A DNA stretch of 64,000 bases from Lama glama. Lineage: Eukaryota. The stretch spans positions 75,766,001 to 75,830,000 of the forward strand of contig CM052816.1 of NCBI GenBank assembly GCA_028534125.1, read 5' to 3'. Under the pieces are notes generated by a model that saw only the letters and a program-made list of their open reading frames with translations, ran no database searches and was not told the DNA's origin. A program made the position numbers and the translations under genes. This document shows, in pieces, positions 1 to 64,000 of this stretch (positions are counted from its first letter, which is position 1; each line of letters opens with the position of its first letter).

Positions 1-145
1 TTTGCATGCTGGCCTCAGGAAAAGAGAAAGCAGACCTAGTGATGGTCAGTGTCATCTTGAACTTCTTGGTTTATTTTGTCCTTTGGGACAACTTAAGCTT
101 AGGTGTGTAAGCAGCTTTGTGGGAGTGAGTGGGATGAGCCAACAT

Positions 146-335
146 GATTCTCAGTAATAGTGCTGTTGGCGTTTTGGGCAGGACATTTTGTTTTACAGGA
201 TGATCCTTTGCCTTGCAGGATGTTAACATCCCTGATCCCCTGCCACTAGTGCCTCCAAGTCTTAGTGACAACCCAAGGGCCTCTATAAATTGCCATCAAT
301 ACCCTACATAGGGTGATAACTGCCCCCAGTTGAGT
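146..335 (-). mobile_element. MER20-like hAT DNA transposon relic
   Basis: Recalled similarity to the MER20 consensus (…tgcaggatgttaacatccctg…ccactag…tgacaacc…ttgcca…aactgcccccagttgag). Confidence 0.6.
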
Positions 336-426
336 TAGGCAGAAAATAGGATTGAAAGTTTAAAAAAAAAAAAAAGGGCATTTGACAAATGTGACAAATT
401 CTAACAGTGATTGGGCCAAGTAAAGT

Positions 427-600
427 AGGAGTTGGCAAACCACAGTCTATTTTTATAAATAAAGTTTTATTGGGACACAAACATGCACATTTGTGTATCA
501 TCTGTGGCAGATTTTGTGCCACAGCAGAAGTGAGTAGTTGTAACAGAATGTATGACCCACAAAGCCTAAAATATTCACTGTATGCTGACCTTGACCTTCA
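427..600 (+). mobile_element. MER58A-like hAT relic
   Basis: gttggcaaac…aaataaagttttattgggacaca…agcctaaaatatt; resembles the copy at 5480-5697. Confidence 0.65.
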
Positions 601-653
601 GTTCCCTTCTCAGAAACCACAACAACTCCTGAAACCTCAGATATCCCAGGGTC

Positions 654-792
654 TTGCTTTTTTTTCCCCTTTTCATGGTGGGGGAAGGTAATCACATTGA
701 TTTATTTATTCTTAGGAGGAGGTACTGGGGATTGAACCCAGGACCTCGTGCATGCTAAGCATGCACTCTGCCACTTAAGCTATGTTCTCCCC
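654..792 (-). mobile_element. tRNA-derived SINE (Vic-1-like)
   Basis: Reverse complement of a TAGCT..AGTGG..GGTTCAATCCCCAGTACCTCC head (Pol III A/B boxes) + A-rich tail; 19-bp TSD cctcagatatcccagggtc at 635-653 and 793-811. Confidence 0.9.
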
Positions 793-1943
793 CCTCAGAT
801 ATCCCAGGGTCGTCAGGTACCTCTGCTATACCTGGAATTCCAATCTCTTGGTTTTTTTCCACACATGTTCATTCCCCTAGTCTTGACTTATCTTATAATT
901 TCTTTATCTGGAATGATGAGATCAAACAGAGTAAGAATTAAGGTGTTTGCTACTCTTGGCTTAGGGTAGAATTTGTGTTTACTCTTCCCATGTGTCCACA
1001 TAATTTCAATAAGTGATAGTGACTGAAATCCAGAGCAATGTAGTACTTATTTTTAAAGCAATTTATATAATTTCCCTCACTCTTGCCTGATAAAAACGTA
1101 CTCAAACTCTACTGTGAGCATCATCTCAATGTTCCAGATCCCCTTTCCTTAAATATGACTGTCCTGAGAGAATATGCCACTGGGAAGTATATTTTTTCTC
1201 TTTCATTGTTTTTGCTTTTTTTTCCTTTCTTTTTTTCTAAGCCTGTCTGATTTACGAGATGTTAGGTTCCTTATGATGAATGCTCATTGTGTGTAACCAC
1301 ACGGTATTTTCTCCTTGCTTTCTTCAGAATGCTACTCTATAAATTCTAGATAGAGCAAACTCAAAATAATTTAGAGATTGGTTTTTTTGGTTTAATTCAG
1401 GAAATTGACCATTGCCTAAAGATTGGAATCTGATCTACCTATGTTGGAAATCATACAATTTTCACTTAAAGCTGTCTAAGACTACTTTCAATTTTATTAT
1501 AATTTCTCTATGGAAGCTTCCACAAAACCAAGGAAGTAAATTAAACTTTAATTCAAATATTATATGCTGGACAAAGGAAAGTCATTTCCAAAAGCAAAAT
1601 CTAAACTGAACCAGAAAAGTTATTTTTATCAATAAACATTTTGAGGCACAAATATTATAAATATTAGAAACACAATAAATAAGGTTAAAACTTTAATGTT
1701 CTTGACAACATAGTTTTTAATAAGAAAATAAAATGAATCTCAATATTAGCTACTTATGTACTGAAATGTAGCTGTATAGGAATAGCTTTTAAATTTGTTT
1801 TGGTATTTCTACGTGAGCACATAAAATTGTATAATAGAAGTCAAATAGAAATCTTATGATATTAGTGGAAAGTGATGATCATTTGTGTTTAGTTATTTTT
1901 GACTTGACGTAGACAAAAATGCTATAACATTTCTTCTTATATA

Positions 1944-2598
1944 CAGTCAGTCCTCATTCATGAATTCTGTATTTGTGAGTTCGCTTACTCACTAAAATGT
2001 ATTTGTAACCCCCAAATCAGTACTCATGGTGCTTTCACAGTCATTAGTGGGCATGCACAGAGCTGTGAAAAATTTGAGTCACCAGATGTTTATGTTCCCA
2101 GCTGAATCAAACAAGACGATGCTCCCTCTGCCTTCTTGTTTTATTTGGCTCTTATACTGAAAGCAAGCATCATCCCTGTGGTCTGTGTAGTGTTATGTTT
2201 TCCACATTTTTTTGCCTTTTTTTGGTGATTTTGCTGTTTAAAATAGCCCACAGGTGTAGTGCAGAAGTGCTGTTAAGAAGGCTGTGATGTGTGTCTTATG
2301 GAGAAAATATGTGTGTTAGGTTAGCTTCGTCCAGGCATAAGTTACAGTGCCGCCGGCCATGAGTTCAGTGTTAGTGAATCAGCAATATGTATTAAATGTC
2401 TTTAAACAGGAACACACATAAAATCCCATATTAATCAGTTAGTTATATATTAATCACTTGATAAAAATGTCAAGACCAGAGGCTGGCTGGTCTGGAACGT
2501 AACCCCAAATATCTTCCAGGAGCGATGATTCAGTATTTGCTCATTCAGACTTTATGGTGACTTTACAGAACATAACTACTGGGAATGAGAATCAACTA
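1944..2598. mobile_element. MER82-like TcMar-Tigger non-autonomous transposon
   Basis: Begins ta|cagtcagtcctcattc and ends gaatgagaatcaacta|ta (degenerate TIRs with TA flanks); internal sequence recalled as MER82. Confidence 0.7.
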
Positions 2599-2829
2599 TA
2601 TATAGAATAAAGCTTTTTAGTTTAGCAGTGTTTTAATGTATGCAACTTTTCTTTTGTCAAGAATTTAAAGTATCAGACAAGTAATTAAAATTTACTTTAA
2701 AGCTGCGTAACATCTAAAAATCTCTGTGATTCAGCAAAGATAAAATTATGTTCAACATCAGTTGCCATTGTTGTTTTATATTCTGCTCCCCTCACCCTAA
2801 TTTAGTTTAGTGCATTAATTTCTTATATC

Positions 2830-4110
2830 CATTTTTACTCCTTGAGTATTTATTTAGTGCTTTTGTTAGGCATTGATGCCACAAAGAATATAGTAGGTGA
2901 GCATCTTTTGTAGAGTGACACAAAGAGAGAAGCTGTTTTGATGTGGAGTAAAGAGTACTGTTTTAGAGAGTTCATGGGATAATATAAAAGGAGGACATTG
3001 AATTAGATGGGGGAATGGAAGAATTAAAGAGCGTTTGGGAAGATTTTGGGAAAAGATAGCATCAGAAGAGTCATGAAAGACAAATGAGAATTAGCTGAAG
3101 AAGGGGCAGAGCAGTGTTCCAGTCTGCATGTGCAAAACCAGGAGACCAGAGAAAATCTTGCCCACTGAAGTATCGAAACTAGTTCAGTACAGCTGGAAGG
3201 AACATAATATACAATGTCTGGTGAAAGAAGTGTCTAGAGGTAAATGGAGACTTGGGAGCAGAGACATGACTATTGGGTGCATAGCTGAATTTAACAAGCC
3301 TGAACTCCAGCATCCTTAAGGTAGCCAGGAGCTACGGAAATACTTTAATCAGTAGGTGAACTTACCAAAATGGATTGGAGTCTAGCAACACTGGTCTCGG
3401 GAAGACTGGTTAATTGAATTTTTGACAGTCCTGGAAGACTGAAGACCTACACTGAGTCGTAGCAGTGACAGTGGGTTCAAGGAATGGAATTAGAGAATTG
3501 AAGACTAATGTGACCTGGGTAGGGCAGGGAGAAGTGTAGTGAAGAATGGCTTCAGGATTCTCTCTTGTGACTTGATGGTGCTGTTCTTTAAGTCAGGGAT
3601 ACAAGGGTGGAGTAAATTTGGAGTAGGAGATGATGGTGAGTTCAGTTTGGACATTTCGTTCGAGGTTTATGTCAGCCACCTTTGATGTAATATTCCTGCC
3701 CAGTAATCTTCTCATTTCTCTCTTTGGAATTCTCAGAAAAACTTCCCAAATGAGTTGTCATCACTCATTGTCCCCACTTCCTTACTTCTGCTTCACTCTT
3801 TGGCCTGGTTTCCATTCCTGCCATTCCAAGAATACTGCTTTTGGTCAGTGTCACCGAGGACCTACATGGTATTGGATCTCTCTGAGGTATTCAGTAACTC
3901 ATCACTTTCTCCATGACAGACTTCTCTCTTGGTTTCTGAGAAATCACACACACTCCTGAATTTTCTCCTTCCTTTTTCTCTGTGCTTCTCAGTTGTCTTT
4001 GCTGATCTTTCCTTCTTTGCCTGATCTCTGAATTTTGAAAACTCCACCCCTGGCCTCTTTTCTCTTTCCTTTCTACTCTCTCTCTCTTTATGTGCTCTTT
4101 CCCAGATTCA
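2830..4110. mobile_element. Degenerate L2 fragments in both orientations
   Basis: Purine-rich then pyrimidine-rich tracts with L2-typical words (gagttcagtttggacat; ctctcttggtttctg…acac). Confidence 0.45.
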
Positions 4111-4335
4111 TGATTTGTTTAATTCTCGAAACTTTTAATGAAAAAGGCAATGGTACATACTCATGATTTTAAAAAGCAGATGCAGTAATAACAAAAGACA
4201 TGCAGTGAAGAGTCCTGCCCTTACTCCTGTCCTCTAGTCTCTTAGTTCACTTTCCCACAGGCAGCCACAGTTACCAGTTTCTTAATATCCTGCCAAAGAG
4301 TATATTTATAAACATGTGGGTCTAATAGATCTTTT

Positions 4336-4486
4336 TTTGTTTTGTTTTGGTTTTTTTTTTCCTAGGGGGGGCAGTAATTAGGTTTATTTATTTATTTACT
4401 TTTAAAAGAAGGGACTGGGGATTGAACCCAGGACCTCGTGCATGCTAAACACACACTCTACCACTGAGCTATACACTCCCCACCCT
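4336..4486 (-). mobile_element. tRNA-derived SINE (Vic-1-like)
   Basis: Same head and tail; TSD atagatctttt at 4325-4335 and 4487-4497. Confidence 0.9.
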
Positions 4487-5163
4487 ATAGATCTTTTAAA
4501 ACATCATAAATGATAGCATTCTAAATGTAATATATATACCATTCTCTCCCTTGCCTTTTTTACTTAATATATCTTAGAGATCATTTTGTATTCTTACATA
4601 AAGAACTGTTTTTTTTTTTTTTAATAGCTCTATAGTAGATCTCTTACTATCCAGGCTTTTACTGTCTAAAATCAGGAACTAGAGAAATTTGGATATAAAG
4701 GATTACTTGTATTTCATTATATGATGTATTAAAATATGTTAACCATACCTCTTTTGAAATAGGATATTTTCATCTTTAATTTTTACAAGTGATATAGTGG
4801 ATATCCTTCAAAGGTCTAAGTGTGCATACATACAGTTCAATCTAAAAGAAAGATTTATAGAAATGGAATTACTAGATCATATTAGATGTACGTTTAAAAA
4901 AATACAGTTTACTTTTTTCTTTTTTTTTGAGTATATTGTTATCAAGAAACAGACTTGGATTTTAATGGCTGTGCATGTGTGTACATGTATGAAGATAGGG
5001 GTCATGCATATAACTTTCCATTAAAAACTTTTAATTTCCTAATAATATTCTAGTGACTCATACGTATTTAGTTTTGCAATTGTCCATAAGATTTTTTTTG
5101 TAGCTGATTTTTTGACTGAAGACCGATCAAGACTCATAACAAGGTTATGTGCTTTTAGTCTCT

Positions 5164-5454
5164 GTCTCTTTTTTTTTTTTTACTTCTGTACAATCTCTTA
5201 TTTTTTTAATTTTTATTTATTTTTTACATTTTTTTATTGAGTAATAGTCATTTTACAATGTTGTGTCAAATTTCAGTGTAGAGCACAATTTTTCAGTTAT
5301 ACATGAACATACGTATATTCATTGTCACATTTTTGTTTTTCGCTGTGAGCTACCACAAGATCTTGTATATATTTCCCTGTGCTATACAGTATAATCTTGT
5401 TTATCTCTTCTACATTTTGAAATCCCAGTCTGTCCCTTCCCACCCCGCCCCCTG
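5164..5454 (-). mobile_element. 5'-truncated L1 3' end with composite tail
   Basis: L1 3'UTR-type sequence; 13-bp TSD gcttttagtctct at 5151-5163 and 5455-5467. Confidence 0.85.
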
Positions 5455-5479
5455 GCTTTTAGTCTCTTTTAATTTGGAG

Positions 5480-5697
5480 CAGGGTCTACAGACCACTGTT
5501 AGTGGACCAAATCTGGTGTGCCCATCCATTTTTCTAAATAAAGTTTTGTTGGGACACAGCACCACTCATTCAGGTTTTCTGTGGTTGCTTTTACACTACA
5601 GCAGCAGAGTCAGGTAGTTGGAACAGAGACCATCCTGCCTCCAAAGCCTAAAATATTTACTGTTTGGCCTTTTACAGAAGAAAGTTTGTGGACCTGT
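5480..5697 (+). mobile_element. MER58A-like hAT relic
   Basis: …aaataaagttttgttgggacacagc…aaagcctaaaatatttactgtttggccttttacagaa…. Confidence 0.7.
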
Positions 5698-6925
5698 ATT
5701 TAGAACATTAGAACAATTCTCTCACCTTTAAAATTTTGACTTTTAGAATTGACCAGGAAAATTGCTTAGTTGAGTGTCTCAGACTCTGGATTTGCTTGAT
5801 TTTTTCCCTCTGAATCATTTAACTTTTTTCCCTCCATCTCTTGTATTTTCTAAGCTAGAAGTTAGGCCTAGCAGCTTCGATTCAAGTTCAGGGTTTTGTT
5901 TTTTTTTTTTCCTAGAATATTCATTGTTTTTTTTTACTTTCTATTGCATCACATCATGATGTTTATAATGTCTGGGTGTACCTTGATGCTAAGATCAATT
6001 AGAGCATGCAGCATCCTCCCATTATACAGTTCTGCATCCATCTTTTTTCCCTAATGGTTTTAACATCCATTGATGATCATTGCTAGATCTGTTATCTCAC
6101 ATAAGTAATGATTTTTAAAATTCTAGTATTGCGTTTATCAGCTGTTTTTCCCCCTATTAAGAACTTTCCCTCATCATTTGTTTAGAGATTTAGTTTTATA
6201 TCTAGGTTGTTGAAGGAAAAAGCTCTATCTTTTACAAAGGTTTTGAAAATAATTAGTGTTCATGTACATGTCTTCTTATTGTTTACATAGTTTAAATTAA
6301 AAGTAGTTGTTCATTTGAAGTAGAGCTTATAAGTGTGTGTGTGTGAACGCACATGGATTTTGGAGACTGGATTGAGGGGAGAAGACATGAGAATCTACTG
6401 CTTTATTTATGTTCCATTATAAGAATCTTCTCCCTTTTCTGTAAGACTAAAATTTTAAAGTTGTAATTCTAATTGTTAAACATGTAGGCTAGCTTCAGAG
6501 GATTAAATGGCCAGAAAATGATTTGTATTTTAGATATAATCTTACATTTAAAGAATGTTAGTGTCATTTGAATTTTTGATTAATGTAGAGATTGCTAGTC
6601 CTAATAACACAGTCAACCTGGAACTGAAGTTATGTTCCTTGAAAAGCTGGCAGATGATATTAATAGAAAATCTGAAGGGGGTTGTGTAGACAGGTAAATA
6701 TAATATTTGTTTTTCCTCATTGGCTTTTTTTCTTAATTAAAAGAAATCAGTGTGAATGATATCTTGAGTTATACAACCTTCCTTCCAAGATGATCTCATT
6801 TCCAGTCAGTTTTACATCAGATATAATATATGTATTGTATTTGTCCTCCAAAATACAATTTTTTATCTTTAATAATTATTATTCATGGCCCACTTTCTTC
6901 CAAAAGACAATTATGGCCAAAGGGT

Positions 6926-7214
6926 AAATTTTTTCTAGCTTTATTGAAAGATAATTGACATATAACATTGTGTAAGTTTAAGGTGTACAGTGTGATGATA
7001 TGATACATGTATATATTTCAAAATGATTACTACAATAAGGTTAGTTAACACATCTGTCACCTCACAAAATTACTTTTGTGTGTGGTGAGAACATTTACGA
7101 TTCACACTCTTAGCAACTTTCAAGTAAATAATACAGTATTGTTAACTGTAGTCTCCATATAGTGCTGTACATTATATCTCTAGAACTTATTCATCTTATA
7201 ACTGGAAATTTGTA
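6926..7214 (-). mobile_element. L1MA-type 3' end
   Basis: tttattgaaagataattgacatataacattgtgtaagtttaaggtgtaca…; TSD ccaaagggt at 6917-6925 and 7215-7223. Confidence 0.8.
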
Positions 7215-10200
7215 CCAAAGGGTGACTTTTAATGTCTAACAATAGACGATCCATTTGAATGAAGTTTGCATTGGAATAGTAGTAATCAGTCTTTAAGCAT
7301 TATGCTGTAGAGAGAAGCATTTGATGATTTCAAGACCTGAGAAAAATGTTTTGTGTGTGTTATGTACGTTATATTAAGATAAACTGGAAGTATATATAAT
7401 AAAATGTTGTATTAACTGTAGTTATCATCTTTGGGTGGTGAAATCGTGTGTGGAGGGGGGCACTTTCCTCTGTTATCTGATTCTTCTCTATTTGTATACC
7501 CAGAAACAATTTTGTATATCAAAGCAGGTGTCATTTACTCAGGTAATAAATATAAGGAAGACCTGATTTCTTTTAAGAACATTTTGTGTTAAAAAAAATA
7601 TTGAATATGCAATATAAGCCATCATTGTATTTTAGTTGCCAGTATAGATGTGAAGTCTTGGGCTGCCTTAATAGATATACATGTGTAGCTCAAAGAAGGA
7701 TGAGGTCCACTGGGATCTGCAGACCTTGTCTTCCTCCTCTTTCCCTCCTGTCCACAAGCTGTGGTGTTTTTTGGTTTTTTTTTTTAATCCCTGTTTGAGA
7801 GTCCACTAGTAGAATTCAGACTTTCTCCTTCCTTCTCTGTATGTTTCTTTTTCCTTTTTTTTCTTTCTTTTTTTGTTTTTGCTCAGTTGATACCAGGTGA
7901 AGTCCTTCTATCTTTTCTCTTCCATCTTTCTTTTTTTAAAAGTACATTTGGGTTAAAGGAGGCTGTTTTACCTGAGGGGCTGGGAAAGGAAAGACTATAA
8001 GAACGGGCCCCTTTAGGGGTTAGTATATTAATCCAAGCAGTATTGTCTGTTAGGTGGTGATGCTACAGAAGCAGCTAGTTAATTAATTCTGTATAGTTGA
8101 TGGTATTTTAATAGAGTAATTGGAAATTACAAATAAAGAATTTTAATGGTACCTGAAAAGATTCTTAAATGGCTTGCTTTGAAGTGCACTAGGCAGATCT
8201 AAGCTGACATTGACATGAGAATTATTTTAAAATAACTGTGAACCTCAGATTCCCATGAAGGGTAAGTAGAAGTGGACAGTGGTACACAGTGGTTTAGCCA
8301 ACCTATGTCTACCAGCTACTTCGCAGAGTTTGTATGGAGAATTGTGCAGGCCCGGCAAGTGGGCATAGCCTGACACTGCAGAGTGCCAGAGTCCGTGGGA
8401 AGCAGAGCGGTGTGTGCGGCACTCCAAAGGGATCTCTGGGTGAGGTGGAAGGAGGTGAGATGGAAGGGGACAGCAGCCAGTGAGACGCCTGTCTCCACTA
8501 TTACGTCCCACTTGTGGATCCTGGCTCTAAACAAACGCTTGAGCTTGGCAAAATCTTTGATAGAGAAGTAATTTTCACTTAGTAAAACTCTTAGAGATTT
8601 GATTCATAACATAAGAATATTGCGGATAGGTAGAGGCAGGGAAAAACATACAGCGTTGTTGTAGCACATCTTAAAAATGAGGTCAATAATGGTCACAATG
8701 TCTTCAAATCATTGGTAGTTCCTAAAATTCGAGTAGTCTCTCACCCAGCTTTAAACACAGTCTTCAGACAAATATCTCCTCAGGACTCAGCCAGCGTCCC
8801 TATTAGGGAAGAAGTTATTAACAGTAGTTCTGATAATCTGCATATTCAGATGTGATTTGTCTGGAAACATAGAGTGCCAGCTATTGTGGAATGAATCTTC
8901 AGTTTACAGTTATCCATAGTCTGCTGCTACAGAATAACAGTAACCATTGCTACAACCCATGTGGCAGTTCAGGCAGGCTTTATAAAGTGCACTCCTGTCC
9001 ACCTTCACCCCTGCTGCTAGCCTGCGGTTGGCAATGTGGCAAACTTATTCTAAGATGGCTGAAGCCCTTTTGCCATTTTGCCATGATGGCATAAGATCCT
9101 GGACATGGTATTGCCCATTTGAATTATTTACTAGTAAAGGAATGCTCTAGCAAGGTGAAAACAGAGTGTACTTTTTTTGTGTTCTTTAACTTTGTATTTT
9201 CTACCAAATTCTGCCTTTCTTTCTTTAGTTTTCTACTCCCTTCTTAAATAATAATCAGTGCAGATCAGCCCATGTTTTGGTTGTTATGTTTGGTTTGGAT
9301 CTTTACATAATAGATAGGAAGTTATGTACAGAGGAAATGAAAGGTAACAAAGAGTGATTTAAGAGAAGGCAGTGCATGATGGGGCATAATATCCTATGAG
9401 AGATATTATCAGTGGTTCACAACCCTGATTTTTATTAGCATAACTTGGGGAACTTTTAAAAAGTACAGATGCCTGGGCCCTACTCCAAGAATTTGTTTTT
9501 ATTGATCTGAGGCAGGAACCAGCATGTGTGTGTGTGTTTCCCCTCCAAAACCTCCCTAAATCATCTGTATGTAGCTAGGAATGAAAATTGGTGGATTATT
9601 TATTTTCCGCTTAGCTTTACAAAGGAGAATGAGTAGCTCTGAGGGAAAGGTACAGGATAGAAAGTTTCATGTCATTAATAATGAAGAATGTTCTGGTAAT
9701 TTGAACTTTCTCCTAGAAATATTCAAGTATACATAAGTTAACCACTTGGGAAGGATGCTATGAAGATGACTGCCTTGGATAACATGTAGGACTTAGTCAT
9801 TCTTTAATTTTATTTTTTTTAAAAAGTTACGCTGTGCTTCTGCAGATTTGGCATGAATATGTTAAGATCAGTTCGGGGCATATTGAGTTTGAGGTGTCTA
9901 TTTGGCATCTAGGTGGAGATGTTAGCTCAAAAGAGTCATGACTGGGAGAGCATCAGTGAAAAGGTGATAGTGGAAATCACTGTCTTCATACTATTTTTCA
10001 TTCATGTGGCTCATTTCTTATAAACTTACCGTATATTGATAGTGATGAACAAGACATAGTCCCTGTGCTCATGGAGCTTATAGGAATTGAAAACTGAAGA
10101 ATCTTTACAAAATGACCTGGCAGCATCTTAAATTGTCATCTGGGTCAGCTAGATTGCTGCAGTAGAGCCAACAGTTGCAACTGGATTATAAATTCTTGAG

Positions 10201-10533
10201 AGAAATCCTTTGTATTGCATTTAAAATGAGTGACAACGTATGCAGACATTGATGGAAAAAAACATTTTGGTGGTGACTTCTTAGCCCAGAAAATAAAATC
10301 TTGGAGAAAGATTTCCAAGGTCTTTTTTATTTATATTTTGCTTTTTTCTCCTTTACTGTCCTTTCCTTTCATCTCTTAAATTTTTCTGCTTTTGTAACAT
10401 CATCATTATCAGTTCTTGAATAGAGCTATTTCTTTATAAACAATTATTCCTTAGTATCTGATTTTTAAACTTGGTCATGTACTTTCAAAGAATTACTGAA
10501 AATATGATATTAATGTAACCTTAACAACCATAG

Positions 10534-10615
10534 ATATCGAGAAGCGATTCAGAAGTGGGATGAAGCACTACAGTTAACCCCAAATGATGCTACCCTGTAT
10601 GAGATGAAATCACAG
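10534..10615 (+). CDS. TTC33: TTC33 internal coding exon (82 nt), tetratricopeptide repeat protein 33
   Basis: catag|A TAT CGA...TCA CAG|gtaat; translates YREAIQKWDEALQLTPNDATLYEMKSQ (TPR helix), recognised as TTC33; in phase with the next exon. Earlier exons lie outside the window. Confidence 0.95.
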
Positions 10616-12054
10616 GTAATGATTATGAAGAACTTCACTTTCATTTTGCACTGTGTTTGGTGAGCAGTGATGACCCAAAAGTTTTTCCTCCCATTTTCTC
10701 TTTCAAATGCAGTTTATTTGGGAAAAACATATGTCACCATATTATTTATGGCTCTTCCTTAAGCATCAAATTAAGAAATTTGTTTACCTTCACAGTGAAG
10801 TTAACTTTTATTTCAACCTAAACTCTGGATGAGATTTGAGCAGATGGATATCTTTAGAAAAGTAACTGGTGATCTCTTTATATGTGTTAGCTTTCCTTGG
10901 ATATTAACTGTAGTGTGTATATTAATAACTCTGTCTCTTCAGAATGAGGATGGATTAGATTCTAAATGATAATTTCTCTAGAAATGGCTTAGTCCTTAGC
11001 TAGCAAAAGGTCAGAATAGACTCAATTTGCTAATAGTTTAAAAACAACATTTGTTTTTAAAAATACGTTTCTAGTATTCTGTGGGAAAGTTCATAAAGAA
11101 AACCTCTGAGCACTTGTATTAGATCATCCCAGAGACTTAAAATCTCAAACAGAGCATCAAACGTACTTTTGACAGGGAATAGTTGCAGTTCAGCCTCGAT
11201 CTGCACACCGTGTAACAGATACCTTTCAGATGCTGACCCCCAACATAGGGCATATCCTTTTTTAGCTTTCAGTTTATGCAGGAAAAACCTGAATAAATTA
11301 TATCCACCAAATGAAGTGCTGTGAGGACCTTCATTTGGATATGTCTAATTTTCAGTCATGAATATGTATATATTAAATGTAGGATTTGTGACAAACTGTA
11401 TGAAATGAGTTATTTAATTTGGAACCTGATAATGATGGTTGTGTCACAAATCTTTTGAAATGTGAATGGTCTCAGAGATTACACATGAAATCCAGCCCTT
11501 TCGCATAAATTGAAGTGGAAGATTCTGGAACTCCCTGATTTTTCTGATTTGTATGGCTTGAAGAACCCAGTTGTGAGGAGGCTGGTGGAGTGTTTAAATG
11601 ATTTTTATAGCAGGAGGATGTTCACTAGGGACAGGATTGGTGGTTGAAGAAATTTAAATTTATCTAATTGACAGCAGGAGCCAGAGTTCCCTAAAAACCA
11701 TATTGTGATTAGAATAAATAGGAGGGAAATTGAGAGTTCAAATAGCTCTGAGCCACCATGGCCAGAATATGACCACCTGGTTTTTACTAGATAAACAATA
11801 GGGTTCAATAATTGAAAAAGAAGTGATATATATTTTTCATAGTTATTTCAGGTAGGAAGAATATAATTTCTAACCTTTAATAGCAGAGGAGGGGGTCAAA
11901 AACCACAGAAATGGTATGTTTACCAGACTAAAAATATATTTTTAAAAATGAAAAGAGTTGTTTTCATACATTTATCCTGTTTTTTTTTCTAATTTTTAGT
12001 TTGCAAGTTTATGACTATTACTGATGGATTTTGTTTTTTCTTTCTTGGCTGTAG

Positions 12055-12186
12055 GTCCTAATGTCTCTTCATGAAATGTTCCCAGCAGTTCATGCTGCAG
12101 AAATGGCTGTCCAGAGAAATCCACACTCATGGGAGTCTTGGCAAACTTTGGGACGTGCTCAACTTGGATTAGGAGAGATAGTCTTG
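12055..12186 (+). CDS. TTC33: TTC33 internal coding exon (132 nt)
   Basis: Polypyrimidine tract + gtag|GTC CTA...GTC TTG|gtagg; translates VLMSLHEMFPAVHAAEMAVQRNPHSWESWQTLGRAQLGLGEIVL. Confidence 0.95.
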
Positions 12187-13994
12187 GTAGGGAAGTCAGA
12201 TTATTACAATGATGACATTTTATTTTGACATGTTTTTGATCAGCTGAAACAAAAAGTAAATAGCCATTTATCAAATCTACACAAAAAGTAAATAGCAAAT
12301 AACCTTTTAAAGGTATTAATCAATAAACACAGGTCAAAGTTGTTACTGAACAATTTTTTCCATTACAAACATCAGTTACATCAGGGTCAGAATGTTTTTC
12401 AGGTATCTGGCAGCGTGGGAATTAAAAAAAAATTAACAAAACATTGGTATTTGGTAAACCTTATTTAAATATAAAATCACTTTTAGGTTAGTTCCTTGCA
12501 TTATTAAATTTACCACATTATAAAGTGCTATCAGTGTCACCATGGAGACAAAACCACTAAAAGATTATGTTGAGGAAGGAACAAAGTAGAATATGGGAGA
12601 GTGTGGTGATAAATATTTAGACTGAAAAGTTGCTGGGCTCAGTGAGAGGAGAAGTGGGGAAGGGTAGAAGCTTATGAAATAATTGTGTAACATTTAGTAA
12701 AACTGATACTTAATGCTTTTTTCAACTTGTCTGGACTATACCTTATAGGCAGCAAAGGCCAAGTAGGTCATAGTTGGCTATGAGAATTGTCCTGTTTTTG
12801 TGTTTGTTTTGACTGCTAATTTCCTAAAAAATGTTTGCAAATCTAATATAGTAGTGCCAAATTTCCTTCTTGTTATTAAGTAAATTAAGATTTTTCATTC
12901 ATTTATTAGCTTTTTACAGTTAGAAATAAGATAAACAAAAAAACAAAAAAGTTTCCTAAAGGTTGAAATTATTTGTAAAGCCTGAATTTAACTTTACTAA
13001 TCATGGTTCTAGTAAGTTGTGGATAACTTAGATTTTTCTGGTGCTCTTATAAATATATCATATTTCTAATTACCAAAAAAGGTGTTTGTTAAGTTCTTAG
13101 AAATAATAAGTGATTTTGATTAGAACAGAATTGATTGAAGTAAAGTAACTTAAAAATCTGAGTAAGATTCACAGTGATGGAAACCAGTTTAACCAAAGGT
13201 CGTTTTCTTCCCTTGCCATTTAATGTAGTAGTCCTCTTTTCTCTTTTTTATCTAAAGATTTAAATCACATCAGAGTTGGGAAAAAGAAATTTAAGGAATT
13301 TGGTTTTCTAATAGGTTAACAGCAAAACAAACAAAAAACTATCCTATAATGTTTTTTCCCCATTTCTCCTTTATTAAAAACTTACAAATCATTATTTGTT
13401 TTGCTTATAAGTGCCTGTGGTACTGGGAAAAAACCTCTAGGACATAATGTTCAACAAAGATTACCCTATAAAGAAAGAAAATATACTGCAAATGAGACAA
13501 CAGAGACACTTTGAATCAGCCAGTAGAAGTAAAATTATTCAATATTTTAAGTTTTTAAAATAATAGTACCAGTTGTTGATCTGGGTTTTTTTTTTTTTTT
13601 TTCCCTCCTCTTGATCCTTATATTGTAAAATTCTTGGAGGAATTGAAAGTGGTTTTCTTGTTCCCCATTTAATATAATGTTAGGTCTCTACTTGAAAAAA
13701 ATCTGAATCTGTAATTTTTATGTAAATTTAAGCTGTTCTTTTGAAACACTAGAATGGTTAAAAAATAACTTTGCTCAATGTCATAATGAAGGGATACTGT
13801 AAAAAAATATATTGAAAGCAAGCTAAAATTTCTAACATCTAACAATTCTTACTATATATACATATGGACAAAAACATAAGAAAATACAAAGATAAATGGA
13901 ACAGATAGTAAATTAAAAGTCAGTGGTTGGATATATCCCTGAGTAATTATTTAGATTTTTATACTGATCTGAATGTGTATGTTGGAAAATGGCT

Positions 13995-14720
13995 ATAGGC
14001 TTAGTTTGATCTTTATTTTCCAATTCTTTGAGGGTAAAGTTTTAGGTATTTTTACTTGAGATCTTTCTGTTTTTGACATAGGTATTTATCACTGTGTACT
14101 TCCCACTGAATTCTGCTCTTGCTATACCCTGTAGTATTAGTATATTGTATTTTCATTTGTCTCAAGATACATTTTAATTTCTCTTTTGATTTCTTCTTTG
14201 ACTCACTGGTTGTTCAAGGGTGTGCTGTTTAATTTGTACATATTTGTAAATTTTTCCAGTTTCCTTCTGCTGTTGATTTCTAGTTTTATTCCATTGTAGT
14301 CAGAAAAGATACTTGATATATCTTCTTAAATTTAAGGCTTATTATGTGACCTAAGATGTGATCTATCCTAGAAAATGTTCTATGTGTTCTTGAGAATAAT
14401 GTGTGTTCTGCTGCTGTTGGTTGAAAACATTCTATATATGTCTGTTAGGTCCCTTTGGTTTAAAGTATTGTTCAAGTCTTCTCTTTCCTTATTGATCTTC
14501 TGTCTGGTTCTATCCATTATCGAAGTTGGGGTATTGAAATCTACTAATACTTTATTGCTGTCTGTTTTCCCTTCAGTTCTGTCAGTGTTTGTACACTTAA
14601 ATGTTCTGATGTTGGGTGCATGTATACTTATATAATTGTTGTATCTTTCCGGTGAATTCATCCTTTCATTATTATATAATGTTCTTCTTTGTCTCCTGTG
14701 ACACTCAAGATACGTTATCA
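13995..14720 (-). mobile_element. Old L1 ORF2 endonuclease-domain fragment
   Basis: ORF 14380..14721 reads …HAPNI…DFNTPTSIMDRTRQKINKEREDLNNTLNQRDLTDIYRMF, L1 APE-endonuclease-like; disrupted. Confidence 0.85.
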
Positions 14721-15077
14721 TTATTATAATCTAAATTCTTGGCTTCAGAGATATGTATTCCTGGTATGTTTCTGATCATGAGTTTTCCTGGAAATCTGCA
14801 CATTCGTATGTTTGCCAAACTGCAGAAGCTGAGCAATGCATTTGCCTTGTTCTGAATCATAGTAACAGTACCTCTGTTTTAATAGACTTTTAGTCCTCAT
14901 CAGCAGTTTGTCAGTCACTTTCTTTCACATTCTGTAACTTTTTTTTTTTTTACCATAATCATCATTCAGTGGTTAGAGCATAGCTCTAATTTTCATCTTT
15001 ACAGTCTAATATGTTAAGGAAAAGAAGAGACAGAGCTGTGGATATTGTATGGATTATATTAAATACACTCACTTTTC

Positions 15078-15205
15078 TTATTTTCTGTTTTTTTCAATTA
15101 AAAAAATTATTCATTTATTTATTATGGAGGTACTGGGGATAAATAGAACCCAGGACGTTGTACAGCTAAGCACCTGCTCTGCTACTGAGCTATCAGCCTC
15201 CCCAC
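15078..15205 (-). mobile_element. tRNA-derived SINE (Vic-1-like), diverged
   Basis: Same family head; imperfect TSD aaataYactcaYttttc at 15061-15077 and 15206-15222. Confidence 0.85.
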
Positions 15206-15264
15206 AAATATACTCATTTTTCAAAACAAAGCAGACAAAAAACTCTGACCTTATTTCCCCCTAG

Positions 15265-15618
15265 GCAATTCGAAGTTTTCAAGTAGCCCTTCACATCTAT
15301 CCAATGAACCCTGAAATGTGGAAAGAAGACCTTTCTTGGGCAAGAACACTACAGGAGCAGCAGAAGGTAGCACAGAGGATTAAAAAAAGTGACGCATCCG
15401 CAGAGGTAACGCAGTTCTCACCAAAGTCAATTCCTGACTATGACTTTGAAAGTGATGAGATTGTTGCTGTTTGTGCAGCTATTGCTGAAAAGCAGAAGAC
15501 GGTTTCCGCAAGTAAAACAATGGTTATCGTGTCGGCATCCGGGACTGTGGAGACTGTAACTGAGGAGGAAGATGGTGCTGCACCTCCAGATGGCTCTGTT
15601 TTTATCAAAGCCCGGTGA
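15265..15618 (+). CDS. TTC33: TTC33 last coding exon
   Basis: Branch-like ctctgac + ttatttccccctag|GCA ATT CGA; AIRSFQVALHIYPMNPEMWKEDLSWAR...PPDGSVFIKAR, stop TGA 15616-15618; contains ORF-track 15304..15618. Confidence 0.96.
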   Translation, partial: AIRSFQVALHIYPMNPEMWKEDLSWARTLQEQQKVAQRIKKSDASAEVTQFSPKSIPDYDFESDEIVAVCAAIAEKQKTVSASKTMVIVSASGTVETVTEEEDGAAPPDGSVFIKAR

Positions 15619-17385
15619 AGCTTAGCAGGCAGAGTTTGAGTCTGTGTTGTCACTTACACAGTTTTAGGCATAGGGACATTTATTCTGGAGAAACAGGGTA
15701 AAACTCCTGTTTGTAAAATATGTTTTTCAGATGAGGCATATGAAAACTAAATGAAAGAATTATTGTACAGTGTTTGGACTGTGCTTTCATAAGTTATGTT
15801 TTCAGCTTCTTAAGATTAAAATTCTGAGTACAGTGGGTTTTGATTAATAAACTTAATTTAATCCAGATATATAAGTGAATGCATTTTAAAGACAACTTGG
15901 AAAGTACATTCTCAAATAGTGAATAACTTCATGGCCAGTGTTATTAAAATGTTGACTTGTTGACTTTGTGTGCTGATTAAGGAAGTAGGTGATATCTTTC
16001 CCTGCTACAAAGATACCACTGCTGCTGTTCACTCTTCTATTTTTCTTGTTTCATTAGAGTAGAGTCACAAAGCTTGAATCTTTTTGACATTCATTTTGAT
16101 TCAAAGTTGGTTTTATGTGGAATCTTCGAAAGTCCAGCTGGAAATGCATGCAAATATGTACATTCTGAACATCTTCTGAAGTTTCTCTTAATTCTGATTT
16201 GTGCTTATGTTTTGACTTAAAATTATAACAATGGTAAGTTGCCACCTTCAGTATTTGTTAAATGTGTGAAGTACTGTTAAATGTCAGAATTTTTTTTTTA
16301 ATATTAAAGTAGATAGTCCTTACCACAAGCAAGTCATTTTTAAGATGTGCATTTTTTTAAATGAGTGGCTCTTACGGATAAATCATAACAAATTGTACTG
16401 CTATATTGTCCCAGTCAAAAGCAGTATTTTCTTTTCCTTGCTTTTAAAAGGTTAAAAATCTTGAACATAACTTAATTTCTTTCTTATAACTTTCTAGCTG
16501 ATGATTTAGAATTCCTTTTCTAGGTAACTTTTCTAGAACTAGTCAGTGAAATGAGAAACAATCACGGTTTTAAATAGCTAAATTATATCTTTCTATAAAT
16601 TAAAATGTAGGAGTGTTATTAAAGTGCCAATGAGTGAATACCTTAGGCACAACATACTAGAAACTGAAATGTGATCTACAGTGCAATCCCATGGGTAAAA
16701 GAGGATATATTGAAGAGGATATTTCATTGAAAGGCTACAGTCACATCCACAAATCAATACTGTCATTGCTAATGTTAATTATTATTTTTATACTACGTAT
16801 GTTATAGTACAGTTATATAGAACTGCTGATATTGTTACTTCTGAAACTCAGGAAGCTATTATTAGTTGAAAATTAATTTTATACTTGTTAGAGATGAAGT
16901 AAGCTTCTTTATTTTAAGGAATTTTACCTTACCCTCTTGGAGCATGTGCATAATGGAGTACATTTTTCTGCAATGGTTTAGAGAACATTTCTTTTAGTGG
17001 AATGCTTGCCTCTTTTTTTAAGAGTTGGAGAAGTCAGCATTTGCATTGGAAAGTATTATATTTTTCTCCAAAGTTATACCAGAAAGTTAGTTCTTGTTAG
17101 ATTAGTTTTAGAATGATCCAAAAAACAAATATTAATTCTACTTTATTTTGTTGAATAAGGAATATTGTCAAACGGTGGATAGTTGGGTATCTAGAGGGGT
17201 GAGCACTTACCATCTGTTGTTTTGAGTAATGAGTATTTGTTTATTGTGTAATTTGTGAATAAACAGGGTTTTTTTCTCCATTTAAAGATTTGCCTATTAT
17301 TTTGTGTTGTTAGCTTTTGAAAAATTGAATTGCTTTATTTAATTTCCTTCTTATGTGAAAATAAAATATGTAAGCACCTTGTATG
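15619..17385 (+). other. TTC33: TTC33 3'UTR with candidate poly(A) signals
   Basis: AT-rich tract with no recognised repeats after the stop; AATAAA at 15846-15851, 17258-17263 and 17360-17365. True 3' end not determinable from sequence. Confidence 0.55.
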
Positions 17386-19699
17386 GTGTCTTGCATGTGA
17401 TGTATTCAGTAAATGCTATTTCTGTAGAATTCTGTAGAAGAACTTGAGTTAATTTTGAGTTATTTAACCTCCTTTCTTTTGATTTTAAGAAAGGAGAAAT
17501 TCTTTGTGGAATTTCTTCACCTGAAAGTGGAAAGCCACTTCTTCTGGTATCATAGGGCAGAAGGGACTATTCTTGGTGTAAGGTCTATATGTCAACCCAA
17601 AAGAAGCAAGACCGAGGATGGAGTACATGTAGCCACTAGATTCTGTTTATGAACCTCTTGTTTCCTCTGTATTGACATGGGGTAGGCCAGCTTAGTCCCT
17701 TCCTTACTCAGAGATAAGACATAAGATGGTTTAGATGTAAGATGGAGTAGAGAAAGAAATAATGAATTATGGAGAAAGAAGGCAGCTCATTTCTTCAGGC
17801 CCCCAAAGATGCTTAGCTAACACTCTTCTGTGCATGAAGAGAAAATGGCGTGTTTTATTTTATAAGGATGTGAATACTGATAGATCTTACTAAGCTTGCT
17901 TATGGCAATAAATTCTTTTGAATCTGAAAGAAAAATAATTGATGTTCATGATAGTGATATAACTAAAGATATTTAATATACTTCCTGAAACAACCCTGTA
18001 AAGACTAAAATTATATTGAATATAATTTGTATTTTTCTTGTTTGAAAATTGTATGGCATAGACGCTCATTGGTCGGAAAACCACCCATCCAGACCATGCC
18101 TGATAATTTGAGAATCATTTATTATTCTCTAGACATCAGTTCTTAGATTATAGAGTATTTGTCTTAAATGTGCTAACAAATACTACATAAACATTGAAAA
18201 GTCACACACGAAATAGATCACAGAACCTAGATCTACTTTAATTGGGGCCTATGTACACAATTTTATGGTAGTCAGAGTATGAAATCAGCTTTTAAATTGG
18301 TGTTCTGTGTCGAAACTATAATGAAGACTTTAAATAAAAAAGTTTGTCTCAGAAAGCTAGAGTTTCCATGATTATAACTGACCAGTATGGCCTTTTCAGT
18401 TTGAAAATTGTTTTATATAATGATGTCAAAAGCTTGTTTCACTGCCTTTCCTAGCAGTAGGAAATTTTGAATAAAGAAATGATTATTTCTTTAATTTCAG
18501 GCTTCATGAGTCAGAAGCCCTTCTAAATTGACTCTGGACTTTAATTTCATGACATACCTGTATCTAAATGAGTTATGAGTTGACACAAGGACCATAGTTC
18601 TATAATGATCTTAAATCAATGGGTATATTAAGTGTCTTTTTCCTAAGAGATTATTATGAAACTGATGGTGTATTTTGTAATTGATGACATTTTAGGATTG
18701 AAAAAGTAATGTTTTTTTAAAATAATAAAATTCACAAATTTATAATTGATTTACTCATTACCAGAGTAAATTAAAACGAAATATGTCACTTTAGTCACAT
18801 GTGGTTAAATATGCCCACTTGAATGGAAGAGAAGGGTTAGCCCTGTAGCTAGTGTACCGTGAATTGTGCCTTAACATGTTGTTGTGTGAACTTGGCTGCT
18901 GTGTGTGCCAAGGTGGAAGAAAGGTTGAGAAATGCTGATCTACGTTGTTGGGAAGACAGAAGGTGAGAATGGCCTTTTTCCTACACTGTTGCTTTGGACA
19001 TCCATTAACTAAGGAATTCCAGTCTCTCCCTTTTCTCCTCTCTCCCACCTCCCCAGTCAAGGGAGTTTAGGATAAAGAATTGGACATACAAGCCCCGGTC
19101 TGCCTTTTTTTTTTTCTTTTTTTTTGGATGCCTATAGAGAGCCTATGTTGTGATCTCTTGCCAGAAATGTTGTATGCTTTGCAGTGAAGGCTCTATGTCC
19201 CTGAGAGAAGACCTGTGGTTGTGCAGGCCTGCCCATGCCGTAAGTGAACATGTCTGATTCTAGGTTTGATATTAGGTGGCCATTGTTGGCACAAACCTAA
19301 ATTACATCCTCTAACCTAGACTTCTTCAGCGGTAAATCTGACATATTAAATCTCTGCATGACTCTTTTTGTCTTTCAAGTGGCTCAGAAGTCAGGAGGGG
19401 ACAAGGGGTGTTATTTTGACTCCCTCAAGCCCTAGGAAAGTTTAGTGCAGATTATATTTCAAAGTAAGCATGAGACAAAACCCAAACTGGGAACTTTTCT
19501 CTAATTTTAGATTTTTTTTTTAAGTCACGGCAATTCTATTGAAAATGGGTGATATTAGTTACAAGGCAAAATGCAAACGTTTGTTCAGGATATTTAAAAG
19601 GGCTACTGACTTGACATGATAGACCATGATTTTGACTCTAGATTTAATTTGAAGGAAAGAATGTAAAACAATCATGGTTTCCTCTGCCCACCCTGTCAA

Positions 19700-22600
19700 C
19701 TTTCTTGAGAATAATTTACATATAATAAGAGGAACTCATTGTAAGTTTACAGAGAAGAGTTTTGACAAGTGTGAACACCCATGCCATCACCATTATCATC
19801 AAGATGTAGAATATTTCCATCCCAAAAAGTTCTCTAATGTTCATCTGTAGTCAGTTCTCCTTCACCCCAACAACTATTCAACTACAATTTTCATTCTGTG
19901 ACTATAAATTAGATTTGACTTTTCTAGAATTTCAAATAAAGACCCCATGCAATATATACTCTGACCTTTTTCACTCAGCATAACACTTGAAATCCATCCA
20001 TGTTGAGATTCATCTGTGCATTGTATATATCTTATTGCTGGGTATTATTCTGTTGTATGGATATACCACAATTTGTAACTGTTCACATCAATTGATGGAC
20101 ATCTAGGTTGTTGATGGACATCTAAGTTTTGACGTATTATGAATAAAGCTGCTACATACATATGTCACAAGTCTGTGTGTGGATATATATTTAAATACTT
20201 GAAAGTGGAACTGCTGAGTTTTACGGTCAGTATATGTGTAGCTTTAGAGGAAACGGAATCTTTCAAAGTATTTATGCCATTTTGTGATCCAGCCATCAAT
20301 GTGTTGTGCCATATCCTTGTCAATGCTTGGTATTGCCATTGGTTTTCATTTTAGTAACTTTAGTGGGTGGGTAGTGGTATCTCATGGTGGTTTTAATATG
20401 CATTTCCTTGGTGATGTTGAGCATTGATTGCTTCATATGTTTGACATTTTTATATCTTTTTGAGAAGTGCTTTTTCAGATATATTGACCATTTTTTTATT
20501 TGGGTTATCTTGTTGAGTTGTAAGAATTTTTGTCCATATTCTGGATAAAAATCCTTTATAAGATATGTTTGTGAATATTTTATTTCCATGTGTGGCTTGC
20601 TTTTTTTGTTGTTTTTTTAATGATAAATTTTGAAGAGCAGAAGTTTTTAATTTTGATGGAGTCCACTTTACATATATATATATTTAATGGTCGTCCTTTT
20701 TTGTGTGTTGAGAAATCTATGCTTACTCCAAGTTTGGAAAGATTTTCTCTGTTTTCTGCGAGAAGTTTTACAGTTTTATCTTTTATAATTAGGTCTGTGA
20801 TTTAAATTAATTTTTATGAAATGTATGAGGTAAAGGGTTAGGTTCATTTTTTTGATTTTCAGTTGGTCAAGTACTATTCATTAAAAATCTGCCCTTTCCT
20901 GTCAAAATACCTTCACCACGTTATTTGAAGTTCTGTCTGAATTCTACATTCTGTTACACTGATCTATATTGTATATATTCTTACGCCAATACCACACTGT
21001 CTTGATTACCAGAGATTAAAACTTGTAGTTTTAAAAATCAGTGTGATTTTTCCAACTTTGTCTTTTTTTTTCTTAAGTTATTTAGCTATCCTAGTTTCTT
21101 TCATATACGTTTTAGAATCATTTGTCTCTATCTACATGCAAGTCTGCTGGGATTTTGTTTGGAATTGTATTGAATCTATAAATCAGTTTGTGAAGAATTC
21201 CTGTTTTAACAATATCACATCTTTGAATCCATGATCATGGCATAATTGTCATTGTTTTGGGTCTTTAATTTCTTAGTGATTTTTTTAGTTTCCTGTGAAT
21301 AAGTTTGTTTCCCATGTTTTTGTTAAGTTTATTCCTAAGGATTTCATATTATTTGATGATGTTACAAGAAGTGTTTTTAACATTTCGTTTTCCAATTTGA
21401 TATTATTACATAGAAACATCAATTTTTGTGTACTGACCTTGTAGCCTACAACCTTGATCATTCACCTATTAGTTGCATTAGCTTTTTTAGATTCTTTAGG
21501 CTCTTCTACATATAGTCATGTGAATAAAGATAGTTTTCCTTCTTACTTTCCAAACCATTTGGCTTTTATTTTTTAATTTTTTTAGATTGTATATTTTATT
21601 TATTCATGTATTTATTTTTATTTAAGTATAGTTGATTTACAGTATTGTGTTAATTTCTCATGCACAGCATAGTGATTCAGTTATATATTTCCTTTTCATA
21701 TTTTTTCATGATAGACTATTATAAGATATTAAATATAGTTCCCTGTGCTATACAATAGGACTTTGTTGTTTATCTTTTATATATATAGTGGTTAGTATCT
21801 GCAAATCCCGAACTCTCAATTTATCCCTCTACCCCTTCCACTTCCCCCCTGGTAACCATAAGTATGTTTTCTAGTCTTTGAGTTTGTTTTTGTTTTGTAA
21901 GTTTATTTGTGTCACTTTTAAAAATTCCACATGTAAGTGATATTATATGGTATTTTTCTTTCTGGCCTACTTCACTTAATATGACAATTTCCAGGTCCAT
22001 CCATGTTGCTGCAAATGGCATTATTTTATTCTTTGTGGATGAGTAGTATTCCATTGTATATATATATATGCACCACAATTTCTTTATCAAATCATCTGTC
22101 GATGGACATTTAGGTTGCTTCCATGTCTTGGCAATTGTTAGTGTTGCTATGAACATTGGGGTGCATGTATCTTTTCGAATTAGAGTTTCTTCTGAATATT
22201 TGCCCAGGAGTGGGATGATTAATGACATGGTATCTCTTGCCTTATTACACTGGCTAGAACCTCCAGTATAATGTTAAATGGAAGCTGTGAGAATAGATAT
22301 TCTTGCTCTGTTTATAATCTTTTGGTCTGTGACCATTAAGTATGATGGTAACTATAGTTCTTACATGTCCTTTATTAAATTGAGGAAGTTCCTTTCCTAG
22401 TCTAGAGAATACCTTTTATCATGAGTGGGTATTGAATTTTGATAAATGTATTTCCTGCATCCATCAGAAGATCATACATACGATTTTTCTCTTTTATTCT
22501 GTTAATATGATGAATTACATGTGTTTTTAAAATGTCAAATCAATTGCATTCCTAGGATAAGCCCTACTTAGTCATGATGGAGTATCCTTTTTAGGTCTCA

Positions 22601-22900
22601 TTTGATTCAATTTGACATTTCATTAAGGATTTTTATGTCTGTGATTTCTATGTTCATGAAAAATATTGGTCTATGGTTTTCTAATGTATTTTTTAGTTCT
22701 TGAATCAGGATAATGCTGACCTCATTTTAAAAAAAAAAAGCTGAAAAGTATTTCCACCTACTCTTTCTCAAAGAATTGCTATAGATCTGGTATTTCATTC
22801 AATAGTATTTAATAGAACTAACAAGCATTATCACCTAGAGCTAGCATTTTGTTTGGGAGAAGGTCTTAAGTTAATTACAAATTCAGTTTCAAAAATAGCT
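19700..22900 (-). mobile_element. Old L1M element interrupted by a younger L1
   Basis: L1 3'UTR then degenerate ORF2 (ORF 20320..20589 …MHIKTTMRYHY…); the old sequence resumes after ~22230. Confidence 0.75.
21570..22225 (-). mobile_element. Younger L1 3' end nested in the old L1
   Basis: ORF 21821..22228 …CTPMFIA…[14 protein letters not shown]…[11 protein letters not shown] is the L1 ORF2 C-terminus; T-rich tail at left. Confidence 0.88.
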
Positions 22901-25407
22901 ACAGTGCAGACCTTGTCAATTGTGTCACACTGAGTGATAATACAGTTTGATTAAATTAGGATCCAAAAAAAGTCCATCACTGCATTGTTATGACTCTTAG
23001 TCTTTTGTAATCTGTAGGTTCCCCTTCCTTTTTTTCCCCTCGCAATTCATTTTTTAAAAACTAAGTCATTTGTCCTATAGAATTTTCCACGTTTTATATG
23101 TTGTTTATTGCATCTCACCTAATGTGATTAATGTTCCTCTGTACCTGTGTTTCCTATAAACTGATTAGATTCTGGCAAGAATACATCATGGGTGGCTTTG
23201 GGTACTTAGACCAGAAGTTAAATATTTCTGGCTTTTTCTCTTTGTAATGTCAGCAGCCATTGACTGTCATTGCCTAGATTATTAGGCACTACAAAGTGGT
23301 GGTAATTGTTAGACTTTTGGCGCTAGAAAACGTCTTTGAAGAAAAACTTCCTCTTGTCAGCTATTTTGTTACCTTGGAAACAATGTATGTGGTACAGGCA
23401 GTTTATGTAGTGGAGGCTTTGTTCTTCCCCTGTATTTAGCACTTTTCAAAATAATAGGTCATTTTCTGCCTATCATTAGGATTACTGTTTTTTGTTTTCC
23501 TTAGGAAGGCGAAGGAGAGTGGGAATAGATGAGTATTTTATGCATCAGCAGGCTCAGCAGTGACAAAAAAAGGTTATTCTCTAGCATCTTCTAAGGGTGA
23601 CTGGTGAGGTGTTTTGTTTTATTTTTGTATCATTATGAAGTCATGTGCTGAGACATACGTGTTTCAGTCCCTGCAGTTATTATACTGAATTGATGTTGTG
23701 TGTATCCTGAATTTCAGTAGATAATGCCAAGTTCGTTTTCTCAAAATGGTTCTATCAGTCTTATACCCCACTTACAGTGTGTTAGAGTTTCTAAAGCATA
23801 CTAGGTATTTTCAGACTATAAAATCTTTACAAATATGATTGGTGTAGAAGGGTATATATACACCATTGTGACTTCACTGCTTATTCACTTTTAGAAATTT
23901 ATGACATGAACTATTGATTTTTTATTATAGAGGAATTTGACTTGGGTCTCTTACATTTCCGCAGTATATTTACTTACTACTTCTGCTTCCAATCCTAATA
24001 AAGTTGATTATAATTTTGGCTTCAATCTATATTCGTTGTTACATATGACTAATTATTACTCATAGTTGATCTCACCTTGTCTTTTATTTTACCTTCCTTG
24101 TACTTCTCTGTTTTTCATGGAGTCAATAATTGCCTTGTTTTTTTCCATTTTTTAGTTTCCATATTACAAAATTCTCCCCTCAGTATTGCCAAAAATCAAA
24201 TAATCTGTTCATTTTCCTGTTTTTAGCCTAGGGACGTCCTAGAGCCCCTCTCCTGCCTCACTCTGATTTCCCTGTGCTCTTGACCTGCTGCAGCCTGTTG
24301 CCTTGAGGTCTCTTTCATCATTATGCTTGGAAATCTTTTTGTCTCTCCCATGCATTGAACTCAAGAAAGAGAAATATTCACCTAATTGTTCAGATTTGAG
24401 TGTATGGACTTGCTGTGGTTGAAAGTTGTTAGGATACAGGTATGTCCAGTACGCTCTTCCGTCCTCTTTCGTGGTGTGGAAGGGGGTGGGTGGCCTGGAG
24501 CGATAAATATGAAGTTGTGAGTGAATGGTAGAGATACTGATATTGATATTAGGACAAGAAGCTCTCTGTCTTCTCTTCTTTTCCAAAGTGCTTCCAGCCT
24601 AGGGCTAAAGCCCCGGGTGTGGCCCAGGGCAGCTCCAGGCTGAACAATAGGGTCAAATGTTCTCTCTCTGCTTTTCTCTGATTCCATTCTGGTTCCCATT
24701 TCTTGGGATCCCTGGAGAGTAATTGTGATCTTATAGATCATATTTAACAGCATCTTACTCAGATTCAGTGGTGGTGGGAAAGGCAGGAGGTTGGGGGAGC
24801 AGTGGGAAGAGAGCAAATTTCATGGCTTGTTTTTTTCTGAAACTGTTACAAGTAGTTTAGGAAAAATGATGGATTCATATAATGCAGATGTTTCTGCATT
24901 AAGGTCTAAGGTAAAAGGCGTAGCTAACAGTGAATACTACTATGCCTCAATTTCTCCATGGTTCTTTGTGTTTGTGATTCCAATAAGAAACTTGTGGAGA
25001 GAGGTGGCTGTACTTTGGGAAATGACTCTTGCATTCCATGGTATTCTGGGTCAAAGTACCATTTTAATAGCTGAACGAATCTCACAGTCTTTTCTAACAC
25101 ACTTGACCTGGTTGGTTTGATTTTGAGATTGTCTTAAAGATTATGAGATGGTTTTAAAAATATCTTCCTGTTTGCTGTATCCTATTGGGACCAGGTGGGA
25201 TTTAATATCAGACAGGTAGACAGTCAGAACTTCCCTGCATGGAAAGTTTGATGCTCTAAATTGTCAGAAACAAGTTTCCCACAACAGAAAACTGTCTTCA
25301 CATAACATACTTGTTAAGTATTATAAGTTAATGTGGAATGGATAGCAAATGGTGCTGAAGTTTTTCTTCCTGTGGCTGTTCTTAGAATAAGCCAGACTCA
25401 ACAATAA

Positions 25408-25784
25408 ATAGACTGTATCCCTCTGTACCCCTCTGAAATTCATATGCTGAAGCCCTAACCCACAGTGTGACTGTATTTGGAGATACGGCCTTTAAGGAGG
25501 TAATTAAGGTTAAATGAAGTCATAGGGGTGGGCCTTAATCTAGTGTGACCAGTGTCCTTTTAAGAAAAGAGACACCAGGGATGCAAGTGTACAGAGAAGG
25601 CCATGTGACACAGCAATAAGACAGCTGCTGCGAGCCAGAGAGAGAGAGGCCTTGAGAGACACCAAATCTGCCAGCACCTTGATCTTGGACCTTCAACCTC
25701 CAGAACTGTGTGAAAATAAATTTCTGATGGTGAAGCCAACCAGTCTGTGGAATTTTGTTATGGCAGCCCTAGCAAACTAATGCA
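25408..25784 (+). mobile_element. MLT1A-like MaLR solo LTR
   Basis: aaattcatatgctgaagccctaacc…gtatttggagat…ggcagccctagcaaactaat, typical MLT1A words. Confidence 0.8.
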
Positions 25785-26590
25785 GATATATAATCCAATT
25801 TAAAAATACACAAAGATTGGAATAGACATTTCTCCAGAGATCCACAAATGGCCAGGAAGCGTATGAAAAGATTCTCAGAATCATTTGTCACTAGGGAAAT
25901 GCAGATCAAAACCACAGTGAGCTGCCACTTCATACTCATTAGGATGACTATCATAATTAAAAAAGATAATAACAAGCGTTGATGAGGATGTGGAGAAATT
26001 GAAACCCTTGTATATTGCTGATGGGAATGTGAAATGGTACAGTCACTTAGGAAAACATTTGACAGTTCCTCAAAAATTTAAACAGATAGTTAATATATGA
26101 CCCAGCAATTTCACATTCAGGTATATAGAGAATTGAAAACATGTTCACACAAATATTTGTACTATACATGGCTATAAGCATTATTAGTAACAGCCAAATA
26201 ATGGAATCAACCCAAATGCCCATCAACTGATGTAACAAAATGTGGTATATCAATACAGTGCAAAGTTATTCAGCCGTAAATCAGGAATGAAGTACTCATT
26301 CTTGCTACAACATGGATGAACCTTGAAAATAAAGGCCACATATTGTATGATTCCATTTATGTCCAGAATAGGCAAATCCATAGAGATACAGTTGTTGCTA
26401 GGGGCTGGGGGAAAAGGTGAATTGGCGGGGACTGCAAATGGGTGTGTTGTTTCTTTTTTGGCATGATGCATATGTTCTGGAATTAGACAGTAGTGATGGT
26501 TGCACTCAGCGAATATGCTAAAATAAAATGCCTTACAGGGAAAACTTTTTATTGTATGTGAAATTTATTTCAATAATGAAAAAAAGAATA
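25785..26590 (+). mobile_element. L1MB-type ORF2 end and 3'UTR
   Basis: gaaatgcagatcaaaaccacagtgag…ggtacagtcactt…atttcaataa + A tail. Confidence 0.8.
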
Positions 26591-27484
26591 GGGCAGAATC
26601 AGTGTTCTGGATGGTGCGCCTGAAGTAAAGGGTGAATGAAACTATGCCTTTAGACTATGAGCAATGCTGACTTCTGAATGAGGCTTTTGTTTTCCCCCCA
26701 TGAACACTGGTGGTGCATACATATATTCATTAATATATAAATCTAGATGTCATCTCGTTGTCCGTATACTTGGAAGAAAACAAAAGCCTCTTTCACAGGT
26801 AAAATATTATCTGAAAACATTGTTTCTTAGTCATCGGTTAGTATGGTGAAACAACATTTTACAAGTTTGAGCCAGATCCGCTTTTCTGAGTTAGCCCTCC
26901 CTCAGCTGAAAATCACTAGGCCATCAGGTCTGTGAAGATGATGGTCTTGTTTTTCTGGTACCATCCAAAAATATCTTTTAAAAATTTGCAGACAGAAAAT
27001 CACGACCTCACCCCTGGAGACTGTTGCTACTCAGTGTGTCTGCACCCTGGCAGTGTCAGCATCACCTAGGACCCACCCTGGACCTACTGAATCAAACACT
27101 GTGATTTCACAAGCTTCCCAGATGACTCTGATGCATGCTAAGTTCCGATCTAGAGAATTTACAAATAGGAAGGGCCACGAGTTTATGCTAATTTTTTATA
27201 ATAAATATTTGGATTCTTACATGTAGCAAGTTAAGCATAACACTGTCTCCCCTACCACCTGGACAAACTGGTAATTTTCAGTACACTTCGCACCCAGATC
27301 TTGGTTTCTAAATATCATTCTTCACTAAATGGATCCAAGGCTTTTACTATTCTGGCAACTTTTATCTACCTTTGACATTATTTTAAAATAAAAAAATTTA
27401 AGTATTTCAATTTAAAAAGATACAGAAGATGACCTGAAACAAGCAAACAAAAATCACACACATTTTCCAAAACCGAGGATATGG

Positions 27485-28838
27485 AACTCAGGCTGAGTGT
27501 ATTTATTTATTATAATCTCCAAAATAATTTCAGTTGGTACAACTGCTTCTTAAAACCACATCACTATCAGGCTCAGAATTTAATTACAACCAAGCAATTC
27601 ACAAAAACACTTTAAGCAACAAAACATGCTTAATATTTCTTTGAGAAAGTTCCTTCAAATATGTCTACAGCATTACCGGGTATTACACACAACTTTTAGA
27701 AGATGACCCTTACATGCCCCTTCTGTTGTTAATTATGACAACTGTGAAAGGCTAATTTACCCAGTCATTCCACGTCTCCAAGTAAAGCTGTCATGATGCA
27801 ATCTGCCTTTCTCTTAAATTTTAAAGAATATTCTAGATCATTCCATAGGAAAGTAAAACCATGCACACTTTTGGGGGAAAACAAGCTGCTTAGGCTTTTT
27901 ATTTTTATATTATACACTTCAATTACGGGTTACTTACTAAAGGCTTTTTCAAACTTATGTTACATTTTTAAAAATTACCAGCTAGTGGGGACAAAAATAC
28001 AAAACATTTACCAGCAGGTTAGGTTGTCCTGAAATCACAGTTTTCTGGATAAATACATGTAACATCACTAAAAGTTTTTCACTATGTATTATACATAGCT
28101 TGGAAAGAACTTCGAATATTTTGGCCTGTAGTTTTCACAACTTTAAATAGAACTTTATTTTATTCTTTTCATAGTGCTAAACTCTTCCTTTTAAAAATTT
28201 ATATCTCTTTTACAGACATGACTCTCACCGTGAATTTTAAACACCATGGCCTGACCTTGGTTATGAAAGATATCTATCATCTGCAACTTCAGCTGGTTAC
28301 ACTAGGAGGAGAGGGGTTACCATACTTTCATTATACTTTGTATTAACAACATACCTTCTCACGGAGAAGACAATACTTTAAATACCATAAATCATATTTA
28401 CAACAATAAAATTCACATTTCATGCTTTAGTGAGACACATATCATCCGTAAGATAGTCCTCATAGTTTATTAGAATCGAGCCCTTCTGTACCTGGCCTTC
28501 TGCTGTGTGCCAGATATAAAGCTCTTGATGTTACGAAAATAGCAAAACTTATGCCATCCTCCTGTCAAGTAGAAAAACTGAGAGTAGATCTTCCCAGCCA
28601 CCAAGATGTGACCGAAATCCTGTGTAATAGCAAGGTGGCCACCAACGTGCTTCAGACCTCGGGACCCATAGGAATCAATGTGATTGTCTGAAAAGTGCTC
28701 GAAAGCCAGGACGTTCTCTACTGTGCGTTGTAGGATGAAAAGAGCCCTTCTGAGCACGGCTGAACACTTCATTTATGTGTCTATTGCACAGAATTTTAGG
28801 CGCTTCCAGAAATAGTGCTGTATTTCTTTCCTTAGCTA
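27485..28838 (-). other. PTGER4: PTGER4 3'UTR with AU-rich elements and poly(A) signals
   Basis: AU-rich tract with several ATTTA on the minus strand; overlapping AATAAA at 27502-27511, further AATAAA at 28154-28164 and 28466-28471. Confidence 0.7.
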
Positions 28839-29429
28839 CTATATACATTTTTCTGTTAGGTTCAGTGTTTCATTGGGGAATGTGACTTGCAGGGAGCTCC
28901 CCTTTGGGGCAGGCCCCGCCCGGCTACTCCCGCCAACCTCATCCACCAGTAAGACGCTCTCTGAGTCCTGACCCTGGGAGGAGTCCGAGGTCTCTGACAT
29001 TCGCAGAGTCCTCAGCGATGTGGTGTCTGTCTGGGTCAGGCCCATGCCAGGCACACCTGGAAGCAGATTCCTGCCTCCGAGGCCGTTTTCACTGAGGTCC
29101 GGCATGTAGAGGAGGGTCTGGGACGTGCTGCTGACCTCCTTCAGCTCCCGAGAGAGGAAGGAGCGAGAGTGGCCGGACATGGCGGAGGATGTCCTTCTAC
29201 TGTCCGAGCAGTGCTGCCCCGAACGCTCCCTGCGGGACCCGCCGATGCGGCAGAAGAGGCATTTGATCTTCTCTATCGCTTTACTGAGCACTGTCTTCCG
29301 CAGGAGGATATATATCCAGGGGTCCAGGATAGGGTTCACAGCAGCAATTCGGATGGCCTGCAAATCTGGGTTTTTGCTGATGACTTTCTCCGAATCTGGC
29401 TGATATAACTGGTTGATGAACACTCGCAC
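28839..29429 (-). CDS. PTGER4: PTGER4 exon 3 coding part (end of TM6, TM7, C-terminal tail)
   Basis: Acceptor tttacgcag|GTG CGA GTG TTC; VRVFINQLY...RIAAVNPILDPWIYILLRK...LNLTEKCI, tandem stops TAG TAG (28841-28836); DPWIY motif of prostanoid receptors. Confidence 0.97.
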   Translation of the reverse strand: MRVFINQLYQPDSEKVISKNPDLQAIRIAAVNPILDPWIYILLRKTVLSKAIEKIKCLFCRIGGSRRERSGQHCSDSRRTSSAMSGHSRSFLSRELKEVSSTSQTLLYMPDLSENGLGGRNLLPGVPGMGLTQTDTTSLRTLRMSETSDSSQGQDSESVLLVDEVGGSSRAGPAPKGSSLQVTFPNETLNLTEKCI

Positions 29430-30259
29430 CTGCGTAAATGAGATGTCCACATTTAGTGCTTTGCATTAGTTACCTGGGAAAACATCTGCATGCAATGTCT
29501 AACGAAGTAATGTTAGGTAGCGGCTCCCTTTTCTGTGAATAATTGCCAAGAAAAGAGCAGCATACACAATAAGCCTCAGAAAAACCACTGATAAACATGT
29601 TTCTAGTTAGTGTAACTTTAATACATTTGTAACTACTTTGTGAATATCTTCACCAGATCAAAGATGGCATAAAAAATGAGCTGTGTTACAGGTAACATGT
29701 GCATAAAGTTTCCTGGAGAACAATCTTATTAACTTCATTTCTGTGAGTGCTTTCAAGCTTTTGTAATTCTACTGAAGTATCTTTTTTACTCCCAATAGCT
29801 ATTTATTTCCCTTATTTCAGTTGACACTGTATATACTTAAATGAAACTTACTTTGGAAGTCAACTAATCATCTAATCACAGAAAAGCCCAGAGATGCCTT
29901 TATTTTAGAGTTTAAAAAGCATATACTGAAACCACTATCTGAATTTCCTATGCTCTAGAATGACCAGAGAGTCATTTTTATTTTCTCTATGAGTCTGTTC
30001 CCCAGTTATAATAATCATCTAATGTTATTAACTCGAGCTTCAAAAACCTTTTCTATATGTCAGCTGTTCTTCAGTCAATCAATCAATAGGGGAAAAAAGG
30101 GGGGATCTTGCCTTGAGTTTTGATGGATGAGTGAAACTTTGCTAAACTTAAAAAGGACGTAAGTAACCCTAATTACCTGCCTCCCCCAAGTAATTTAGGT
30201 GAGAAATGCAGGGAGAAAACTGGAATGGTTTTCTTTTTTTTATATAAAAGATCTCGGTT

Positions 30260-30441
30260 GGGGGGAGGGTATAGCTCAGTGGTAGAGTGCCTGCTTAGCA
30301 CACACGAGGTCTTGGGTTCAATCCCCAGTACCTCCACTAAGAAATAAATAAATAAAATAAATAAACCTAATTACCTATCCCCCACTAAAAATTAAAAAAA
30401 CAAAACAAAACAAAACAAAAACAGTTTAAAAAAATAAATAA
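30260..30441 (+). mobile_element. tRNA-derived SINE (Vic-1-like)
   Basis: GGGGAGGGTATAGCTCAGTGGTAGAG...GGTTCAATCCCCAGTACCTCC + (TAAA)n/(CAAAA)n tail; TSD ataaaagatct at 30244-30254 and 30442-30452. Confidence 0.92.
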
Positions 30442-30515
30442 ATAAAAGATCTTAGTGGAATTAGAAGACCCAGACCTCATCATTTATGTCATCATCATGA
30501 TCCTTTAAGAGTAAA

Positions 30516-30720
30516 ATTCGTTTTTTTTTTAAATTTTATATATATACATACATATAAAAGAGAGAGGTATTTGACATATAACACTATTTGTTTCAGGTGC
30601 ACAACATAATGATTTGGTATTTGTATATATTGCAAAATAATCACCACAATAAGTCTAATTAACATCCATCACCACACATAGTTACAGAAATTTTCTCATG
30701 AGAGCTTTTAAGATCTACTC
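30516..30720 (-). mobile_element. Short L1 3' end
   Basis: L1 3'UTR words; TSD tttaRgagtaaa at 30504-30515 and 30721-30732. Confidence 0.75.
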
Positions 30721-30764
30721 TTTAGGAGTAAATGTGAGAGTGTACGTTTAACAAGTGCTTTTCT

Positions 30765-31029
30765 GAAGCGGACTCATAGATGCAGAGAACAAACTAGTGG
30801 TTACCACTGGGGAGAGGGAAAGGGGATTAAGAGGTACAGACTATTAGGTATAAAATAAGATAAAAGGATATATTGTACAAGATGGGGAACATAGCCAATA
30901 TTTTATAATGACTATAAATGGAGTATAACCTTTAAAAATTGTGAATCAATATACTGTACAACTGTAACATATAATATTGCACATCAACTATACTTCAATT
31001 AAAAAAAGAGGGAGAAAAGAGAAAAAAAT
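30765..31029 (+). mobile_element. Short L1 3' end
   Basis: gactcatagatgcagagaacaaactagtggttacc…caactatacttcaattaaaa; imperfect TSD aagtgc(c)ttttc at 30753-30763 and 31030-31041. Confidence 0.8.
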
Positions 31030-31529
31030 AAGTGCCTTTTCCTCTAAGGAATAAACTGATAGTGTTCCTTAAGTTTACACAAATTCACTCTCTTCATTGA
31101 GTCATTTGAAGTTCCCAGAAGGCATATCATTTCATTCTTCCATGACTCTGCACATAATATTACTCTATTTAAAATGCTGTCTTTTTCTCGGAGGAAATGT
31201 TGCTGAGACCGGAGGTTTTGAGGACCTCACCAAGGTCCCCTTGTCCCCTGTTGGTGGCTGATTCTGGTCTGGGCCCCAGGTCTCCTGAGGACTTCCATGT
31301 TGCTTTTTCTGTTCTACCAGGCTGGCTGGCTGGCTCTCTGTTTAAGAATTATTTCCTGACAATGGAAGTATTGGTAAAAAGCATGAGATCTATGTTTTAC
31401 TCACATCACACAGTATGTTCCTAAGGGTAAAAGGAATGCTGGATTTTAATCTGTTAGTATCAGGCCCTTCTATGTGCGGAGCCTCTAGGAAAAAAACCTA
31501 AAGCAAGAATTCTGCGAACTTGAGACTTC

Positions 31530-31548
31530 CAGCCTCTAGGTGGCAGTG
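31530..31548 (+). promoter_or_regulatory. CTCF motif in PTGER4 intron 2
   Basis: CAGCCTCTAGGTGGCAGTG closely fits the CTCF core consensus CC(A/T)C(C/T)AG(A/G)(G/T)GGC(A/G)(G/C). Confidence 0.65.
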
Positions 31549-33456
31549 TTGCTCCACTTGGGAGTTCTCGCTTCCACAGGCCTCCGTGGGAAGTATTTCG
31601 CTCAGCCATCCCCAAGACCCTCTTTCAGAGCAGAATCTTGGTTATGCTTAAAAATTTGCATTTCTCAAATTTCTAACATTGAAATGTTTTGTTGCTAGTT
31701 GTTTCTCCCATCACTTCCTCAAAGGAAAAATGGTTACTACTGAAAGGAGAAAATTTTTTGAACAGCTACAATGAATATAGAAGGAATGAAATTTGTAGCT
31801 GTTTAAGGGAATGTATTAGGAGTTTATTATTTAATTTTTAAATTCCTATGAACTTTTAGAAAAGTCAGTGTTGTAAATAATTAATAATTAATAATGGGCT
31901 TTCATAATCAAAGGTGATGAGAGGCAAAGAAAGCATCATCTCTGTGACCTACTTCCACAGCAGTTAATTTTGACTACTGTATAAGGGAATAAAAGAAAGC
32001 CTTGTTTTGGAGTTCCACTCTGGAGGGGAGCTTACAATTAACACAAGCTACTGAACCTGGTCATTTAGTGCCTTTGAGTAAAGAGGAGCTCCCAGGGTAG
32101 CAATAAGGATGAGTATGAAAAGCAATGTCCAAATGCAGGTAAAACATTCTCAAAAGTTGGTCAAATCATTTGAAAAACATCTAGATGCAGGATTTTTCCT
32201 TTGGAGCCTTTCTCAGTGGAGATTGCCTTGAAGTAGAGAAAAAGAAGACAAAAGTGAACAAAAGCTCCACGTACCTCGTAAGGTTTGAAAAAATAGAGCA
32301 GATCTTTGCCTCACTTTATAGGCTACTTGACTTGCTCTTCCCACAGGGGGAAACCCCAGATGAAAATGGGGCTGTCTACACCAGTGCCTCGTGTCATGTT
32401 GGGAGTGAAAGCACTTTTCTGGAATTCTTGTCCAACAGGCTCTGTATGTTACACAAATAAACACGTTCAGGCAATTTTCAGTGTTGGAAGGGTGTGCTGC
32501 TGATAAAACAGAATCTCTGAGTTGGAGGTGGGAGGGGGAAACACTCTCAAAGGATTCACCAAAAACAAACCAAACAACATACGTATTCTCTTACAATTTT
32601 AAAAGTTAGTCTGTTTTTTAGCAGCTGCCGATTTACACCTGTGGTTTATTGTTAATGTTGACAAACGTGACAATATTCTAAACTTCTTGAGGATGACTAG
32701 AGATTAAGATTCAGGAATATTGAAGCATAACTTGAAGAAAATCTGGTAAATTCAGAAGAAGACATGATGACAGGAAAGTGGTAAGGGAGGCTCTATGTTG
32801 TAAAGAGAAACACCCACGTTCTGTTCCAATCCTCGCTCTGCTCCTTATAATTTATGTACAAATTATGTAAGTGCTTAGTGCAATTATGTAGGAGCTTGGC
32901 CACTGTGGGATATATCAAGAATTTGAAAACCACAGTTTCAAGGTACCTTTGGGGTATAGTTAATGACACGTTATCAAAAACACGTACTTCCTATTTAAGA
33001 ATTAACCTGTTGGCAGGGAATGTCTAATTGAAAAAGAATGTGAAATTTTGATTAGACTGACTCAGTAATTGACTGTCAGAGTAGAAATGCTTTCCAATAA
33101 ATAACGAGATCCTATAACTGGATTTGCGTGTATGCTCCTTGTTCTGTTCCGAGCACATAAAAGGAATGATCTGTGTGTGCTCAGTTATCTAACTGCCTTG
33201 TGAAGAGTCCAAAATTGACACAGCTGTTACTAGAAATTCTTATCACTTTTTTTTTTGAGTGAGAAAAAAATCACTGAGGAGAGTGGAAGGAGCTCTCAGA
33301 GCTGCTTCCCTCTGTGTCACTAAACTGGCCATTTAACTGCGGGCAAATGACAATCTCCATAGGTCAGTCTGTCCATCGAAAATTTATTTTGGAAGTGTTT
33401 GATTTTTTTAGACTCTAACTTTCAGCATTCTAACTGGCACCTTCAAGAATCAGTTC

Positions 33457-33570
33457 AGGGAATAGCTCAGTGGTAGAGCACGTGTTTGGTGTGCCCAAGG
33501 TCCTGGGTTCAATCTCCACTGCCTCTGTTTAAGGGGAAAAAATGTAAGTAAATTATAATTTTTTTTTTTA
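33457..33570 (+). mobile_element. tRNA-derived SINE (Vic-1-like), diverged
   Basis: ATAGCTCAGTGGTAGAGC...GGTTCAATCTCC; flanking direct repeat aagaatca at 33445-33452 and 33571-33578. Confidence 0.8.
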
Positions 33571-36375
33571 AAGAATCACGTCAGCTCTGGAGGGAAAAAT
33601 ATCTTGTTAGCAGGTGTTCCAGAAAACCAAGCCTTGACAGCTCAGCAAAACCTGGCAAGAAGGCATTAGATCAGGACTCCGCCACAGCCACCCAGGAAGT
33701 TGCAGGGTGATGTAAAGCCTTCATCTGAGGAATTTGAGGTGCAAAACGAGTGAAAATATCGGCCAGCCCAACTTTCTTCCTAGAGCTGTTTTCAAGATTC
33801 AGATGAGATACAGAAAAATACCATACTTGTATGTGCTTCTCTGCAGTCTTCATGGCACTATTACTGGGTCTGCAGTTTTGTGTTATAACTAAAAAACTGC
33901 TTTGGGGAAATGTTCTCTTTTAATTTTGCCAAATTTCTTTGAAAAAGTAATCAAATCCTTCAGGTTCTGCCATAGTAGTGCCTGGCTGTATGGCATCCCT
34001 CCTGGACCTCTAGATGTGATTCTCAGTCATCTGAAACCCCAGCAAGTTGTTCTGAGATTCCATTTCCAGTCTGTCTACAGTAAACAAGTGTATCTATTTA
34101 CACAGTCTTCCTCTGCTCTAATAAACCTTTGCTGATCAAATGCTGATGAAAGCTTTACACAGACAGCTAGTTTATAGTAAGGAACCAAATAAACACTCAC
34201 AGGAAGCTATTTTCCTGAAGACTTAAGCTTTACCCATCCTAGGCAGAAGATGAATCAAACTGGCCATTCTCTCCCTAATAGGGATGAATGCTTGTTACTT
34301 CAGGTAAGGAAAAAGGAAATAAAAGAAACAAGTAAGCAATAAATAGGGCCTTGGCTTGCCCCTGCATGGGGGAAAATGCCTTTCCAAGTCCTACAGTGTA
34401 TCTGTTTAGCCCTGAGGCAAAAGATTGGATTATAATCATTATTATAACATTAGTAACTGCAAAATTAGGCACCAGACGTCCACAGCTGCAGCATTTAACA
34501 CTAGGACCTTATGAGGCTGTCTTGCTTGTGTATTTCTAGAGAATTCATCCTTTTTATTTACTTGAAGCATAGACTCTTTTATTACTTTAACTTCTCTTGT
34601 GTTTTAAAAAGCCAGAGCCTGGTTATAAATAGAAAAATAGACAAAATGCTAAGCACCACCTTCCCACTATACTTTGTCATGGAATGTTCCTTGCTGACTG
34701 TACTTGCACCTTTTCTCTTTCTTGTTTATGACTCACTTTAGAAATTTTGCAACTTCAGCACAATTCCTTATGTATCCACAACTAATTTTCCAGCCTTTCT
34801 CCAATTTTCATTCTCAGTTCTATTTATGAGACATTTATATTTTGGATGACAAATTAAAATTTACTTTTGATACTCAAGTCAATATCACCTGCCTTCTAAG
34901 ACTCACTGTAGTTTTCTTCCTGGTGTCCAAAAGATAAAAAGATGGCCACTTTGCAGTGACTCCTTGTTTTCCTATTAAGTGAAGCTTGCTAAAATTCCAC
35001 GTAAAGTGCATTTGATCTGTTATTTCCAAAGCATTTAAAATGTTTCGAAGGGTTTGATTTGCCTCAAATAGGATTAGCAACTAGCTTGATTTGATAAAGT
35101 TAAAAGAGATGCTTCATTAGTTTCCTTGGAACTGAAGATAGATCTGTCCACTTTAAAAGTCAGAGTTCAGAAACTTGAAACTTAAATTACAAAATGAATA
35201 TGAGAAACATGAAAAAACAAGACAGTTGTAAAAGTAAGCCAAGGAAGATCACAGTTGTGGATAAGTTTCTCTTTTAATTCTTTCAGTACTTGCTAAACTG
35301 TGGGTGGGTGCGTAGGACAATGACCCCATTGCTCATCATTAATACAATTAAGTTAACTCTGAAATTAGATTTTAGTAGTCAAAACTAAAGGCTAAAAACT
35401 GAAGCCCCATTACTTGTATGATCCCTTATTACCTCTAAAGGTATGTCTATGGAATTACTTCTTAGCGGAGCCATTTTCAGTTTTCAGAGTAAAATTACCT
35501 ACTATCTACAACACGATACTGACTTTATGTAGAGTGGATAGTCCTTGTTAGTTAAAATGTGGTTAATTTGCAAACCATAAATACTGCTCCTATAATTTCT
35601 TGCTTCTCCAATAACATCAAAAACTGTGATAAATGACCCTGCACCGTAGGGTCAGATCTACCATTTCAGCCCACAAGAGGCTTGAAGAAAACAGTTCATC
35701 TGTGACTGTGCAGTAATCAACAGCTTCACATGCTTACTTCCAACCAAACCACATTTTAAAAGTATGTGCATGTTGCTAAGCTGCTAGCCCTAATTCCTCA
35801 GTTCCTCAAAGTGGATGTTCTGTAAATAATAACCACTCACTTTGGCATTTACTGTTCTGTAAAACGTAAGGCAGAGGCCGCAGAAGCAAGCCCCAGTAGG
35901 AACAGAGTTGTTTCTTCCAAAATCTCACTTTATTCTGAGTTACCATTACAGACAGTAAAATATATTTATGTGTCTCAATTAACTCTGTAAATTATACTGG
36001 GTCCTGGAATGGTTTAAAGGCCCTCTGCCCAATTATATTTACTTCTGTTTAGACAAATTGGCAAGAAGCTACTGTATGTTGGCTCTCAGCCACCTCGGAG
36101 CTCCTTCCATTTACAGTCAATTTTACCAAAGAAATATTATTTCTATATTAAAGATCCCTGAAGAGTATTAATAAGGGAAAAGAAGGAATAATAGCCTGTT
36201 ATGTTTATTTTCTCTTGCTCCCAATCAGCATAAGGAAGAAACAAAACTTTTTGAGTAGGCAGTTTAGAATTTCCAGGAATGCAGTGTTCTGAGAGATGGA
36301 AAAACTCAGAACTAGTTCCTTTCAAGAGAAACTCTAAAGTATTATGTGCATCTGCCCATGTGTTTCTAGTGCATT

Positions 36376-36492
36376 ACTTTTTTTTTAAATTTTAATTTAA
36401 TTTTTTTCCCTAAACAGGGGCGCTAGGGTTTGAATCCAGGATCTTGTGCATGCCAGGCATGCACTCTACCACTGAGCAATCCCCCCCACCCC
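36376..36492 (-). mobile_element. tRNA-derived SINE (Vic-1-like)
   Basis: Reverse-complement head; TSD ctagtgcatt at 36366-36375 and 36493-36502. Confidence 0.85.
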
Positions 36493-37575
36493 CTAGTGCA
36501 TTCTTTTCTAGTGACAGGCAAAGTTCAGGAGAACTAGGTAGGTCCTCCAGCTTCCTGCTTATATTTCAAAAGTTAACCCAAAGGCAATTTTAAAGAAAGC
36601 AGTGTCCTGAAAATGAGGTGTACCAAAACTCAAACACATATACTATTGGGTAGGTCAAAATTAGAGGGAGACATGATGTAATATTACAGGAGCAGGGCTT
36701 GGAGTCAGATGAGTCTGAGGTCCATCACAAGCTGCAAGACTCTGGCTCTCCAGTAAATAAGACAACCCTCTCTAAAGCTCCATTTCTCTAGAACGACACT
36801 GTACCTCTCACAGTTGAGAACTCAAATTCAATACCCCATGTACATCAGCCTGCCCATAATAGGCCCTCTGAGAAACTTTGCTTGCCAGGTCCTGAGAGAA
36901 AAAGAAGGACCCCGATTAGGGCCACGCTTGGGTAGGAAGTGTGACCCACTGAGATATTCTCCCAGAGCACAGCATGGTAAAGAGCAGGGCATGTAGCTTG
37001 ACAGCGTATTTTAAGCAAGTCATTCCCTATGGGAAGTGAGGGAGTTAGACTAGACCAGAAAGCAACCAATATCTCTTCTAGCTCTAAAACTCTACATAAG
37101 CTACAAAAAAAGAAAAAAAACCCAACATAAATCAAAACATAAAAAACCCACTGTTGCAAGGAGCGTACACCAAAGAGATCACAACCCCTGAGTTTGGATT
37201 CTGCCCTTGACAGAGTGGAAGACGAGGCCAAGTCACACTACAGCGGTTTCCCCTCCACATCTGACAGAGAGTGGCAGGTGTTCCCGGAAGGCTCAAGAAC
37301 AATGTCAGGCAGCAAAGGGTAGGGGCTGTCCCGGGGGTAGAAGGGAAACTTGGCTTTCGGGGAAAGAAACTCGGAGATGTGAGGGGAAAGCACCTGTTAC
37401 ATCTCTTAAGGGATGCGGCCTAAAAGGAGGTTGGGCCCGTTGTGAGAAGCTGAATGTGGGACCCCCATCCCCGAGCTGGAGGAGACGCGTTTACCGCCGC
37501 GGAAAGAGCTGGAGACGGAGGAGGGAGGTGAATGCAGGAAAAGGGCCGAGTGGGGCCCTCGCCCCAGCCACTCAC

Positions 37576-38454
37576 CACGAGCGGGATGGAGCAGATGAGC
37601 ACCACCAGGGAAGTGGCGATGAGTAAGATGACCATCTGGATCTCAGCGCCCGCGATGCGGCGGAAGCTCCGGCGGCGGCGAAAGTCGCTGAGGCGCGGCA
37701 GGGCGGGGGAGGCGGCGGCCGGGGTGCCGCGGCAAGCGGCTGAGGCCACGGCGACGGCGGCGGCGGCCGCGTGGTGCTGCTCCGTGCCCAGCGAGGTGCG
37801 GCGCATGAACTGTCGGTGCATACGGAGCAGCGCGCCGCACACGAGCACGTTGCAGAGCACCGTGGCGAGAATGAGGAAGGAACTGAAGCCCGCGTACATG
37901 TAGGAGAAGGCGGCGTGCGCCGTCACGTTGGTGGTCCAGTCGATGAAGCACCAGGTTTTCGGGTACTGCAGCCGCGAGCTGCCGAGGCCCATGTTGGGCA
38001 GCGCGCAGAAGAGCACGTTGGACGCGTAGACCGCGAAGAGCGTGAGACCCGCCAGCCGCTTGTCCACGTAGTGGTTGTAGAAGTAGGCGTGGTTGATGGC
38101 CAGGTAGCGCTCGATACTCATGGCACAGATGATGCTGAGCCCCGACAGGCCGAAGAAGAGCAGGATGAAGGTGCTGTACTCGCACAGTGCCGGGCCCCCG
38201 GGCCACTGGCCCTTCATGTACGTGGCGATGGTCACAGGGCTCACCAGCAACGTGCCCAGCAGGTCGGTGACCGCCAGCCCGCATACCAGTGTGTAGAAGG
38301 TCGTCTCCTTCTGCTCCTTGCGCGATTTACACAGAACCACGATGGCCACAAGGTTGCCCACCACCCCAAAGATGAACATCACCGCCGGGATGGTCACCGG
38401 GCTGTTTAGTCGGTCGGAGGCCTGGGCGGACGCATTGGCCCCAGGCGTGGCCAT
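37576..38454 (-). CDS. PTGER4: PTGER4 exon 2 coding part (N-terminus to TM6, 293 codons)
   Basis: Kozak accaccATGG at 38454; MATPGANASAQASDRLNSPVTIPAVMFIFGVVGNLVAIVVL...ERY...TWCFIDW...LICSIPLV|gtgagt donor; acceptor ccacccccag| at 38496, so the exon starts at 38495. With exon 3 this gives a 489-aa EP4 receptor. Confidence 0.98.
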
Positions 38455-38953
38455 GGTGGTGGCCGGCAGTACAGTCTTGGAGTGCGAGGCTGGGTCTGGG
38501 GGTGGAAGGAGATAGACAAAGAGGCGATGAGTGGAAATGACCACTTGCAAGGTGTCAGACCCGCGCCCAAGAAACAGTATGTGGTGAGACCAGGGGAGCA
38601 ACTCGATCCTACATTGTGGACTGTAGCCACTTACCAATTGCGGCTATCGAAATCTCCAGGGTCCGGATACGTCCTGCCAGCAGCACCACTCTACTGGCAT
38701 TAATATTTATAAATTGATACTGCCATTCTCTCCTCCTCCTCCCCCAACCCAACTCACTTCACTGCCAAGATGAACAAGACCTATCTCAAGGGGAAATTTG
38801 CTCTCTCGTTTTCCCGGCAGATTCTGAGTCAATAAAAGTCTCATTGAAAGCAAGATATGTTAGATAATTTGGAGAGCGCGCTCTTTCCTCCTTGGCTCTG
38901 CTCAAGGAGCTCTCACTCACCACACTTGCCCCGTGTCCCCAACCCTACCTCAC

Positions 38954-39590
38954 CTGTGGTGGCCGCGGCGATGGCAGCTGCGTAAGCCTCCAGGGTCAAG
39001 CCTCAGTTGTCCTGGACACGCCTTCAACCTGCACTCAGCCTTGCCCTGCTCAATGTGGAGTTGCCAAGCCTTCGCTTTCTAAGAGCCTACTTTCGCTGGC
39101 TGCCAGTTTTCCGGAACTGGAGTCCGTCCGTGGTCAGCTTTCAAAAACTTGGAGAACCAGAAGGGCAGCGGGATGGGTCAGCGAAGACTGATCGTGGATT
39201 TTCTCTCTCTCCCCCCTCCCTCTCTCTCTCTCTCTCTTCGTTTCTTCAAAGACGATCCAAGCTTTGAGGGGTCCGCAGGTCTCGTTCGCGGGCGGACAGC
39301 GCTCAGGTGTGCAGCCGCGCGCGCAGGTGGCACTGAGCTTCTGTCCCCGATTTGGGTCGCCCTCCTTCCCAGCCCAGGGCAGCGCGGACGGCTACCGGGG
39401 CTGGTGGCTGCAGCTGAGACAGCTTATGGTGCCCTGGGGGCGGCTTGAGGTCCACTCGGCCTGAGGCTCTGACCTGGGGCAGTTCATCTTCCTCTCGGGC
39501 TGCCGGGTTTCGAGCTCCGCTCTTGCCCTTCCAGCCTCTGTACAAACTTTTCTCCTGCTTCAAGTTTCCCTGGCGGAGGCGGAGACACAC
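38954..39590 (-). other. PTGER4: PTGER4 non-coding exon 1 (5'UTR); TSS approximate
   Basis: Donor ccacag|gtgagg at 38954/38953 gives a 458-nt intron 1 to the acceptor at 38496; matches the known three-exon PTGER4 layout; 5' end inferred from the CCAAT/GC boxes just upstream. Confidence 0.75.
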
Positions 39591-39594
39591 AGCG

Positions 39595-39870
39595 CGCGGC
39601 CAGGGCTCCCATTGGCTAGACGGGAGGGGGCGGGGCGCGTGCTCGCTCCTCCGCGCCCCCAGGAAGCGCGGCGGACCGGAGGGCGGGGCTCCGGGCTGCG
39701 TGGGTCCTGCAGCGCCTCGCGGGGCGGCTCCCCGCGGCTTTCCCGCCCTCCGAGGGGCGGGGGTGGTTGAGACGTGGCCCCGGCGCCTCAGGCTGATGGT
39801 GCTGAGAGGCTGCCGTCTGTGGAGACCCCCGGGGAAGCCCCGGCGCTCTCCTGTGCGCATGCTTAAGCTA
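39595..39870 (-). promoter_or_regulatory. PTGER4 proximal promoter: CCAAT box, GC boxes, NRF1-like site
   Basis: ATTGG at 39611-39615 (CCAAT on minus strand), GGGGCGGGG at 39627-39635 plus further GGGCGG boxes, TGCGCATGC at 39854-39862. Confidence 0.75.
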
Positions 39871-40328
39871 CTCCGAACTCGGCATCCAGGGGGGCCAGCT
39901 CTGGAAACAGCATCTCTTCTTCCTCACTGCCTCTCGCTCCGAGTGGGCTATTTCTCGCACCTTCCACACACGGGTCGCAACATCTGGGTGCTGGAAGGGA
40001 GGTCAGCTGCTTAGGACCCTACCTTGGAGCGGCCGAGGTGTGTGTGCGCGCGCGCGGCCGCGGGAGGAGAAATAGGGTGGAAAACTAGGATGTGTGGGCG
40101 CGTGGCCCCGGGTCAGAAGTAGGGTGAACGCAACGGTAGTGTGGGTGGATGGGCGGGGAAGCAGCCAAGACTCCATCCTCTCACCGTGAAAGGAGTTCGT
40201 TGGCAGTGCCCAGGCTGTCGGCTGTGCTCGGTAGGGCAGCCCCAGGCAAAAGGAGGAGACGGGACAGCAACCTCTCCCGGCGCAGGTGGCAGAGCCCTCC
40301 GTCGATGCGGAGAGATGGCCCACGGCAG

Positions 40329-40435
40329 GGGAGGAGAATGCAGGAAAAGGGCCGAGTGGGGCCATCGCCCCAGCCGCTCACCACGAGCGGGATGGAGCAG
40401 ATGAGCACCACCAGGGAAGTGGCGATGAGATGACC
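40329..40435 (-). repeat. Ectopic direct copy of the PTGER4 exon 2/intron 2 junction (source 37523-37633)
   Basis: 40336-40429 matches 37530-37623 at 92/94 nt, offset 2,806 bp, same orientation. Confidence 0.95.
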
Positions 40436-41184
40436 CAGGGGAGGGTCAGTAAGGGTGGGAGGACTGTCTGCCTGCCCGCGGAAGCCTTTCTCTGGCTCCG
40501 AAGGACTTCTCCGCCCTGTAAGAACGGTTAGACCCAGCTTCGTGCCTTGGCCCTGTTACATTTGTTAGACACCTTCACCAGGAATCCTTGGAAAGGCTGA
40601 TGCAGTGAAACTAGGATTTGCAAGTCATTCGAGTAAAGGAATTCTCCAGTCATTACCTCCATGGTTAAACTCTTGGAAAATCCTATTTGCTCTACCTTTT
40701 ATCTCCAGATACAATTTAACTTCTTTTGTGGAGGGAACAGTTTCTCTTGTTCATTACTCATTGTTCGCTTCTTTTTGTGCTATTACCTAAAGTCAGAAGG
40801 GAAAACTAAAAAAAAAAAAAAAGAGAAAAATTTCGTGGAATAATTATAACTGCTTCACCATTTTTTTAAACCATAAAACGAGATTATGTGAGCTGTCGCA
40901 ATTTCAGTTCTTAGGAAAACCTATTTTCATGGGTTATACACATGCATTTTAACACATTGCATTTCCTCACAGAGTAGGTAAATAATTCTTTCATATGGTA
41001 AAGCAGGCACTCAAGCCTTAAATGTTATTTCGTGAATGAACAAACCTAAGAATTTATCTGGTTCTCCTGTTATTCTCAAATGACACAGTGACAAATGAGT
41101 AATAGAAGAAACATGGAGGGCATTCCAGATTTCAACTAATTACAGGACATAAAATATCTAGAATCACACAGGCACCATGTGGAG

Positions 41185-41222
41185 ATATATATATATATAA
41201 TATATATATATTATATATATAT
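41185..41222. repeat. (TA)n microsatellite, imperfect
   Basis: Direct reading. Confidence 0.9.
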
Positions 41223-43319
41223 AATCATTCAGTTGTTTGTATTTTTCATGAATACCAGAGATTCAGAAAGAAAAACACATTTGTTAGCCAATATAAAAAG
41301 AATGGAAGGCAGCCAGTTTCTCAGTCTTCTCTTAATCACCACTATTAACCACTCCTGTTGTCTGTGCTTGCGTTGAGTAGTAAACTCTAGGATTGTGTCT
41401 GCACTGAAAACGAATCAACACTAGAAAAAGGAAACTGCACATTCTACCCGCAGTCTTCCCTGACCACATTGCATCATTACTACCCTGTCAGGTGGTTGTC
41501 AGTAAAAATATGAAGGGGAGGTGGGAAGTTCCCTTTATAATCACTTTCTGTTTAAAAAAAAAGTTTTTTTTCCTGTTTTTTTTTTTTCATTTGAAGTTCC
41601 TAAAATGAAAAGCAGTTAAGATTGGCACTTGTTAACTTTTCATGGTGAAGAGTATATTACATATAAAAATTGAGGCACACTGCTGAGAGAATTAGTAAGT
41701 AGTACAGGTTTTACCATGTCATGGATAAACTGGGCTTGTTATCAGTAGAGCTGTTTTTCTTACTAGTCTTTTAAATTTTCTTTCCATGGTAGCTTTAGGA
41801 AAATGAAAATAAATCAGAATCCAGGACACAAGACTTAAAAAAACCAAAATGTAATGAGGTTTACCTGTACTCTCTTTTGGTGCATGATTATTAAAACTTA
41901 AGTTTCGCCTTTAGAAGTACAGTTGAAGATTTGGGAAACAAACACTTATTTTCTTAATTTGAAAAATGGGGACAGTGTAATTTAGTTTCCCTCATATTCT
42001 ACCGAGAATCTACATTGCAGAAGGAAAAGAGGAATTGTCACGATTGTGTGGACAATTCTTGTCATTGTTTGCATATTTAATGAAAAGACATTTATTCTAA
42101 GCATTGTTTTCTATCCTCCCTTGCAATTTCTGCCCCAATATCTACTTCTCTGCACTGGAAGATCCTGGTTCACTTCTTTAGAAATGTCATGGAACCCTCT
42201 CTGCAAGTTTGCACTGGTCCAAGAACGTCCTGACCGATCAGTGTGATTGCTCTCTACTAGCTAACTATTGGACTGCTCTTTTAAGTAAACACCATAAGGT
42301 TGGAGCTCCTTTAAAAGCAAAGTCTGCTTGCAGGCTCCAGACCACATTCCCTTTGACTAGGTTGAATCTTCCTTGGGTCAAATGAATGGGTAACAATGGG
42401 TTCCTGGGAGAAAGGCAGCAGGATGAATCAGATCTGGCCTAGACCTCTTCCTAATCCAAAGCCGGCCAGATCTTAGAGCATTCCTAGGGCGCTAACGTTT
42501 ATGTAGCAAAGACTGTGTAAATTGTGTTTGCTCTCTGTCATTCCGGACAGGCCATACAGATACTCAGAACAGTGAAAAAGGCATCTATCTGGTACAAATA
42601 ACACAGTACCCTTGGCTACATCTGCCTTTCACACACTCACCCTGTTGTTTCAGTGAATTAGAAGCATGGCATTAACCTGATTTTAGGCATGAAAAGAGGT
42701 CCACGTTTGTGACTGTGATCCTAAGGACTGCCCTCGCTCTTTAGTGGTGTATTTTAAATGTGTGGTCTCCTAATTATTTTCATTTTCTAAGCATAAATTT
42801 TATGCTGAGTCTAGTGCCTAGAGTTGTTACACATATCATTACTGTGATTAACTCCCCAATGTCTTCATCTGGGGATAAATTACTGCTGGGAAGGCTGGTC
42901 GCCACCAAGTGATTGCTTCAGGCTGCCTTCTACTCAGACAGTTACACTCCTCAAGGGATGGCTTTCTACCCATTTAATCTTCCTCTTTTTCTTCTCCAAG
43001 CAGATAATTCCACTGCGCTCTCCTTGTGGATTGGGCTAATGGACAAACACAGGAGATTGTCTACTTAGTATTGCTCAGTTTTGAAGGTACAGGTGCAGAG
43101 ATAAAGCATTCAGGTGTCTCTTCTACAGGAAGATGGACATTCTGATTATAGTTCAGTTTCTTCTCCCAAATTGCTGTATATTTTAGTACTTCAGAATATA
43201 CGCAGGGACTCCCTGGCTTAATCATCAACACCAGCATCCTCTGTAGCTTGTTGACCACTTCCCATAGCACTTTCACATTTGCATTCACATGTGCTCTGAT
43301 TAGCAACCCCTGAGGATGT

Positions 43320-44220
43320 TAGGTAGGTGTGATGGAGACTGACGTTTCACCAAACCTTGTTTCCATTTCCTCTTAAACACGTAGCTGGATGTTACTTCCC
43401 AGACTTCTCCTTGTTTGGGTGAAGCTTGTATGACTGAATTCTAGACAATGGAAAACAGGAGGAAGTGATGTGTGCCACTTCTAGACCTGGTCCCTAAGAG
43501 ACCCCTCTGTGCTGTGTTCCCTTTTCTTCTGACAAGATACGAGGCCCTGGTATATGGCAGAGTCACTAGATAGAATGTGACTGGGTCCCTGAATGGCTGC
43601 ATGGAGTGGGGACCTCATTCCAAGCCCAATGACCTTCACTGGACAGTGATGCAAAAGAGAAGTAATCCCCCGAGATCTGAGGGGCTGCTTGTTTGGGCAG
43701 TTTGCCTGTGCCAACTGACTAACACAGTATGATTGGAGTCATCTCTCTTTAGTTATGAGAAGGTGGGCACAGAAAAGCTATGAGACTTGCTCACAGGCAC
43801 GAGAATTCGTAATGCCACCTGAAATTTAGCCAGTGCTTAGCCTGTGTGAGACACTGTGTGGAGTGAAGTATGCGTAAGTCATCTATTCCTCAGAATAAAC
43901 TTGTGAGGAAGGTACTACCTAGCAGTAGGCCCAGTTGACAGCCGAGCAAACTGAAGTGTGATGAAGGAATGTGCGGGACATGATCATTTCTTAAAAGACT
44001 ACTCAGCCTCTGGGGACGGTGGTGCTGAGAGTCTGGCAGTCTAAGTGGCTGCTGGTTAAAGCACCAGGTTGATTAATGTGACCTTGGATGAGTTGGCTGC
44101 TGCCAGCCTTTCTGTTGACTCCTTGTATAATTGATTGTCTTTCCAATGAATTATTTCCTGCTTTAACTGACCATAATCAGTTTCTGTTGTTTGTGAATAA
44201 TAACCCCACCCAGCACAGAG
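43320..44220. mobile_element. MLT1-type MaLR LTR fragments
   Basis: ttcccagact…gaagtgatgtgtgccacttctagacctgg…ctgggtccctgaatgg…; family assignment tentative. Confidence 0.5.
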
Positions 44221-46774
44221 AGGTCAAATAAATTACAGATCACTGTATTGATAAATAGCAGAGCAAAGATTTTCATCTAGGGCTGTCTGATCTCCAAACC
44301 TCTATCCCTAATCTTTATATTTTTTAGCCCAAACTGGAACTCCGACCATATGACTCATAGTCTTCTTTTTTTCTCCCTCAATATCATTGTCTTTGGGATA
44401 AAGAAAGTCTGGGTAAAAGGTCATAATAGGGAAGCTGAGTTTCCTAAGCTTCAGTGAAAAGGAGCTTTTACTAAGTTGGTTCTTTTGAAGTTTTAAGTAA
44501 TGTAATAATCCTATAAATAAAATGTCTGGCACATATTAAAAACAATAAATATTAACCTATTGTTATACAGTAGTTATTATTATTACATACAGTTGTGTTC
44601 ACCAAATTTATTTCTAATGATTTTATGATTAGTTGTTGGGCATAAAATGTTTAAAGGGCATCATAGTAAGTTGAGTAAGTATAACTTTGGTAGAACTTAT
44701 TTTTGCCCAAGAACAACCCAAAGACTGGTTATGTATATAATCACAAAGAGAGAATTAAAGTACTTATTCAGATAATTTAGGCAATCCCCTTCTCTTCCCT
44801 TGATGAGAAAGGAAGAATTACTTTCAATGAGATGATTTCTGTTGCCTACTCATACTGCTTAACTTTATTAGATCATTTCTCAGGAGTATATCTTATATTA
44901 TTGATCGTGTAATCACAGTTGAGCTATTAGGGAGATATTAGCAAATTTACCTGGTTTTCCTCCAGAATAAATTTCCAATTTTTAATTTTGAAATCTTTAT
45001 AAGAAGAACAGAAGAGCATTTATTTGAGAGAAATGAACGCAAATCTGCCTGGAAGCAGGAAGTCAATGTGAGGACCTTGCAGAGGGGAGGGGGACGAGGA
45101 GGGGGAGATTTCCAGTCAAAAATGAAAAGAAAAAGAACAAGTGTCTTTGTGAACAAAAGTGTGTTGAGGAAAGAAGCTGTTCTTCGACAGGTGTAAGGAC
45201 TCAGCTTGTCCTACGAGATACTACCTATATATAGCTGTAGAGTCCCTTGGCCTGACATCAGCTTATCCAGGGTGCCACTGGGACCCTGTCCTGCAAAAAC
45301 TTATTAGTACCTTAGCAGGATGCTTGGCACACCTAGGGTAGTGTGAGTGTTCAAGAACTTACCCTCTTGGCCTTTGTAATCTGTATGTAGTCCATTTTGC
45401 ATCTGGTCTCACAGCAGTCTCTTCACTTCCAATACCTATATGCGTGTAGATACACGTGCAACCTACAGAGCATATACACGAGTCACTGCCCCATCCCACC
45501 AACAGACACTTCCCTGTGTGCATCCTCAGACATAGATCTTTCCAGTGGACCAAGCACATGGAGAAACATGACGTTTTCATTCTCCCCTGAGCACGGTGCA
45601 TTTGCCTGGTGCACTCATTGTGCCTGAAATGACCAACCACAAACTTTTCTTCCTTTCAGTTTTCCACTCACTCATCTGATCAACAAGTACTTCTATATAA
45701 GGCTGGGCTAACCTCTGACTACATCCTTTGTACAAAAACAGTTCCTACCATCATTCAGCTTTCTATGTAATAGGGAAAACTCACTGTCCAGAAAGGGAAA
45801 CAGGCATTCAAATAAGCATACACACTTAGACATTTACAAACTGGGATTGATGCTATGAGAAAAAAGAAAGGACAGCCTTCATTTAGATTTGAGAGCAGCA
45901 ATGGCCCTTCTGAGAGGTGGTATTTTGTAACCAGGGGGTTGTTTGCGTCCCTTCAAAATAGCTCTCTGGTCAACAACAGGTTATCTTCCACTCCAAGTAC
46001 AGGAAGCACTACGTGTACTCTGGCTCAGAGCTCCACATCCACTCTGTCTAATGTCTCAAGTCAGTTGACATCCTGTAGACCAACAACTAGAGCAGAGAAG
46101 GTTTCTGAGAATTCAGAGAATTCATCTTGAGGAAACTAGGAGCTGAATAAACCCATGTGAGGTGCACTGAAGTAAAGGAAAATATCAAAGTTTGGAAAGA
46201 GGAACCTGTGACTTGAGAGAATCTGTCACTTGACTGTGATGCTTAGTGAACTCCTGTAACAGAAGTTCAAAGCTCTTCACTGGGGAGGGTGAGGTGGGGT
46301 GAGAAATGAAGCAGCTTGCTTTCTGAGGATAATTCCAACTTCGCCATCTGTTGAGAATCAAGCCCCAGATTAGTCTCAGGCCTGGCCTGCTCCTTGTATT
46401 TCAGGTTAATGGGTATGGATCAGAAAGGAAACTAAAATTATAATTAAAACTTTCCTGTAGTTTAAGAAGATCTAAATGTATGAAAGTCTGAGGCAGAGCA
46501 GACCTTCCAAAGTAAGTGAAGGCTATTTATTTGTTTTATAGGAAAACTTCTTTATTATTATTTTTTAAAAAGCTATAGTGCTTGATCTAACAAGAAATGA
46601 GATGTGATTGTTCATATAAACAGCAATTTTTAGTATGACTTTCTGATGCCAAATTGTTTTGTGTATTTTCCTATAAAATAATAGGTTGGTTATATATTAA
46701 AAGAACTGTAAAATTTGTCTAAGGCAGTTCTGCAGTAAGGTTCATTGCTTTAATGTAACAAGAAAAGCAGATAC

Positions 46775-48810
46775 ATTTCAACTGAAGTATAGTTGATGTA
46801 CAATATTATGTTAGTCTCAGGTGTGCAACATAGTGACTTGACATTTGCATACATTATGAAAGGACAACAAATCTAGTAACCATCTGTCTCCATACAGAGT
46901 TATTATAATATTATTGACCATATTCCTTATGCTGTATATTACATTTCATGGCTTATTTGTTTTCTAACTGGAGGTTTCCATTTCTTAATCCTCTTCACCT
47001 ATTTCACCACACCACTCCCCTCCCCTCTGGCAACCATCCATTTGTTCTCTGTATCTATAAGTCTGTTTGTTTTTTTTCAGATTTCACATATAAATGAGAT
47101 CACACTTTTTCTTTTTCTTTCTTTTTTTATTATAATATAGTTGATTTACAATGTTGTGTTTGTTTCTGGTGTACAGCATAGTGATTCAGTCATATGTGTA
47201 TATGTAATATATATATATATTATATATATACACACACACACATTTCTTTTTCATTATATGTTATCATAAGATATTGAGTATAGTTCCCCATGCTATACAG
47301 TAGGACCTTGTTGTTTATCTATTTTATATATAGTAGTTAGTTTCTGCTAGTCCCAAACTCTTCATTTTTATCACTCCCCTCCTTTCCCCTTTGGTAACCA
47401 TAAATTTGTTTTCTATGTCTGTGAGTCTGTTTCAGTTTTGTAAATAACTTCATTTGGCTCATTTTTTTAGATTCCACATCTAAGTGATTTCATGTAATAT
47501 TTGTTTTTCTCTGTCTGACTTACTTCACTTAGTATGATGATCTCCAGGTCCATCCATGTTTCTGCAAATGGCATTATTTCATTATTTTTTAAGGCTGAGT
47601 AGTATTCCATTGTGTACATACACCACAACTTCTTTATCCAATCATCTGTCAGTGGACATTTAGGTTGCTTCCACGTCTTGGCTGTTGTAAATAGAGCTGG
47701 TATAAACATTGGGGTGCACGTATCTTTTCAAATTGGAATTTTCTCTGGATGTACGCCCAGGAGTGGGATTGCTGGATGATATGGTAAGTCTTTTTTTAGT
47801 TTTTTAAGTACTCTCTATACTGTTTTCCATAATGGCTGCACCAAATTACATTCCTACCAACAGTGTAGGAGGGTTCCATTTTCTCTACACCCTCTTCAAC
47901 ATTTATTGTTTGTGGACTTTTTAATGACTGGCATGAGGTGGTACCTCACTGTAATTTTGATTTGCATTTCTCTGATAATTAGCAATACTGAGCATGTTTT
48001 CATGTGTCATCTATATGTCTTCATTAGAGAAATGTCTGTTTAGGTCTTCTGCCCATTTTTTGATTGCTTGCTTGCTTTTTTTGTTGCTGTTATTGAGCTG
48101 TTGGCATATTCTGGAAGTTAAGCCCTTGTCAGTTGCATTGTCTGTAAATATTTTCTAACAGTCCTAGGTTGTCTTTTCATTTTGTTTATGGTTTCCTTTG
48201 CTGTGCAAAAGCTTATAAGTTTAATTAGGTCCCATTTGTTTATTTTTGCTTTTATTTCTATTGCCTTGGGAGACTGACCCAGGAAATCATTGCTATGATT
48301 TAGGTCAGAGAATGTTTTGCCTGTGTTCTCTTCTAGGAGTTTATGGTATCCTGTCTTATATTTAAGTCTTTAAGCCTTTTTGAGTTTATTTTTGTGTCTC
48401 GTGTGAGGAGATGTTCTAACTTCATTAATTTACATGTGGCTGTCCAGCTTTCCTAACCAACACCACTTATTGAAGAGACCATCTTTTCCCCATTGTATAT
48501 TATTACCCTGTTTGTTGAAGATTGACCATAGTGTGTGGGTTTATTTTTGGGCTCTCTATTCTGTTCCATTTATCCATATGTCTGTTTTTGTGCCAATACC
48601 TTGCTGTTTTAATTACTGTAGCTCTGTAGTATTGTCTGAAGTCTGGGAGGGTTATTCCTCCAGCTTCGTTCTTTTCCTTCAATGTTGCTTTGGCAATTCT
48701 GGGTCTTTTGTGTCTTTCTCTTTCTGATTTATTTCATTTTGTGTGTGTGTGTGTGTATCTGTATATATCTTCCTTATCTATTCATCTATTGATGGACACT
48801 TAAGTTGAAA
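46775..48810 (-). mobile_element. Nested L1s: older 3' end split by a younger ~1.6-kb L1 (47107-48710)
   Basis: Two successive L1 3'UTRs; ORF 47467..47709 is the L1 ORF2 C-terminus; the older element resumes at ~48711 (tgtctttctc…tcatctattgatggacactt). Confidence 0.85.
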
Positions 48811-51800
48811 AAACAAGTACATTTTGAAGATATCAAATGTGAGGGCTAAGAATCAAGTATAAATTCTTTTTCTCGCAGTAGTGAATTAGTGTAAAAGTGT
48901 CAGTTGCTAAGAAGTAAAAATTAGGAGAAATTTTAGCAGCTGGAAGAACAGCATACCCTTCTCAAAATTGTCTGTCTGTGTTAATAATTTGTCTTCGTCT
49001 CTGATCATATTTTTGCCAGTGCTGACAGGGATTTTAAAAGATCTGCTGGTAATCTAAATGTGATATGCTGCAGAGATTTCAGAAGATCTGCTGGCAGTCT
49101 AAATTGTCTAAAGTGTGATTAACTCTAAACTATATACATGCAATTCAAACTTTGATAGAAGTCAGTTCTTACCTGAATATTCTAACTATGGATTAAAACT
49201 TTTTCTTATAGCCAAACAAACCATAAAGAAGTATTAGTTTTCTTTTATTTTTTTCTGACTTTCATCTCTTTTATTTTCCAACCTGAACATTTTTGAAAAA
49301 TATCCCTAAAAGAATATAAATGAAATACATTCTCTTGAGGAAGAGACCGTCCTTTAGATGAGGTTTTGCCTGGGCTCACATCATTTTGGAGATCCTGTTT
49401 ACAATTTCCTTTGGGGTCTTATAAGATGCACAGTCACCTGGACTTCAAAGAGTGGTGCTAGAAATTTTTATGAAGTGTCCATCAGTCCCAGATTGTTAAA
49501 GAAAGTCCAAAGGTCTCTCTTTTTGGCCTAGATGACAGACCAGTCAGCTTTAAACCCTAAATCAAAATTTTTAGCCCTTGCCAAGGGCTGGCCTTAAGAA
49601 AGATTTTAAAATAATTTTTTTGAAAAAATCAGTACTTTCTGATTTTAGATTTTTCCCTTGCTGTTTTTAAAGGGTTACTTTACACTCTTTGGATTTTGAC
49701 AAAATGTGTTTTTGCATTTGATCATTTTTCTTGTGTTTTTCTGAGATGAGATTTGTGTAGGAAGGTTGGAGGATCGGGTCTGCTGTTTTACAAATCTGCA
49801 CATTCACTTTTAGAGAACAATGCCTGAGATCCCCGTTACTTTATAAAAACTGTATTTATTAGAAAGTGTTCAGTTCTGTCCAGATGATCCCTATATTTCT
49901 CTGTGGTGGTTAGTGGGACACTTGTTTTTTAAACGAGCTTGAAGGAATCATTTCTTTTGCAGAGCCCTTGTCCACTCTCAGATCTCTGAGCTAATGTGTA
50001 AATTGCTGTGGTATTTTAAGCGTAGGCAAATACTAATGTCTCTCCTCTCTTCCATCCATAATAATGATAAGAGCTTTCCTATAATTCAAATTAAGGCTCT
50101 CTCCTGGGAGCTTCCTTTTTTTACAACTTCTCCCTGCTCTGCAATACTGCCTCTCCCCTCCTCCCTAGAATAGCTGTCTCTGAGTCCTGAGTCAACAAAC
50201 CCAGGAATCAAGCCAGCCAGCCTCCTAAAATGATGACGGAGGGAGCAACGCCAGGTAGAGCTGCCCTCCTTCTTTCCTTTCTTCTTTTCTTTCCCCCTTT
50301 CTTTCCATTTCTCACTCTATCAACAGCCTCAACAACTAACATTTCATAAGCACCTATCGCGGTGCCAGCCAATGTGCAAAGTTCTTTCAGTGAATTCTTT
50401 TTATTATGGTACAAATAAGGACACAGAAATGGCGAGAAGTTACATAATTTTTCCAAGGTCCCAGAGCTCATAAGTGCTGTGGCAGAGAGTGTGTGTTCCT
50501 GACCACTGGATTACACCATCTCTTCCTTTCCAGCGCTGATCACTCCTTAACACCTCACCCCATCCCTTAATGTACTAAAGAAGGAAGCCACCACATTTCA
50601 ATCAAAGATTAAGGTAAAACTTCTCTGGTATATTTAGTCTAGCCACTGACCACTCATCCCTGGGTGTTCAGGAAGTAGGTGCAAAAAGCAGGAGATGGAA
50701 AATTCTTCACAGTTACTTCTGATGGGAGCTTATAGCCACTTAATTTATTTTCTATTTTATGTGGATTAGTTTACTACTTCTGCAACTACCAAGGGGATCT
50801 ATAATAGCTTCTATGACGTTTAAATAATCAAATACTTCCGTATCCTCTGTCTTACTCTGTTCACAAACACCCAACCCAAATCAACTTCTTTGCTTAAGTT
50901 GAACCCATGCATGACAATAAAATGGAGAGTAGTGTCAATAACATGAAAAACATTGATCCAGTATAAACTACGTGCAGGGGATTATACTAAACCTTTTGTA
51001 TTTATCTTAGATAAACCTATGGTAAACCTACAAGGGAGGTGGCGGTATTGCACCTACAGCTCTAGCAGGATGTAAAGTCAAAAAATCTGCAGTCATTTGG
51101 TGCATCTCTTTCATGGGAGATGGGGTAGGAATGGGCATAGGTAAGAAGGATTAGCATAAATTCAGATGCAAATGGGGGGAGTGGGAGATACATCATCTAT
51201 CCTTTCCTGTCTTGCTATTCTCATTACAGATATTGCTAATCCACAACATCATTCCTTCCTTCAAGGGCCCACCACCAATCTGCTAGTGATGGCATAAGAA
51301 ATGGAAACTTACTTGCCATACGTGATTTAGCATATGCTGTGTACAGAACTGATTCGAAGAGACTCTAGTAGAAGATGTTTTTGTAAACTTCAGACGTATG
51401 TATGGGAGGTCCTTTTTGCTTAGATGATTTGAGAAGCACTCTGAAGACCTTTTATCGAATTTTTTGCTTTGGAGGGCAAACTTTGTGCCAAGGGATTATG
51501 AAAAAGATATAGCAGGAGAGAGCTCATGATCATTAAATTGTAACTAAAAAAAAAAATCTCACCTAGGGTAGAGGCTCCTGCCTATAAAAAAGGTATTTCA
51601 AGGATGTTTGGAGCATATCTAACAGTATCATACACATCTTTATGCAAAATACCCATATTTGCAATTGGGGGAGCCGCAGAACACAAATTGAAGAAGAGGC
51701 AGGAACGGATTGTTCTTGGGTCACACTGTGACATTTCAGTCTGACTGCTTTCATGTCTTATGAACTAGCTAGACATTCCAATACTTTGAATAGAATTTGG

Positions 51801-52894
51801 GGAATTAAGTAGGGAGTAAATGATTGAAAAAAAAAAGATGAATTGCAATCATTAAAACCTAACTATGTTCAGTAGATACTGTATGATGTTTAAATATACA
51901 CAAAAATAAATATTTGGAGAATTGAATCATCTGAAACCTATGGCGCAGAAGTTTGATGAAATAACAGAGACTTTTGGGGAATGTTTCCTAAAGGATCAAA
52001 CATTTACTATCTCTATTTTATCTTTTGTTCTTGACGTTTGTGTATTTTAATAATTCTCACTCATATAAAGTAAGATACACATTTTAAATTATATTTATAC
52101 AAGTTAAATTCGTATTTATCTCCCTTACCAAAAGAGTGAAACACTATTTATTTCTTCGTTAAGCATGCAGTGCAGAGTTGACTCTGGAATTAGTGAGAGG
52201 AGAAAACTCAATTTTTACTCTGTTTGTATCTGCTTTAAATATTTCAGAGAATTGAGTGTATTTGAGCTGATTCTGTTGCAGTGCATTAGTGGACTCTCAC
52301 AAGAGCTGAATTGTTTTTCTGCATGTTTTCCTGACTCCAGTGTTCGGTGAGGAACCTCAGAAGAACGTAACTTTCTAGTTAATAAATATTTTTGAGTGAG
52401 AACATAAAAAGCATTCCATAGGCTAAAAATTCACTCGATAATTTAATAACCTCCGTCAGGTGTGGAGGAAGGCTATATTGAAATTTTGGTTGTTGGGAAA
52501 AAAATAAGTATTTAAGAGTAATATACTCAGGATGGTCTGTGACTTGGTGCACAGTGGAATGAAGGAACATCTTGTTCTTAACAGTTCAGCATGCCTCCTT
52601 ACTAATGGAATGCTTAATTTCATTAACAGGAATACTGAAGAACGGTATGACAGCATTTTCTTTGCCTTGAATCTTAGTTCTTAATTTTATTTGAAAATGC
52701 AATAGGAAAAAATGTTTATACACTTTGGCTTTAAAGGATTCATTTAGTAACTATGGGATGTTTTCCCCATGAAAAGACAACTACTTAAAAATGCCTAAAG
52801 ACGAAAAATCCTTTTTGGTTTTTTATAGCAAAGCATTTGAAAGGAGGAAGGGTGGAGAAGAGAGAAAGGAAGGAGGAAGGAAGGGAAAGACCAG

Positions 52895-52909
52895 GAGAGA
52901 CAGAGAGAC

Positions 52910-52942
<33 letters not shown>
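52895..52942. repeat. (GA)n microsatellite
   Basis: Direct reading. Confidence 0.9.
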
Positions 52943-52945
<3 letters not shown>

Positions 52946-54829
52946 TGCCTGGATGGTAAATCAGTTACACCTTTTCACACAGTCACAGACCGAGGTGATG
53001 ATGTTACAGGCCTGTCACTCTTGAAAGTTCCACCTAGAAGTCCCCAAGGCAACAAAAACAAACCTTCATAAAAAGCCTATGTGTCATCAAGTACTATCAG
53101 AAATGTAGGAGATTTGGATGACTTATTAGAAGTGATTTGTTTTCTTTTAGAATGCCCAGTATCACTGTCGGGTTTCAGTATAAACAAGGTGAGTTACCTT
53201 TCCCCAAGAGACTGACTCTTTGAAATGGCAAGAGGGAGTAAGATTTTCTACCCATTCTTTCTTTCAACCATAAAAATATTCTAAATATGCTCATAGGAAT
53301 ACAGGGTAAATTATTATATACACTATCTGTTTTTATAATTTATGGGCTTAGAAAGAAAACCTGTTGCCTTATGAAAATAAATAGAACTTAGAACATATTT
53401 TCAACATTGATTCTGCCTAGAAGAAATGGTTTCATAGATAAATTTTGGAAATACTGCACTATGTTTCCCCCTTAGAAAGTCTCATTGCATGCTTTATGAA
53501 AGGCCCTGAGATATCCAATCATGAAAAAATTTCAAAACTGTTTAACTTCACTTTAGTTAGCCTGCCCTAGATTTATTTGATCTTGCTCTTTTATCACTAA
53601 CACCTATTAACATGAAACAGATCAGAATTTGTTGGAACACATGTGGAAGATCTTTCCAAATATGGCAAAGGATGATTTATTTTTCTGAGTAGTTTAGAGA
53701 CAAACATAATAATTTCAGTAGAGACATACTTATTTTGATGTGTGAGAAAAAATACACATCTCATTCATGATTGACTGGGTATTGTTGCTTAGAATGAAGC
53801 CCTAGTTAATCTATGAAAAAAGAAGTATATTCAAAGAAAGTACAAAGTCAATAGTAGTAGACATAATACATAGTATGGTGAAATCGTGATGCTAGAAGGA
53901 GGATGTCTGAAGGTTGGGAAATGCTGGTTTAATCTATAAATAGGTTGCAGTACTTTGGATGTGCAGCTTGAGACTGGCCATCAGGAAACTTGGGGAAAGG
54001 GGGTAGTTAGCTCTCTGGTTCTGGTTTAAAATAGTTTTGTGATCTGGGAGGCCAAGCGGTTCTAGACCTCAGTTTCCTTATCTGTACATAGAGCTGGATT
54101 GGAGACTATCTTGGTTGACTTCAGCTCAACAATGTTGGTGTGAACAGAAGGATATCACAGTGGCCTGATCTGTTAACCCCTTTCATGCACTTTGAGATTC
54201 AGGGAAGGCTCTTTTATTTCTGTGTAGCTAGAGAATTATAACCTGCATTGCTATCTTTACCAGGAAAACAGTGGCTAAATGTTGTCCTGACCACACCTTA
54301 GTGAATGAATGCTGACCAGGCTGTCCTGCTGATGCCTGGGTTCCTGGGTGGCAGTGGAGCAGAACGCTTCATTTTGTGACGTGCATTGTTTGACACCTCC
54401 TTATGCCTTTTTCTCAAAGTAGCTGAGCCAGATTGCTGGATTTGAGCTACCTTTGTGTGAATGGAGCACATGGCAGTTCAAGCTTCCAGTAATTTCCTTA
54501 GTGACTGCCTGGAGGACAAGACTATCTGGAGGACGAGGCTTACTCACTTATTTTTTCACCCCCCACCCCATTTCTTTGTTATTTTGGAGAATTGACAGCC
54601 ATTTAATGTAATATTGAGTCTTCTCATCTAGTCTTGTTTTAAATTTCTAAAAATGTAACTTTTTTGGTTATATTTATTGCTAGGATTTTTGTTTGTGTGT
54701 TTCATTTTGATTTTTGTTTGTTTTTAACGATTCTTCATTGTTTTGTGAATGAGCTCTTGTGACCTATTACATTTTCTAACTGCTTATTGTTAGGGCAACG
54801 TAATGTATTGTTTATGTATACAAACTCTG

Positions 54830-55025
54830 CCAGGCTCTGTCACTTACTGGCTTTGTGACCTCACACAGTTACTTAACCTGTCTGTTCCTTAGGATTTTTT
54901 TTAATCTTTAAAATCAGGATAATAATACTAACCTCCCTCAGGATTAAATGAGTTAACACATTAAAATGTATTTAGTACAATGCTTGGTACATTGCCCTCC
55001 AAAATTGTTAGCTGTTATTATTATG
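54830..55025 (+). mobile_element. MIR SINE relic
   Basis: ctctgtcacttactggctttgtgacct…acttaacctgtctgt…aggattaaatgag MIR core; similar relics at ~61400-61595 and ~44420-44560. Confidence 0.65.
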
Positions 55026-55249
55026 CCTGATATCTAGGACAGTCTTGTCCCCTCTGACCTCAATCCAGAGCTAACTGAACACTAATCAACCAGAGTCAGA
55101 TGGCTGCACTTGCTGTTAGAGATCATCATTAATGTACAGTCTCAGGTTGTATCTCTAGGGCAAGATGAGCGAACACATCCCAAAGCCATGGACCACCAGA
55201 AACCACAGACATCCTGACTCCTGAAAGTACGATTAAGAAATGATAGAAA

Positions 55250-55797
55250 TGAGGCGGGAAGCCCCATACAAAGACCAGCAGGACCCCCAAGCAGGGCCAC
55301 TACTCTCTTGTGGGCACCATCCTGTTCCCTGGCCCAGAGTCTCTATCACACTTTTTGCCTCTGAAAACGGCTTACTTACCCCTAAAATTCTATTGGTTCC
55401 CTGAGCTCACTTCTGATTGGTTATTTCCTTCACTCCTGATTGGTTATTACTCTCACTTCTGGTTGGTCCACTTCCCTAACTTCTGATTGGTCCATTTGTA
55501 TTACTTCAGTTGCATGGAGCTCACTCCTGGTTGGTTATTTCTCTCACTCCTGATTGGTCTAGTTCTACAAAGCTTGTTCCTGGTTGGTCAACTTCTGTTA
55601 CACTTTATTTGCGTATGATGTTGCAAAGTGTAAAACTGGCAGCCTATAAAAACTTGGAGTGCTAACTCCTCTGGGCCTGCTGGCGTAATAAACCTGAGTT
55701 CTCCAACTCTCCAAGTGCTGCTTGGTCTCTAGCCTGGATCCAGGTTGCTGTCACAACTGAGCTGTAACACCGAGCTGTAACACATTTTTCCGCGACA
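55250..55797 (+). mobile_element. ERV1-type solo LTR (548 bp)
   Basis: TGAGGCGGGAA…TTCCGCGACA imperfect inverted termini, 4-bp TSD GAAA (55246-55249 and 55798-55801), TATAAAA at 55645-55651, AATAAA at 55687-55692. Confidence 0.85.
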
Positions 55798-57794
55798 GAA
55801 ATATCACAAGACAGTATTTTATTCAGGCCTCTTTGTTCATCCCTTTTAAAAAGCCAGAATTCAAAGAAAATTGATGTTGCTTTGAGCAATTTAGTTTTGA
55901 TAGCCAATGGTAATTTTTTGAACTATGAAGAATAGAAGATTTTGAAAGAATTATGTGTGTTTAACACTGTCAGTCTCCACAAAGTAAAATAGTAGATATA
56001 TGTTTAACCAAAAAAACTCTTTCTTTTGAAATGGTTTGATGTCATTTGGCTATCAAACCAGATAATTTTGCATATACTTAGAGTTTTTATCAAACCGTCT
56101 GAGTGTATCCTATAGTACAGATACTCAAATTCTAGTGTATATATAAAACTCAGGATTCCCTCAATGCTTAAGACACAGATACAAGGGGCCCAGCTAAGAC
56201 TCACTGAATCAGCACTGTATTTTCATCAGCACCTCAGGTATTGCTGATGTATGCAGGTGGACCACACTTTGAGGACTGTTGCTCTGAAGTATAAATGTCT
56301 TTAATTGAAGAAAAGCACTTTGAAGCAGTTTCTTTCTTAGGAAACCCTTCTATGTTGCATGACCTTAGTTTTTTAGAACTGTGAAGTCAAATGTGTTTTG
56401 TTTTTATTTCTTTTCTAGCCTTTCCTAACTGTAGCCCGAGACATATGGTATTTAACATAGGGGTGGTGCAGTTTATGTAACCAGAACAGGAAACATTCAA
56501 TTCAAAACACACCCCTTGATTGCAACATCCTTGAAACTGACCTGGTAGAATAGATCTAGCTTTTCAAAGGATCACCCTTAGCTTATTTACCTTGGCTATC
56601 TTATGGGCAATCTTATGGCAATCTGTATAATTGTGGTCACCACGTAAAACATGTAACTTCAGGTTTTACGTGACTACACAAGTAGCAATAAAATGGAAGC
56701 AACAAACAATGGACTCTCTCTCAGGTAGCATTCTATTTAACCTAAGTTCACTTCTTCAGTGCTGCAGCTGTTTAATTGGATCAGCTTATAAAAGGCTTGA
56801 TAATTCACATTTTTAGTCAGAATCAAAGTTCAGAGAAGTATTCCTCTGTTTCCTTTCTCCAGACATTGAGAAACAGTAGAGTTCTTATGTTTTTGGAGGG
56901 TCATTTTAGAAAAAAAAATGGAATGATTATTAAACAGTAAAATACTAGGTAATAACTCGGAAAAATTTTAATGGGATTGGCTTTTGCTTTAAATTATATT
57001 AATCAGAAGTTTTGCTTGTTCTGCTGGACTCGGCAGATTGAAGGCTTTTTGATTCTGACCCCTTGGTATTACTTGAATCATTTACTTCTCTACATCTCCA
57101 CCACCTACGTTGATCCACTTTCTTTCCCCTCCTGGTCTACATTCAGAGGCTCCCAGGCTCCGAGGTTCCCCATTCTATTTGTATCCCTTTCTGATCAGTT
57201 CTCCACATGAATCTCAGAGTGGTCATTTTAATAACATAAATTAAATCACATCATTCTTCTGCCTAGAATCCTTTAGAGGCTTTCCTCAGCTAAAAGTCCT
57301 CATCATGGTCCACAAGTTTCTGCATGAGCTGCTTCTGGCCTCCCTTTCCAACCCCAGCCCCATCTCCATCTTGCTCATTATGCTCAAGTCACTTTGCCTC
57401 CTTTGTCCCTTGATTCTTTAACCCATCCATACCCTTCCCTAACTCAGGGCCTTGGTGCAAACTGTCCCCTCTGCCTGGAAGTCTCTTCCCACTATTTTAG
57501 CTGGCTAAATTCTGCTCCTCTTTTAGATCTGTGCTTAAATGACACATCTTTAGGGAGTTTCTCCAAAGCTAAATTGTGTCTCTCCCATTTTTCTCCTCCT
57601 TTCATATTCTCTTCTCTCAGTACTTATCACAATATGTAAATATATGTGCATGTGTTTATTAATATCTGCCTTTCCCACTAGTCTATCTTGAAAGAAAAAT
57701 TATGGTCATGTTGTTCATTACTATATCCAGGTGCCTACCAGAGCACCTGGCCCTGAATGAATAAAAGTAAAGATCTGTAATTACCTGGTGCACT

Positions 57795-59460
57795 AGTTAT
57801 CTACTGCTGTGTAACAAATGGATGCACAAACTTAGACATTTACTTGAAGTAACAAACAGTTCTTATCTCATAATTTTGATGAGCCAAGAATTTGGAGTGG
57901 CTTTTCTGGGTGACTATGGTTCAGAGTCTCTCATGAATTATAGTCAATATATCAGCCTTTTACCAAGTCCAAACTCATTCTGCTCGCCACTTGACAGGCG
58001 AATAAATCAGAAGAGGAGGTGTTGGGGCAAGGAATAACGACTTTATTTGGAAAGCTAGCAGACCAAGAAGATGGAGACTGATGTCCTAGAGAACCATCTT
58101 ACCTAAGTCAGAATTCAGGCTCCTTTTATACTAAAAAAGGGAAGGGGGCATGGTTGGTTGTTGCAAATTCTTGGTGTCGGAATCCTTTGTTCTTGCAGCT
58201 GTCCATGTATGTCAGGTCACGGTGTCCCTGTAAACCTCCAACAAGACAAATGTTATTTTCTATTCTACCACTTTTTATCTTTATATGAATGGGAAAGTGT
58301 TAATACCCTTAAAGGTCAGAGCCTTAAAGATGGGCTATCCTGTATATTTCAGGCTACAGGCAACATTCTTTTACAAAAGGTGCAGAAGCAGCATGCCTAA
58401 GCACAGGGTTAGAACCAAAGGGACAGATCTAATATGGAGTCAGATTTGTTCTTCCCTACTACAGCCAAGATTGTAGGCATCTGAGGGCTTGAGTGGGGCT
58501 ATAGGATCTGTTCCAAGAGGGCTCACTAACTAATTTTTGTGTAGGTTATTAAGACTACTGGCAGGAGGCCTCAGTTACATGCCACAGGGGCTACTCTGCA
58601 GGGCTGTTTGAGTGTTCTCCTAATGTGACAGCTGGCTTCTCCCAGAGGTATGATCTAAAAGAGAAGGTGATTAAGGAGTAGGCCATCAATGTCCTAATTT
58701 TGGCTATCACGTGCTACTTTTTACTGCATCTTACTTGTTAAAAGCAAGTCACCAAGTACAAATCACAATTAAAGGGAGAGGAAATAGCTCCATCTTTGGA
58801 AGGGAGGAGTATCAAACAATTTGTGGATATTTTGGAAACCATCACAGTTCTTTCTCTGGCCACAAATTACTTATAATGCCTCCACATGCAAAATATACTA
58901 AACTAGCCCCTTATCCCTCAAGAGTCTCATTCCCTTAAATTATCAGCTTAAAATGTAGAATGTTGGCTTCAAAATCAGGTCCAATTGTGGAGAGACTTTT
59001 TGGATGTAGTCCCTTAAATATAGCTCCTTTAATACCAATTCCTCTTGATCCAAAGACCTATTAATTGAAGAGACAAGTTATCTACTCCTCCTACAGCCAA
59101 CCTGTCAGGGTGGGATGGTCCTGGCATAACCACTATAGCCATCCTGTTAAGAAGAAAGGGTAACATGCACAAGGGTCCTTAGTCTGTGGAGATTCTGAAA
59201 GCCAGCTGGGCACAGGTTGCAGTTCCGGAAATAATTTTGAATGGCTCTTGGCTCCACCCTCTGCTCTCACTTCCTGCCTCTGGGCCATTGTTTTTTGTTT
59301 GCTTGTTTTTCACTAGAGATAGTGTGTGTCTACAGCTGACTGGTTTCTTGCAGCGTACTACCTGCTTGTAGAAGTTGGGGAGTCTAATGACCTCTTTTCA
59401 CTTTGCATTCTTTCTGTCCCTCTCAGTCCAAGCCAGTGGTATCTCTGCCAATGTAACACG
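57795..59460 (-). mobile_element. MLT1-type LTR plus internal MaLR fragment
   Basis: tagttatctactgctgtgtaacaaat…; resumes after 58462 and ends near gaaaccatcaca, followed by internal-like sequence. Confidence 0.55.
57958..58462 (-). mobile_element. ERV solo LTR nested within a MaLR element
   Basis: Flanked by repeated agcc; TTTATT and TTTTATA give poly(A) and TATA signals on the minus strand; interrupts MLT1-like sequence on both sides. Confidence 0.65.
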
Positions 59461-60888
59461 TGTAGAAATATATTTACAATGCAGAGAAAATTATATGGAG
59501 AAAGAAATTATATGGAGGGCCTGGGAGGGCTCCAAGATAGACGAAGTCTAGGTAGCATTTTCAAGAGTGAATAGAAATCCATTAGGAAGGTCACTTGGAG
59601 ATGAACAATTTGAGTATACAGAAAAGCTTGCACAGAAATACAGCAGACTCAAAATGTAATGTATCTACAGGGACATACATATAACTTGGTATTAATAGAA
59701 TAAGAGTCATGATAGGAATTTTGTATTTTATCCTGTAACTCATTATTTCTTAAAATAAGGCCTACCAAACTCACATTCATTAGGGCCCTTATTAAATCAT
59801 TAGGGCTCTTATTAAAACTGCAGCTTCCTGGACCCTACTCTAGACTTGCAGTATGAAACTCTCTGGGGAAGGGACTCAGGGATCCCTCAGTTTTAAGATT
59901 AGCTGCTCTAGGCCCTGGGTCTTAAAAGGTTTTCAGTAGGAAGTGGGTTCCACAACATGATTTACAGTTTCGATAGATTACTCTGGGAGCTGTCTGGAGG
60001 GTGGAGGGTGATCGGAAAGGTAGATGCTGTAGGTTTTTGCAGTGGTCCAGGTAAGAGATGTTGAAGGCCTACAGATATGAAAAAAGGAAAACTGAGAGAT
60101 CCCGAAGAGAACATAAACACCAGAGTATAGTAAAATGGATTTTTTATGTATAAGCACATAGATATATGGAATTTACAATGCATAAATGTCTCAAGTTTTG
60201 TGGGAACACAGAGGAGTCAGAAAATAACACAGGTAGTTGGCAACGAGAGATGAAAAAGAGTGGGAGGCAAAAAAGAGAACTTAGATATAGCAAAGAGCAT
60301 GCAGAAAGCCAGGTGAGGACCTGATACACTTTGGAATACTAGGAAGTGGGTTGGATTTGAATACAGTGGCTTAAGGGAAAGTGGTGGCACATGAGGCAGA
60401 AAAGAGAAGATCAGGTCACCAGAGAGCCGCTGGCTGATCCCAAGCTGTTTCCTCCTCTTCCTGAGCACAGCCATTGTCCTTGCACTTAAATGAAGCCGTA
60501 TGGTAGAGTCCTCACAATTGCAATTGGGTGGAAGTGATCTGCTCCATTCTAGGTCTAAATCACCCCCATGCTAATCTCCTTCTCACTCTAGATATGCATG
60601 GCAACCTTAGAAGCCACTTGTTGGAGATGTCAAAGCCACCAGATGGACAAAGCCTGGGTTCCTGAATTACCTTTTGGAGCGTAAGTGCCAGTGGATAAGG
60701 AACATCCATTTTAGATTTAATATAAGAAATAGACTCTCTTTGGTTTGAGCCAGGATGTAAGCATGCCATGCAAAGGAATTTGGACGTTATCTCACTGGCA
60801 AAGAGGAGTCAACAGACATTTCAAATAAGGAGTGATGTGATCTGGTTTGTTTTTAGGGGGAAATTACTTTCAGCATCTAGTAAAGAGA

Positions 60889-61054
60889 GTGGGTTTTTTA
60901 AAAAATTTTATTTTTAGGGTTTTTTTTTTTTTTTGGTGGAGGAGATAGGTTTACTTACTTATTTATTTTTGGAGGAGGTACTGAGGATTGAACCCAGGAC
61001 CTTGTATATGCTAGGCATGTGCTCTACCACTTGAGCTACACTCTCCTTCTATGT
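60889..61054 (-). mobile_element. tRNA-derived SINE (Vic-1-like)
   Basis: Reverse-complement head; TSD atctagtaaagaga at 60875-60888 and 61055-61068. Confidence 0.9.
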
Positions 61055-61923
61055 ATCTAGTAAAGAGAAGTCTCAAGGAATAACATGAAAGTCTTCCACA
61101 AATGTTCAAAAGGTGTCTCGTGAACGGGGGATTAGCGCTGCTATGGGAGGGGTGCAGACCAGACACTGAAAGTTCCAGCTGAAATAAGTGCAGCTCAACC
61201 TAGAAGGAAGAAATTTCCAGGAGAGCTGCTCCTATGAGAGATTTCTTCAGTGAGCCTCCTTTCCCTCCAGAGATATCCAGTGGGAGGCTGGGGGACTTCC
61301 TGTTCAAGGTTTTGGTGGAGAACTGAAATAAAATACCTTTAAGATATTTTTCAATTTTGGGATTCCATGACCTGAAGAGACATTGAAAGAGGATGAGCAT
61401 GGGACTTGGGACCCAGTGGCCATCTCACCAACTTGTTAATGACTTGGGGCAAGTCACTTCACTTTTCTGGACCTTGATCTTCTTACCAGTAAAACAGGGA
61501 CAATAATACAACCTACCAAACAGGGTTGTGGTGGGGATTGAACAGTTAGTAATGCCTGGTATATAGTGAGCACTTATTAATAAATATTAGCTGTTCTTTC
61601 TATAGTCCCCTTAAGAATGTGTCCCCACACGAGGCATGTAATTCATCTCTTCTTTATGTATATCATTACACATTTCCACATTAATTATCTAAGCATTGAC
61701 TTTGAATTCTCTTGTTCCATTTTGTGTATATAGCCACAGTCACCCTTTCCATGTATATAGGTTTGAGCCTGCAAACAACATTTAGCAGCTACAAAATTTG
61801 CATAAATCCCCTATCTACTTATTAATACTACTTTCTATTTACTCTATCATCTCTAGCAACTTGTTAAACAGGCTCAATTATTACATGATTGTGAAAATGA
61901 ACACAGAGGTTTCAAACACTTAA

Positions 61924-61962
61924 ACACACACACACACACACACATGCACGTGCACACACACA
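61924..61962. repeat. (CA)n microsatellite, imperfect
   Basis: Direct reading. Confidence 0.9.
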
Positions 61963-62816
61963 TACATATGCCACTCTCATGAAAAATAACCTATAAGGTA
62001 ACTTTAAAAAAGAAAGACAGAACTTAATTTTCTTAATGACTTTGTATCTTTTTCCTGAAGCCTGTCTTTCTTTTAGTTCCTGAGACTGTGGCCTACATTA
62101 ATTTGTATAGCTGTATTAACTTTTATCAGAGAGCTTTAGAGAAACCAACTAGATCATTATACACTAGTCTTTTGATTCCCGGGAACATAGCTATTGACCA
62201 TAAAAAAGGTGATTAACATAATATCTATTACTTCCTATTTTCTGTGGTCTGGCTGGCCACCTTGGCTTTAAGGAGAAGACTGGACTTGACCTTACACTGC
62301 TGGGAAAGTTTATTAGCTTTGCCTTAATTAAACCTGCGCCATATAGTAGGAAGAAGGATATCACTGCCCCTTTGTTAGTCTTGGCGATCCTCCCGTTTCT
62401 CTTTTGTGATAAATCACCCACCCTTTGGCCTCTGATTATCCACCAGAGAAACAGGTGATTGCTCTGTAGAACAGAGAGGGAAGTATACTATGGTTTAATT
62501 TTCAACTGCAAGGGTTTGGCATATTATGTCAGGAACAAATAAATCTGAACAGTTACTCATGTAATGTTTAAGCAATGCTGGGCTTCTTTTATTACGATTT
62601 TATGGAAGGCTGTCTGCAAAGGCTGGCATTCTGCTCTTGCTGGCAGATATTCAGGTTGTGAGGCTGCGACTGGGTCTCCAGCTCTAGAAGTGAAGAAGAT
62701 ATGTTTTCCCCCAGGGAGTGAGACATTTGCTAGAGCAGTGCTCACAGAATCAGGAGGCAGCCTATAGAGTATTGCAAATGTGTTTTAAGGGGGATCCCTC
62801 CATGTAAAGCAGTTTT

Positions 62817-62853
62817 TTTTTTAACATTTTTTATTGATTTATAATCATTTTAT
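62817..62853 (-). mobile_element. Ultra-short L1 3'-terminal insertion
   Basis: 15-bp TSD atgtaaagcagtttt at 62802-62816 and 62854-62868; insert resembles the L1 terminus at ~5221-5257. Confidence 0.8.
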
Positions 62854-63016
62854 ATGTAAAGCAGTTTTAGACACCAAATTTTCAACAGTGAATATTTCTT
62901 TGGAGAAGGATTTGGTAAATGGTCAACAAGTAGAGGTAACTTCTATTTTTAACTTTATATATACTCTTACTGCTTGATTAAAAACAATAGTTGATACAAA
63001 ATAAAAATGATCATGA

Positions 63017-63715
63017 TGCAACTTCTTTATCCAGTCATCTGACATTGGGCATTTAGGTTGCTTCCATATCTTGGCTGTTGTAAATAGTGCTGCTATGAAC
63101 ATTGGGGTGCATGGATCTTTTCAAGTTAGAATTTCCTTCTGATATATGTCCAGGAGTGGTACTGCTGGATCATATGGTAAATCTATTTTTAGGTTTTTTT
63201 TAAAGGAAGCAACCTAAATGTCCATCGACAGATGATTGGATAAAGAAGTTGTGGTGTATATATACAATGGAATACTACTCAGACATAAAGAAGAACAAAA
63301 TAATGGCATTTGCTGCAACCTGGATGGACTTAGAGATTATCACACTAAGTGAAGTAAGTCAGACAGAGAAAGACAAATATCACATGATATCACTTACATG
63401 TGGAATCTAAAAAATATGACACAAATGAACTTATTTACAAAACAGAAACAGACTCACAGACATAGAAAACAAACTTATAATTACCAAAGGGGAAAAGGGG
63501 GAAGTTTGGGATTAGCAGATACAAACTACTGTATACAAAATAGATTAACAATAAGGCCCTACTATATAGCATAGGGAACTATATTCAATATATGGTAATA
63601 ACCTATAGTGAAAAAGAATATGAAAAAGAATATATATATGACTGAATCACTGTGCTGTACATCAGAAACTTTCACAACATTGTAAATCAACTATACTTAA
63701 ATAAAAGGTATTTTT
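63017..63715 (+). mobile_element. 5'-inverted (twin-primed) L1
   Basis: Antisense L1 piece 63019-63204 joined to sense L1 3' end 63205-63715; TSD aaatgatcatga at 63005-63016 and 63716-63727. Confidence 0.88.
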
Positions 63716-64000
63716 AAATGATCATGACAAAAACTAATGGCTCTCAAATGTTTTTAATGTTGGAGAGAAGCTCTGACTACTGTCTTTGCTAAAAATAAAA
63801 AAGTTGTCAGCATTTTTGCATGTGTTTCAGAAATGACCCTTTCACCAGGGCTATAGCTTGTATTTTAAAATCAGGCTTAATTGAGTAGAGAAGAGGAGAA
63901 GAAATTTGACATGGAGAGGCTGGTAGAAAGTGCGATAATATGTCTCAACCAGGTCTTGAAGCACTGACTCTAAGAAACTGGCTCTATGGGAGAAGAAAGT

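Follow-up and report, generated by a model that had tools for sequence, protein, structure and literature searches.

The 64-kb window analyzed here (64,000 nucleotides, the whole stretch of DNA under study) contains, upstream of PTGER4, a 101-nt copy of the exon 2/intron 2 junction of that same gene, and the copy is real. We consider it probable that templated repair of a staggered DNA break produced the copy, once, in the germ line of an ancestral camelid, and that it has since drifted without function. The one feature that would mark it as an insertion is the target-site duplication (TSD) at its ends. PTGER4 itself lies on the minus strand; its product matches Pfam 7tm_1 (E = 8.7e-40), and its named relatives are EP4 receptors. 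The gene parts and the two tracts are placed as follows.

28839..29429, minus strand: coding part of PTGER4 exon 3 (TM7 and tail), starting at 29429
37576..38495, minus strand: PTGER4 exon 2 (TM1-TM6), with the ATG at 38454, placed by translation, splice sites and Pfam
38954..39760, minus strand: likely exon 1 and core promoter (donor 38954|38953, CCAAT at 39615, GC boxes at 39633-39760, CpG island)
37529..37633, minus strand: source (donor) tract across the exon 2/intron 2 junction, placed by the self-match and the exon 2 donor at 37576|37575
40335..40435, minus strand: inserted (acceptor) copy, 101 nt, placed by its match to 37529-37633 and in frame in Camelus ferus protein P0002

The first-pass annotation had described a direct match of 92/94 nt between 40336-40429 and 37530-37623, spaced 2,806 bp apart. 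This match was reproduced, and a BLAST self-match of the window lengthens the core to 98/101 (E = 5e-42). The copy takes in the final 60 nt of PTGER4 exon 2, less a gap of 4 nt, along with the splice donor and 47 nt from the start of intron 2. It differs from the source at 40335, 40364, and 40376 in addition to the single 4-nt gap, and the longest unbroken identity between the two is 53 bp. Alignment confirmed that 48 exonic nt are identical between the copies and that the splice donor is retained as GTG|GTGAGC in the copy versus GTG|GTGAGT in the source, with the change at +6. The match had also been said to resume at ATGACC past the gap; as only 12 of 3,722 other positions do as well, this is not a chance match and ATGACC belongs to the copy. 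Within the window the copied tract has one other copy, the source, and the remaining self-matches are interspersed repeats (~65-90%) or short simple repeats. Seven tRNA-like SINE copies, 73-86% alike and presumably of the camelid Vic-1 type, lie at 696-794, 4332-4498, 15107-15207, 30245-30418, 33457-33561, 36387-36495, and 60906-61046, and LINE-like pieces at 21.6-22.2, 47.1-48.0, and 63.0-63.7 kb. A 117-aa open frame at 15265-15618 (plus strand) had no Pfam match; we take it to resemble the final coding exon of TTC33, a gene that adjoins PTGER4 tail to tail.

The presence of the copy in sequencing runs was assessed from word shares in short-read contigs. Of the 821 31-mers in 39950-40800, 101 (~12%) occur only in the copy or across its junctions, so a genome without the copy could hold at most ~0.88 of the words. 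Among the runs listed, 14/24 hold 0.96-1.00 of them; with two possible source runs set aside, 12 runs from five studies and four organism codes remain at this level. The locus is GC-rich, as might be expected of an assembly artefact, but such an artefact has next to no chance of accounting for the copy: the 12 runs exceed the ceiling for genomes that lack it, and the independent assembly of Camelus ferus has the copy with differences of its own. Six further runs (five RNA, one uncertain) show word shares of 0.07-0.42, which may reflect DNA carry-over or antisense promoter transcripts.

The first-pass annotation stated that there was no TSD; this is wrong, since the copy is flanked immediately on either side by a perfect direct repeat of 9 bp. 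The 9-mer CAGGGGAGG occurs at 40326-40334 and 40436-40444 and at no further position in the window on either strand, and its last six bases recur beside the source tract.

40326..40334, plus strand: left copy of the 9-bp TSD, a 9-mer found just twice in the window
40436..40444, plus strand: right copy of the 9-bp TSD, the same 9-mer as at 40326-40334
37523..37528, plus strand: GGGAGG microhomology adjoining the source tract, equal to the 3' end of the TSD

A repeat of 9 bp was reached by none of 1,080 position pairs of equal geometry at any tolerance, and by 0/1,334, 1/1,307, and 29/1,311 local random pairs when the boundaries were allowed to shift by 0, 3, and 8 nt, respectively. Judging from the letters at the two sites, the final 6 nt of the left TSD (GGGAGG) likely served as the priming microhomology: under strict scoring, the 7-column extension past the 94-nt core was reached in 1/150 shuffles and from 0/132 island anchors. 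A reading of the insert as 93 nt long, flanked on either side by microhomology, was also considered and was dropped because the 9-bp TSD bounds 101 nt. The earlier statement that poly(A) is lacking holds, as the longest A/T run within ~40 nt of either end is 2, and a search at the upstream copy for a poly(A) signal and an L1-type TTTT/A target found neither. L1-mediated insertion or a processed retrocopy was rejected on these grounds; a TSD is present, but poly(A), signal, and TTTT/A target are absent, and intron sequence is kept.

Under the mechanism that we propose, a staggered break would leave a 9-nt 3' overhang, CAGGGGAGG, on the plus strand, whose last six bases could pair with the complement of GGGAGG in intron 2, 2.8 kb off in the same CpG island. 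A repair polymerase would then copy ~105 nt across the splice junction, and the new strand would be rejoined to the other break end, with fill-in doubling the 9-mer. The template is assumed to be DNA. Copying errors and early mutations are equally possible causes of the incorrect initial base and of the 4-nt slip toward the opposite end. The two changes that the C. ferus copy also has affect the first nucleotide copied and a site 6 nt inside the other end of the tract, and such end-placed changes would be expected of error-prone repair synthesis by polymerase theta.

Because the priming end is on the plus strand, the template carries PTGER4 sense sequence, so that either a transcription-exposed DNA strand or unspliced pre-mRNA is a possible template (the prior chance of the sense strand is one in two). 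The first-pass conclusion that the copy is not a retrocopy therefore holds for a processed copy, given the retained intron and the missing poly(A), and does not extend to an unspliced pre-mRNA template. It is unlikely, though worth naming, that the same single repair event used nascent unspliced PTGER4 pre-mRNA, with reverse transcriptase primed from the break end. The sense orientation would agree with this at even prior odds, the source is a transcribed gene beside the break, and RNA-templated patches at breaks are among the events described in PMC5110952. The experimental RNA-templated insertions in the available text of that paper, however, come from distant source loci and are without TSDs, whereas the DNA-capture class, as characterized in PMC2671141, typically draws on nearby donors; the lack of poly(A), poly(A) signal, and TTTT/A target also counts against an RNA template.

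The DNA-templated event that we favor can be placed in time using Camelus ferus. A stop-free frame over the copy (40555-40184) matches the C. ferus ab initio protein CB1_001954001 (P0002; E = 2.3e-59), which holds the copy and both flanks and is identical at 104/111 columns; the C. ferus evidence is this one ab initio protein, at the protein level. The upstream copies of the window and C. ferus both have the altered initial base (40335) and the 4-nt gap. The change at 40364 is absent from C. ferus, which has E there as does the window's source, while the window's upstream copy has D; this mismatch arose after the split and has stayed unrepaired. At intron codon 6, both camelid copies have E or D with first base G, versus Q in all 13 other read-throughs that have the motif (those named are from grey, sperm, and bowhead whale and pig). 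The camelid-type G, together with the sharing by C. ferus, indicates that the copy is camelid-sourced and older than the split between the window's lineage and C. ferus, and the upper bound on its age would hang on that single base. The first-pass suggestion of a recent templated insertion is thus half sustained: the TSD and microhomology make templated insertion the plain interpretation, and the same copy in C. ferus contradicts a recent date. C. ferus and the window differ by ~2% in nearby non-coding DNA, and the split of Old and New World camelids is put at 11-25 million years and that of dromedary and Bactrian camels at 5-8 million years in the source consulted (PMC4884201). The window does not come from C. 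ferus, as a genome of that type could contain no more than 0.79 of the words; with five organism codes at 0.96 or above, it is probably from a New World camelid and less likely from a dromedary. The copy would accordingly have persisted for 11-25 million years in the former case and for 5-8 million years in the latter.

None of the C. ferus models contains the source copy, since P0002 ends inside exon 2 and P0026 begins at exon 3. In window coordinates, the pieces of P0002 are 45402-45363, 40515-40190, 38695-38636, and 38495-37800; CB1_001954001 joins upstream non-coding pieces, the copy included, to exon 2, and exon 3 forms the separate model P0026, which differs from the window at 1 position in the first 169 aa of that exon. 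An assembly gap within the GC-rich loop probably lies behind this division of the gene.

Among 89 proteins compared, 76 of them with TM6, P0002 is the only one with the upstream context. Protein searches with the upstream frame gave 1 match among 40 candidates, 5 among 1,245, and 3 in 1.84 billion representatives, and the search with the exon 2 read-through gave 16 matches among 407 candidates. Two of the upstream-frame matches, P0014 and P0015, proved to be unrelated repeat proteins. These protein searches found the upstream context nowhere outside C. ferus, which is weak evidence of absence because non-coding DNA is seldom called as protein. In metagenomes scanned for contigs of mammalian hosts, a 23-nt TM6 pattern had 0 matches. 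A metagenome protein scan returned one locus among 61 candidates; this locus, L001, is an EP4 of 75% identity that does not look mammalian, and with just 252 bp upstream it is uninformative. This JGI metagenome contig (L001:253-1059) carries a vertebrate EP4 exon 2 without the Ala-rich loop, with the donor GTG|GTGAGT, and is host DNA.

Several EP4 models read into intron 2, including those of grey whale, sperm whale (isoform X2), and pig (among P0003, P0006, P0007, and P0054-P0059). Across the first 15 intron 2 codons (37530-37575), 1-2 residues vary among the camelid, whale, and pig read-throughs, and the deeper intron is less conserved; the conserved start may possibly reflect splicing enhancer G-runs. 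Mustela EP4 isoforms X2 and X3, which belong to the same set of models, end in other last exons, and all models of the set join at the same donor.

The age of the copy also bears on whether the two tracts have been kept alike. From the C. ferus model, 6 replacements over 126 non-coding codons give a divergence of ~2.1% (95% range 0.8-4.6%). At 1, 2, 3, and 4 times the split age, the copies would be expected to show 1.3, 2.6, 4.0, and 5.3 differences, compared with the 2-3 observed, and the probability of two or fewer is 0.85, 0.51, and 0.24 at 1, 2, and 3 times the split age. The copies are therefore no more alike than their age predicts; 2-3 substitutions are in line with neutral ageing from the camelid stem onward, and no gene conversion has to be invoked. 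If the divergence is taken at its upper limit, an age of more than twice the split would be unlikely without conversion.

The first-pass annotation had offered, as an alternative to insertion, an old duplicate homogenised by gene conversion, and had pointed to weaker similarity continuing on the intron side. Past the 6-nt microhomology that similarity proved not robust: with strict scoring the anchored extension was 0, and with lax scoring it was equalled by 14/150 shuffles and 15/140 island anchors. On the exon side, the anchored extension beyond the copied tract was 0. Unanchored tests of the intron-side flank gave p<0.05 in 11/40 settings, with values from p<0.005 to 0.89 depending on scoring and length, and those of the exon-side flank in 0/40. 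We read the unanchored intron-side signal as a common purine-rich composition, and it is the sole result that favors a longer old duplicate.

That an older, longer duplicate had its core kept alike by gene conversion is, as a consequence of these results, very improbable. Such a history would agree with the 92/94 core, with the borderline unanchored flank similarity, and with the intact exonic CpGs, although the latter are expected in any case because a CpG island (o/e 0.54-0.98) encloses or borders both copies. It is opposed by the TSD delimiting the tract on either side, by chance-level anchored similarity past the tract, by a divergence that fits no conversion at all, and by the post-split mismatch still standing at 40364. 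The longest identical run of 53 bp also falls short of the ~200 bp given for efficient conversion in rodent cells (PMC3924818). According to the available text of PMC2583991, efficient mammalian recombination involves 200-500 bp of identity (300-500 bp in human meiosis), far more than the 53 bp available here, and events on <50 bp have been reported between alpha-globin repeats ~5 kb apart. Unequal recombination between the PTGER4 copies, which would remove or double the promoter, exon 1, and most of exon 2, is thus possible but should be rare.

Having retained a splice donor, the copy could in principle be used. We defined a candidate exon that ends at the copied donor.

40380..40382, minus strand: copied 5' splice donor, GTG|GTGAGC, with consensus 6/9 versus 7/9 for the original
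40382..40515, minus strand: candidate 134-nt cryptic exon, from the acceptor at 40516|40515 to the copied donor

The candidate exon is stop-free and in TM6 register, and its frame fits exon 3 and not the exon 2 ATG. Recruitment of the copy as a 134-nt exon of an upstream transcript, joined either to exon 3 (to encode TM6-TM7-tail) or to exon 2 (as 5' UTR), would be consistent with the stop-free frame at 40555-40184 in both species, with the acceptor at 40516 (a branch-like CTAAC and CAG|G), and with an ATG piece at 45402-45363 that ends in an 8/9 donor of fitting phase. The pieces of this mini-transcript show 0/58 codon changes compared with 8/98 elsewhere (p=0.026, post hoc). We nevertheless regard recruitment as quite improbable. 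The candidate exon has no ATG of its own; its donor has weakened to 6/9, a score equalled or exceeded by 77 minus-strand GT sites within 9.5 kb; and its acceptor fails a strict filter that five other sites pass. The apparent constraint disappears when the comparison is made with non-island pieces (0/58 versus 1/32, p=0.36) or when the TM6 codons are left out (0/42, p=0.11). None of the protein searches run returned such a protein, and the sole model with this acceptor, the C. ferus ab initio model, reads on past the copied donor. The compound proposal, in which a pre-mRNA patch brought in a donor that then joined an older acceptor, so that camelids gained a 134-nt exon of their own, in frame with exon 3, and a TM6-TM7-tail EP4 isoform, has only a slim chance of being correct. 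Purifying selection on the exon-side flank (0/29 versus 6/51, p=0.08) was considered and rejected, since other non-coding pieces are equally unchanged. The intron-side flank in the CpG island (40184-40334) differs from C. ferus at 6/51 codons, compared with 1/76 in other non-coding pieces (p=0.017), and looks locally fast-evolving.

For a copy formed by break repair and drifting since, the significance is modest. The TM6 end of exon 2 is a practical trap, in that short reads and primers placed there will map twice, and the copy has already misled the C. ferus ab initio gene model. It could also serve as a presence/absence marker for Camelidae. Greater importance would follow only if the copied donor were spliced, or if 2.8-kb deletions from promoter to exon 2 were segregating. 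A literature search, in a collection with few subscription journals, turned up no paper on PTGER4 in camelids and, among titles and the openings of abstracts, no account of an upstream exon copy.

Several known systems resemble this locus in part. Like the substrates of gene conversion and nonallelic homologous recombination (NAHR) treated in the available text of PMC3924818 and PMC2583991, the copies are direct repeats that bracket the 5' part of a gene at a spacing of 2.8 kb; unlike them, they share just 53 bp of unbroken identity and carry no sign of homogenisation. Templated sequence insertion polymorphisms (TSIPs), as presented in the available text of PMC5110952, are likewise patches with an intact donor, accompanied by a TSD of at least 5 bp in class 1 and by microhomology in class 2. 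The PTGER4 copy does not belong to class 1, since it has a 9-bp TSD but no poly(A), signal, or TTTT/A target, nor to class 2, since it has a TSD and a proximal donor. TSIPs are, moreover, polymorphic as described there, whereas the PTGER4 copy is common to two species. The "doublets" of Thomas et al., as summarized in PMC2671141, are similar in being short, local, two-copy duplications ascribed to imperfect break repair. Doublet surveys as reported in that source, however, concern near-identical duplicons of <100 bp, and the PTGER4 copy lies at the upper edge of this size and is at least as old as a camelid split.

The closest counterpart is the repair-mediated duplication described by Pace, Sen, Batzer, and Feschotte in 2009. 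The available text of that study (PMC2671141) reports 824 human cases with donors at <5 kb and a mean length of 162 bp, together with 202 in cow and 192 in dog. In that text the duplications span 50-619 bp, have no poly(A), and can show microhomology (2-9 nt) and TSDs (4-21 nt); microhomology and TSD were seen together in 3 of the 39 inspected, and four of the 824 had partial exon/intron donors. The PTGER4 copy shares four features with this class: a 101-nt tract with an identifiable parent, a donor 2,806 bp away, the lack of poly(A/T), and breakpoint microhomology with a TSD. As in the cases described there, it is a non-tandem insert whose divergence from its parent is near neutral. The Pace pipeline, as set out in the available text, was limited to acceptors in transposons and did not cover camelids, whereas the acceptor here is the edge of a promoter CpG island; furthermore, microhomology with a TSD is a minority subtype in that report. 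With these differences, the upstream PTGER4 copy fits the repair-mediated duplication class, in its microhomology-plus-TSD subtype (PMC2671141). The locus is an ordinary case of a known and common kind of duplication, and also a clean, datable one outside a transposon, in which the TSD and the priming microhomology have stayed intact through at least one camelid species split.
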